64,000 nucleotides of DNA, taken from contig CACDKN010000004.1 in NCBI GenBank assembly GCA_902553315.1, positions 6,668 through 70,667 on the forward strand, written 5' to 3'. Under the pieces are notes generated by a model. That model was not told the origin of the DNA. It saw only the letters and a program-made list of their open reading frames with translations, and made no database searches. This DNA comes from an uncultured SAR86 cluster bacterium (GTDB taxonomy: Bacteria > Pseudomonadota > Gammaproteobacteria > Magnimaribacterales > AG-339-G14). Below, in pieces: positions 1 to 64,000 of the stretch. Made by a program: the position numbers and the translations under genes. Positions within the stretch are counted from its first letter, which is position 1. Every line of letters starts with the position of its first letter.

Positions 1-1732
1 GCATAGGCGCAGTAAGCCCACCTTTTATTGCTTCTTCCTGAGTAATATTGAATTTCGGTAAAATTTTAAATAACAAATTTCCTTTATGTGTTTGAATGAG
101 AAGCAAATCATCGTCCTTGGTAATTTTAGATCGATATCTAACATTAGATATTTCCACATCAATAAAATCTTCATACCAATCAAACATTCTAATAATTTCG
201 CTTTCTGTGCTAACAAAATTTCCATCTTTTAATGACTTATATTTCACCCTGTATTCTTGATCATCAAGCAATAATTTGACTTCTTGGTAGGGGAGTCTCG
301 CATTATTCCAACCAGATTGAATATTTTGTAAAACCATCGCTTCACTTCTGTTTTTGCCTTGCATCCACATAGCACCTACTTTTGCGAAATTAAAAATTTC
401 TTCTTCTGTTAAATCTACTTCAGAATTTAAATTAACCCTCTCAACAAAATCAGTAGTTGTATCTCCATCCAGGTACTCTTTTGATCTCAAAATAGAGACT
501 AAATAATCTCTATTTGTTTTCATTCCACCGAAGTGACTATTTTCCAAAGCAAGAGCTAGTTTGTTAGCTGCTTCCAACCTAGTTTCTCCAAAAGAAATTA
601 CTTTTGCCAACATAGGATCAAAATTAGCAGTTATATTTGAACCGCTTTCAATTCCAACATCCCAACGAACTAATGGATCATCACTTGGCTCAAAAGCAAT
701 CATTTTACCTGTCACTGGAAGGAAATCATTTCCAGGATCCTCAGCATAAAGTCTTACTTCAATGGACGAGCCATAAAAATCTATATCTATTTGTTCGTAA
801 CCCAACTCTTCTCCAGATGCTATTCTTAATTGTTCTTTAACCAAATCTATTCCAGTGACCTCTTCGGTTACAGGGTGTTCAACTTGTAGTCTTGTATTTA
901 CTTCTAAAAACCAAAATTCTTTAGTTTTTTCATCAACCAAAAACTCTACCGTTCCGGCTGATTCGTATTTAAGTTTCGAAGCTAGCTTTATTGCAGCTTC
1001 TCCCATCTTTTCACGCATTTCTTCATCAACTATAGGGGAAGGTGATTCTTCTACAATTTTTTGATGACGTCTTTGAATGGAACATTCTCTCTCACCAAGA
1101 TGAACAATATTTCCAAATGCATCTCCTAATATTTGTATTTCTATGTGCCTAGATCTTTTAATATATTTTTCTAAAAATACTCTTTTATCACCAAAACCAC
1201 CTTCAGCTTCTCTTTCTGCAGCTTTGATAGACTCTTTCAAGTCCTTTGCCTTTTCGACGATACGCATTCCTTTCCCACCACCTCCGGCAGCAGCTTTCAC
1301 AAGTATTGGATATCCAATGGAATTAGCTTTTTTAGGATCTGAAGTCATTGGTAAAGTAGGGACGTTGGCTTTTATTGCAATTTCTTTTGCAGTTAATTTG
1401 TCTCCCATTTTTTTTATGGCATTTGAAGAAGGACCAACCCATTTAATATTTAATTTTTTAACTTGATTGGCAAAAGCTGCATTTTCAGATAAAAAACCGT
1501 AGCCAGGGTGAATTGCGTCTGAATTTGATTTAAGAGCTATATCTAAAATTTCTTTTGAGTTCAAATAAGAATCAGAAAGTTTAAAAGCTTGATCAGCTTC
1601 TCTAACATATGGTGTGTCTTTATCAGCTTCTGTATAGATTGCAACACAACTTATGCCCATGTCATGCGAACTAGAAATAATCCTACTAGCGATTTCTCCT
1701 CTGTTGGCAATAAGGAGTTTTTTGATGGTCAT
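1..1732 (-). CDS. Biotin-dependent acyl-CoA carboxylase alpha subunit (biotin carboxylase plus start of biotinyl domain); 3' end runs off the window
   Basis: Absent from the ORF track, presumably because it has no stop inside the window. My translation from the ATG (complement of 1730-1732) gives MTIKKLLIANRGEIASRIISSSHDMGISCVAIYTEADKDTPYVREADQA, a canonical biotin carboxylase N-terminus. The same frame at the window edge reads ...EEAIKGGLTAPM, matching the start of a biotinyl domain (APMPG). An ATGA start/stop overlap couples it to the carboxyltransferase gene. Confidence 0.9.
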   Translation of the reverse strand, partial: MTIKKLLIANRGEIASRIISSSHDMGISCVAIYTEADKDTPYVREADQAFKLSDSYLNSKEILDIALKSNSDAIHPGYGFLSENAAFANQVKKLNIKWVGPSSNAIKKMGDKLTAKEIAIKANVPTLPMTSDPKKANSIGYPILVKAAAGGGGKGMRIVEKAKDLKESIKAAEREAEGGFGDKRVFLEKYIKRSRHIEIQILGDAFGNIVHLGERECSIQRRHQKIVEESPSPIVDEEMREKMGEAAIKLASKLKYESAGTVEFLVDEKTKEFWFLEVNTRLQVEHPVTEEVTGIDLVKEQLRIASGEELGYEQIDIDFYGSSIEVRLYAEDPGNDFLPVTGKMIAFEPSDDPLVRWDVGIESGSNITANFDPMLAKVISFGETRLEAANKLALALENSHFGGMKTNRDYLVSILRSKEYLDGDTTTDFVERVNLNSEVDLTEEEIFNFAKVGAMWMQGKNRSEAMVLQNIQSGWNNARLPYQEVKLLLDDQEYRVKYKSLKDGNFVSTESEIIRMFDWYEDFIDVEISNVRYRSKITKDDDLLLIQTHKGNLLFKILPKFNITQEEAIKGGLTAPM

Positions 1733-3360
1733 AATCTAAATACTCCAAAACCCTCTGAGCCTTTTACTTCTTTATTATTTACTATCGAAAGACACATTCC
1801 TAAAATATTTCTGGTGTCTCTAGGATCGATTATCCCGTCGTCGCTCAAAACACTTGTCGCTTTTAGGGCAACCGATGCCTTGTCATGTCCAATCTGCTGA
1901 TTTTTTACAATCTCAGCATCAGCTTTCTCATCAAATTTAATTCCTTTTCTCGCTGCTTGTCCTCTTCTAACTATAGACATTACTCCTGCAATTACTTCTC
2001 CGCCCATGACAGCAATTTTTGCAGTAGGCCATAAAAATGTAAAAGAATTACCAAATTCTCTTCCTGACATAGCATAGGTGCCGGCTCCATAGGAATTTCC
2101 AATAATGACAGTTAAATGCGGTACATTAGAATTTGAAACAGCATTAAGCATTTGGGCTCCTTTTTTAATTGATCCATCTTGCTCATAGTCTTTTCCAACC
2201 ATGAATCCTGTTATGTTTTGCAAAAACACAAGTGGTATATTTCTTTTGTTACACAACTGAATAAAGTGTGCTGCTTTTTGAGAAGCATCTGGAAATAACA
2301 TTCCATTATTTCCTAAAATTCCGACTGGATAACCATGAATTGAAATGAACCCACAAATCAATGTTGGGCCAAAAAGGGGTTTAAACTCTTCAAATTGAGA
2401 GCCATCAGCTATTCGACCTACTATTTCTCTTATATCAAATGGAGTTTTTAAACTAGGCTCCACTATTCCAAGTAAATCTTCTTGGTCATAAAGCGGGGGT
2501 TTTATAGAAAATCTCGGCTCATCACCTTCTTTAACCCAATTTAAATGAGACATTACTTCTCTAGCAATTCGAATCCCATCCAAATCATCATCAGCCAAAT
2601 ATTCAGCTAGTCCAGATTTTTCAGCATGCATTTTTGCTCCACCAATTTCTTCTCTGCTTGATATCTCACCAGTGGCCATTTGAACTAAAGGTGGTCCAGC
2701 TAAAGCGACATCTGCTTGATCCTTAACAAAAATATTATAGTCAGACATGCCTGGTTGATAAGCTCCTCCAGCTGTAGCAGTTCCAAACGTTACCGTTACT
2801 GTAGGAATATTTAATTTTGAAAGCTCAGTTATTTCATAAAATTGTCTTCCAGATTCAGCGAAGTGTCCCATAGCTCCTGCAGACATTGCTCCTCTTGGTC
2901 TTAAATCTCCCCCAGCGGATTCAACAAACTGGATAAATGGAATTCTGCAGTCTCTAGCAATGGCCATAGACCTCATCCATTTCTTTACAGAATAGTAATG
3001 CATTGCTCCTGCTAGAACAGTTGGATCATTTGCAAAAATAATACATTCAATTCCCGAACAAACACCCATGCCAGCTACTGCTCCACCACCAACTGGATAA
3101 TCAGATTTGTATCCTGCAAGACCGCTTATTTCTAAAAAGGGACTATCAGGATCTAAAAAATTAAAGATTCTTTCTCTGACTGGAAGTTTGCCTCTGGCAG
3201 CTAATCTTTTCTGGTGATCTGGTCCTCCTCCGGCTTCGGCTTCATCTAAAAGAGTATCAATTTCCTCCAACATTCCGAGCATAGACTCTTTGTTTTTTTT
3301 GAATTCTTCGGATGTAGTTTGTAATTTAGATTTGTATATTTGAGATTCTAATTTATGCAT
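1729..3360 (-). CDS. Acyl-CoA carboxylase carboxyltransferase (beta) subunit, methylcrotonyl-/geranyl-CoA carboxylase-like
   Basis: 543 aa. N-terminal RGKLPVRERIFNFLDPDSPFLEISGLAGY and two crotonase-like carboxyltransferase halves (GGAYQPGMSD, SYGAGTYAMSGR) are typical of MccB/PccB-type subunits. It is translationally coupled to the biotin carboxylase gene. Confidence 0.88.
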   Translation of the reverse strand: MHKLESQIYKSKLQTTSEEFKKNKESMLGMLEEIDTLLDEAEAGGGPDHQKRLAARGKLPVRERIFNFLDPDSPFLEISGLAGYKSDYPVGGGAVAGMGVCSGIECIIFANDPTVLAGAMHYYSVKKWMRSMAIARDCRIPFIQFVESAGGDLRPRGAMSAGAMGHFAESGRQFYEITELSKLNIPTVTVTFGTATAGGAYQPGMSDYNIFVKDQADVALAGPPLVQMATGEISSREEIGGAKMHAEKSGLAEYLADDDLDGIRIAREVMSHLNWVKEGDEPRFSIKPPLYDQEDLLGIVEPSLKTPFDIREIVGRIADGSQFEEFKPLFGPTLICGFISIHGYPVGILGNNGMLFPDASQKAAHFIQLCNKRNIPLVFLQNITGFMVGKDYEQDGSIKKGAQMLNAVSNSNVPHLTVIIGNSYGAGTYAMSGREFGNSFTFLWPTAKIAVMGGEVIAGVMSIVRRGQAARKGIKFDEKADAEIVKNQQIGHDKASVALKATSVLSDDGIIDPRDTRNILGMCLSIVNNKEVKGSEGFGVFRL

Positions 3361-3453
3361 TCTTCTCCTTAAACGGATAAAAAATATGCCTGATTTTTAT
3401 AGATATGTCTATTTTGATTTTACTCTGTCTATGTATAATGCTTAATTTTAAAA

Positions 3454-3529
3454 GGGCGATTAACTCAATTGGTAGAGTGCCACCCTTACAAGGTGGAAGT
3501 TACAGGTTCAAGTCCTGTATCGCCCACCA
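3454..3529 (+). tRNA. tRNA-Val (anticodon TAC)
   Basis: Hand-folded cloverleaf: GGGCGAT/ATCGCCC acceptor, CCACC-CTTACAA-GGTGG anticodon arm, ACAGG-TTCAAGT-CCTGT T arm, encoded CCA. CTATGTATAAT -10 element at 3429-3439. Confidence 0.93.
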
Positions 3530-3594
3530 TAAAATTTTCTTTTAATTTTCCTATACTTCAAATATTCATCACAATTAAATGTTAGATTTCTTAA

Positions 3595-5190
3595 ATGAAT
3601 AAATATAGGAGACATTTTCTTAAAATTTTGTTGTTATTTTCTTTTGCGCTTCCTTTTAGAATTTATCCTCAAGTAATTAATGCTAATAAAGTTAAATTTA
3701 AATACGGAGTCGCAAGCGGAGATCCTACCAATACTCATGTAATTCTTTGGACAAAATTAAATCTGGATATAAAGACAAAAGTAAACGTTGCGTGGGAAAT
3801 TTCTAATGAAAGAAGTTTTCAGAACTTAATATCTTTTGGGAATATTGTTACTGACTACAAAAGTGATTATACAGTGAAGGTCGATGCAAAAATTCCCACC
3901 AAATTTAATGGTAGGAAAGTCTACTACAGATTTAAAGTAGGAAGCTCAATTTCTGATGTTGGGATAACTTCAACTTTGCCAAAAGAAAACCCGGAAAAAT
4001 TTAACATTGCTTTTTGCAGCTGTTCAAATTATCCAGCGGGTTATTTTAATGCTTACCGAGAAATGGCACGAAATGAAAATATAGATTTAGTTCTTCACCT
4101 TGGTGATTACCTATACGAATACGCGTGGGATGGATACGCATCAGAAAGTGCGATCCAAATGGACAGAGTTGTAGATCCTAATCATGAAATATTGTCTCTT
4201 GACGATTATCGAAGGCGTCATGCCACGTATAGAAAAGATCTAGACCTTAAACTACTTCACGCAAGTAAACCAATGATTGTGGTATGGGATGATCATGAAA
4301 TTACTAATGATACTTGGGAGGGAGGGGCACAAAACCATTCCTCAGATGAAGGGTCTTTCAAAAAAAGAAAAGATTTTGCAACTCAAGCGTATTTTGAATG
4401 GATGCCAATTAGAGAGAATAAGAATAAAAAACAAATCTGGAGAAATTTTACGGTAGGAAATTTAATTAATTTATTAATGCTTGATACAAGACTTTACAAC
4501 AGAGATAAACAACTCGATATTGAAAAATATTTTGAAATCGATAATTTTAAAGAAAAAAAATATATGAATGACCTCAAAAAACCAAGAAATTTATTGGGTA
4601 AAACACAATTAAAATGGGTTAAATCCAAAACCAATAATAAATACAAATGGTCTATATTTGGGCAGCAGATTTTAATTGGTCCAAAATATCTTCCTGCAAT
4701 TTTAAAATTTGTTGAACTCGAAACTTTACCTTCGTATGTGCATAAGTATGTAATGCTTGCAGGAAAAAAAATCCCTTACAATACCGATCAGTGGGATGGG
4801 TATCCTAAAGAAAGAGAAGAGTTCTTTGAAATCATAAAAAATTCTCAGTCAAATCTGATTTTGGCTGGCGATTCACATAATTCTTGGATTTCTAATTTAA
4901 GAGATAACAACGATAAGTTTGTTGGAGTGGAGATAGGAGCGCCTTCTATTTCTTCACCAAATTTTGTTGATACTTTTGGTGAAATGACCACTGAAATAGA
5001 CAAAGCTTTTGTTGAATCTAATGAAGACTTAGTTTGGACGAATGGAATAAACAAGGGGTATGTTGAATTAGAAGTCTCCTTTAATTTTGTTGATGTTCAT
5101 TTTCATTATGTTTCAACAGTTAAATCTCAAAAGTATGAGAAACTTCAAACCAAGTCATTTAGGGTAAATCACGCCCAACCCTTGGCCTAA
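3595..5190 (+). CDS. phoD: PhoD-family alkaline phosphatase / phosphodiesterase with Tat-type signal peptide
   Basis: 531 aa. N-terminal YRRHFLK matches the twin-arginine RRxFLK motif. PhoD metallophosphatase motifs are present: GVASGDP, FCSCSNY, LHLGDYLYEY, VVWDDHE. Confidence 0.88.
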   Translation: MNKYRRHFLKILLLFSFALPFRIYPQVINANKVKFKYGVASGDPTNTHVILWTKLNLDIKTKVNVAWEISNERSFQNLISFGNIVTDYKSDYTVKVDAKIPTKFNGRKVYYRFKVGSSISDVGITSTLPKENPEKFNIAFCSCSNYPAGYFNAYREMARNENIDLVLHLGDYLYEYAWDGYASESAIQMDRVVDPNHEILSLDDYRRRHATYRKDLDLKLLHASKPMIVVWDDHEITNDTWEGGAQNHSSDEGSFKKRKDFATQAYFEWMPIRENKNKKQIWRNFTVGNLINLLMLDTRLYNRDKQLDIEKYFEIDNFKEKKYMNDLKKPRNLLGKTQLKWVKSKTNNKYKWSIFGQQILIGPKYLPAILKFVELETLPSYVHKYVMLAGKKIPYNTDQWDGYPKEREEFFEIIKNSQSNLILAGDSHNSWISNLRDNNDKFVGVEIGAPSISSPNFVDTFGEMTTEIDKAFVESNEDLVWTNGINKGYVELEVSFNFVDVHFHYVSTVKSQKYEKLQTKSFRVNHAQPLA

Positions 5191-5263
5191 ACTATAATCT
5201 TAGTAGATTTATAATTGGAAGTTACTTTTAATTCATACTATGTATAATTGATTTTCTTTTAAA

Positions 5264-5342
5264 GGACCGGTAGTTCAGTTCTGGTTAGAACGCCGCCCTG
5301 TCACGGCGGAGGTCGCGGGTTCGAGCCCCGTCCGGTCCGCCA
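5264..5342 (+). tRNA. tRNA-Asp (anticodon GTC)
   Basis: Close to E. coli tRNA-Asp: GGACCGG/CCGGTCC acceptor, CCGCC-CTGTCAC-GGCGG anticodon arm, GCGGG-TTCGAGC-CCCGT T arm, CCA encoded. The D loop is 2 nt longer than in E. coli. CTATGTATAAT -10 at 5238-5248. Confidence 0.92.
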
Positions 5343-5411
5343 TAATTTCAAAAATTTTAAATTTATCTAAAATCAGCTCTTTAAATATATATATAATTGC
5401 TGATAAATTTT

Positions 5412-5738
5412 ATGAAAATAACAGTTCTAAAATCAAAAATTCACAGGGCAACCGTTACCGATACTCAATTGGAATATGATGGCTCTTGCGCTATAGATTC
5501 TAATTATCTAAAAGAGGCAAACATTAGTCCTTTTGAACAAATTCATATCTATAATATAACGAATGGCGAACGTTTAATAACTTACGCCATAGAAGCTGAG
5601 GCTGGTTCAAAAATTATTTCAATGATGGGAGCCGCGGCACATAAAGCTTCCAGAGGTGATTCGATAATTATCGTTGCTTACGGGAGCATTGAAGAAACTG
5701 AAGCTAAATCGTTCGAACCTAAAATTGTGAGACTTTAA
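5412..5738 (+). CDS. panD: Aspartate 1-decarboxylase (pyruvoyl-dependent)
   Basis: MKITVLKSKIHRATVTDTQLEYDGSCAID... aligns with E. coli PanD ([21 protein letters not shown]), including the G-S self-cleavage site. I prefer the ATG at 5412 over the track's TTG at 5397. Confidence 0.92.
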   Translation: MKITVLKSKIHRATVTDTQLEYDGSCAIDSNYLKEANISPFEQIHIYNITNGERLITYAIEAEAGSKIISMMGAAAHKASRGDSIIIVAYGSIEETEAKSFEPKIVRL

Positions 5739-5740
5739 TT

Positions 5741-7036
5741 ATGACTATTTTAAAAGATGAAGTGCAGCTTCCTTGCGGTGCAAAAATAAAAAATCGTATA
5801 TGCAAGGCAGCTATGACCGAGAGAATTGCTTTTGGAGATAATTTTACTAATCAAAGGCATTTAAATCTCTATAAAACTTGGGCAGAAGGAGATATCGGGA
5901 TTTTATTAACGGGAAATGTTCAAGTGGATAGAAATCATTTAGAAGGTCCTGCAAATGTTTGTATCGAAGAAACTTCCTATAAAGACCAATTACCTATGTT
6001 AAAAAAATGGACAGATGAAGGAACAAAAAATGATACACATTTATGGATGCAAATTGCTCATGCTGGTAGACAAACTCCGGGGGAAATTAATCAGTCTCCG
6101 AAAGCACCTTCCTCGGTACAGCTAAAAATTCCTGGAAGAAATTATGGTGTTCCGTCTGAACTTACTTCAGACGAGATAATTGAAATAATTAAAAAATTTA
6201 CATTTGTCGCAAAAATCGCAAGAGAAACTGGATTTACAGGTATTCAAATCCATTCTGCACATGGTTATTTACTCTCTGAATTTCTTTCTCCGGATATAAA
6301 CCTAAGAGAAGATGAGTGGGGGGAATCAGTCGAAAATCGTTCAAGAGTTCATGTGGAAATTATAAAGAGTATAAGGTCTGAAGTTGGAGATGATTTTCCA
6401 ATATCGATTAAAATGAATTCTGCAGACTTTCAAAAAGGGGGTTTCTCGCCAGAAGATTCAATAGAGGTAGCAAAGATAATTGAATCCGCAGGATTGGATA
6501 ATATAGAAATTTCTGGTGGAACATACGAACAACCAAGATTATTAGGTTTAGATAATGTAAGTATTAATCCCGATAGAAGTGAGTTTAGAAAAGAGAGCAC
6601 GATAGCCAGAGAAGCCTATTTTTTAGATTATGCCGAAAAAATTAGAGAGAACACATCTATTCCTTTGATGGTTACCGGAGGGTTTAGAACTAAAGAAGGA
6701 ATGGAGAGCGCCATTAATAGTGGAGCTTGTGAAATAATTGGAATAGGAAGACCTTTATGTGCAAATCCTTTGGCAATTAAAGAATTATTTGAAGGAAAAA
6801 TCGATAAATTACCCAATTATGAAAAAACGCTTTCTTTAGGTCCTTGGGTTCTTTCTCCTTCAAGTCCGTTTAGACTTATTCAGGCACTTAATGCTTTTGG
6901 AGCACAAGCGTGGTTTTACCAACAAATTAAAAGAATGGGTGATGATAAATTACCTGATTTATCTTTGGGGCTGTTCTCTGCTTTTAGAAAGGATACAAAC
7001 GAAGATAAAAAAGCTTTCAAAGAATTTAATAATTAA
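5741..7036 (+). CDS. Old-Yellow-Enzyme family NADH:flavin oxidoreductase
   Basis: 431 aa. OYE/2,4-dienoyl-CoA-reductase-like TIM barrel motifs are present: QIAHAGRQ, IQIHSAHGYLLSEFLSP, GIGRP. Starts 2 nt after the panD stop. Confidence 0.85.
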   Translation: MTILKDEVQLPCGAKIKNRICKAAMTERIAFGDNFTNQRHLNLYKTWAEGDIGILLTGNVQVDRNHLEGPANVCIEETSYKDQLPMLKKWTDEGTKNDTHLWMQIAHAGRQTPGEINQSPKAPSSVQLKIPGRNYGVPSELTSDEIIEIIKKFTFVAKIARETGFTGIQIHSAHGYLLSEFLSPDINLREDEWGESVENRSRVHVEIIKSIRSEVGDDFPISIKMNSADFQKGGFSPEDSIEVAKIIESAGLDNIEISGGTYEQPRLLGLDNVSINPDRSEFRKESTIAREAYFLDYAEKIRENTSIPLMVTGGFRTKEGMESAINSGACEIIGIGRPLCANPLAIKELFEGKIDKLPNYEKTLSLGPWVLSPSSPFRLIQALNAFGAQAWFYQQIKRMGDDKLPDLSLGLFSAFRKDTNEDKKAFKEFNN

Positions 7037-7050
7037 ATAAGGAGAAATTA

Positions 7051-7851
7051 ATGAAAATTGATCAATTGTTTGATGTGAAAGGAAAAGTAGCTTTGGTTAC
7101 AGGCGGTTCTAGAGGGATTGGGGAGATGATTGCGGCAGCTTTTTTAGCTAATGGAGTAAAAGTATATATCTCGGCAAGAAAGGCAGATCCTTGCGATCAA
7201 AAAGCAATGGAATTATCTGAAATGTATGGATCGGAATGTATCTCTATCCCAGCTGATGTTGGATCAATGGATGGTATTGTTAAATTAACTGAAGAAATCA
7301 AAGCTAGAGAAGATAGATTAGATTTTCTTATCAATAATGCTGGCGCTGCTTGGGGTGAGAGTATCGACGATTTTTCTGAATCGGGTTGGGACAAAGTCAT
7401 GGACTTAAATGTCAAGGGAATGTTTTTTACTACTCAAAAACTTTTGCCTCTGCTAAGAAAATCTGGAACACAAGAATTACCTGCAAAAGTTATAAATATT
7501 GGTTCAATCGACGGAATCAATACACCGGCTTTTGAAAATTACGTTTATAGTGCTTCTAAAGCAGCAGTTCACCAGCTCACCCGACATTTAGCTTCAAAAT
7601 TGGTAAAAGAAAATATTCTTGTAAACGCTATTGCTCCAGGACCATTTCCTAGCAGGATGCTCGGTTCGGCGGTGGCCCATGATTTCACTCCTTTAGAAGA
7701 GAGAAGTCCAGTTAAACGCATTGGAACCAAGGAAGATATTGGGGGACTTGCAATATACTTATGTTCCAGAGCTGGTAATTTCACAATAGGTGAAACCATT
7801 ACATGCGACGGTGGGCTTACAGCTTGCTCAGGTCATAATCTTTCCGTATAA
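7051..7851 (+). CDS. Short-chain dehydrogenase/reductase (SDR)
   Basis: 266 aa with TGGSRGIG Rossmann motif, NNAG, and the YSASK catalytic Tyr/Lys. Confidence 0.88.
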   Translation: MKIDQLFDVKGKVALVTGGSRGIGEMIAAAFLANGVKVYISARKADPCDQKAMELSEMYGSECISIPADVGSMDGIVKLTEEIKAREDRLDFLINNAGAAWGESIDDFSESGWDKVMDLNVKGMFFTTQKLLPLLRKSGTQELPAKVINIGSIDGINTPAFENYVYSASKAAVHQLTRHLASKLVKENILVNAIAPGPFPSRMLGSAVAHDFTPLEERSPVKRIGTKEDIGGLAIYLCSRAGNFTIGETITCDGGLTACSGHNLSV

Positions 7852-7882
7852 AAAAACCCTGCCTCCGAAGAAACAGGGTTTC
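7850..7882. terminator. Bidirectional intrinsic terminator, much stronger on the minus strand
   Basis: Minus-strand reading: CCCUGUUUC-UUCG-GAGGCAGGG, a 9-bp stem (two G-U pairs) with a cUUCGg tetraloop, followed by 7 U (complement of 7850-7856). Plus-strand reading has the same stem followed only by UUUCAAG. Confidence 0.8.
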
Positions 7883-8060
7883 AAGATAAAGTATCTCAAC
7901 TTAAATCTTTCTAGAAGCGGCCGAAGCGTCTTCCAGTCGGAATAGGGATAACCCTAGTCAGGCGGTCCTCCCTGATATTCCTGTTAAATTGTTCGTATTA
8001 ATTTTGGATCACCTCCTGTCAGGGATTGTTGGAATTAGCAAAAATAGAGACCCTGTTTTA
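7851..8060 (-). ncRNA. Candidate structured small RNA or structured 3'UTR of the DASS symporter mRNA (family unknown; boundaries approximate)
   Basis: A locally GC-rich patch in an AT-rich genome. Minus-strand hairpins are UCAGG/CCUGA (7958-7975), UAGGG-UUAU-CCCUA (7943-7956) and GAAG-AC-GC-UUCG-GC-CG-CUUC (7914-7933). GGAAUA/UAUUCC (7976-7981 with 7939-7944) closes a three-way junction. AGGAGGUGAUCC lies at 8006-8017, a possible -10 TAGAAT at 8062-8067, and the terminator at 7850-7878. Confidence 0.35.
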
Positions 8061-8119
8061 AATTCTATAATTTGCGACTTATTGATAAATTTTACTACTT
8101 TTTAAATTGCTTTCAATCT

Positions 8120-17612: not shown

Positions 17613-17689
17613 GGTGGGCGTAGCTCAGTTGGTAGAGCGCTGGTTTGTGGTACCGGTTGTCGTGGGTTCGAGTCCCATCGTCCACCCCA
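17613..17689 (+). tRNA. tRNA-His (anticodon GTG) with encoded G-1
   Basis: GGTGGGCGTAGCTCAGTTGGTAGAGC... CTGGT-TTGTGGT-ACCGG ... CCACCCCA, near-identical in layout to E. coli tRNA-His. Confidence 0.93.
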
Positions 17690-17702
17690 TATGGAGAAAA
17701 AT

Positions 17703-18998
17703 ATGTTTGGATTAGGAAAAAAAGATAAATTACAAAAACTTAAATTTAAGATTCTTTCAAAAGATTTGTTGCAAGAATACAAAATTAAGCTCTCTAAAGA
17801 ACAAGCATCATCTAATCTAAAAGGGTATAGAAAAGGAAAAGCTCCTCTGGAAGTGATTGAACAATACTATGGTGAACAGCTCAGAGCCAGAGTTATTTAC
17901 GAAACTATGACGAATGAATTCTATAAATTGATTACAGAAAAAAAGATTTCTGTGGTGGGTCAGCCTGCAATTAATCCGTTATCCATGGACATTAATAAAG
18001 ATATAAATGTAGAAGCATCCTATGAAGTTTATCCTGAATTTAATTTGAAGAAATTTTCTAATTTAAAGATTAAAAAACCCACATGCGATCTTAGCGAAGA
18101 AGATATAAAGACCACAATTACTAAAATGCAAAAGAGATTTGGCAAGCTTGAAAAGATTGACAAAGAGATATCTGAAGGATGTTTTGCAAAAATTGATTTT
18201 GAAGGATTCTTAGAAAATGAAAAATTTGAAGGTGGAGAAGCAAAAGACTATCTTATAGAAATTGGATCTAAGAATATGATTCCAGGTTTCGAGGATGGCT
18301 TAATTGGATTAAAGATTGGACAAAAGAAAGACTTAAATCTGAAATTTCCTGATGATTACCATGCTGAAAATTTAAAAGGTAAAGAAACATTATTTAAAAT
18401 TACTGTTAACGAAGTTTTAGAAACTCAACCAGCTGAATTGAATGAGAGTTTTTTTGAGCAAGCTGGGATTCCATCAAAATCTGAAGAAGAATTTAAAGAT
18501 AACTTGAAAAAACAACTAGAAAAGGATTTAAGAATTACAGAAAAAAGAAAATTGAAGGAAAGGATTTTTGACGCTGTAGAGGAACAAAATCTCATAGAAA
18601 TCCCTTCAGCAATGGTTTTAGCAGAAGCTCAAAATCTTAGAAATTCAGCTGCCCAACAAATGGGGATGGATCCAACAAAGCTGAAGGATGAAGAATTACC
18701 AATCAACACATTTGAAGAAAATGCCACCAAAAGGGTTAGATTAGGTGTGATTCTTAATAAAATTATAGAAGAAAGAAAAATCAAAAAAGATGATGATCTC
18801 ATAAAAGAACTTATCGATGAGAGAGCTAGCGGGTTTAAAGACCCTGAACAATATAAAAAATGGATTTTTAGTAGCGAAGAACAGTTAAAAAACATTGAAT
18901 CCATAGCTTTAGAGGAACAGGTTACAGAACTTATATCCTCAGAAGCAAAATGTGAATATGAAAAACTAAACTTTGAAGAAATTATGTCAATGAGTTAA
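17703..18998 (+). CDS. tig: Trigger factor
   Basis: The GYRKGKAPLEVIEQYYGEQL ribosome-binding signature (GFRxGxxP), a central FKBP-type PPIase (GFEDGLIGLK), and the position upstream of clpP. I prefer the ATG at 17703, which has a GGAG SD 6 nt upstream. The track start at 17691 lies only 2 nt after tRNA-His. Confidence 0.92.
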   Translation: MFGLGKKDKLQKLKFKILSKDLLQEYKIKLSKEQASSNLKGYRKGKAPLEVIEQYYGEQLRARVIYETMTNEFYKLITEKKISVVGQPAINPLSMDINKDINVEASYEVYPEFNLKKFSNLKIKKPTCDLSEEDIKTTITKMQKRFGKLEKIDKEISEGCFAKIDFEGFLENEKFEGGEAKDYLIEIGSKNMIPGFEDGLIGLKIGQKKDLNLKFPDDYHAENLKGKETLFKITVNEVLETQPAELNESFFEQAGIPSKSEEEFKDNLKKQLEKDLRITEKRKLKERIFDAVEEQNLIEIPSAMVLAEAQNLRNSAAQQMGMDPTKLKDEELPINTFEENATKRVRLGVILNKIIEERKIKKDDDLIKELIDERASGFKDPEQYKKWIFSSEEQLKNIESIALEEQVTELISSEAKCEYEKLNFEEIMSMS

Positions 18999-19007
18999 AT
19001 TATTTAA

Positions 19008-19610
19008 ATGAAAACTTTTAACCAGCTGGTTCCAATGGTAGTGGAACAAACTCCAAGAGGGGAGAGAGCATTCGACATTTACTCAAGACTTCTTAAAGAA
19101 AGAGTAATATTTATCACCGGAACAGTTGAAGACCAGATGGCAAATTTAATTGTTGCTCAACTTCTATTTTTGGAAGCAGAAAATCCTGATAAAGATATTA
19201 ATCTTTACATTAATTCTCCTGGAGGATCTGTGACTTCAGGTCTTTCGATATATGACACAATGACTTACATCAAGCCTGACATTAGTACTTTATGCATCGG
19301 ACAAGCTTGCAGCATGGGAGCAGTGCTTCTTGCTGGAGGTTCTAAGGGAAAAAGATTTGCTCTTCCAAATTCTAGAATAATGATTCATCAACCTATGGGT
19401 GGCTTCCAAGGACAAGCAACAGATATTGAAATTCAAGCCAAAGAAATGTTAAAAATAAGAACTAAATTAAATGAAATTTTGTCAAATCATTGCGGTCAAT
19501 CACTTGATAAAATTTCTGAAGACACGGAACGTGATAATTTTATGTCGGGTGAAGAAGCTTGCGAATACGGTCTGATTGATAAAGTTTTGAGTGAAAGAAC
19601 AGAAATATGA
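19008..19610 (+). CDS. clpP: ATP-dependent Clp protease proteolytic subunit
   Basis: 200 aa. [35 protein letters not shown] (active Ser), and MIHQP. Confidence 0.97.
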
Positions 19611-20872
19611 CAGATACTGAAACTAAAGAGAAACAATTATTTTGTTCATTTTGTGGGAAGAATCAAAGTGAAGTTAAGAAACTTATTGCCGGTCCATCAG
19701 TTTACATTTGCGATGAATGCGTGGCTCTATGCAATGACATCATAAAAGAGGATTCCAATGACGACAAAAATGAGGATAAGAAAGAAAATCTTCCTATCCC
19801 CGCAGAGATAAATGCAATTCTTGATCAATACGTTATAGGTCAAAGCGATGCAAAAAAAATTCTTTCAGTAGCTGTTTATAATCATTATAAGAGATTAAAA
19901 AATACAAATTTAGCTGACGATGTCGAGTTGGGAAAAAGCAACATCTTACTTTTAGGCCCAACGGGAAGCGGTAAAACTCTTCTAGCACAAACTTTGGCAA
20001 GACTTCTTGATGTTCCCTTTACTATAGCTGATGCAACAACTCTTACTGAAGCAGGATATGTTGGCGAAGATGTAGAAAATATTATTCAAAAGTTATTACA
20101 AAAATGCGATTACGACGTTGAAAAAGCTCAGCTGGGAATCGTTTATATCGATGAAATAGATAAAATTGCCAGAAAATCTGATAATCCATCCATTACAAGA
20201 GATGTTTCTGGTGAAGGAGTACAACAAGCATTGCTTAAGTTAATTGAAGGCACAACTGCCTCTGTTCCCCCTCAAGGAGGAAGAAAACATCCTCAGCAAG
20301 AATTTCTTCAAGTAGATACATCAAATATATTGTTTATTTGTGGTGGAGCTTTTTCAGGACTAGATGAAATCATAAGAAGTCGCTCAGATGAGAAAGGTAT
20401 TGGCTTTGAGGCATCGGTAACAAGGAAACTTGAATCTAAGAGTGCAGCTGAAACAATCAAAAAAGTTAAACCAGAGGATTTGATTAAATATGGATTAATT
20501 CCGGAATTCATAGGAAGGCTTCCCGTTACAGCTTGTTTAGAGGAACTTGACGAAGAAGCTTTGGTTACAATTTTGACTGAACCCAAAAATTCATTGACTA
20601 AACAGTTTAATAAACTTTTCGAAATGGAAAATGTTGAATTAGACATTCGTGATGATGCATTAAATGAGATAGCTAAGAAAGCAATTTCTATGAAAACCGG
20701 TGCGCGAGGGTTGAGATCTATAATAGAAAATATTCTTTTAGACACCATGTATCAGGTTCCATCTGAAAATGAGTTGGAAAAAGTTGTTGTCGATTCTTCA
20801 TGCGTTAATGGAGAATCAGCACCTCTTTACGTTTACCAAAATGAATCAAAAGCACAAGAAGAAAAAAATTAG
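19607..20872 (+). CDS. clpX: ATP-dependent Clp protease ATP-binding subunit ClpX
   Basis: 421 aa. Zinc-binding domain CSFCGK...CDEC, Walker A GPTGSGKT, and [13 protein letters not shown] overlap with clpP. Confidence 0.97.
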
Positions 20873-20925
20873 TCACTTGTTTTTTTAACTTTTGTCCTTA
20901 TTATAAAATTATATAAAAGAAAGTT

Positions 20926-23310
20926 ATGTTATTACCTTTAGTACCATTAAGAGATGTTGTAATTTTTCCAGGGGTTGTTACTCCTTTATTTGTTGGAAGA
21001 GATAAGTCTATAAATGCTCTTCAGAAAGCAATGTCTGAAGATAAATCTGTGATGCTTATTGCTCAAAGGAATGCGAACGATGAAGATCCATCTATTGATG
21101 AGATGTATAAGATCGGAACAGTTTCAACTATCTTACAATTAATCAAATTACCAGACGGTACTTTCAAAGTTCTAGTCGAAGGCATCAAAAGAGCTAGTTT
21201 AGAAAAGATAAAAGATAAGAAGGATTATGTTGAATCAGAAGTTGAAATTTTGAATTCAAAATCTATGGATGACGATTTACAGCAAAGTTATTTGAATACA
21301 CTCAAATCTCAATTTAAGGATCTATCCAAATCTTCAGCAAAAATTAGACCAGAAGTTTTAAGTCAAGCACGTTCGATTGAGAGGTTAGATAAACTCATTG
21401 ATACTTTAGTTGGGCATTTATCACTATCTTTAGAAGATAGACAAATTTTGCTTGAAGAAATAGATTTAGAAGAAAGATCAAAAAACTTAGTTTCGCTACT
21501 CGAAAATCAACTTGATTTGACTCAAATGGAGAAAAAAATTAGAGACAGAGTCAAAAAGCAAATGGAAAAAAGCCAGAAGGAGTACTATCTGAGTGAACAA
21601 ATGAAAGCTCTGAAAAAAGAAATGGGCGAAGGCGAAGATGTTGATGACGAAATAGAAGTTATTGAGAAAAAAATTAAAGATTCAGGTATGCCCGAAGAAG
21701 CCGTAGAAAAAGTTAATACTGAATTAAACAAATTCAAACTAATGCCACCAATGTCAGCTGAAGCTTCAGTTGTTAGAGGTTATATAGACTGGATGATCAG
21801 CATTCCTTGGAAGAAAAAATCAAAGATTCAAAAAAGTATTACAAAAGCTTCTGAAATTTTAGAAAACGACCATCATGGTCTTGAAGAAGTAAAAGAGCGA
21901 ATATTAGAATTTTTATCAGTTCAAAAAAGAGTAAGCAAGATTAAAGGTCCAGTTTTATGTCTTGTAGGCCCTCCTGGAGTTGGAAAAACCTCTCTTGGAG
22001 AATCTATTGCAAGAGCTACAGGCAGAGAATTTATAAGAGTCGCCCTCGGCGGAGTTAGAGACGAGGCAGAAATTAGAGGACATAGAAGAACTTATATTGG
22101 CTCAATGCCTGGAAAGATTTTACAAAAAATGTCTAAAGTTGGCGTCAAGAATCCTTTATTTTTGTTGGATGAAATAGATAAGATCGGAGCTGACTATCGT
22201 GGTGATCCTTCTTCAGCTTTATTGGAAGTCCTAGACCCAGAACAAAACCATACATTTAACGATCATTACTTAGAAGTTGATTATGATCTTTCAGATGTAA
22301 TGTTTGTTTGTACTGCTAATTCTTTGAACATTCCTGGTCCACTGTTAGACAGAATGGAAATTATAAGACTTCCTGGTTACACAGAGGATGAAAAATTAAG
22401 TATTGCCAAAAATTATTTAGTCCCTAAACAGTTAGAAAATAATGGTCTTAAAGAAAATGAAATATCCTTCGAAGATTCTGGAATTTTAGATGCAATCAGA
22501 TATTTCACGAGAGAGGCTGGCGTGCGAGCCTTAGAAAGAGAAATAGCAAAAATCTGTAGAAAAACTATCAAAAAAATTGCTGATCTCAAAAGAAAAACGA
22601 AACAGAAAATTTCATCAAAAAACATTGAAGACTTCCTCGGAGTAAAAAAATTCGATTTTGGTGAAGCCAAAGAGAAAGATAGAATCGGCCAAGTTACAGG
22701 GTTAGCTTGGACTCAAGTAGGCGGCGAATTATTAACTATTGAAGCTTCTGCCTTTAAAGGAAAGGGAAAAATTATTAAGACTGGTAAACTTGGAGACGTC
22801 ATGCAAGAGTCTATACAGGCCGCAATTTCTGTAGTTAGGTCTAGATCTGAGGGATTAGGTATAAACCCAGACTTTCATGAATTAAATGATATTCATATTC
22901 ACGTGCCAGAAGGAGCCACACCAAAAGACGGTCCAAGCGCAGGAATTGCAATGGTTACTGCTGTAACATCCGTGTTAGCGAACTTACCAGTTAGAGCCGA
23001 TGTTGCCATGACTGGAGAAATTACCCTTAGAGGTGAAGTATTGAAAATTGGTGGCTTAAAAGAAAAGTTACTTGCTGCTAGAAGAGGAGGGATAAAGACA
23101 GTCTTAATTCCTGACGGTAATCTCGGGGATTTAAAAGAAATACCAGAAAAAATAAAAGACAATTTACAAATTAAGCCTGTCAAATGGATAGACGAAGTTT
23201 TCAAGGTAGTATTTACTGAAGAACCTAAACCTTGGGTTAGTGAAAAGGAAGAAAATTCTAAAACCCAAAAAATTTCAAAAAATAAAAAAAATAAGCTTGA
23301 AACTCATTAA
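20926..23310 (+). CDS. lon: Lon protease (LonA)
   Basis: 794 aa. N-terminal LPLVPLRDVVIFPG, Walker A GPPGVGKTS, and proteolytic PKDGPSAG (catalytic Ser). Confidence 0.97.
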   Translation: MLLPLVPLRDVVIFPGVVTPLFVGRDKSINALQKAMSEDKSVMLIAQRNANDEDPSIDEMYKIGTVSTILQLIKLPDGTFKVLVEGIKRASLEKIKDKKDYVESEVEILNSKSMDDDLQQSYLNTLKSQFKDLSKSSAKIRPEVLSQARSIERLDKLIDTLVGHLSLSLEDRQILLEEIDLEERSKNLVSLLENQLDLTQMEKKIRDRVKKQMEKSQKEYYLSEQMKALKKEMGEGEDVDDEIEVIEKKIKDSGMPEEAVEKVNTELNKFKLMPPMSAEASVVRGYIDWMISIPWKKKSKIQKSITKASEILENDHHGLEEVKERILEFLSVQKRVSKIKGPVLCLVGPPGVGKTSLGESIARATGREFIRVALGGVRDEAEIRGHRRTYIGSMPGKILQKMSKVGVKNPLFLLDEIDKIGADYRGDPSSALLEVLDPEQNHTFNDHYLEVDYDLSDVMFVCTANSLNIPGPLLDRMEIIRLPGYTEDEKLSIAKNYLVPKQLENNGLKENEISFEDSGILDAIRYFTREAGVRALEREIAKICRKTIKKIADLKRKTKQKISSKNIEDFLGVKKFDFGEAKEKDRIGQVTGLAWTQVGGELLTIEASAFKGKGKIIKTGKLGDVMQESIQAAISVVRSRSEGLGINPDFHELNDIHIHVPEGATPKDGPSAGIAMVTAVTSVLANLPVRADVAMTGEITLRGEVLKIGGLKEKLLAARRGGIKTVLIPDGNLGDLKEIPEKIKDNLQIKPVKWIDEVFKVVFTEEPKPWVSEKEENSKTQKISKNKKNKLETH

Positions 23311-23339
23311 AATTTTATCTAAGAGTTAATCAGATCCGC

Positions 23340-23368
23340 TTGACATCCCTCAAACTTAGGATATAAAT
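23340..23368 (+). promoter_or_regulatory. Sigma-70-type promoter upstream of hupB
   Basis: TTGACA (23340-23345), a 17-nt spacer, then ATAAAT (23363-23368). This sits about 65 nt upstream of the hupB ATG. Confidence 0.55.
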
Positions 23369-23432
23369 GAATATGGTTATTAATCATTATTAGTAATTAA
23401 TACATTTTTTTAATTTTTAAATAGAGAGAGTT

Positions 23433-23702
23433 ATGAATAAAGCGGAATTAATTGATGCAGTATCGTCTGCAACTGACATGTCAAAGGCTGAAGCGGGGAG
23501 AGCTCTGGATGCTGTATTAGACGGTATATCAGGTGCATTAAGTAGTGGTGACCAAGTTGCTTTGGTTGGTTTTGGTACCTTCTTGGTAAGAGAAAGAGCA
23601 GCAAGAATGGGAAGAAATCCACAAACAGGAGCAAGTATTCAAATAGCTGCTTCTAAAGGTGTTGGTTTCAAGCCAGGAAAAGCTCTTAAAGACAGTTTGT
23701 AA
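23433..23702 (+). CDS. hupB: DNA-binding protein HU (beta-like)
   Basis: 89 aa. [10 protein letters not shown]... [20 protein letters not shown] is the canonical HU/IHF fold signature. Located downstream of lon. Confidence 0.95.
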
Positions 23703-23716
23703 TAACTGTATAATTA

Positions 23717-23746
23717 AAAACGCGTCGTAATGGCGCGTTTTTTTTT
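23717..23746 (+). terminator. Rho-independent terminator after hupB
   Basis: CGCGUC-GUAAU-GGCGCG hairpin (23721-23737) followed by 9 U. Confidence 0.85.
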
Positions 23747-23752
23747 GGAATT

Positions 23753-25567
23753 ATGTCAGCCATATCAAATATAAGAAAAAATTTATCCTCTACTGGTTCT
23801 TCAATCATTGTGGGTCTAATTGTTTTCGTACTAGTAGCAACTTTTGGAGGATTTATAGGTAATTCTAATATTTCAAGCAATGAAATATTTTCTGTGAATG
23901 GCAAAGGCATTCATATTGGTGAATACAATTTAGAAGCAAATAGAATAGCTTCAAGTCTTAATGAATCACAAGACTTTACTGAAGAAGAAATAGAAAGTTT
24001 TACAAAGGAATCTATCATTTTTAAAGAAATGTTTTCTCAACAGGCTGAAAGTATTGGTTTAAAAATATCTGAAGAAAATATTAATGATTTAATCAGAAGC
24101 GATTTAAGTCTTTATTCAGAAGAAAAATTTGATGCAGATTTGTTTAGAGGGTTATTAACAAGATTGGGGATGACGGTTGATGATTATAGAGAACTGATTC
24201 AATCAAAATATTTAGCGTCTAGGTTACTAGATTTTTATGACAATACTGCTTTTATATCTACTAATGAAGCTAAAAATTTTATTGCAAACTCTAAACAAAA
24301 AAGGGATTTAAGATTTAGAAAAATCTCTTTGGAGGAGTTAGCAACTTCGCAAGAAATATCGAATGAAGAAATAGAAGATTATTACAATAATTATCCCAGC
24401 GAATTTAAATCTTTAAAAAAAATAAATTTTAGATCTGTATTTTTTTCTAAAGATAACTTTAAGGAAAATTTTCAAATTACTAGTGATGAAATTGAAGACG
24501 AAAAGATAGCCTTAAAATCTTCTCAAAACTTAAACGGACAAATAAGAGTAAGCCATATTCAATTGTCTTACGAAGATAATCAAGCAAAAGAGGAAAAAAG
24601 ACTCATTGCAGACGAGATTATTTCTAGAATTGCTAAAGGCGAGGAAACATTTGAAGAACTAGTTACGCTTTATTCAGACGATATTGGAACCAATAAGATT
24701 GGTGGAGACCTCGGCTTCACAGACGGAACTTTATTCCCAGAAGAATTTGAACAAGAATTAGCTTCTTTGAATCCTCAAGAGGTGTCGCAAATAATTGAAC
24801 TAGATAATTCATTTCATATTCTGAAAGTTACACAAAAAAATATTTTTGATTTATCTGATGAACAAGTAGCTGAAAGGATAATATCCGTTAAATCCGAAGA
24901 GGAACTACAAAATATTTTAAATGAAATAGATGAAAATTTAGATAATACAACTTTAAGTGAAATCTCTGAGTCTTATGATTTTTTTATTGAAGATAATAAG
25001 AATTTATCTATTACTGATCTTATTACTGAGTATGAGGATTTAGAATTTATCGACGATTTTGAGCGAAACAATATCTTTTTAGATGAACTATATGGTCCAT
25101 ATGATTTCAATGGGGGTTACTTACTAATTGAACCTTATGAATTTTTTCCAAGCACTTTAAAATCTCTGAGCGACGTAAAAAATGAAATTGAAGAAACTTT
25201 AAAATTAGCTTCTGCTCAAATATTGATGCCTGAAAAAATTAATGAAGATATTTCTAATTTACAAAATGAAGTGAATCTAGAAAGATTCGTGTCTTATTCT
25301 GACGTTGAAAGAGACACAAGTTTATTTCCTCAAGAAGTAACAAATTCAATTTTTTCTGTTTCTCAATTAGAAGGCGATAACTCAATCATCAGTAATGTTC
25401 ATCTTGGCGATGCTTACATCATACAATTATTAGATGTTAAAGATTTTGAAGGAGTAATTTCTTTAGAAGAAATAACTGAGACAAAGAATGCCTTAAACCT
25501 TGCTTTGAATGAAATTGAAAAAGATTACCTTTACGGTCAATTAAGAGAAAAAGCTTCAATAAACTAA
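23753..25567 (+). CDS. ppiD: Periplasmic chaperone / peptidyl-prolyl isomerase PpiD
   Basis: 604 aa. A single N-terminal TM helix ([17 protein letters not shown]), a parvulin-like segment (VSHIQLSY...GGDLGF), and the conserved position after hupB. Confidence 0.85.
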
Positions 25568-26358
25568 TCTACTTCCGAAAGATCTCCCATCGCCGTAATA
25601 TTAAATCCAGCGTCCACATATAAAATCTCTCCAGTAATTCCACTGGCTAAATCTGAACAAAGAAAGGCAGCAGCATTACCAACTTCCTCAGTTGTGATAT
25701 TTCTCATTAATGGAGCTCTCGAAGCATTATAGGAGAGCATTTTTCTAAAGCTTTTTATTCCTGAAGCAGCCAGAGTTTTAACAGGTCCGGCAGATATGGC
25801 ATTCACTCTAATGTTTTCTTTTCCTAAACTATTGGCTAAATATCTAGTAGTAGATTCTAATCCGGCTTTTGCAACACCCATGACATTGTAATTTGGCAAG
25901 GTCCTTACTGCTCCAAGATAAGATAATGTTAGTAAAGCAGCATTTCTATCTTTCATGAGTTTTCTTGAAGCCTTTGCAAGAGCAGTGAAGCTAAAGACAC
26001 TAATGTCATGAGCTATTTTAAAACCTTCTCTGGTGGCGACCTCTGTAAAGTCTCCTTCTAATTCATTTGCGGGAGCAAATCCCACAGCATGAACTAAACC
26101 ATCCAAATAACCCCATTTTGATTCTACTTCATTTATTAAATTAGCAATGGATTCGTCATTAGAAACGTCGCATTCGATGTAAGCTTCACAATTAATTTTA
26201 CTTCCAACTTGCTCAACTTTCTTCTTTAACCTATCGGATTGATAGGAAAGAATAATGTTTGCGCTTTGAGAATGCATGGACTCAGCAATACCAGCAGCAA
26301 TAGAAAATTTGTTGGCAACACCAACGATCAGTATCTTTTTGTCTTTTAAAAAACTCAT
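25564..26358 (-). CDS. fabI: Enoyl-ACP reductase (NADH)
   Basis: 264 aa. [29 protein letters not shown] aligns with E. coli FabI [31 protein letters not shown]..AK catalytic motif ([12 protein letters not shown]). Confidence 0.95.
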
Positions 26359-26395
26359 TTTATAATTTTATCACGTTAAGTATAATTACACGTTT

Positions 26396-26665
26396 ATGAA
26401 ATATAGCCATTTTCTGTTTCTTTCTTTATTCGCTCTTTTAAGCTTATCGAGTCATGGATTTGAGCAAGAGCATGAGCACGACTTTCATGAAGAAGAATCT
26501 GAGCAACATTGCATTTCTTGTCATCTTCTTGAATTTTCTATTGAAACTAATAAATTAGATGGAAATTTTATTTCTACACAAAGTATTTATTACTTTTCAA
26601 AAAAAGAAAATCTAAATAATTTTAAAACACAAAATTCAGATGTAAGAGCTCCACCAATTAGTTAA
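26396..26665 (+). CDS. Small secreted His/Glu-rich protein with HCxxCH motif (DUF2946-like by recollection)
   Basis: 89 aa. Signal peptide MKYSHFLFLSLFALLSLSS, then HGFEQEHEHDFHEEESEQHCISCH. No SD. A TATAAT at 26381-26386 would give a leaderless or near-leaderless mRNA. Lies directly upstream of a TonB-dependent receptor. Confidence 0.6.
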   Translation: MKYSHFLFLSLFALLSLSSHGFEQEHEHDFHEEESEQHCISCHLLEFSIETNKLDGNFISTQSIYYFSKKENLNNFKTQNSDVRAPPIS

Positions 26666-26708
26666 AACTTTTTTTATTTTTTTAACTTATTTAAAAACAG
26701 GAGTTTTT

Positions 26709-28772
26709 ATGAAATTTATATGTATTTTTTTTACAGCTTTATTGGCTGTATCCAATTTCTTGCTCGCACAAGAAGATACTGAAGAACTTATCGTTGCTTC
26801 AGCTTTTATTGAAGGCGATTCATCTTCAATTAATAATCCAATTCACGTGGTTGAATATGCAGAAGTTTCTAAAAGAGGAATTTCAAATCTAGGTGAGTCA
26901 ATTGATTCATTATTAGGTGTGTCTAATCAAGATTTTGGTGCTTCCGTAGGAAAACCGATTATTCGAGGAATGGCTGGAAATCGAGTTAAGGTTTTAAACA
27001 ATGGCTTGGTTGTAAGAGACGTTGCTTACATGGGTGCAGATCACCCAATCGAAATAGATCTTAATGCAATTGAACAAATTGAGATTGTAAAAGGGCCATC
27101 TTCAATTCTTTATTCAAATGGAGCAATTGGCGGAATTGTCAACGTTGTGGATAAAACGATTGCAAAAGAAGATATTTTAGAAACGTCTATTAATGTTGGA
27201 TTTGAATCTCAATCAGTTAATGACGGCGATAGCTACAATATTAATCTTTCAAGTAATGTTTCAGGATTCAATATTTTCCTGTCACATTTAGACAAAAATC
27301 TTGATAACTTTGATATTCCTGATGAAGCAGTTATTCACGAGCCAGGACATACTGAAGAAGAGAAATCTTTTTTGCCTAATTCTGATTCAAAATTAGCAGC
27401 TAGTCGCGCAGGTTTATCCAAAACAGGAGACTGGGGTTACTATGGGATTTCTTTTGTTAATTCTGATCAACTCAATGGTGTTCCATTTCATGGTGAAGAG
27501 CACGAACCAAAACAAGGATGTCCTGAACACGAAGAAGAACGAATCTTTGCTAGTACTAATTCAAGTGTTATAAATGTTGAGGGAAAACGTCTTCTTGATG
27601 GCCCTATCAACGACATTGTTTATATTTTTAGAGAAACCGATTCTCTTTTAACAGAACAACATCTCGAAGAAGAAGGGCATGAAGAGGACCCAGTTCCCGC
27701 AGGTTGTGAAGAAGAAGAAGAGGGACCTACCACTTTTACTAATAATGCTGAGGAGGTTCAATTAATATTTGATATCTCAAATGATTCTTTAGAGCAAAAG
27801 GTTGTATTCAATTATGCTGACCAAGAATCTTCAGTTATTGGTTCAGAGGCTTTCATGGAGCCTACTGATAGCACCGAGACAACCATTGGTTACTATTTAG
27901 GTACTTCTTTAAATGAAATTGATGTTGATTTTGGAATTCGTTTTGATGAGATCAACAGAAAAGGATCAATAAAGCCAGCAACTGGAAATGCAGTTGATCA
28001 CGATCTAGATTTCGATGGATTAAGCTATTCTGCTTCTTTTGGAACAAGTCTTACAGACAATATATCTGCTTCACTAGGACTTTCTGCTGTAGAGCGTGCA
28101 CCCTCACCAACTGAACTCTTCATGAATGGCAAACATTTAGTAATTCAGAGATACGAGATAGGTAGCGTTGCATTAAATACAGAAGAGTCACAAAACATTG
28201 ATCTTCAATTCAATTTTGATGTCAACAGTTTTGAAATTTCAGCTTTGTATTTCAAAAATGATATTGATAACTATATCTATCTTCTTGATACTGCGACTAA
28301 AAAAGAAGAGGTGTTAATTGCAAACCATTCTCAACGGGATGCAGAATTTGAAGGATACGAATTAAGTATCGGTTCTTCTTTTGATTTATATCAAGGCGAA
28401 TTAGCTGTATCTGTGGGTACAGATTCAGTTGAAGGAAAATTCACAGACGGAACATTTATTCCAAGAATAACTCCTTCTAGGTTTATATATTCATTTGAAT
28501 ATGCACAAGACGATTTACTTATTGATGTATCTTTAACCGACGTAGACTCACAATCTGACGTTGCTTCAGGAGAATCTGTTACTAATGGTTTTGAGTTACT
28601 GGATTTGTCAGTATCTAAAAGTTTTGATCTTTACGGCGAAGAAGATCTTACTTTAGGAATATTCGGAACAAATTTACTTGATGAAATAGCAAGAAATCAT
28701 AATTCGTATGTCAAAAATGAAGTTCCATTGGCAGGAAGAAATATTGGTTTGAGATTTAATTTAAGTCTTTAA
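26709..28772 (+). CDS. TonB-dependent receptor with His/Glu/Cys-rich loop insertions (metal, Zn/Cu-type)
   Basis: 687 aa. Signal peptide, plug domain (IIRGMAGNRVKVLNNG, IEIVKGPSSILYSNGAIGGIVNV), and a beta-barrel ending ...GRNIGLRFNLSL. Acidic/His insertions are HGEEHEPKQGCPEHEEER and HLEEEGHEEDPVPAGCEEEEEG. Strong SD (AGGAG). Confidence 0.85.
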   Translation: MKFICIFFTALLAVSNFLLAQEDTEELIVASAFIEGDSSSINNPIHVVEYAEVSKRGISNLGESIDSLLGVSNQDFGASVGKPIIRGMAGNRVKVLNNGLVVRDVAYMGADHPIEIDLNAIEQIEIVKGPSSILYSNGAIGGIVNVVDKTIAKEDILETSINVGFESQSVNDGDSYNINLSSNVSGFNIFLSHLDKNLDNFDIPDEAVIHEPGHTEEEKSFLPNSDSKLAASRAGLSKTGDWGYYGISFVNSDQLNGVPFHGEEHEPKQGCPEHEEERIFASTNSSVINVEGKRLLDGPINDIVYIFRETDSLLTEQHLEEEGHEEDPVPAGCEEEEEGPTTFTNNAEEVQLIFDISNDSLEQKVVFNYADQESSVIGSEAFMEPTDSTETTIGYYLGTSLNEIDVDFGIRFDEINRKGSIKPATGNAVDHDLDFDGLSYSASFGTSLTDNISASLGLSAVERAPSPTELFMNGKHLVIQRYEIGSVALNTEESQNIDLQFNFDVNSFEISALYFKNDIDNYIYLLDTATKKEEVLIANHSQRDAEFEGYELSIGSSFDLYQGELAVSVGTDSVEGKFTDGTFIPRITPSRFIYSFEYAQDDLLIDVSLTDVDSQSDVASGESVTNGFELLDLSVSKSFDLYGEEDLTLGIFGTNLLDEIARNHNSYVKNEVPLAGRNIGLRFNLSL

Positions 28773-28835
28773 GTAGATATCGAATATCATCTTCAAAACA
28801 TATAGAATGGAGGAGTTTTTAACTCCTTCATTCAT

Positions 28836-31652
28836 ATGTCAAAGATAAATTATTTAATCTTAATTTTATTTTTCTCTTCCCTAATTTTTTCTCAAGAAAA
28901 TTTAGGTGTAGAAGAGATAATTGTAACTGGGAGTTTAATAAAATCTAATAATTTAGAAACCGCAAATCCAAGTTACTCAATTACTAAAGAGGATTTGGAT
29001 AAAAGTGGAACTTTTAGATTAGAAGACTATTTATCGAAGCTACCCCAGATAACACCAGGCAATTCCGCACTGCAGTCTGGCTTTTCTACTGGAACTGCGT
29101 CAGTTAGTTTAAGATCTTTAGGCGGAGATAGAACTTTACTATTAATTGATGGAAAACGTCTTTCTCCAGGAACTCCCTTTGATGGTCATGCGGAAGCCGA
29201 TATAAATCAAATTCCTGATGCATTAGTTAAAAGAATTGACGTTGTAACTGGTGGAAAATCAACCATTTATGGATCTGATGCAATTGGTGGAGTTATAAAC
29301 TTCATTTTGGATAGATCTTTTGAAGGGATAAAAGTTGATTTTCAAGGAGGCTTTTACAATCATAAAAATAATAATACTTATTTACGAGATATTCATTCAG
29401 CAAAACCTTATGATCTTGCTCCAAAAAACATAAGAGATGGCGATCAAGGCAATCTATCAGTGATTATAGGAAATAAAATTTTTCAAGACACCCATTTCAC
29501 GACCTACATAAATTACAGAAAAGTAGACCCAATTAGATGGTCACAGAGAGATATAAGCAATTGCGCACTGTCTGCCAATGCGGTTTGCAGAGGTTCAAGC
29601 GCTAGTAAGGAAGGCTTATTCAAAATAGGAGCTTCGACTTTTTATTTTGTCGATGACACAGATTTTATTTCAGGAAGGAAAACATACAATTTTGCTTCCT
29701 ATAATTTTCTTCAAAGGCCAGATAATAAATTGAGCACTGGCTTTTTATTGGATCATAAAATTAATAAAAATCATCAATTGAAGAGTAGTTTTTTTCACGT
29801 AACCGATAAAACTACAGCGCAAATAGATTACTCACTCCTGTTCCGTCAATCTGTATCTATTCCTTGTTCTCATCCTTTTTTGTCAGCACAACAAATAGAA
29901 AAACTTTGCTCAGATTTTGGCCTTTCATCCAATGATTCACAGACGGTTACTTTAAGCCGAAGAAATTTTGAAGGTTTGCCAAGACAACAAGAATTTAATC
30001 TTCAAAATAATCGGTTTATCCTTGAATTAGAAGGCAAAACATTTGCAAATTGGGAATATCAGTTCTTTCTTCAAAGATCTATGACTGACCTTGAGTATAT
30101 TTATTTCAACGACATATCGAAGTCTAAAACTGCAAATGCATTAAATATTGCTGGTTCAGCTTTAAATCCCAGCTGTGTTTCTAATGATTCTGGTTGTGTT
30201 CCTTGGAATATATTTATTAATAATGGAAACCAAATTGTAAATAATCCTGCTTTAGGGATTACACAAGATGCTTTGAATTATATAAATTTGAATTTATCGA
30301 TAACGGGTTCAAGCAGTGAATCTCAACAAGTTTTATTTTTTTCAAAGAAACTTAATTTAGAGAATTCTTTAATCTTTAATCCTTCGATAGTGATTGGTTT
30401 AGAAAAAAGAAAGATTTCACTGTTAAAAAATCCTGACAAGAACTTTGAAGGAAATGATGGAGCTGGTCAACAGGTTGAGCAACACCAACTTTCTGGAACG
30501 ATCAAAGTTGACGATTATTTTATTGAAGGTTTAGTGCCATTTAAAAACTCGACCAAACTATCGGCTAGCTATAGATTTTCTGATTACTCGCTTTCTCAAA
30601 AATCTGAAGCTTTCGATGTTGGTATAAATTATAAAATAAATGAATTAATTTCCTTAAAAGCTTCAATACAAAAAGCCATTAGAGTTGCAGACATTCATGA
30701 ATTATTCGAAGAAACTCATGCAAAATACGTGGCACTTAGTTCTGATCCTTGTTCTGGATCCAATCCAGAGAGATCTCTATCTGAATGTTCAAGAACTGGC
30801 GTCACATCTTCACTGTATGGTTTGATTGAAGCTCCAGCCAGTTCAATTGCTACAACTACAGGAGGAAATAAAAATTTACTTCCAGAAGAAGCAATTACCT
30901 CGAGCTTTGGGTTTGTTTTTAATGGTCTTATAAATTTTGTAGAAATTGATTTCTACAATATAGATTTGGATGATCAAATAGATACCTCAGATGCTGATAC
31001 TGTCCTAACTAAATGTTTGGAAACAGGTTCATCAAAATGGTGTTCACTCATTACTAGAAATCCTTCAACTGGAACTTTTCATGAAGGTTCTGGAAAAATT
31101 AATACGCCTCTCTTAAATTTTGTTTCAAATGAGACTTCAGGATTAGATTTTTTATATAAACGTAGTTTTGATACTTCAGTAGGACAAGTCAATGTTTCAA
31201 ACTTTTCTAATTTTTTATTTAAAAGAAGAATTCATCAAGCTTCAAGCGAATTAGCCACAGATTGCCGAGGAAAATATGAAAATATTTGCGGCCTCCCATC
31301 ACCTAAATTCCAAAACATCTTAACCATTGATATAGAAAGTGAGTGGCAAAATATGCCTCTTAGCACTTCCTTTAAATTTAGATATTTGGGCTCAGTTAAA
31401 GACGTCAATTTGGATAAATCCAACACTTCATATAATGAGAATGTTCCTTTCAAAAGTTTCACTTATTTCGACATCTCTCTAAATACTACTTTTGAAAACA
31501 TAGACTTAAGATTTGGTGTAAATAATTTATTTGATATTGATCCTCCAGTAAATGGACAAATAGGTTATGTTCCAGGAAATGGAAACATTTATCCTTCTTT
31601 TTATGATTCCTTGGGAAGATTTATTTTCTTCAGATTATCTACTGAAATGTAA
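28836..31652 (+). CDS. TonB-dependent receptor (large, 938 aa)
   Basis: Signal peptide, plug motifs (EEIIVTGS, LRSLGGDRTLLLIDGKR, VVTGGKSTIYGSDAIGGVINF), and a long beta-barrel with a C-terminal ...GRFIFFRLSTEM. Confidence 0.88.
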   Translation: MSKINYLILILFFSSLIFSQENLGVEEIIVTGSLIKSNNLETANPSYSITKEDLDKSGTFRLEDYLSKLPQITPGNSALQSGFSTGTASVSLRSLGGDRTLLLIDGKRLSPGTPFDGHAEADINQIPDALVKRIDVVTGGKSTIYGSDAIGGVINFILDRSFEGIKVDFQGGFYNHKNNNTYLRDIHSAKPYDLAPKNIRDGDQGNLSVIIGNKIFQDTHFTTYINYRKVDPIRWSQRDISNCALSANAVCRGSSASKEGLFKIGASTFYFVDDTDFISGRKTYNFASYNFLQRPDNKLSTGFLLDHKINKNHQLKSSFFHVTDKTTAQIDYSLLFRQSVSIPCSHPFLSAQQIEKLCSDFGLSSNDSQTVTLSRRNFEGLPRQQEFNLQNNRFILELEGKTFANWEYQFFLQRSMTDLEYIYFNDISKSKTANALNIAGSALNPSCVSNDSGCVPWNIFINNGNQIVNNPALGITQDALNYINLNLSITGSSSESQQVLFFSKKLNLENSLIFNPSIVIGLEKRKISLLKNPDKNFEGNDGAGQQVEQHQLSGTIKVDDYFIEGLVPFKNSTKLSASYRFSDYSLSQKSEAFDVGINYKINELISLKASIQKAIRVADIHELFEETHAKYVALSSDPCSGSNPERSLSECSRTGVTSSLYGLIEAPASSIATTTGGNKNLLPEEAITSSFGFVFNGLINFVEIDFYNIDLDDQIDTSDADTVLTKCLETGSSKWCSLITRNPSTGTFHEGSGKINTPLLNFVSNETSGLDFLYKRSFDTSVGQVNVSNFSNFLFKRRIHQASSELATDCRGKYENICGLPSPKFQNILTIDIESEWQNMPLSTSFKFRYLGSVKDVNLDKSNTSYNENVPFKSFTYFDISLNTTFENIDLRFGVNNLFDIDPPVNGQIGYVPGNGNIYPSFYDSLGRFIFFRLSTEM

Positions 31653-31655
31653 TTA

Positions 31656-32576
31656 ATGGAAAAAGTTTTTTTATTAGACATAGGTGGGACTAATGTCAGA
31701 TATGCTTTCGCAGAAAAGGGTAAGACTTCAATCGAAAAAATATTTAAAAAAAATATAGGTAGCAAAAGTCTAGATAAGTTATTGGAAGACCTTTTGACAA
31801 CAGAAAGTGGAAAAGTCTTAAACATAGTTATTTCTGCAGCTGGCCCAAAATTAGAGGGGATTATTAGAATGACTAACAGATCTTATAAAATAGATCCCAA
31901 TGAAATAAAAGAAAAATTTAGTCTGAAAGAATGTCATATACTGAACGATTGGGAATCAATCGCATATGGACATGCTTATCTTAATCAAAAAGATTTTATT
32001 AATTTAATAAATAAAGAAGTAAGTTCATATAATAAAAATTCTTTATATTTTGGCCCAGGCACAGGATTGGGCGTATCAATTTTGTTAGACAATCAAATTG
32101 TAATCTCCTCTGAATACGGCAATACAAACATAGGTGTTGAAGAATTAATTGGGGAGGATTTATCCAAGCTCCATCATTTTAAATCCATCGAGGATACTCT
32201 CTCCGGAAAAGCAATTTCAAAAATTTATGAAATTAAGACAAGAAAAAATTTAAGTGCAGAAGAAATCTTTTCGCAGGCTAAAAATGATGATCTAGTAGCA
32301 AAAGAAATCATACAAGATTTTATAGAGAGATTAGCGACAATTCTGTCTGATCTGACTTTGTCCTTTCTTCCAGGAAAGGGTATTTATTTAGCTGGAAACC
32401 TCACAAGAAGTTTGAAAGATTTTATTAACACCAAAATTTTTGAGGAGAAATTTCTTTCAAATAAAGCTGGCCCTCATTTAGAAATTTTAAAAAATACTCC
32501 TATAAACATAATTATGAAAGAGCATTCACCGTTATATGGGAATTTAAATTATTTTAATTTATCTCAGAGAGATTAA
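31656..32576 (+). CDS. glk: Glucokinase
   Basis: 306 aa. LLDIGGTNVRYAF, ILNDWESIAYG and GPGTGLGVS align with E. coli Glk (VGDVGGTNARLAL, IINDFTAVSMA, GAGTGLGVA). Confidence 0.88.
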   Translation: MEKVFLLDIGGTNVRYAFAEKGKTSIEKIFKKNIGSKSLDKLLEDLLTTESGKVLNIVISAAGPKLEGIIRMTNRSYKIDPNEIKEKFSLKECHILNDWESIAYGHAYLNQKDFINLINKEVSSYNKNSLYFGPGTGLGVSILLDNQIVISSEYGNTNIGVEELIGEDLSKLHHFKSIEDTLSGKAISKIYEIKTRKNLSAEEIFSQAKNDDLVAKEIIQDFIERLATILSDLTLSFLPGKGIYLAGNLTRSLKDFINTKIFEEKFLSNKAGPHLEILKNTPINIIMKEHSPLYGNLNYFNLSQRD

Positions 32577-33960
32577 GTTTAATTATGTCTCCTGGATAAA
32601 TAAGACTTTCGTCTTCAATATCATTCCATTTTAGAATCCAATCCTTAGTTATCCCAAAACGCAAAGATATCTTATTAATCGTATCGCCAGTTTTTACTGG
32701 ATACGAAATATTATTTCTATTTATTTTTGGAGCCGGTCTAGGTTTTAAGTATTTAGGATAAATTAAAATTTTAGTTCCCGTGAGGAGAAAATTACTTGGG
32801 TTGAGATCGTTCCAAATAGATAAATCTCTAATAGTCACTTCGAATTTCTTTGCTATTGACCAAAGACTATCTCCCCCCTGAACATAGTATATGTCGGGCC
32901 TATTTAAATAATCTTTTATCCAGCTTGGACCTCTTGGAACAATTAATTCTTCTGATTCATAGATCGTATCATCTTTCAGTCCATTTATTTCTTTGAGCAG
33001 TTCAAAGTCAATTAGATAGTTCTCTGCAATCGAGGTCAAAGTATCGCCGCTAGAAACTAGATATTTATCCCATTGAACTAATTCGTTGGGATCAATATCT
33101 TCAAGAATGATTTGAAATCTGTCTGCAATTCCAACTGGCAACAAAATATGAAAAGGACCATTAGGGTCAGTAGCCCATTGATTAAATCCAGGGTTTAATT
33201 CATAAATTAACTCAAGCTTAACTCCAGAAAGATTAGAAACTTGCATCAAATCTACCTGGGAGGGTAATTCTATAACACTAAAATAAGGGCGATTAGCTAG
33301 ATAAGGCAGCTCAATATTATATTTTTCAGGCTTGCGAATAACTTCTACTATTGCAAGTATTTTTGGTACGTAAGCTTTGGTTTCACGGGGAAGATTTAAT
33401 GACCAAAAATCAGTGGGCAATCCATTAGATTTATTTTTTTCAATTTCTCTTCTTATTCTAGACGGCCCAGCGTTGTAAGCTGCAATTGCTATTAACCAGT
33501 CATCATATTTTTCATACAAACTTGTTAGAAAAGTATAGGCGGCCTCTGTTGAGGCCAGGATGTCTCTTCTACCGTCGTACCACCAATTCTTTTTTAAGCC
33601 ATTTTCTCTAGCTGTGCTTGGTATAAATTGCCAAATCCCTGAAGCTCCTGTTGAAGATTGAGCATATGGATCGAATTGACTTTCTACAAATGGGATTAAA
33701 CTTAATTCGACTGGTAATCCTTTTTTTAAAGCCTCTTTGACTGTGTAATATAAATATCTTTGCCCATTCTTTGAAAGTCGGTTTATGAGATATTGATGAC
33801 CATCGTATTTGTCAGTGGCATTAATTATTTCACTTCTAGTTGAATCAAAATTTAAGTTACTGTTTCTTCTAATTTCATCCCACAAGGAATTTAGATCTCT
33901 TGTATTTTGAGTAAAAGCTAGAGACGAATAAATTAAAAAAACAGCGATAAAAGATTTCAT
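32554..33960 (-). CDS. mltD: Membrane-bound lytic murein transglycosylase D (SLT domain plus LysM repeats)
   Basis: 468 aa. SLT catalytic motif FVESQFDPYAQSSTGASGIWQFIPSTA and AAYNAGP. At least three LysM-like repeats (e.g. YLVSSGDTLTSIA, YYVQGGDSLWSIA, YPVKTGDTINKIS). Located next to gloB, as in E. coli. Confidence 0.9.
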   Translation of the reverse strand: MKSFIAVFLIYSSLAFTQNTRDLNSLWDEIRRNSNLNFDSTRSEIINATDKYDGHQYLINRLSKNGQRYLYYTVKEALKKGLPVELSLIPFVESQFDPYAQSSTGASGIWQFIPSTARENGLKKNWWYDGRRDILASTEAAYTFLTSLYEKYDDWLIAIAAYNAGPSRIRREIEKNKSNGLPTDFWSLNLPRETKAYVPKILAIVEVIRKPEKYNIELPYLANRPYFSVIELPSQVDLMQVSNLSGVKLELIYELNPGFNQWATDPNGPFHILLPVGIADRFQIILEDIDPNELVQWDKYLVSSGDTLTSIAENYLIDFELLKEINGLKDDTIYESEELIVPRGPSWIKDYLNRPDIYYVQGGDSLWSIAKKFEVTIRDLSIWNDLNPSNFLLTGTKILIYPKYLKPRPAPKINRNNISYPVKTGDTINKISLRFGITKDWILKWNDIEDESLIYPGDIIKLNLSEIN

Positions 33961-34742
33961 TAGAAATTATCTTTCCATTCTCGGATTGTTTTTAAAGTTT
34001 CAATTTCATTGGAGATAGAGATTGATGCATGTTTGCTAGCGTTAAAAATAATATTCTTTGAATCTAGTCTCAAGAACGGATTAATTTGTAATTCTTTTTT
34101 AATTGAAGAAGGTAGAGTTATTTTATCTTGTTCTCTAAGATTTTTTACCTTTAAGGAATAATCCTTTAAATAGTCGTTTTGATCATCAACAACAATAGCA
34201 AAATCTAAATTGCTTTTAGTATATTCATGCGTACAAAAAACAAGTGTTTCGGGATGAAGATTTTTTAGTTTATTCAATGATTCATGCATTTGATCTGGAG
34301 TTCCTTCAAAAAGTCTACCGCAACCTCCAGAGAATAAGGTATCTCCGCAAAAAAGAAGTTTTTGATTTGAGTCGGAATAGTAAGCAATATGATCAAGAGT
34401 GTGTCCCGGCACTTCAAATACTTTAAAACTTTCTCCTAAAACTGTTATGCAATCATTTTCAACTAGCTCATTTGTGATCCCATCAATATGTCCTCCCTTT
34501 GGACCATAAACAGGAACTTCAAATTTATCTACTAATGTTTTAATTCCTCCAGTGTGATCAAAATGGTGGTGAGTAATTAAAATCCCTTCTAGAGTAAAGT
34601 TGTTATTTTCTATAAAATTAATTACCGGATTTGGATCACCAGGATCTACTACATAAATTGATTCTTTACTAACTAAAGCCCAGATATAATTATCAGTGAA
34701 AGCTTTTAGTGGATGAACTTCAATCATGCTTAATTTTATCAT
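33960..34742 (-). CDS. gloB: Hydroxyacylglutathione hydrolase (glyoxalase II)
   Basis: 260 aa. FTDNYIWAL, the THHHFDHTGG metal motif, and PGHTLDH. Confidence 0.93.
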   Translation of the reverse strand: MIKLSMIEVHPLKAFTDNYIWALVSKESIYVVDPGDPNPVINFIENNNFTLEGILITHHHFDHTGGIKTLVDKFEVPVYGPKGGHIDGITNELVENDCITVLGESFKVFEVPGHTLDHIAYYSDSNQKLLFCGDTLFSGGCGRLFEGTPDQMHESLNKLKNLHPETLVFCTHEYTKSNLDFAIVVDDQNDYLKDYSLKVKNLREQDKITLPSSIKKELQINPFLRLDSKNIIFNASKHASISISNEIETLKTIREWKDNF

Positions 34743-34771
34743 TAGGAAGTAAATTTGGTTAAGCCTTTAAA

Positions 34772-35203
34772 ATGAAAATAATTAAAATATATACCGATGG
34801 CGCTTGTAGAGGAAACCCGGGTCCTGGAGGATGGGGAGCTTTAATTTTAAAGGATAATGAAGAGATTAAATTAAATGGTGGTCAAAACGATACTACTAAT
34901 AATCAAATGGAACTTACTGCTGTCATAAAAGCTTTAGATTTTTTTTCTGAATCTACGGAAATAGAAATTTTTACTGATTCAAAATACGTTATGGACGGAA
35001 TCACAGAATACATAAAAAAATGGAAAGTAAATGGATGGAAAACTGCTTCAAAGAAACCAGTAAAAAATTCAGATTTATGGAAACAATTAGATGCTTTAAA
35101 TGCTCAGCATTCAGTAAGATGGAATTGGGTAAAGGGGCATAGTGGACATAGGGAAAATGATATTGCAGATGAATTAGCAAATTTAGGAATAGACAACCTT
35201 TAA
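34772..35203 (+). CDS. rnhA: Ribonuclease HI
   Basis: 143 aa. IYTDGACRGNPGPGGWGA, NNQMELTA, TDSKYV, and WVKGHSGHRENDIADELA. Confidence 0.96.
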   Translation: MKIIKIYTDGACRGNPGPGGWGALILKDNEEIKLNGGQNDTTNNQMELTAVIKALDFFSESTEIEIFTDSKYVMDGITEYIKKWKVNGWKTASKKPVKNSDLWKQLDALNAQHSVRWNWVKGHSGHRENDIADELANLGIDNL

Positions 35204-35204
35204 G

Positions 35205-35876
35205 ATGAAACAAATTATTCTAGATACTGAAACGACGGGTTTGGACTACAAATCCGGTCATAGACTTATTGAAATAGCTTGTGTTGAAATTGAAAATAGA
35301 AAATTTACTGGGAATGAATTTCATTCATATCTTAATCCTGAGAGATCTATAGATCCTGGAGCAGTTAAAATTCATGGCCTTTCAAGAGATTTTTTATCAG
35401 ATAAGCCAAAATTTTCTGAGATTTATACTGAATTATTAGATTTTATTAAAGGCTCCGAACTTCTAATTCATAATGCAGAATTCGATTTAGGCTTTTTAAA
35501 CAATGAATTGCAATTACACAATAAAGACCAAAAAATCGAAGATCATGTAGAAAAAGTAATAGATACTTTATTAATGGCAAGGCAAATGCATCCTGGACAA
35601 AGAAATAGCCTTGACGTTTTAACAGACAGATACAATATCCAAGGATACGACAGAAGCTATCATGGAGCTTTAATTGATTCAAAAATCCTTGGCGAAGTTT
35701 ATCTTTCAATGACCGGTGGTCAAACCGATTTAAATTTTTCATCAGGCATTTCAAAAAAGATAGCGCATGAAACTAAAGCGTCTCTCTCATCATCGCTGAT
35801 TAAAATAAGCGCATCTGTGGAAGAAAATTTAGCTCATCAAAATTACTTAAAATCTATTCATGAAGATAATAACTAG
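35205..35876 (+). CDS. dnaQ: DNA polymerase III epsilon subunit (3'-5' proofreading exonuclease)
   Basis: 223 aa. ILDTETTGL (Exo I), HNAEFDLGFL (Exo II), and HGALIDSKILGEVY (Exo III epsilon). Confidence 0.94.
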   Translation: MKQIILDTETTGLDYKSGHRLIEIACVEIENRKFTGNEFHSYLNPERSIDPGAVKIHGLSRDFLSDKPKFSEIYTELLDFIKGSELLIHNAEFDLGFLNNELQLHNKDQKIEDHVEKVIDTLLMARQMHPGQRNSLDVLTDRYNIQGYDRSYHGALIDSKILGEVYLSMTGGQTDLNFSSGISKKIAHETKASLSSSLIKISASVEENLAHQNYLKSIHEDNN

Positions 35877-37233
35877 GTTTGCTCCAAGCCCAACTGGACA
35901 TTTACATGTGGGGGGTGCTCGAACTGCATTATTTGCTTGGCTTCAAGCAAAGGCTGCTGACGGTAAATTTCTTTTGAGATTTGAAGATACTGATCAAGAA
36001 AGATCTAGCAGTGAGTTTATAACTTCTATTAATGACAGTTTGGCTTGGCTTGGAATTGAACCAGATGAACCTCCAATTTTTCAAAGTAAAAATTTAAAAA
36101 ACCATAAAAAAATTGCATTTGAATTACTTGAATCTGGAAATGCTTATTCTTGTGATTGTTCTCAAGAACGACTTGAAGAAGTCAGGAAAGCACAAATTGC
36201 AAAAAAATTAAAACCTAAATACGATGGTTTGAATAGAGACAAAAACTTATCTCATGAAGAGGGTAATGTCATTAGATTTAAAATGCCCCAGACTGGCACG
36301 ACATCATTTCAAGACGAAATCTTGGGCAATATTTCTGTTGAAAATAAAGAATTGGATGATTTTATAATTTTAAGATCAGATGCTTCTCCGACATATAATT
36401 TTTGTGCTGCAATAGATGATAAAGAAATGAACATATCAACGGTTATACGTGGCGATGATCATATTACTAATACCCTGAAACAAATAAACATTCTCAATGC
36501 TATTGATTCTACTATTCCAAATTATGCTCATTTGCCAATGGTTCTGTCTTCTGATGGAAAGAGGTTATCAAAAAGAGAAGGGGCTGTTGATATAAACGAA
36601 TATCGAAAATCAGGCTACTTAAAAGAAGCAATGATAAATTATTTGATGAAATTGGGCTGGTCTTACAACGGTAAAGAAATTTTTACACAAAAGGAATTAA
36701 TTAAAAATTTTAAAATATCGGATGTGAATTCTTCTGCAGCTAAATTTTCTCAGGAATTATTAGATTTTTATAATAATCATTATTTGAAAGAGTACAAAAT
36801 TAATACTTTGTACGAGTACATAGACAATAATTTTTTGTTACCAGATAAATTTGTAAAAAATCCCAAAAAGTTAGAGATTATTAATTTGTTAAGAGAAAGT
36901 GCAAATAATATTCCGCAAATTATTGACAGTTTATCCATTTTTTATTTGGAGCCAAATTTTAATAAAGCATTAATATCTCAAATAAAAATTGATCCAGATT
37001 TACTTTTAAAATTTAAAAAAGAACTTAATGAAGTAAGTTTTAACGATAAACTTCTTATTGGTGTATTCATTGATAATTTTCTCGACGAAAATAATCTTAA
37101 ATTCCCAGCATTAGGGAAACCATTACGTCTAATATTGACTGGTAAATCTCAAGCTCCCTCTATAACTGACTTACTTTTTTTAATTGGTAAAGATAATTGT
37201 TTAGCCCGCATAGAAAAATTTTTAAGTACCTAA
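35860..37233 (+). CDS. gltX: Glutamyl-tRNA synthetase
   Basis: 457 aa. RFAPSPTGHLHVGGARTALF (HIGH) and RLSKREG (KMSKS-type). Confidence 0.95.
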   Translation: MKIITRFAPSPTGHLHVGGARTALFAWLQAKAADGKFLLRFEDTDQERSSSEFITSINDSLAWLGIEPDEPPIFQSKNLKNHKKIAFELLESGNAYSCDCSQERLEEVRKAQIAKKLKPKYDGLNRDKNLSHEEGNVIRFKMPQTGTTSFQDEILGNISVENKELDDFIILRSDASPTYNFCAAIDDKEMNISTVIRGDDHITNTLKQINILNAIDSTIPNYAHLPMVLSSDGKRLSKREGAVDINEYRKSGYLKEAMINYLMKLGWSYNGKEIFTQKELIKNFKISDVNSSAAKFSQELLDFYNNHYLKEYKINTLYEYIDNNFLLPDKFVKNPKKLEIINLLRESANNIPQIIDSLSIFYLEPNFNKALISQIKIDPDLLLKFKKELNEVSFNDKLLIGVFIDNFLDENNLKFPALGKPLRLILTGKSQAPSITDLLFLIGKDNCLARIEKFLST

Positions 37234-38558
37234 CACTCTTTCTTTCATTAACGTTTTTAAGTTGTGGAGGAGGCGGAGGGAATGTTGTTTCTGAAAGTGG
37301 AAACAGTCAACTGCAATCTACCCCACAGCAGACTTATAGTTATTCTTGGAAAACCGCTTTACCCGAGACGGTTGGCCTTTCAGCATCAGCGGTTCAAAAC
37401 GCATTAGACTACGCAACATTTGATGGACTCTATACTCAATCCGCCATAATTGTAAAAGATGAAAAAATAGTTGGTGAAAAATATAGATCAATATCAGAAT
37501 TGGAGAAAAATAATTTAATCTCTGCTCAACCTTTACTAACAAAATCTTTTCTAGAGGCAAAATTAGGGTCACAGGACTCAGATTCCTTAGTAAATAGTTG
37601 GTCAGTTGGTAAATCTTTTACGAGTATTCTTTTCGGTATTGCTGAATCAAAAGGACTTTTATCCATCAATTCAAATGCATCTGATTACATTAATGAATGG
37701 ATAGGCGACGAGAGAAAAAATATAACAATTAAGAACTTACTCGACATGAGATCTGGACTCCATCAAGGATGTTTCAATGCTTCTGAACCTGACGAGATTG
37801 GAAATTGTTCAGATTTACCCGCATCTTCTAGTATAGGGGGTGGAAACATAGCTAGGGCAACAAATCAACTCATAGGCTGTATTAATCAAACTTTTAATGT
37901 TCCATTACATGGTCAGTATAATCCCTTAGATCAAAATTCTTATTACCTTTATTCAAATTGTGACACTATGATATTAGGAGAGATTTTTTATCGTGCTATT
38001 AATCAAAACATCAAGGATTTTGCCCAAACACATCTTTTTTCGAAATTAGATATTACTGCTTATTGGTGGAAGGATAATTCAATCGGTGGGCAAAATAATG
38101 GGAATTTCTTAACTTATTGTTGCATTGATATGACGGCCAGAGATTTTTTAAAAATAGGTCAACTAATATTAAACGATGGATTATGGAATGGTGAGAGAAT
38201 ATTATCATCTGCTTATGTACAACAAATAAAAGATTTAACGACCTATGGACTGAAATTCTGGTATACACCAGAAGCAACATTTTCTTCTCCAAATCCATCT
38301 TTCAATAAATTGATCTCTGCTGTGGGTTTTGATGGGCAATATGTGTTTATAGATTTTGAAAACAAAATGTTAATTTCAAGAAATAGCTTATACTATCCAT
38401 CACTAGATATATCCGACGAGAGAAAAATGTCCGCTGGAACTTTAGGATCAACAAATTTTACAGTAACCGCTCCAACAATCATTACAACTAATGGCGAAAC
38501 TAGACTTACACAAGTTTTTAGCCCTATACAAATGGCTAATTTTCTTTATACGCAATGA
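37197..38558 (+). CDS. Serine hydrolase (beta-lactamase/PBP4*-like fold) lipoprotein
   Basis: 453 aa. Lipobox LTFLSC followed by GGGGG. SVGKS (SxxK) and YSN (YxN) motifs. TTG start overlapping the gltX 3' end by 37 nt; the start is uncertain. Confidence 0.75.
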
Positions 38559-38740
38559 TTGATAAAAAATTACTAAACATCCTAGTTTGCCCGGAATCAA
38601 AAACTGAGTTAATTCTAATTGGAAATGAATTGATTTCTATAGAAAGCAAACTGGCATATCCAATAAAAGATGGAATTCCTATTTTATTAAAAAATGAAGC
38701 CAGGAAAGTTTCCTCAGAGGAAATAGACAAAATTAATTAA
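38555..38740 (+). CDS. Trm112/YcaR (UPF0434) family small protein
   Basis: 61 aa. [14 protein letters not shown]...[11 protein letters not shown] is the Trm112-like signature. Confidence 0.85.
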
Positions 38741-40026
38741 TCTAGTTCTGCTAAGTCTCTTTTTAGTTGATCGCTGGCCAAGCTTGCGTGGTAAAGAATA
38801 TTTCTCGCCATTGATGATTCTTGTGTTTCGGAAAATCTTTTAAATATTATTTTTCTAGCTTCATGTACTTTTACACTTTTCATATCTGCATAAAAAGCTG
38901 ATTCTATTAGATGTGCTGCTAACTCATGTTTTCCATTATTACTACAATCTAATGCCTTTGAGATAATCGGATCGATGCCTCCAGATAATTCTTTCCAAAT
39001 TGTAGCTTCTTCGTTTCTTGGTGAGGGTAGAAGTCTGTCATATTCTCCATCCCACCATCCACCATACCTTCTCCAAACCATTCTTATGAGAAATTGAGGA
39101 TCGTCGTAAACCGGTCTCAACCAAGCATGTTTCATTAAACTATCAGAAAATTTAACTTCATGTAGTATTTCATTAAGTCTTTTACCTTTATTCATGAGAG
39201 CAAGAGTTTGATCTTCAATTGACCTGAGAAACTCAGAAGTTGTAGTCAAAGCAATTTCTATTCTTTTCTTTCCAAATACTGGAAAGCCATGTCCAGGAAG
39301 AAGAATCTCTGACTCTAACTCATTCATTTTATCTAACGCATCAGCTCAGTCAGAAATATATCTTTGAACTTTTTGAGGATTTCCTCCGTTTGGCACAGCC
39401 CAAATAAATAAATCACCTGGAGCTAAAATTTTTGCTTCGGGAATATGCACCCAAGTATGATCATCTGTCTCGCCTCTTGCGTGGAATAAATTGAAAGTAA
39501 AATTACCTTGCTTAAATGACATTTTATTTTCATAAGTTTCGTCAGGATACCTATACGATGAAGGCCAGGAAAATTTATCTGAATCTATTGCAAATTGTCT
39601 CCTGTTGATTGCAGTGTTCCAACCTTGTGTTTTCTTATATCTATCGAAGTGTTCAGGAGTTAAAGAATGCGAATAAACCTTTGGAAGTGGTAGGTTTTTT
39701 TCTTTGCATTCCTCATCAAATTTTTGAACAGCAAAAATATGGTCAACGTGATGATGACTGAATATTACTTTTTTAAGATAATCGTTTGGCCTCCATTTTT
39801 TAATTTCTTGATAACCCGTCTCGATATCTAGTTGACTGCCTGCATCGAGCATAACTAATCCATCGCCAGTATCTATTGCATAGAAACCTCCAATTCCCTT
39901 TATACCGAGTACGAAAGAATTAATTTCTGTAGACCCTTCATAAAAAGTATGAACTGGATGATGTTCAAATTTTGTATCTAATAAACCTTTCCAAGCTAGT
40001 TCAGATAATTCCCTTAAATCATTCAA
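38737..40026 (-). pseudogene. MBL-fold metallo-hydrolase, alkyl/aryl-sulfatase-like (MBL plus dimerisation domain), interrupted by one in-frame TGA (39346-39348)
   Basis: Track ORFs 39346..40026 (SHHHVDH MBL motif, HARGETDDH, PNGGNPQKVQRY) and 38737..39327 (LLPGHGFP, YDDPQFLIRMVWRRYGGWWDG) are in the same frame. They are separated only by TGA plus six sense codons (…RYISD*ADALDKMNELESEILLPGHG…). Confidence 0.7.
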
Positions 40027-40095
40027 AATAAAATCCCCATTGTATAAATTGTTAAGACCAAGTATCTTTTATTATAAGTCAAAAGGGGAGGATTA

Positions 40096-41226
40096 ATGGA
40101 CAACCAACTACCATTAGAAGGAATAAAAGTAGTAGAAATTTCTACAATAATTACAGCCTCACTTGCCACGATGATGATGGCAGATCAGGGTGCTGAAGTC
40201 ATTAAAATTGAACAGACTGGCATCGGAGATCCTATGAGATATTTAGGTACTCAAAAAGGGGGAATTTCAGCATTATTCGCAAATTGCAATAGGGGCAAGA
40301 AATCTATTGATTTAGATTTAAAGGCCGATGATGATCTAGCTGTCGCAAAAAAACTGATATCTAAAGCTGATGTTTTAATCAATAATTTTCGTCCAGGAAT
40401 AATGGATAAAATAGGATTAAGTGAAGTCGATTGTAAAAAATTAAATGAAAAATTAATTTATGTTTCAATAAATGGTTTTGGAAATCAAGGTCCATTCTCA
40501 AAAGCTCCAGCTTATGATCACGTCGTTCAGGCAATGTCTGGAGCTACTGACATACAGTCTGACTTAGAGAAACCTCAATACATTAAAACTCTTCTATGTG
40601 ACAAAATCACTGCTTACACTGTCACTCAATCCATAATATCTGCGCTGTTTAAAAGAGAAAGAATAGGAGTAGCTGATCGAATAGATTTATCAATGATTGA
40701 TTCAGCTGTATTCTTCTTATGGCCAGACGGAATGATGAATCACACCTTAATGGATGATGACGTAGAAATCCTTGCCCCTTTAACGAAATCTTATAATCTT
40801 TATAAGTGTAAAGATGGCTACATATCAATTGCTGCTTTGTCTGATGCGCAATGGTTTGGAATCTTCAGAGCTTTAGACGAACCTAATTTAACTGAGGATG
40901 AAAAATTTAATACCGCAACTTCAAGAAGTGAGAATTTAGTAGAACTAATGAGTTTGCTCTCAAAATTTGAAAATCTTTCAACTACAGAGGCATTAAAAAG
41001 ATTAAGAAAAGAAGATGTGCCTTGTGCAGAAACTACTACTTTAAAAGAGTTAATGGAACATCCTCAACTTCAAGCTAATGAGTTATTTAAAACTATCGAA
41101 AGTGATCACCAAGGCAAGGTAAGAGCCTTAAGATATCCGGCAAAATTCAACGATCAAGAACTAAAAAATCACAGTCCAGCGCCAAAATTGGGTGAGCACA
41201 AAGACGAAATATTAAAGAGTATTTGA
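40096..41226 (+). CDS. Family III CoA-transferase (CaiB/BaiF family)
   Basis: 376 aa. LEGIKVVEISTIITASLATMMMADQGAEVIKIE is the typical N-terminus. NFRPG motif. The interlocked-dimer family length is as expected. Confidence 0.88.
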   Translation: MDNQLPLEGIKVVEISTIITASLATMMMADQGAEVIKIEQTGIGDPMRYLGTQKGGISALFANCNRGKKSIDLDLKADDDLAVAKKLISKADVLINNFRPGIMDKIGLSEVDCKKLNEKLIYVSINGFGNQGPFSKAPAYDHVVQAMSGATDIQSDLEKPQYIKTLLCDKITAYTVTQSIISALFKRERIGVADRIDLSMIDSAVFFLWPDGMMNHTLMDDDVEILAPLTKSYNLYKCKDGYISIAALSDAQWFGIFRALDEPNLTEDEKFNTATSRSENLVELMSLLSKFENLSTTEALKRLRKEDVPCAETTTLKELMEHPQLQANELFKTIESDHQGKVRALRYPAKFNDQELKNHSPAPKLGEHKDEILKSI

Positions 41227-41228
41227 AA

Positions 41229-42065
41229 TTATTTTTCCAATACAGCATACATGCTGTCACTTAAAGGGTGTCTATCAAAAAAGCCCATTGAAAACTTCTT
41301 AAAACCTGATCTCAGAGAAATATCTTTTAGTGTCTTAGGAGTGAAATAATTGACATGATCAGGATGGCGAAAACCACACCATTTTTCTTTTCTTAAATGA
41401 CGATTCCAACTGTCAAAATTAGGAACTTTAATAATTACATTCCCTTTATCTTTAAGTTTAATAAATGTATTTTTTAATAGACTTAGCGGATTAATTTCAT
41501 GCTCAAGAAAAGATGAAAGGACCACAACATCAAAAAAAGAATCTTGAAATTCTAGCATTCCGTCGACTGCATTGTTGTGAACCCAAATTCCTCTTTTAGC
41601 ATTTATTTTTGCTTTATTAGCTAGTTCAGAAGAGATCTCTATCCCATTCGGTATACATTTTGAATGATATGAACTTGGCAGTTCAGAAATTATAGTTTCT
41701 AGCGCTCCTCCGTCAGCACAGCCAACGTCTAAAAGTTGGATATTATTTTGATTTTTCTTTTTTAAAATACATTTCTTTGATAAGTCTTTTACTTTATTTC
41801 TTTTTAAAACTTTATGACGATACTCTTTAGCAAAGGAACTGACCTTATATCTGAATGGCTCAGAATTTTGTTTTGATTCGACTTCAGATTGATAAGTTTT
41901 TTCCCAAGCAAATTCCTCTTTAAGAGCTTCATAACCTGGAGGGTTTTCCAAGAAAACTATATCTGTTTCAAGGCATTTCAGTATTTTCCATGGCTCTGGA
42001 GCAAGATTTAATAATTCTGTTTCAGTTTCCCTCTCTAGTATGGGACTTACTCTTTTAAGATTCAT
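41229..42065 (-). CDS. Class I SAM-dependent methyltransferase
   Basis: 278 aa. Motif I is LLDVGCADGG, with the acidic post-I and motif II/III spacing of a Methyltransf_11/23-like fold. Confidence 0.78.
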   Translation of the reverse strand: MNLKRVSPILERETETELLNLAPEPWKILKCLETDIVFLENPPGYEALKEEFAWEKTYQSEVESKQNSEPFRYKVSSFAKEYRHKVLKRNKVKDLSKKCILKKKNQNNIQLLDVGCADGGALETIISELPSSYHSKCIPNGIEISSELANKAKINAKRGIWVHNNAVDGMLEFQDSFFDVVVLSSFLEHEINPLSLLKNTFIKLKDKGNVIIKVPNFDSWNRHLRKEKWCGFRHPDHVNYFTPKTLKDISLRSGFKKFSMGFFDRHPLSDSMYAVLEK

Positions 42066-42104
42066 TTTGTTTATCTAAATAAAAAAACTTATAATGACTT
42101 TTAA

Positions 42105-42950
42105 ATGTTACAGGAAATAACCACTAAAATTAAGGATTCTAAATCTAACCTAGGAGTAGAAATAAGCGGTTTGGATTTAAATCAAGAATTGTCAGATGCT
42201 GAAATTAACTCTATAAGAAATTCATGGCTGAAAAACGGTGTTGCGATATTTCCCAACCAAGAACTCACACATGACAATTATGAAAACTTTTGTTTAAAGT
42301 TTGGAGCTTTTGGGGACGATCCATATCTTGCAGGGTTAAAAGATAAACCAAACATTGTCGAAGTAAAAAGATCGGCTTCTGAAAAAGCTCCTCCTTTTGG
42401 CGGAACTTGGCATTCTGATTGGTCATTTCAGAAAAATCCTCCTGCAGCGACTTTTCTACTTTCAAAGATTATTCCTCCTGTAGGTGGCGATACTTTATTT
42501 GCTAACACTCAAAAAGCATACGAGGAACTTGATTCCGACTCAAAAGAACAAATTAAAGATTTAAAAGTAATTCATAGCGCTAAGCTTCCTTATGCAGATG
42601 ATGGATTTTACGCCACAGAGAAAGAAGAAAGAGCAATGGACATAATTACATCGAAAGAAGCGAAAAAAGAGGAAATCCATCCTTTAGTAAAAATTCACCC
42701 AGAAACCAATCAAAAATGTTTGTTTGTGAATCCTGTTTATACATCTCATGTTCATGGAATGGATGAAGAAGAATCTTTTTTATTATTATTGAAATTGTAT
42801 GATCACATGACCCAAGAGCGATTTATATACCGTCATAAATGGTCAGAAAATATGCTGCTGATGTGGGACAATCGAACCGTTATGCATATGGCAGATGGTG
42901 GATACGATGGATATGACCGATTATTGCATCGGATCACGATTGCAAATTAA
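42105..42950 (+). CDS. TauD/TfdA-family Fe(II)/2-oxoglutarate-dependent dioxygenase
   Basis: 281 aa. WHSDWSF (HxD iron ligands), distal His in VMHMADGG, and C-terminal R...H. Confidence 0.85.
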   Translation: MLQEITTKIKDSKSNLGVEISGLDLNQELSDAEINSIRNSWLKNGVAIFPNQELTHDNYENFCLKFGAFGDDPYLAGLKDKPNIVEVKRSASEKAPPFGGTWHSDWSFQKNPPAATFLLSKIIPPVGGDTLFANTQKAYEELDSDSKEQIKDLKVIHSAKLPYADDGFYATEKEERAMDIITSKEAKKEEIHPLVKIHPETNQKCLFVNPVYTSHVHGMDEEESFLLLLKLYDHMTQERFIYRHKWSENMLLMWDNRTVMHMADGGYDGYDRLLHRITIAN

Positions 42951-42952
42951 TT

Positions 42953-44851
42953 TTATTCAGCAGTAACTAATCCTTTAAGCTTATTGTTTTTTCTCCAGCT
43001 GCCTAGGAGCTCAAAATACTCTAAAGCGCCACCCCCATAAGAATTGTTTTGAGGATTTGTATTCGGTTTTCCTTCGTTATTGTAATAACCTGGTGTACAA
43101 GCTTCTTGAAAACTTTCCATATTTCTTGCTTTCGAGATTATTGTTTCATTCCATTCTTTTTCAGCATTATCAGAAGCTTCAACAAAATTTAATTTATTAT
43201 TATCTAAATATTTTAAAATATAAGCCACGTGAGAGCTTTGCTCATCTAACGAGTGAGTAAAATTAGCTGTAAATGGTCCTTGTCCTGGACCGTAAAAAAA
43301 ACAATTTGGGAATCCTTTGGAATGAATTCCATGAAAAGTAGAAAGACCATTTTTCCACTTTTCGCTGAGAGTTATTCCATCAACTCCAGTTATTTGATAA
43401 CCACATCTTCTTGAATAATCCGTCCCAACTTCGAAACCCGAAGCGAAAATAATGCAATCAACTTCGTATTCTTTTTCATCATGAACAATTCCTTTAGCGT
43501 TAATCTCTTTTACACCTTTGCCGTCGGTATCAACTAACTCAACGTTATCATTATTGAAGGATTGTAAGTATTCATCATGAAAACATGGTCTTTTACACAA
43601 CTGCCTGTAATAAGGCTTTAAAGACTCAGCTGTTTGAGGGTCGTTAACAATTTCTTCCGCTCTTTTTCTAACTTTTTCCATTTTTTGAAAATCTATCATT
43701 TCTACTTTCTGACTGATGTCTTTTCTACTGATGAATTTCATGAATTCATTTCTGATGTAAGTTTTCATACCGAGTTTATAAAAATCACTATAGAAAGGAG
43801 CCGAGATAACCCAAGAAAATATTTTTAACTTACTTGGACCATTATTCATTAGGCCTCCAAGAATAGTTCTGAATATTTCAGTCCAGCCGTCGTTTACCAA
43901 ATCTCTATTTGAAAAAGATCCTGTTAAAAATCCTTCAAAATTTTCTCTACGATCATTTTGCCAACCTTTTTTTTGTGATTTATACCATTTTTCATCTGTA
44001 TCTGAATTGTTTCGCTCGTCTATAGAAGAGGGCGTTCTTTGAAAAACGTAAAGTTTTTTTGCACTCGCTGCTAAATGTGGCACGCATTGAACCGCAGTAG
44101 CTCCAGTACCAATGATTGCTACCTTTTTATCCTTAAGATTTTCTAAATTTCCGTTTGAATCACCACCAGTGTAATCATAATCCCATCTACTCGTGTGAAA
44201 GGTATGGCCTTGGTAATCGTTTATACCTTTCATCGCAGGAAGTTTTGGTCTATTTAAAAAGCCATTAGCATGAATCACAAACTTAGCTTTAATTGAATCT
44301 TGTCGATTGGTTTTAATACACCAAATTTTTTCATCAGATAACCACTTAACTTCATTAACTTCGGTTTGAAATAGTGCGTTCTCTTTTAGAGAGAACTTTT
44401 CAGAAATTACGTTGAAATAATCCAATGTTTCAGGCGCATTAGTATATTTTCTTTTCGGAATAAAATTAGTTTCTTCTAATAAGGGGAAATAAATATAAGA
44501 TTCAATATCACAGGAAGCACCAGGATATCTATTCCAATACCATGTGCCACCGAAATCTCCGCCTTTTTCAATAATTTTAAAATCATTTATGCCTTGCTCT
44601 CTAAGTCTCGCTCCACTTAAAACGCCTCCGAATCCACCACCAATAACAATGGTGTGATAGGTGCTTGTATTGGGTTCTCTGGAAATACTTTCTGTAACGT
44701 AAGGATCTTCAACAAAATAAGAAAAGTCGCCTTTTACTTCAACGTACTGATCATTACCATCGGCTCTAACTCTTTTGTCTCTTTCTTGTAGATATTTTTG
44801 TCTTAATATCTCAGGATCGAAAGATATATTTTCTTTTTCTTCATTAATCAT
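42953..44851 (-). CDS. Baeyer-Villiger-type flavin monooxygenase (long, HAPMO-like length)
   Basis: 632 aa. GGGFGG FAD fold, FGGTWYWNRYPGASCD, BVMO fingerprint-like GHTFHTSRWD, and a second Rossmann fold IIGTGATAVQ. Confidence 0.85.
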   Translation of the reverse strand: MINEEKENISFDPEILRQKYLQERDKRVRADGNDQYVEVKGDFSYFVEDPYVTESISREPNTSTYHTIVIGGGFGGVLSGARLREQGINDFKIIEKGGDFGGTWYWNRYPGASCDIESYIYFPLLEETNFIPKRKYTNAPETLDYFNVISEKFSLKENALFQTEVNEVKWLSDEKIWCIKTNRQDSIKAKFVIHANGFLNRPKLPAMKGINDYQGHTFHTSRWDYDYTGGDSNGNLENLKDKKVAIIGTGATAVQCVPHLAASAKKLYVFQRTPSSIDERNNSDTDEKWYKSQKKGWQNDRRENFEGFLTGSFSNRDLVNDGWTEIFRTILGGLMNNGPSKLKIFSWVISAPFYSDFYKLGMKTYIRNEFMKFISRKDISQKVEMIDFQKMEKVRKRAEEIVNDPQTAESLKPYYRQLCKRPCFHDEYLQSFNNDNVELVDTDGKGVKEINAKGIVHDEKEYEVDCIIFASGFEVGTDYSRRCGYQITGVDGITLSEKWKNGLSTFHGIHSKGFPNCFFYGPGQGPFTANFTHSLDEQSSHVAYILKYLDNNKLNFVEASDNAEKEWNETIISKARNMESFQEACTPGYYNNEGKPNTNPQNNSYGGGALEYFELLGSWRKNNKLKGLVTAE

Positions 44852-44926
44852 TTGAAAATTGTAAAAAAAATACAGATATAAGCAACAGAAATCTCGAGAA
44901 AATTAGTACAATACAAATCTAATTTT

Positions 44927-45002
<76 letters not shown>

Positions 45003-45047
45003 TTACAGGTCAATAAATATAAGTGTTTATAAAGAAAAGGGGGAGAT

Positions 45048-45422
45048 ATGAATAATTTATCAATTTTAAAAATTACGTTAAGGATATTCGGTGTAGCATT
45101 CATTTTAATAATGCCTATGATGAAATTGGATCCACTTGGAGGATGGGCTTGGAGTCCAGGACAATGGGAATATGAAATGATGATTCAAGGGGTTTATATG
45201 ACCCTTGGGATTATGATGCTAATCGCTGCAAATGATCCATTAAAAAATACTTTATTTGTTTGGTTTGTGGTTTGGAGTAGTTTGGTACATGGTGGGATTA
45301 TGTCCTATCAGGCGATAATCGATACCCATGAAATGGGGCACTTCCTTGGCGATATCCCTGCTTTATTTATTCTTGCGATTATCGCTGGCTATAATTTAAG
45401 AAAATTACAAACGAGTTCATAA
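45048..45422 (+). CDS. Hypothetical membrane protein (3-4 TM helices)
   Basis: 124 aa, hydrophobic, with a strong SD (AAGGGGGAG). I recognise no family. Confidence 0.6.
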   Translation: MNNLSILKITLRIFGVAFILIMPMMKLDPLGGWAWSPGQWEYEMMIQGVYMTLGIMMLIAANDPLKNTLFVWFVVWSSLVHGGIMSYQAIIDTHEMGHFLGDIPALFILAIIAGYNLRKLQTSS

Positions 45423-45427
45423 ATACA

Positions 45428-45820
45428 ATGAATAAAAAACTTTTTAGAAACGGTCCATATGCAGATTTTTTTTCTCAAGGTGTGCAAACAGGAAATATTC
45501 TTACTTTGGCAGGTCAATTGGGGGACGATATAGAAGGTAATGTTCCAAATGATCTGCAAGGTCAGATGGAAAATTGCTATAAAAATACCGAAACCATTTT
45601 AAAAGAATTTAATGCAACATTAGACAATATTATTGACGAAACCTGGTTTGTAACAAATATAGAAGAATGCATGACTAATGTCGGAGAAATTTTTGATTCA
45701 AGGGAGAAAATTTATGGCTACAAACCAGAGGTCTCCCAAACTTTAATTGGAGTTTCTGCTTTAGTGGACCCTAAGTATAAAATTGAAATTAAGTGTATTG
45801 CATACTTAGAGAAAGTTTAA
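45428..45820 (+). CDS. RidA/YjgF/Endoribonuclease L-PSP family protein
   Basis: 130 aa. The length and the LTLAGQLG...G...Q...C..N...IL pattern are typical of the RidA family. Confidence 0.7.
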   Translation: MNKKLFRNGPYADFFSQGVQTGNILTLAGQLGDDIEGNVPNDLQGQMENCYKNTETILKEFNATLDNIIDETWFVTNIEECMTNVGEIFDSREKIYGYKPEVSQTLIGVSALVDPKYKIEIKCIAYLEKV

Positions 45821-46237
45821 GTGAATAGCAAATTGAAAAACTTGCCTTTAAATCAGGTTACATACACTTGGTGGTTTGGAATTATTCTTTTTTCTTTGAT
45901 ATGGCCTATGTTTGTCGGTCCTTATATAGCTTTAACCAATCCATCTTTTTTTGGAGGGCCTGAAGTTACGAATTTAACCTTAAGCTCGGCTTTGTATGTC
46001 GCAAGAAATCTAGCTGTAGGGCTTGCTTTTCTTTTAGCGATTTATTTAAGAAATGCGTCCATGTTATTCATTTTAATTCTAATTAGATTTATAACCGATC
46101 TAATCGATGCACCCGCATTTTTTTCTTTTCGTGATCCTGATTTGCTCGGCTTAATTATCATTTTTAGTCTTTGTTGTTATTTACCAGCAATATTTGGGTT
46201 AAGCTTTCTTTGGAAACACATAAGAAAGAAAACATAA
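45821..46237 (+). CDS. Hypothetical membrane protein (4 TM)
   Basis: 138 aa. GTG start abutting the previous stop. Hydrophobic throughout. Confidence 0.55.
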   Translation: MNSKLKNLPLNQVTYTWWFGIILFSLIWPMFVGPYIALTNPSFFGGPEVTNLTLSSALYVARNLAVGLAFLLAIYLRNASMLFILILIRFITDLIDAPAFFSFRDPDLLGLIIIFSLCCYLPAIFGLSFLWKHIRKKT

Positions 46238-46259
46238 ATAATATAGAACAAGTTTAAAT

Positions 46260-46505
46260 ATGGATTTTATTACTTCTATTTATTCATCGCTTACAACCAC
46301 TCTTTTTTTTGGTTATGTTATTGGAAGTCTTTTTATCGTTACTCCTCTATACCTTTACACTAGGTTTTACGAAAGGGTCACCAATAAAACGTCATATTTC
46401 AATAAAAAGGGAAATTTATTTGAAAAACTTCTTTGGATTCTGTTTGCTATTTATTTTGTAGGCTTCTTCTTGTATTCAATTTTTTACGTCTTTATTGTCA
46501 GATAA
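46260..46505 (+). CDS. Hypothetical small membrane protein (2 TM)
   Basis: 81 aa with two hydrophobic helices. No recognised family. Confidence 0.5.
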   Translation: MDFITSIYSSLTTTLFFGYVIGSLFIVTPLYLYTRFYERVTNKTSYFNKKGNLFEKLLWILFAIYFVGFFLYSIFYVFIVR

Positions 46506-46511
46506 GAGATT

Positions 46512-47810
46512 TCAAAGAAAAATAAATTTTGAAACAAAAACTAGAGTTAAAAACCAAGCGCCCAAACTAATTTTATTAATTTCGCCATATCCTATTTTTA
46601 ATACGATATAACAAAGAAATCCCAAAGCTATACCGTCTGCTATAGAAAAAGTTAAGGGAATCATAATGATGATAATCAGCGCAGGCAGTAATTCCACCAT
46701 ATTTGACCAGTTTAGTTTCTCCATTCCACTCAGCATCAAAATTGCCACATATAGTAAAGCTCCCGCAGTAGCGCAAGCTGGGACTATAAGAGCGATAGGC
46801 GATAAGAAGATAGATAGTAAAAAGAACAATCCAATAAAAACCGCCGTAAGACCTGTTCGACCACCTGCCTCAACTCCTGCTGAGCTTTCAACGTAACTGG
46901 TTACAGGAGAGCAACCAAAGAAAGCCCCTATAAAACTCATGCTGCTATCAGCTTTAAGAGCTTTATCAAGATTTTCTATATTTCCTGATTCGTCAACTAG
47001 ATTTGCTCGATTAGCTACCCCGAGCAAAGTTCCAGTGGTATCAAATAAATTAACGAAAAGAAATGACATTACGATTGTAATCATGGAAACATCTAGAGCT
47101 CCATAGATATCAAGTTTAAATAGAACTGGATCGATCGAGGGAGGCAAGGAAACAATGCCATTAAACTCAACTATGTTGACTAATAAAGAAATCAACGTCA
47201 CTGCAAGGACACCTATCAAAATAGAGCCTGGTATTTTTCTTACCGCAAGAACTGAAATAATTAGAAACCCCAGTGCAGCTAACAACGTTTCAATGTTCGC
47301 AAGATTTCCAAGTTTCAAGAAAGTCGCCTCGTTACTAATTATAAGGCCACCACTTTTCAGTCCAATGAAACCAATAAACAATCCAACTCCTGCGCCCATT
47401 GCAATTCTTAGATTTAACGGAATGCTATCAATCATCCAACCTCTTAATTTAGTAACACTTATCAAGAAAAATAAAACGCCAGCTAAAAAAACAGATCCTA
47501 GGGCTATCTCCCAAGAATAGCCCATTTCTCCAACTACTGTAAAAGTAAAGAAGGCATTCAAACCCATGCCTGGCGCCAAACCTATTGGCCAATTCGCAAA
47601 CAAACCCATCAAAATACAAGCCAAGGCAGCTGCTAAGCAAGTTCCTACGAATACTGCTCCTTGATCCATGCCGGCTAGTGACATAATTTGAGGATTGACA
47701 AAAATTATATAAGCCATGGTCACAAAAGTTGTGAATCCTGCTAATAATTCTTTTTGGATATTAGTTTCGAATTCTTTAATTTTAAAAAAATTTTCTAAAA
47801 TTGATTTCAT
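46512..47810 (-). CDS. NCS2/AzgA-family purine (adenine/guanine/hypoxanthine) permease
   Basis: 432 aa. The N-terminal FKIKEFETNIQKELLAGFTTFVTMAYIIFVNPQIMSLAGMD signature matches AzgA-like permeases (E. coli PurP/GhxP type). Confidence 0.88.
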   Translation of the reverse strand: MKSILENFFKIKEFETNIQKELLAGFTTFVTMAYIIFVNPQIMSLAGMDQGAVFVGTCLAAALACILMGLFANWPIGLAPGMGLNAFFTFTVVGEMGYSWEIALGSVFLAGVLFFLISVTKLRGWMIDSIPLNLRIAMGAGVGLFIGFIGLKSGGLIISNEATFLKLGNLANIETLLAALGFLIISVLAVRKIPGSILIGVLAVTLISLLVNIVEFNGIVSLPPSIDPVLFKLDIYGALDVSMITIVMSFLFVNLFDTTGTLLGVANRANLVDESGNIENLDKALKADSSMSFIGAFFGCSPVTSYVESSAGVEAGGRTGLTAVFIGLFFLLSIFLSPIALIVPACATAGALLYVAILMLSGMEKLNWSNMVELLPALIIIIMIPLTFSIADGIALGFLCYIVLKIGYGEINKISLGAWFLTLVFVSKFIFL

Positions 47811-47997
47811 AGATCTTATTTAGTGTTCACGTCTTAGTATACACATACACCAAGTTGTAAAAATCATAAAGGTCTGCATCTTTTGTTTTAACTTTGAACA
47901 CTTGAAAACTAAATTTGTGACAAAGTAGGGCAAATTATAAGATTTAGGTAAAAATATTTTTAATTAATGCTACTTTTTCATTATTAGATAATTAAAT

Positions 47998-50343
47998 ATG
48001 GAAAACACTAAATTTATCAAACGCTTTTTTATATCTTTTTTAATTATTACTTCCAGTAATTTTGCTGTTTCCCAAAGTGGGGGTTTTTTAGAGGAAGTAA
48101 TAGTTACTGCAGAAAAAAGATTCGAAGGTCTTCAGGACGTATCTCAAGCTGTTACAGCTTTAACTAGTGATGAAATAGAAGCTAAAAATATTACTTCTAT
48201 GGTGGACTTAAGTGCTATTGTGCCAGGAGTTACCGTTGCAAAAAATGAGGGTTATAAAACTGTAATATCAATTAGAGGAGTAGGCAACGAATCGAACCAA
48301 AACGCTATTGCGGCTCCTTCAGTTGCGTTCCACTTAGATGGGATTTTTATTGCCTCACCTTTTGCCCTTCAAACCGATTTCATCGATATAGATAGAATTG
48401 AAGTTATTAGGGGTCCTCAAGGAACCCTTTTTGGTCAAAACTCTACTGGTGGAGCAATCAATGTGGTTAGTTCGATTCCCTCTTTAACAGAATCATTTAA
48501 CGCTGCTGAATTTACTTTGGGAAATTATGGTCTAAGAAAAGGGAAATTTATTTCGAGTATTCCAGTTTCTGATTCTGTTTCTACTAGAATTTCTTTAACT
48601 TCAACGACAAGAGATGGGTTTTCTTTAAATATTACTAATGGACAAGATCTTGACGATGCTGAAAATTTTGGAATAAGAAATGATTGGTTTGTTGATCTGA
48701 GTGGTGATTCTACTTTTAGATTTTTCGCTCAATATTTTGACGTCAACAGAAATGGTTCGGCCATGAAAGGTATTGATGATACTACTGCGGATATTAGGTA
48801 TCTCTCACAAGATACTTTGTCAACTCAAACGTTAAGCTCATTTATTTCAGCAGGTATTTTTGAGACAGATCTTGATTTTGCTAACTTAAAGATTCTTTTT
48901 AGCTATCAACGAGATGAAATATCAGTTGATAGAGACAACGATAGACATAACTTCGGAGTGGCTGCGTCATCTATACCTGGAGTTTCTGCCTATACAAAAG
49001 CCGAATTTAGACCAGAAACTTCTAAAGTAGACACCAATACCGTTGAGTTTAACTTGGTTTCAAACGAACCTTTGATGGACGGAAAATTAGATTGGACCGT
49101 TGGAATGTTTTATTTAGATCATGAGATAGAAAATCATATAAGAGAATATTTAGACGGTGCCAATGGTGGAACTGTTGATGGATCCTTTGATTATGTTTGT
49201 GGGGAGCCTTTTGCATTGGCTGCACCAAATTGTTACGAAGTAGGCGGCTCTGTAATTCCTTATGCTGCTGAATTTGGATTCATTTCTGATGCTTTTCCTG
49301 TCAGACGTTCTTTATCGGCTTATGGACAAACAACTTACAGTTTCAATGATGACTTGAGACTTATTACAGGTATAAGGTTTAGTAGAGAAAATTTTGCGAC
49401 TAACGTTTCAAATTTCTTTGGTTTTGAGCCTTTCAACGAAGATGAAACTGCTAACGAAAATACCGGAAGAATTACTTTTGAGTATGACGTGCAAGACGAA
49501 ATTATGGTTTATGTTTCTCAAACTAGAGGATTTAAACCAGGTGGAACAAATTTAACTTTTGGTTTTAAAACTCGTGCGGAATTAGATTCTGCCTTTAGAC
49601 AAAGTTCGCAATTAGCACCTACACTTGTAGAAAAAATATTTCTACCCGAAATTGTGGATTCGACAGAAATTGGTTTGAAAGCTGACTTCCTTGACGGAAA
49701 AGCCAGAGCGAATTTAGCTTTGTTTAATTACAATTATGAAAATCTCCAATTACAAGGAACAGATCCAGATGTATTCAGAGGTGGGGTTGTTAACATTCCT
49801 GAATCTGAAGTAGAAGGGATAGAGTTAGAATTCACTGCCCTATTAACTGATTCTCTCACTCTCGATGCTAATTTAGGGTATTTAGATACTGAGATTACTT
49901 CGTCTTTTGTATATTTAGACAATGTTCTTGCACAACAACATTATTTTGGTGCTGAGCTCGCTAGATACGCTCTTAGAGAGGACATTAAAGGCAATGAATT
50001 AGCAAAAGCGCCTGATTTAAACATTGATGTAAGTTTAAACTATGCTACTACTCTACCTAACGGAAATGGCCTTACCTCGGTTTTACAGTTTGTAAAACGT
50101 GGTGAATTTTTTCAAAGAGTTGCTAATAGGCCAGCTCAGGATGCTATTCCAGCTTACGAAATTGTTAATTTAAGTATAGGGCTTGAATTTTCAGATAACT
50201 CCAGCGTAGATTTCATATTCACTAATCTTACCGATAAAGACGGAATTAATTCAAGTATGACTGACGTATTTGGGGTTGCTGGGACAGGTATAGAATTAAT
50301 CCCGCCAAGACAATTAATGACTCGTTACAGTATAGATTTCTAA
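47998..50343 (+). CDS. TonB-dependent receptor
   Basis: 781 aa. Signal peptide, plug (EEVIVTAEKR, IEVIRGPQGTLFGQNSTGGAINV), and a barrel ending ...RQLMTRYSIDF (terminal Phe). Confidence 0.9.
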   Translation: MENTKFIKRFFISFLIITSSNFAVSQSGGFLEEVIVTAEKRFEGLQDVSQAVTALTSDEIEAKNITSMVDLSAIVPGVTVAKNEGYKTVISIRGVGNESNQNAIAAPSVAFHLDGIFIASPFALQTDFIDIDRIEVIRGPQGTLFGQNSTGGAINVVSSIPSLTESFNAAEFTLGNYGLRKGKFISSIPVSDSVSTRISLTSTTRDGFSLNITNGQDLDDAENFGIRNDWFVDLSGDSTFRFFAQYFDVNRNGSAMKGIDDTTADIRYLSQDTLSTQTLSSFISAGIFETDLDFANLKILFSYQRDEISVDRDNDRHNFGVAASSIPGVSAYTKAEFRPETSKVDTNTVEFNLVSNEPLMDGKLDWTVGMFYLDHEIENHIREYLDGANGGTVDGSFDYVCGEPFALAAPNCYEVGGSVIPYAAEFGFISDAFPVRRSLSAYGQTTYSFNDDLRLITGIRFSRENFATNVSNFFGFEPFNEDETANENTGRITFEYDVQDEIMVYVSQTRGFKPGGTNLTFGFKTRAELDSAFRQSSQLAPTLVEKIFLPEIVDSTEIGLKADFLDGKARANLALFNYNYENLQLQGTDPDVFRGGVVNIPESEVEGIELEFTALLTDSLTLDANLGYLDTEITSSFVYLDNVLAQQHYFGAELARYALREDIKGNELAKAPDLNIDVSLNYATTLPNGNGLTSVLQFVKRGEFFQRVANRPAQDAIPAYEIVNLSIGLEFSDNSSVDFIFTNLTDKDGINSSMTDVFGVAGTGIELIPPRQLMTRYSIDF

Positions 50344-50406
50344 TCTATACTGTTCTCGAGTATTTTTGATTGCAAAACTTTTTGTATCAATGTAAAACCT
50401 TAGCCC

Positions 50407-50973
50407 ATGGAAAAATATTTCATCGGAGCTGACCAACTTCTAGAAGACTCTTTTAATTTAGCTTGGAATATTTATGAGAGCGGGTACAAACCAAATTATA
50501 TTGTAGGAGTTTGGCGAGGAGGTGCGCCAGTTGGAATTGCTGTTCAAGAATTTCTAAAAGTCTTAAAAATAGATTCTGATCACATTGCTATCAGAACCTC
50601 TTATTACAGCGGGATAAATAAAAGAAAAAAGAAAGTTAGAGTTTATGGATTGAATTATGTTACGAAAAAATTCGAATCGGATGACAGATTATTAATTGTT
50701 GATGATGTTCATGACACAGGAAATTCAATCAAACAGATAATTTTAGATATCAACAAAACTTGTAAAAAGAATACTCCCGAAATAAAGGTAGCAACGCCTT
50801 ATTTTAAGCCAGATAAAAATGAAACTGACTTAAAACCAGATTTTTACATTCATAAAACCAATAAATGGCTTATTTTTCCTCACGAGTTGCAGGGACTCGA
50901 ATTCAAAGAAATTTTGGAAAACAAACCACAATTAAAAGATTTATCTTCAAAAATTAAGCCGCTGATTAAATGA
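50407..50973 (+). CDS. Phosphoribosyltransferase (purine PRT-like, Gpt/Xpt-type fold)
   Basis: 188 aa. PRPP-binding motif LLIVDDVHDTGNS, and VGVWRGGAPVG upstream. Confidence 0.75.
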   Translation: MEKYFIGADQLLEDSFNLAWNIYESGYKPNYIVGVWRGGAPVGIAVQEFLKVLKIDSDHIAIRTSYYSGINKRKKKVRVYGLNYVTKKFESDDRLLIVDDVHDTGNSIKQIILDINKTCKKNTPEIKVATPYFKPDKNETDLKPDFYIHKTNKWLIFPHELQGLEFKEILENKPQLKDLSSKIKPLIK

Positions 50974-52268
50974 AAGAGCTAATGAATTCGATTAGAATTT
51001 TTTTAATTTATCGTTTCTATAATTTAGGTGTAATCTTTGAACGAATTTCAAACAAAGGTTTTGCATTAGATATTTTTTCTTCTTCGTTTCAAAATAATCC
51101 ATACAAGACATATTCAAAGATGAGGTCAATAAATCCCATCTACCACTCAAAACCTACTTTCCTTAGATGGGTCACTAAAATGGACCTTGTTCAGGAAATG
51201 ATAAGAGACGAGCGATTCAGTGTAGATGATAGAAAATTTCCAATAGCAAAATTAAGAAGAAACGAGTTGAGAAGGGATGGTAGAGATATTATGTTGGATC
51301 AGTTTGAGAATCCAAGCATTTTAAAACTTGATCCGCCAGACCATTCAAGGATAAGAAAACTTGTTTCTTATGGGTTTACTAATAGATACATAAAATCTTT
51401 AGAAACTGAAATTAACGACACCATTAATCAATGTTTAGATAAAACTCATTACTTAGATAGGTTTGATTTAATGAATGTATTAGCTAAGCCTCTACCAGCA
51501 ATTGTTATTGCCAAAATGATGGGCCTCCCTGATTCAGATCTTAATCAGTTTCAAATATGGTCTGAAAATCTTTTAAAAGAAGTTGGCGGTATTGGTTCTT
51601 CGGTAAAAAAAAGAAAGCTAGCAAGAGATGCTTATGAGGATTTAATTCGATATTTTGAAAAAATAATTTTAGAACGCAAAGACAATCCAGGTGATGATTT
51701 TATTGGAAAATTAATACTCGCAGAAGAAGAAGGAGATAAGTTAAATGTAAAGGAAATGTATGGCACTTGTCTGCTTTTATTAATAGCAGGACATGAAACA
51801 ACCACTAGATTAGTAGGTAATGGATTGTTTGCACTATTGAATCATCCTGATCAATTTGATCTTTTAAAGCAAGATCATTCCAAAATACCTAACGCCATAG
51901 AAGAAATGCTTAGATATGAGCCGCCTGTGCACGCTACAGTTAGATTTGCCAACGAAAATATGACTTATAGAAACAGAGATTATAAAAGGGGTACGCCTTT
52001 TGCGATAAGTATTGCTGGAGCAAATAGAGATCCTGAAGCCAATCAGGATCCGGACTCCTTTAATATCCTTAGAGAAAATATTAAACACGTTTCATTTGGT
52101 TATGGACCGCACATGTGTATTGGTGCAAATTTAGCAAGAATCGAAACAAGACTTGTGTTTGAAAGATTGTTAGAAAGGTTCCCTAATATGAAGCTTGGCG
52201 ATAAGAACCCTGAATGGCAAAAGAATTTCATATTTAGAGGGTTTGAAAACTTAGAACTTAAAGTTTAA
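50970..52268 (+). CDS. Cytochrome P450
   Basis: 432 aa. I-helix AGHETT, ExxR (EEMLRYEPP), and the heme-thiolate loop FGYGPHMCIGANLAR. ATGA overlap with the phosphoribosyltransferase gene. Confidence 0.93.
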   Translation: MKELMNSIRIFLIYRFYNLGVIFERISNKGFALDIFSSSFQNNPYKTYSKMRSINPIYHSKPTFLRWVTKMDLVQEMIRDERFSVDDRKFPIAKLRRNELRRDGRDIMLDQFENPSILKLDPPDHSRIRKLVSYGFTNRYIKSLETEINDTINQCLDKTHYLDRFDLMNVLAKPLPAIVIAKMMGLPDSDLNQFQIWSENLLKEVGGIGSSVKKRKLARDAYEDLIRYFEKIILERKDNPGDDFIGKLILAEEEGDKLNVKEMYGTCLLLLIAGHETTTRLVGNGLFALLNHPDQFDLLKQDHSKIPNAIEEMLRYEPPVHATVRFANENMTYRNRDYKRGTPFAISIAGANRDPEANQDPDSFNILRENIKHVSFGYGPHMCIGANLARIETRLVFERLLERFPNMKLGDKNPEWQKNFIFRGFENLELKV

Positions 52269-52272
52269 AAAG

Positions 52273-52590
52273 ATGTTAAAACTTTTCTTAGGGATATTCG
52301 GAGGCATCTTTACGATAATCTCCATTTTAATAAGTATTTTTGTTCCTGTAAGTTTTCTAAAACCTAATTCAACTTTTTTTGATTTTGTCTTAACTCTGTT
52401 TTTTGCTTATTTTACCTATCTATGTATCAGGGTGTTAAAGACTACTGATCGTACAAAACCATTTCCTGGAATGATTTTTCATTATGATTCACAAAAATAT
52501 TATTTTTCAAAACGATGGTTTGCTTCAATTGGAACTTTATTTTTTGGTTTATCTACATTATTTAAAGTTCAAAGTTTTATCGTTCTATGA
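52273..52590 (+). CDS. Hypothetical membrane protein
   Basis: 105 aa with three hydrophobic segments. Starts 4 nt after the P450 stop. Confidence 0.5.
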   Translation: MLKLFLGIFGGIFTIISILISIFVPVSFLKPNSTFFDFVLTLFFAYFTYLCIRVLKTTDRTKPFPGMIFHYDSQKYYFSKRWFASIGTLFFGLSTLFKVQSFIVL

Positions 52591-52766
52591 GTAGCTTTTT
52601 AATTTTCTTGTCATTTTGGGTAATGTGGAGTTTGATAAGCTATTTCATAATTCAAGTGTATTCAGAATCTAGAATTAATATTGCAGACAGAAATTTTTAT
52701 TATGAAATCATAGGATCGATTGGATTTGGATTGTTAGTAAATTCTATTCTTTTTGTTTTATATTAA
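52587..52766 (+). CDS. Hypothetical small 2-TM protein (59 aa; below the ORF-track cutoff)
   Basis: My translation is MSSFLIFLSFWVMWSLISYFIIQVYSESRINIADRNFYYEIIGSIGFGLLVNSILFVLY. ATGA overlap with the preceding ORF. Confidence 0.4.
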   Translation: MSSFLIFLSFWVMWSLISYFIIQVYSESRINIADRNFYYEIIGSIGFGLLVNSILFVLY

Positions 52767-52775
52767 AATCTTATT

Positions 52776-52898
52776 ATGAGATATCTAATGATTGGCCTTT
52801 TTACTTTTTTTCTTGTAGGTTCTTTATACATTTATTACTCTGCTCAACATGAGATGCTTGAAGCCGTCGGTTTAGAAATGGGTGGTCACGATCATTAA
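52776..52898 (+). CDS. Hypothetical 40-aa single-TM peptide with a C-terminal GGHDH tail
   Basis: My translation is MRYLMIGLFTFFLVGSLYIYYSAQHEMLEAVGLEMGGHDH. It ends 5 nt before the hflX start. Confidence 0.3.
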   Translation: MRYLMIGLFTFFLVGSLYIYYSAQHEMLEAVGLEMGGHDH

Positions 52899-52903
52899 AC
52901 ATT

Positions 52904-54196
52904 ATGAATGAATCAAAATCTTTGAACGAAGTAATAATAGTAAATTCTTCATTGGGTAATTTAATAAACATTAATGCAAATGAAATATTTTCAGAATTTA
53001 AAGAATTAGTTTCTTCAACTAATGCAGAGATAATTGATGAATTTAATTTTCATCAAAAAACTATTAACGCAAAGTATTTTATTGGAAAGGGAAAACTGGA
53101 AGAAATTAAAAATACTTTAATTCAGCATAATTGTTCTTTAGTTATCTTCAATCATGACTTATCTCCTTCTCAAGAACGTAACATTGAAAGTTTTCTGAAT
53201 TCAAGAGTATTGGATAGAACGGGTTTAATTTTAGATATTTTTGCACGCAGAGCTTCTAGCCATATTGGGAAAATGCAGGTTGAATTAGCTCAATTATCAC
53301 ACCTTTCAACGAGATTGGTTAGAGGCTGGAGTCATTTGGAAAGACAAAAGGGGGGTATTGGACTTAGAGGCCCAGGAGAAACACAGTTAGAAACAGACCG
53401 TCGACTTGTTTCAAATCGAATAAAAAGTATAAAAAAAAGGCTGATAAAAAGTCATCAACAGAAAAACTTGAACAGATACTCCAGGAAAAAGGGCAGAAAC
53501 CATATCGTTGGAATTGTTGGTTACACAAATGCTGGAAAAACTACACTTTTTAACCAATTAACTGGCTCTAACGAATTTGAAGCAGATAAGATGTTTGCAA
53601 CATTAGATACCGTTACAAGAAAAAATCTTACTCCTGGATCTGAGTCCATAATTTATATTGACACGGTGGGTTTTATTTCTGATTTACCAACTTATTTGAT
53701 TGAATCCTTTAAAGCTACGCTAGACGATTTAAAATCTGCAGATCTTTTGCTTCATGTAGTCGATATAAATGACAGAGCTTTTGAAAATAAGGTTTTTGAG
53801 GTGAATAAAATTCTAGTTGATATTGGTGCTGAAGATATTCCTCAAATATTTGTTAAAAATAAAGTAGATTTGGCAAAAAATATAGATTTCGAAATTAACA
53901 ATGTAGTGAATTCAGTAAATGTGTCTGCTAAGGAAGGCATTGGCATTGAATTATTAAAAGACCTAGTTTCTAATCATGCAAATAGAGGATTATTTAAAGG
54001 AAAACTTTTCATCAACTTTAAAAATCCAAACATAAGAGCCAAATGCTACAAAACAGCCAAAATTATCAAAGAAATTTCTACAAATACTGGTTGGGAGATT
54101 GAATTAATTATAGGTAATTATGATCTCAAGAAACTATTAAATAGCGATGATATAAAAATCATTAATTCTGAAGAATATTTACAAGAAAAATTATAA
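52904..54196 (+). CDS. hflX: GTPase HflX
   Basis: 430 aa. HflX N-domain (LDRTGLILDIFARRA, LAQLSHL, GGIGLRGPGETQLETDRR) and G domain (GYTNAGKTTLFN, DTVGF, NKVD). Confidence 0.94.
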   Translation: MNESKSLNEVIIVNSSLGNLININANEIFSEFKELVSSTNAEIIDEFNFHQKTINAKYFIGKGKLEEIKNTLIQHNCSLVIFNHDLSPSQERNIESFLNSRVLDRTGLILDIFARRASSHIGKMQVELAQLSHLSTRLVRGWSHLERQKGGIGLRGPGETQLETDRRLVSNRIKSIKKRLIKSHQQKNLNRYSRKKGRNHIVGIVGYTNAGKTTLFNQLTGSNEFEADKMFATLDTVTRKNLTPGSESIIYIDTVGFISDLPTYLIESFKATLDDLKSADLLLHVVDINDRAFENKVFEVNKILVDIGAEDIPQIFVKNKVDLAKNIDFEINNVVNSVNVSAKEGIGIELLKDLVSNHANRGLFKGKLFINFKNPNIRAKCYKTAKIIKEISTNTGWEIELIIGNYDLKKLLNSDDIKIINSEEYLQEKL

Positions 54197-54205
54197 AATT
54201 TATTA

Positions 54206-55099
54206 ATGGCTTCTTTAAAACATTTAAATTCCGATTGTTCTATAGACGAAGTTTTGTCTTTATTAGAAAGTGATGCAGGACTAATTATCGATAATTTAAT
54301 GACTTCAGAAGAAATTGACAAACTCAATTCCGAATTAAGTCCTTATTTAGAGACCGATTCTTATGGCAGAGATGATTTTACTGGGTTCAAAACCAAAAGA
54401 ATTGGTGCATTAATTGCAAGATCAGATTCTTGTAGAAAATTAGCTTTAAATGAAAAAATTAATAAAGTCTCGAAAGAATATTTAGATCCGTTTGGAGATG
54501 GCTATCAACTTCATTTTACTTCTGCTGTTTGTATTGGCCCAGGAGAATCAAAGCAAATCTTACATCGAGACAGAGGAATATGGGGAGGCTATTTGCCCAG
54601 AAAAGTAGAACCTCTTATGAGCACCATTTGGGCTGTTACAGACTTTACGAGAGAAAATGGTGCTACTCAAATAGTTCCTGGCTCACATAAATGGGATAAA
54701 GACCGATTGCCAAATGAAGATGAGATAGCTTATGCTGAAATGACTGCTGGATCTGTTTTACTTTACACCGGGACTGTTCTTCATGGAGGTGGAGAAAATA
54801 TTACCTCTAGTGAAGCAAGAACCGGAGTATTTTTGCACTATGCCCTAAATTGGCTGAGACAAGAAGAAAATCAATATTTGTCATGTCCACCAGAGATTGC
54901 AAAAAATTTGTCTCCCGAAATAAGGTCTCTGATTGGCTATTCAAAAGGAGGTTTCGTGTTAGGTTTTTATTCAGATCCTAACGATAAAAGTGCTGTTTAT
55001 GAATCTGTTTCTCCTGAAAATATGTTTGAGGCTGAAGTAGATGACGACTTTAGCTTACTACCAAATCCCGAAGAATTAGTTTCTAAATCAAATAAATAA
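54206..55099 (+). CDS. Phytanoyl-CoA dioxygenase (PhyH) family Fe(II)/2OG oxygenase
   Basis: 297 aa. HRDRG (HxD), a distal VLHGGGEN His, and overall PhyH-like length and pattern. Confidence 0.75.
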   Translation: MASLKHLNSDCSIDEVLSLLESDAGLIIDNLMTSEEIDKLNSELSPYLETDSYGRDDFTGFKTKRIGALIARSDSCRKLALNEKINKVSKEYLDPFGDGYQLHFTSAVCIGPGESKQILHRDRGIWGGYLPRKVEPLMSTIWAVTDFTRENGATQIVPGSHKWDKDRLPNEDEIAYAEMTAGSVLLYTGTVLHGGGENITSSEARTGVFLHYALNWLRQEENQYLSCPPEIAKNLSPEIRSLIGYSKGGFVLGFYSDPNDKSAVYESVSPENMFEAEVDDDFSLLPNPEELVSKSNK

Positions 55100-55103
55100 A
55101 TTC

Positions 55104-55298
55104 ATGCTTATCGAATTATTTGTTACAGCTTCTATTTCTCTCTTGTTGGCATTAATTTCTTTTTTGGTTCATGGAAGAATGACTTCTTATAATTTAGCTA
55201 TAAGAACATTATCATTTTTAGTAGTTGTCTCTACTTTGTGGTGGACCTTTGGACTAAGTATTGTTTTTGAAGGGAATTCTGTAATGTTGAAATTCTAG
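55104..55298 (+). CDS. Hypothetical small 2-TM protein
   Basis: 64 aa with two hydrophobic helices. Tightly follows the PhyH gene. Confidence 0.45.
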   Translation: MLIELFVTASISLLLALISFLVHGRMTSYNLAIRTLSFLVVVSTLWWTFGLSIVFEGNSVMLKF

Positions 55299-55299
55299 A

Positions 55300-55470
55300 A
55301 TGTATTTTATTAATTGGATTATTTTATCGGTTATTTACTATTTTGTTTTGAGACTTTATTTAAGTTCTAAGTATTACAAAGGGAGTAGAAGTAATATTCA
55401 AGAAGTTCTTTTAGCGATTGTATTTGGTTCAATTACTTCTACATTTATTATTTATGGATTCAATGTTTGA
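55300..55470 (+). CDS. Hypothetical small 2-TM protein (56 aa; below the ORF-track cutoff)
   Basis: My translation is MYFINWIILSVIYYFVLRLYLSSKYYKGSRSNIQEVLLAIVFGSITSTFIIYGFNV. The loop/helix-2 pattern (SRxNI ... GSI) resembles the 59-aa ORF at 52587. Confidence 0.35.
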   Translation: MYFINWIILSVIYYFVLRLYLSSKYYKGSRSNIQEVLLAIVFGSITSTFIIYGFNV

Positions 55471-55475
55471 TAAAT

Positions 55476-56201
55476 ATGCTCAAAGAGTTTCTTAGTAATT
55501 CTGTTTATCCGGTTTTTTTTACTGGAGCAGGCATCAGCACCAATTCAGGAATACCCGATTTTCGAGGTCCTAAAGGATTTTGGAAAAACAATACACCAAT
55601 TTATTTTCAGGATTTTATCGATTCAAAAAATTCTAGAATAAAGTATTGGGAACAAAGCATTAACTTTAAAAGCAGTTTTGGTTCTTTCAAACCCAACGAG
55701 GGTCATTACGCAATCAGTAAAATTATACAAATGAAAGGTCAAGGCCATTGCATTACACAAAACGTTGATAATTTACATCAAGCTGGGGGGTTAGCAGGTG
55801 AAAATGTAACGGAAATTCATGGTAATGCAACTTATGCAGTGTGCCTTGAATGCAAAGATAAATCTCAATTAGAAGAAATTCATCAAAGTTTTAAAAAAAA
55901 TTTTGAACCGCCCCTATGTAAAAAATGTGGAGGTTTTATAAAAACAGCTACAATTTCTTTCGGCCAGCCAATGCCTCTGATCGAAATGCAAAGGGCTCAA
56001 GAGGAAGCCTTTAAAGCGGATCTCTTCGTTGTGGTGGGTTCTTCGCTTGTGGTTTACCCAGCCGCATCACTTCCCTTGATTGCTAAGGAAAATGGAGCTA
56101 AGTTCGTCATCATAAACAATGAAGAAACTGATTTTGATGATCTAGCAGATTTAGTTATAAATGATGACATTTCAAAAGTATTGAACGAAGCGCTAAATTG
56201 A
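55476..56201 (+). CDS. cobB: NAD-dependent protein deacylase (Sir2 family)
   Basis: FFTGAGISTNSGIPDFRGPKGFW, QNVDNLH, HGN, and a Zn ribbon CLEC...CKKCGG. The track starts at TTG 55467; I prefer the ATG at 55476. Confidence 0.9.
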   Translation: MLKEFLSNSVYPVFFTGAGISTNSGIPDFRGPKGFWKNNTPIYFQDFIDSKNSRIKYWEQSINFKSSFGSFKPNEGHYAISKIIQMKGQGHCITQNVDNLHQAGGLAGENVTEIHGNATYAVCLECKDKSQLEEIHQSFKKNFEPPLCKKCGGFIKTATISFGQPMPLIEMQRAQEEAFKADLFVVVGSSLVVYPAASLPLIAKENGAKFVIINNEETDFDDLADLVINDDISKVLNEALN

Positions 56202-56237
56202 TAAGGATTTAAAGCTTTAGCTTCCTTTTAAAAGAAA

Positions 56238-64000: not shown

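Follow-up and report, generated by a model that had tools for sequence, protein, structure and literature searches.

The locus and its neighboring genes

All positions refer to the window, the 64,000-nt stretch of DNA that was analyzed, and the RNA described here is read on its minus strand (Table 1). The convergent ORFs of an SDR oxidoreductase and a DASS-family anion:Na+ symporter are separated by a gap of 268 nt, which confirms the unusual gene-free gap between two convergent stops (SDR stop at 7851, DASS stop at 8120) that was pointed out in an earlier note on this DNA. The median spacer across the window is 44 nt, and the SDR-DASS gap is among the 10 spacers of at least 200 nt. The GC content of the core (7910-8020) is 0.477, compared with 0.335 for the window, 0.171 for that part of the spacer which holds the promoter, and 0.395 for the SDR gene; the GC-rich core noticed earlier thus stands above the window, whereas its contrast with the coding SDR gene is only moderate. 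The genes within 8 kb of the RNA encode acyl-CoA carboxylase, PhoD, OYE, SDR, DASS, GpsA, FolE and Maf. No terminator is present between the DASS stop and the RNA, which makes co-transcription of the two likely.

Table 1. Features of the SDR-DASS spacer and the flanking genes, in window positions.
Feature	Positions	Strand	Description
SDR oxidoreductase gene	7051-7851	plus	Pfam adh_short; stop codon overlaps the sRNA terminator tail
DASS-family anion:Na+ symporter gene	8120-9559	minus	Pfam Na_sulph_symp, TIGR00785; upstream of the sRNA
Predicted sigma-70-type promoter	8089-8116	minus	-35 TTGAAA 8116-8111, 16-nt spacer, -10 TAAAAT 8094-8089
sRNA transcript	7850-8080	minus	~228-231 nt; 5' end inferred near 8080; 3' end in U-tract 7856-7850
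P1, 5' hairpin	8038-8075	minus	~10-11 bp; begins at RNA nt 4; 13-16-nt loop with invariant CAGGG 8055-8051
P1 stems by clade			GCAAA..AUAGA/UCUAU..UUUGC; GCUAAUUUAGA/UCUAAAUUUAGC; GUAUUUGUGAA/UUCAUAAAUAC; GCAGCUAG/CUAG..CUGC; GCAC..UAGG/CCUA..GUGC
Invariant CCCUG	8020-8024	minus	13-15 nt past P1, 2-3 nt before the SD; candidate pseudoknot 3' strand
Extended Shine-Dalgarno (SD) element	8006-8017	minus	AGGAGGUGAUCC; universally conserved part AGGAGGUGRUC 8017-8007
A/U-rich track	7984-8005	minus	Predicted mostly unpaired; invariant AUU 8002-8000, 8-9 nt after AGGAGG
Three-way junction	7939-7981	minus	P3 7981-7977/7943-7939; P3a 7975-7971/7962-7958; P3b 7956-7952/7947-7943
Internal anti-SD-like strand	7959-7970	minus	P3a loop + 3' strand, GAGGACCGCCUG in the window; alternative partner of the SD
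H4 hairpin	7911-7936	minus	7936-7926/7921-7911; 7/10 pairs compensatory
H5 hairpin	7883-7909	minus	Conserved loop AGYUGARAURC; 4/10 pairs compensatory
Intrinsic terminator	7850-7879	minus	GC-rich stem 7879-7857 + U7 7856-7850; overlaps SDR stop 7849-7851

Predicted transcript boundaries

The predicted promoter begins 4 nt past the DASS stop codon and matches the consensus at 10 of 12 positions in a consensus scan. A -10 hexamer (TAAAAT/TAATAT) lies 9-10 nt upstream of a conserved GUCGC in 42 of the 47 distinct upstream regions, and a -35-like hexamer is found 16-17 nt further upstream in the relatives; the stretch from the promoter to the RNA is not conserved, while the promoter elements are kept at a fixed distance. 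The -10 box proposed in the earlier note (TAGAAT, 8062-8067) falls inside the transcribed P1 stem and was rejected in favor of this conserved promoter. At the 3' end, the terminator stem comprises 13 bp in the MFE fold, and in the relatives the stem sequence changes while the stem structure and a U7-8 tail are kept; a simple terminator scan did not pick up this terminator. Conservation sets in sharply at GU(C/U)G (8078) and extends as far as the U-tract. The marks of an sRNA gene, namely a promoter of its own, an intrinsic terminator and conservation bounded by both, are therefore all found in the sequence, and the RNA is probably an independently transcribed sRNA gene that can also form the 3'UTR of the DASS mRNA. 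The suggestion that the transcript is independent rather than only a 3'UTR is thereby made probable, by the conserved -35/-10 elements and the terminator.

Conservation and distribution

The RNA is found in 35 SAR86 genomes and in 38 true metagenome homologs (contigs), with 52 distinct full-length sequences. The gene order DASS -> RNA <- SDR is seen at all 35 SAR86 loci and on the 38 metagenome contigs, the SDR side being scored in those homologs whose flank is long enough. As far as these searches reach, the RNA gene appears to be specific to the SAR86 cluster. A second copy was not found in the window, in 44 sequence sources or in viral contigs, and a repeat or mobile element was rejected on account of this single copy number.

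The DASS proteins beside the RNA are 61-99% identical across the 35 SAR86 loci. The four-fold synonymous sites of the adjacent DASS genes are saturated at 31-45% identity while the RNA core is 72-100% identical, which indicates that the RNA is under strong purifying selection at the nucleotide level. Approximately 60 positions of the RNA are invariant. The earlier note had made its proposal depend on conservation or compensatory changes in relatives, and both are present.

Secondary structure and covariation

Five helices (P1, P3a, P3b, H4 and H5) have comparative support. In the 3' domain, 93.3% of the cells are paired, compared with at most 54.4% when the partner strand is slid, and compensatory changes are observed in 12 base pairs. 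The covariation score is 0.341, as against 0.148 in shuffles (reached in 0 of 500) and at most 0.131 in slid registers; the alignment used for this had not been fitted to the structure, and the measurement was repeated on a model-guided one. Compensatory changes thus exceed both the shuffled and the slid controls, as expected of a structured RNA, and on this comparative evidence the spacer is a genuine structured small-RNA gene on the minus strand and not a chance feature.

The G.U pairs identify the minus strand as the RNA strand. In P3a, changes from G-C to G.U are present at two pairs, and the covariance model gives the minus strand 96 bits and the plus strand 8 bits, which upholds the minus-strand structured RNA postulated earlier; a plus-strand RNA was rejected on these scores.

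In the MAFFT alignment, P1 and P3b are out of register between clades; for this reason, P1 was tested one clade at a time and P3b by direct reading of the alignments. When each clade is folded alone, P1 re-forms at the same position from clade-specific stem sequences. P3b is compensatory, reading UAGGG/CCCUA, AAGGG/CCCUU, ACGGG/CCCGU or CGGG/CCCG according to clade, whereas P3 (GGAAU/AUUCC) is invariant, and covariation speaks neither for nor against it. In H4, a C-G and a G-C pair enclose a conserved C.C mismatch, and the loop is of the UUCG type in most clades. The compensatory changes of H5 include a U-A to C-G replacement beside the loop. The hairpins drawn by eye in the earlier note all exist, and P3a, P3b and H4 among them are comparatively supported, but H5, P1 and the true promoter had been overlooked. 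Both of the cUUCGg loops described there are present, but only the H4 loop is conserved, and in most clades only.

The CAGGG of the P1 loop and the downstream CCCUG are invariant in all homologs and may pair as a candidate H-type pseudoknot, although CCCUG is equally able to pair with the CAGGG of P3a, as proposed in the earlier note. The pseudoknot, whose two strands are both invariant, and the CCCUG/P3a pairing lie beyond proof by covariation. An extension of the CAGGG/CCCUG pairing by flanking covariation was rejected; the flanking bases are not consistently paired.

The Shine-Dalgarno element and the 16S rRNA tail

The 3' tail of E. coli rrsA, a near-universal sequence, was used as a stand-in for that of SAR86. 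The plus strand at 8004-8017 is identical to rrsA 1527-1540, and the RNA is its exact complement, which bears out the long SD/anti-SD match first seen at 8017-8006. In every clade, at least 11 consecutive pairs can form with 16S 1530-1540, which is the whole free 3' tail, and the pairing reaches 14-15 nt in clades A, C and D, covering up to 1527-1541 in some clades. By comparison, the ATG-started ORFs of at least 120 aa in the window have SD sequences of 3-7 nt, and one has none. No longer anti-SD complement occurs in the window, where matches of k>=9 are confined to the 8006-8017 site. The 12-mer says little by itself, because with at most one mismatch it has at least one match in 17 of 100 shuffles; the element is significant because AGGAGGUGRUC is invariant in the 52 distinct homologs. 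The sole change, A to G, keeps the pairing with 16S U1532, and at that position the internal partner strand is mostly non-complementary.

An rRNA fragment or 16S mimic was rejected. Only the 14-nt complement of the tail stands out, other words common to the RNA and 16S are 8-9 nt long (shuffle mean 8.7), and the G.U pairs place the RNA on the strand complementary to the tail, not on a copy of it. A protein site, or a seed that pairs with some other RNA, would explain the invariant G-rich 11-mer equally well.

The A/U-rich track that follows the SD has a mean unpaired probability of 0.48-0.82 in 12 representatives, compared with 0.32-0.40 for the 3' domain. None of the homologs has an ATG, GTG or TTG start after the SD. 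As had been noted from the window, only a 14-codon AUU frame is available (8002-7958, ending at the invariant UGA at 7960-7958), and it is present and open in every homolog. With an SD helix of 12 bp, the AUU would be only 3-4 nt away, a distance that may not suffice for normal initiation.

A predicted alternative fold that masks the SD

Although its sequence differs between clades, the anti-SD-like strand of P3a can in each of them pair with 9-11 of the 12 positions of the SD 12-mer; the mean is 10.3 of 12, compared with at most 6.25 in slid registers, and in 45 of the 52 RNAs no other window of the RNA pairs better with the SD. Over 15 representatives, the energy difference between the SD-open and the SD-masked fold ranges only from -4.4 to +4.9 kcal/mol, and energy modeling predicts the two to be nearly isoenergetic in every clade. 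The SD-masking helix is beyond proof by covariation because the SD is invariant, and part of the complementarity is trivial, as both 5' strands contain CAGG. The earlier note had read a switch from pairings with the UCCCUGA segment upstream; switch-like pairings are present, but the better-supported switch is that between the SD and the P3a loop with its 3' strand.

Family membership

A search of the window with Rfam 15 at the gathering threshold returns only 7 tRNAs. For the 501-nt region at E<=10, the best match is 19 bits compared with the 54 needed, and all matches are driven by the terminator; at seven divergent homologous loci at E<=1, nothing consistent is found at the RNA. A tmRNA was not found by ARAGORN. 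The Rfam models covered 6S, SRP, tmRNA, RNase P, Csr/Rsm, IMES-1 to IMES-4, riboswitches, ribozymes and thermometers, and the earlier statement that the RNA matches no known family agrees with this search, in which no match reaches the gathering threshold.

A possible earlier record of this RNA is the SAR86 ncRNA of Dupont et al. 2012, considered here together with the psRNA of Shi et al. 2009. According to the statement in Dupont et al. 2012 (PMC3358033), that ncRNA is abundant and lies in a glycolysis/glucose-uptake/pentose-phosphate region; it was compared with the present RNA by this described location only, the published alignment being their Fig. S5. This statement is the only one found in the literature on SAR86 sRNA, CsrA, Hfq or IMES. 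The sole sugar gene in the window is a glucokinase gene, 23 kb from the RNA. The RNA lies outside all Rfam families and would be a new family unless it is the Dupont/Shi ncRNA, which was compared by location only. It is a deeply conserved, single-copy RNA of ~230 nt whose comparative support is on a par with that of many accepted Rfam families. SAR86 bacteria are abundant in the sea; their genome is streamlined, few regulators are known from it, and a strain has been cultured only recently (PMC11582366).

Proposed function and alternatives

Our preferred reading, tentative but quite plausible, is that of a regulated ribosome-docking RNA. The middle of the molecule would be built like a complete translation-initiation region, with an 11-nt SD, a ~40-nt A/U-rich track predicted to be mostly unpaired, and the AUU, clamped between the 5' hairpin (possibly a pseudoknot) and the 3' structured domain. 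One fold would contain the three-way junction, with the SD accessible; in the alternative, the P3a loop and 3' strand would be withdrawn from the junction and cover the SD, serving as an internal anti-SD. The output of the RNA would be 30S binding, and the signal that gates it could be temperature, a ligand, co-transcriptional kinetics, or a protein that acts on the 5' pseudoknot or on the 3' domain. The AUU frame might be translated at a low, possibly IF3-sensitive level, which would unfold the junction, and the peptide would not be the selected product. Candidate purposes of docking are titration or protection of the 30S subunit and translation-dependent control over the fate of the RNA and of the DASS 3' end. 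The docking model gives the conserved H4 and H5 no role. The architecture is unusual in that a full, maskable initiation region with maximal complementarity to the 16S tail has no attached gene, and docking, if true, would be a new way to regulate or buffer translation capacity.

A more specific possibility, which we regard as unlikely, is a decoy directed at the ribosome, in effect a "6S RNA for the small subunit", whose unmasked SD would pair with the whole free 16S tail. The 30S subunit would be parked on a landing pad lacking a start codon, and global initiation would be throttled and/or the 16S 3' end of idle subunits shielded in a slow-growing oligotroph, with the internal anti-SD strand and the 5' pseudoknot setting the timing of activity.

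There is likewise only a small chance that the RNA acts by base pairing, as a type-I 3'UTR-embedded sRNA whose conserved single-stranded parts, namely the A/U-rich track, the H5 loop and the G-rich 11-mer that resembles an SD, serve as mRNA seeds or as a sponge for C/U-rich sRNAs. Such an sRNA would have its own promoter and a terminator in common with the upstream mRNA, as found here, and the 5' hairpin, the long conserved unpaired segments and the terminal U-tract also fit. However, no convincing complement is found at the 53 translation-initiation regions of the window (~4% of a genome), where the best target match is rich in G.U pairs and lies 45-58 nt upstream of an unrelated gene. The neighboring genes were rejected as targets on this result. 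The usual hfq-hflX linkage is absent from the window, a G-rich SD-like seed suits CU-rich sequences and not ribosome-binding sites, and the 11-mer coincides exactly with the extent of the free 16S tail. Even as an ordinary base-pairing or protein-binding sRNA, the RNA would be a new family, a useful marker of SAR86 and a target for metatranscriptome mapping.

The AUU frame raises the question of a tiny mRNA or dual-function sRNA, in which the SD drives the 14-codon frame and the 14-residue peptide is functional. An example of the peptide is I/M-N-I-N-D-L-A-G-I-S-G-G-A-S. The strong SD lies 8-9 nt from the invariant AUU, the frame is without indels and its UGA invariant in all 52 homologs, and the A/T-rich stretch has stop triplets in the other two frames only. 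Nevertheless, we consider a functional peptide distinctly unlikely. AUU is the only start in all homologs, and the variable columns are spread over the three codon positions (5/4/6) without the third-position excess that synonymous change would leave. Additionally, the shared four-fold third positions of the frame are 100% identical, compared with the 31-45% of the DASS genes; frozen in the frame while saturated in DASS, they indicate selection at the nucleotide level. Half of the frame is taken up by P3 and P3a, codon 12 encodes freely varying residues (R/G/V/E/D), and the peptide is hydrophilic and without a recognizable motif. On these substitution patterns, the frame shows no sign of peptide-level selection. 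Two extended readings of the frame were rejected: a read-through or selenocysteine extension at the UGA, which is open in the window but broken elsewhere by the P3b indels, and initiation at the GTG inside the SD, which is in frame in some clades only and runs into an early stop in the window.

It is improbable that the RNA titrates a protein in the manner of the CsrB/RsmZ decoys, or is a decoy for another CAGG(A/G)-binding protein, with four CAGG motifs that imitate mRNA leaders and so sequester a translational repressor. Csr-type decoys are SD mimics, and four conserved CAGG(G/A) motifs are present here, in the P1 loop, the SD and the 5' strands of P3 and P3a, so that one of them lies in a hairpin loop. 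Csr/Rsm decoys typically carry at least five conserved GGA motifs, mostly in hairpin loops, whereas the present RNAs have a mean of 3.2 GGA, and only two are universal (in the SD and in a strand of the P3 stem), neither of them in a hairpin loop. The Csr/Rsm match in Rfam is limited to one sub-threshold terminator match at one locus, the GacA/UvrY palindrome TGTAAG-N6-CTTACA is absent from 8120-8300 at up to 3 mismatches, and csrA was not found by tblastn of E. coli CsrA against 714 kb of partial genomes. The invariance of all 11 nt also exceeds what CsrA needs.

Finally, it is most improbable that the element is merely a structured 3'UTR of the DASS mRNA, an exonuclease shield and terminator for both convergent genes without a function in trans: although no terminator separates it from the DASS stop, the DASS-RNA linkage is strict in all homologs and the terminator, overlapping the SDR stop, has a partly bidirectional appearance in some clades, there is a conserved promoter between the DASS stop and the element, and five covarying helices, an invariant SD and ~60 invariant positions exceed the needs of a stabilizer or terminator.

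Comparison with known systems

The proposed docking RNA would resemble the expression platforms of translational riboswitches, thermometers (ROSE, fourU) and the metastable SD masking of type I toxin mRNAs (hok, aapA1), in that its SD is predicted to be either free or masked by an imperfect, G.U-containing helix, with mutually exclusive folds that compete for one common strand. These systems front a real gene, whereas the present RNA has only the 14-codon AUU frame; it also has its own promoter and terminator, and it matches no thermometer or riboswitch of Rfam. CsrB, CsrC and RsmX/Y/Z are similarly stand-alone, terminator-ended RNAs with SD-like G-rich motifs that act as decoys for a component of translation control, a likeness that is suggested for the present RNA. 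However, they carry many loop GGAs and bind CsrA, whereas the present RNA combines two universal non-loop GGAs with a long element complementary to the 16S tail and has neither a model match nor a GacA box.

The likeness to 6S RNA is a functional analogy only: each would be a conserved housekeeping sRNA of the abundant type that imitates the nucleic acid on which a core machine acts. For 6S, this is the open promoter DNA bound by RNA polymerase; for the present RNA, it would be an mRNA initiation region for the 30S subunit. In structure the two differ, as the present RNA lacks the rod-like fold, the central bubble and the 5'/3' end pairing; its 5' end is the local hairpin P1, its 3' end is the terminator, its consensus fold is multi-hairpin, and the Rfam 6S model gives no match.

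DapZ and MicL, both type-I 3'UTR-embedded, share with the present RNA a promoter at or after the end of the ORF and a terminator common with the mRNA, such that a long mRNA and a short sRNA both carry the element. They are Hfq-dependent and act by base pairing, with short seeds and little structure, whereas the present RNA is ~230 nt long and highly structured, and its conserved segment is an SD and not an anti-SD-like seed. The mRNA of infC (IF3) also has a conserved AUU at start distance from the SD, a start through which initiation responds to the level of IF3; the product of infC is a full protein, whereas the present frame has 14 codons, and an IF3 dependence is pure conjecture. The symmetric CCG/CCG motif of H4 with its C.C mismatch may resemble the S6:S18-binding motif of rpsF leaders.

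Conservation of the element in SAR86

The minus strand at 7850-8080 carries a new, conserved, structured sRNA gene of SAR86, which is probably transcribed independently. The gene occupies the 268-nt gap between the ends of the SDR and DASS ORFs, in a window with a median spacer of 44 nt. The source is a SAR86-cluster gammaproteobacterium, with the SAG AG-339-G14 as the best match (DASS protein 99% identical). The earlier note had described a GC-rich core, and the G+C content of 7910-8020 (47.7%) does exceed that of the window (33.5%); the contrast with coding sequence is only moderate, since the adjoining SDR gene has 39.5%. The Shine-Dalgarno (SD) 12-mer that it had read is present on the minus strand. 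By itself the 12-mer is not compelling (17 of 100 shuffles match with at most one mismatch), and folding the whole region gives modest z-scores (-2.8 for the minus strand and -2.1 for the plus strand), so the case depends on the comparison with relatives.

A search with the DASS protein yields 35 SAR86 loci (protein identity 61-99%), and the minus-strand spacer is alignable downstream of DASS in 35 of 35, where the nucleotides of the aligned part are 71-97% identical. A metagenome scan for the invariant words only, AGGAGGTG...CAGGAATNTCAGGG, returns 43 contigs, comprising 38 true homologs and five chance matches to this 21-base pattern (L037, L040, L045, L049 and L070); the latter are unrelated and mostly GC-rich, approximate the rough expectation for a collection of that size, and are left out of all analyses. 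There are 52 distinct full-length RNA sequences in about six clades, and the gene order DASS -> RNA <- SDR is present in every homolog with sufficient flank. The element is single-copy, with one site in the window (96 bits; next match E ~1) and one per locus outside it in searches with a covariance model built on the 3' domain. The element is absent from the viral contigs searched. The four-fold degenerate sites of DASS are saturated (31-45% identity, even between close clades) while about 60 RNA positions are invariant, which indicates strong selection on non-coding sequence.

Additional spacers of 250-380 nt occur in the compact window (26359-26708, 55100-55475, 46238-46511, 58766-59017 and 1467-1728); none has an Rfam match at the gathering threshold.

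Features of the sRNA locus (window coordinates)
Feature	Position	Strand	Remark
DASS anion:Na+ symporter ORF	stop end at 8120	-	ORF
Promoter TTGAAA-16-TAAAAT	8116-8089	-	sole promoter-like site reported by scan in region
P1	8075-8038	-	
CAGGG	8055-8051	-	invariant, in P1 loop
A-rich linker	P1 to CCCUG	-	
CCCUG	8024-8020	-	invariant
SD, AGGAGGUGAUCC	8017-8006	-	
A/U-rich track	8005-7984	-	
AUU	8002-8000	-	invariant
Three-way junction P3/P3a/P3b	7981-7939	-	
H4	7936-7911	-	conserved C.C mismatch, UUCG-type loop
H5	7909-7883	-	conserved loop AGYUGARAURC
Terminator	7879-7850	-	
SDR oxidoreductase ORF	stop end at 7851	+	ORF

Secondary structure

The 3' domain (7983-7883) was aligned by MAFFT without structural guidance, and the pairs of helices P3, P3a, P3b, H4 and H5 were then counted. 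Standard pairs fill 93.3% of cells, compared with 38-54% after sliding the 3' partner over 1-3 columns, and the covariation score is 0.341, compared with 0.148 upon shuffling (0 of 500 reach 0.341) and at most 0.131 upon sliding. Compensatory double changes are observed at 12 pairs (7 of 10 in H4, 4 of 10 in H5 and one in P3b); P3b, for example, reads UAGGG/CCCUA, AAGGG/CCCUU, ACGGG/CCCGU or CGGG/CCCG according to clade. The pair counts are reproduced on a model-guided alignment. P3 (GGAAU/AUUCC) is invariant and thus fits the structure yet is unproven. P1 is not alignable across clades with MAFFT, so the clades were folded one by one; each forms a hairpin of 10-11 bp from nucleotide 4 onward, with a sequence that differs between clades.

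All of the hairpins drawn in the earlier note are found on the minus strand, and its choice of this strand is borne out by G-C to G.U changes in P3a and by model scores of 96 bits for the minus strand and 8 bits for the plus strand. Additionally, an H-type pseudoknot between CAGGG and CCCUG, with loops of 8, 2 and 13-15 nt, is conceivable; as both words are invariant and their flanks do not extend the helix, we hold this pairing only as an inference. H4 contains a symmetric CCG/CCG motif, in which the conserved C.C mismatch lies between C-G and G-C pairs in all clades and which may be similar to the motif that S6:S18 binds in rpsF leaders and in 16S helix 22.

The SD element and its predicted masking

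AGGAGGUGRUC is invariant in all homologs. With the annotated E. coli rrsA as the 16S reference, AGGAGGUGAUCCAA of the window is the exact complement of 1527-1540, and each clade retains an unbroken run of 11 or more pairs with 1530-1540, the entire single-stranded tail 3' of helix 45. At the sole variable SD position, either base (A/G) pairs with U1532. Among the window's ATG-started ORFs of at least 120 aa, complementarity spans 3-7 nt (one ORF has none), and every match of at least 9 nt in the 64 kb comes from the SD site of the sRNA. The rest of the RNA has no 16S complementarity or mimicry beyond chance. From the SD to the first P3 base, the RNA is predicted to be mostly open (mean unpaired probability 0.48-0.82, compared with 0.32-0.40 in the 3' domain), which would leave about 40 nt open, close to a 30S footprint, clamped between structured domains.

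In the unconstrained minimum-energy fold of most clades, the junction is absent and the P3a loop and 3' strand pair with the SD. The partner strand varies by clade (GAGGACCGCCUG, GGUUACCAUCUG, GGGUGCCUCUUG, GGAAGCCUCUUG) and still forms 9-11 of the 12 possible pairs with the SD 12-mer (mean 10.3, compared with at most 6.25 in a slid register); in 45 of the 52 RNAs, no other segment has more pairs with the SD. The near-invariant CC of the P3a loop does not contribute to the hairpin, but in the masked fold it pairs with the SD's GG. The two states, a junction that leaves the SD free and an opened junction in which the SD is masked, exclude each other and differ by only -4.4 to +4.9 kcal/mol of about -60 kcal/mol in 15 representatives. 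The complementarity is partly automatic because CAGG is present in both competing 5' strands, and the invariance of the SD leaves the masking helix without a covariation test.

Transcription

Conservation of the RNA sets in abruptly at GU(C/U)G (8078). Of the 47 distinct upstream regions, 42 have a TAAAAT/TAATAT hexamer 9-10 non-conserved nt upstream of this point, preceded at 16-17 nt by a TTGNNN/TTATTA hexamer; the -35 begins 4 nt past the DASS stop codon. The -10 previously proposed at 8062-8067 sits within P1 and is rejected as a promoter element for that reason. In clade D (L024, L027 and relatives), the -35 is TTATTA rather than TTGNNN, and the -10 TAAAAT is retained with (A/G)TAG before it; SAR86 clades may have promoters of different strength or type.

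The 3' end consists of a GC-rich stem followed by U7-8, with a stem sequence that varies by clade and a retained structure. Within 7849-7879, its tail runs into the stop codon of SDR, the convergent gene. A simple terminator scan picked up P3a on the plus strand and not this site. In several clades, U-rich runs flank the stem on both strands, and the terminator may end both convergent transcripts. The interval between DASS and the RNA has no terminator, so the element is probably part of the DASS mRNA as well. With its own promoter and an end probably shared with the DASS mRNA, the RNA has the same architecture as type-I 3'UTR-embedded sRNAs.

Possible functions

We read the RNA as a stand-alone sRNA bearing an mRNA-type, maskable initiation region. 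On comparative grounds, its business end might be a complete, gateable ribosome-docking site, a reading that we favor only tentatively. Docking could serve to titrate or protect 30S subunits, or to couple translation to a remodelling of the RNA itself or of the 3' end of DASS.

An sRNA that acts by base pairing is unlikely: no targets are found within the window, and hfq, which precedes hflX in most Gammaproteobacteria, is not adjacent to hflX. With E. coli Hfq as the query, tblastn gives no match in the window.

A peptide-coding mini-mRNA is slightly less probable still. AUU lies 8-9 nt past AGGAGG in every homolog and opens a 14-codon frame without indels, which ends at an invariant UGA within the P3a 3' strand. 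Variable columns fall on codon positions 1/2/3 as 5/4/6, and third bases of shared four-fold codons are identical in all comparisons (3/3 to 7/7), compared with 31-45% in DASS; P3 and P3a take up half of the frame. Judged by these substitutions, the frame evolves unlike coding sequence; it may be translated, though selection is unlikely to be maintaining the peptide.

A decoy for CsrA or another protein is quite improbable, as only two GGAs are universal and neither a GacA box nor a model match is found. Least credible is a purely cis-acting 3'UTR. A share of the probability is kept for functions beyond these readings.

Relation to known RNAs and neighboring features

An abundant SAR86 ncRNA from the metatranscriptomes of Shi et al. 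2009 was placed in a glycolysis, glucose-uptake and pentose-phosphate region by Dupont et al. (PMC3358033). The gene neighborhood of the sRNA differs from that region, and by this comparison of neighborhoods the two are probably not the same. The first SAR86 isolate paper (PMC11582366) does not discuss ncRNAs. In the window, 26709-32576 contains two TonB-dependent receptor genes followed by a glucokinase gene and may be related to the sugar-uptake region of the Dupont et al. 2012 ncRNA; known RNA families are not detected in it.

At 52273-54196, hflX (52904-54196) has no hfq before it; its upstream neighbors are a P450 gene and three short ORFs of strong hydrophobicity (105, 59 and 40 aa). Four tRNA genes (Pro-UGG, Arg-ACG, Arg-UCU and His-GUG) at 17261-17689 are directly upstream of tig and clpP, and the tRNA-Arg(ACG) has an Rfam score of only 38 bits.
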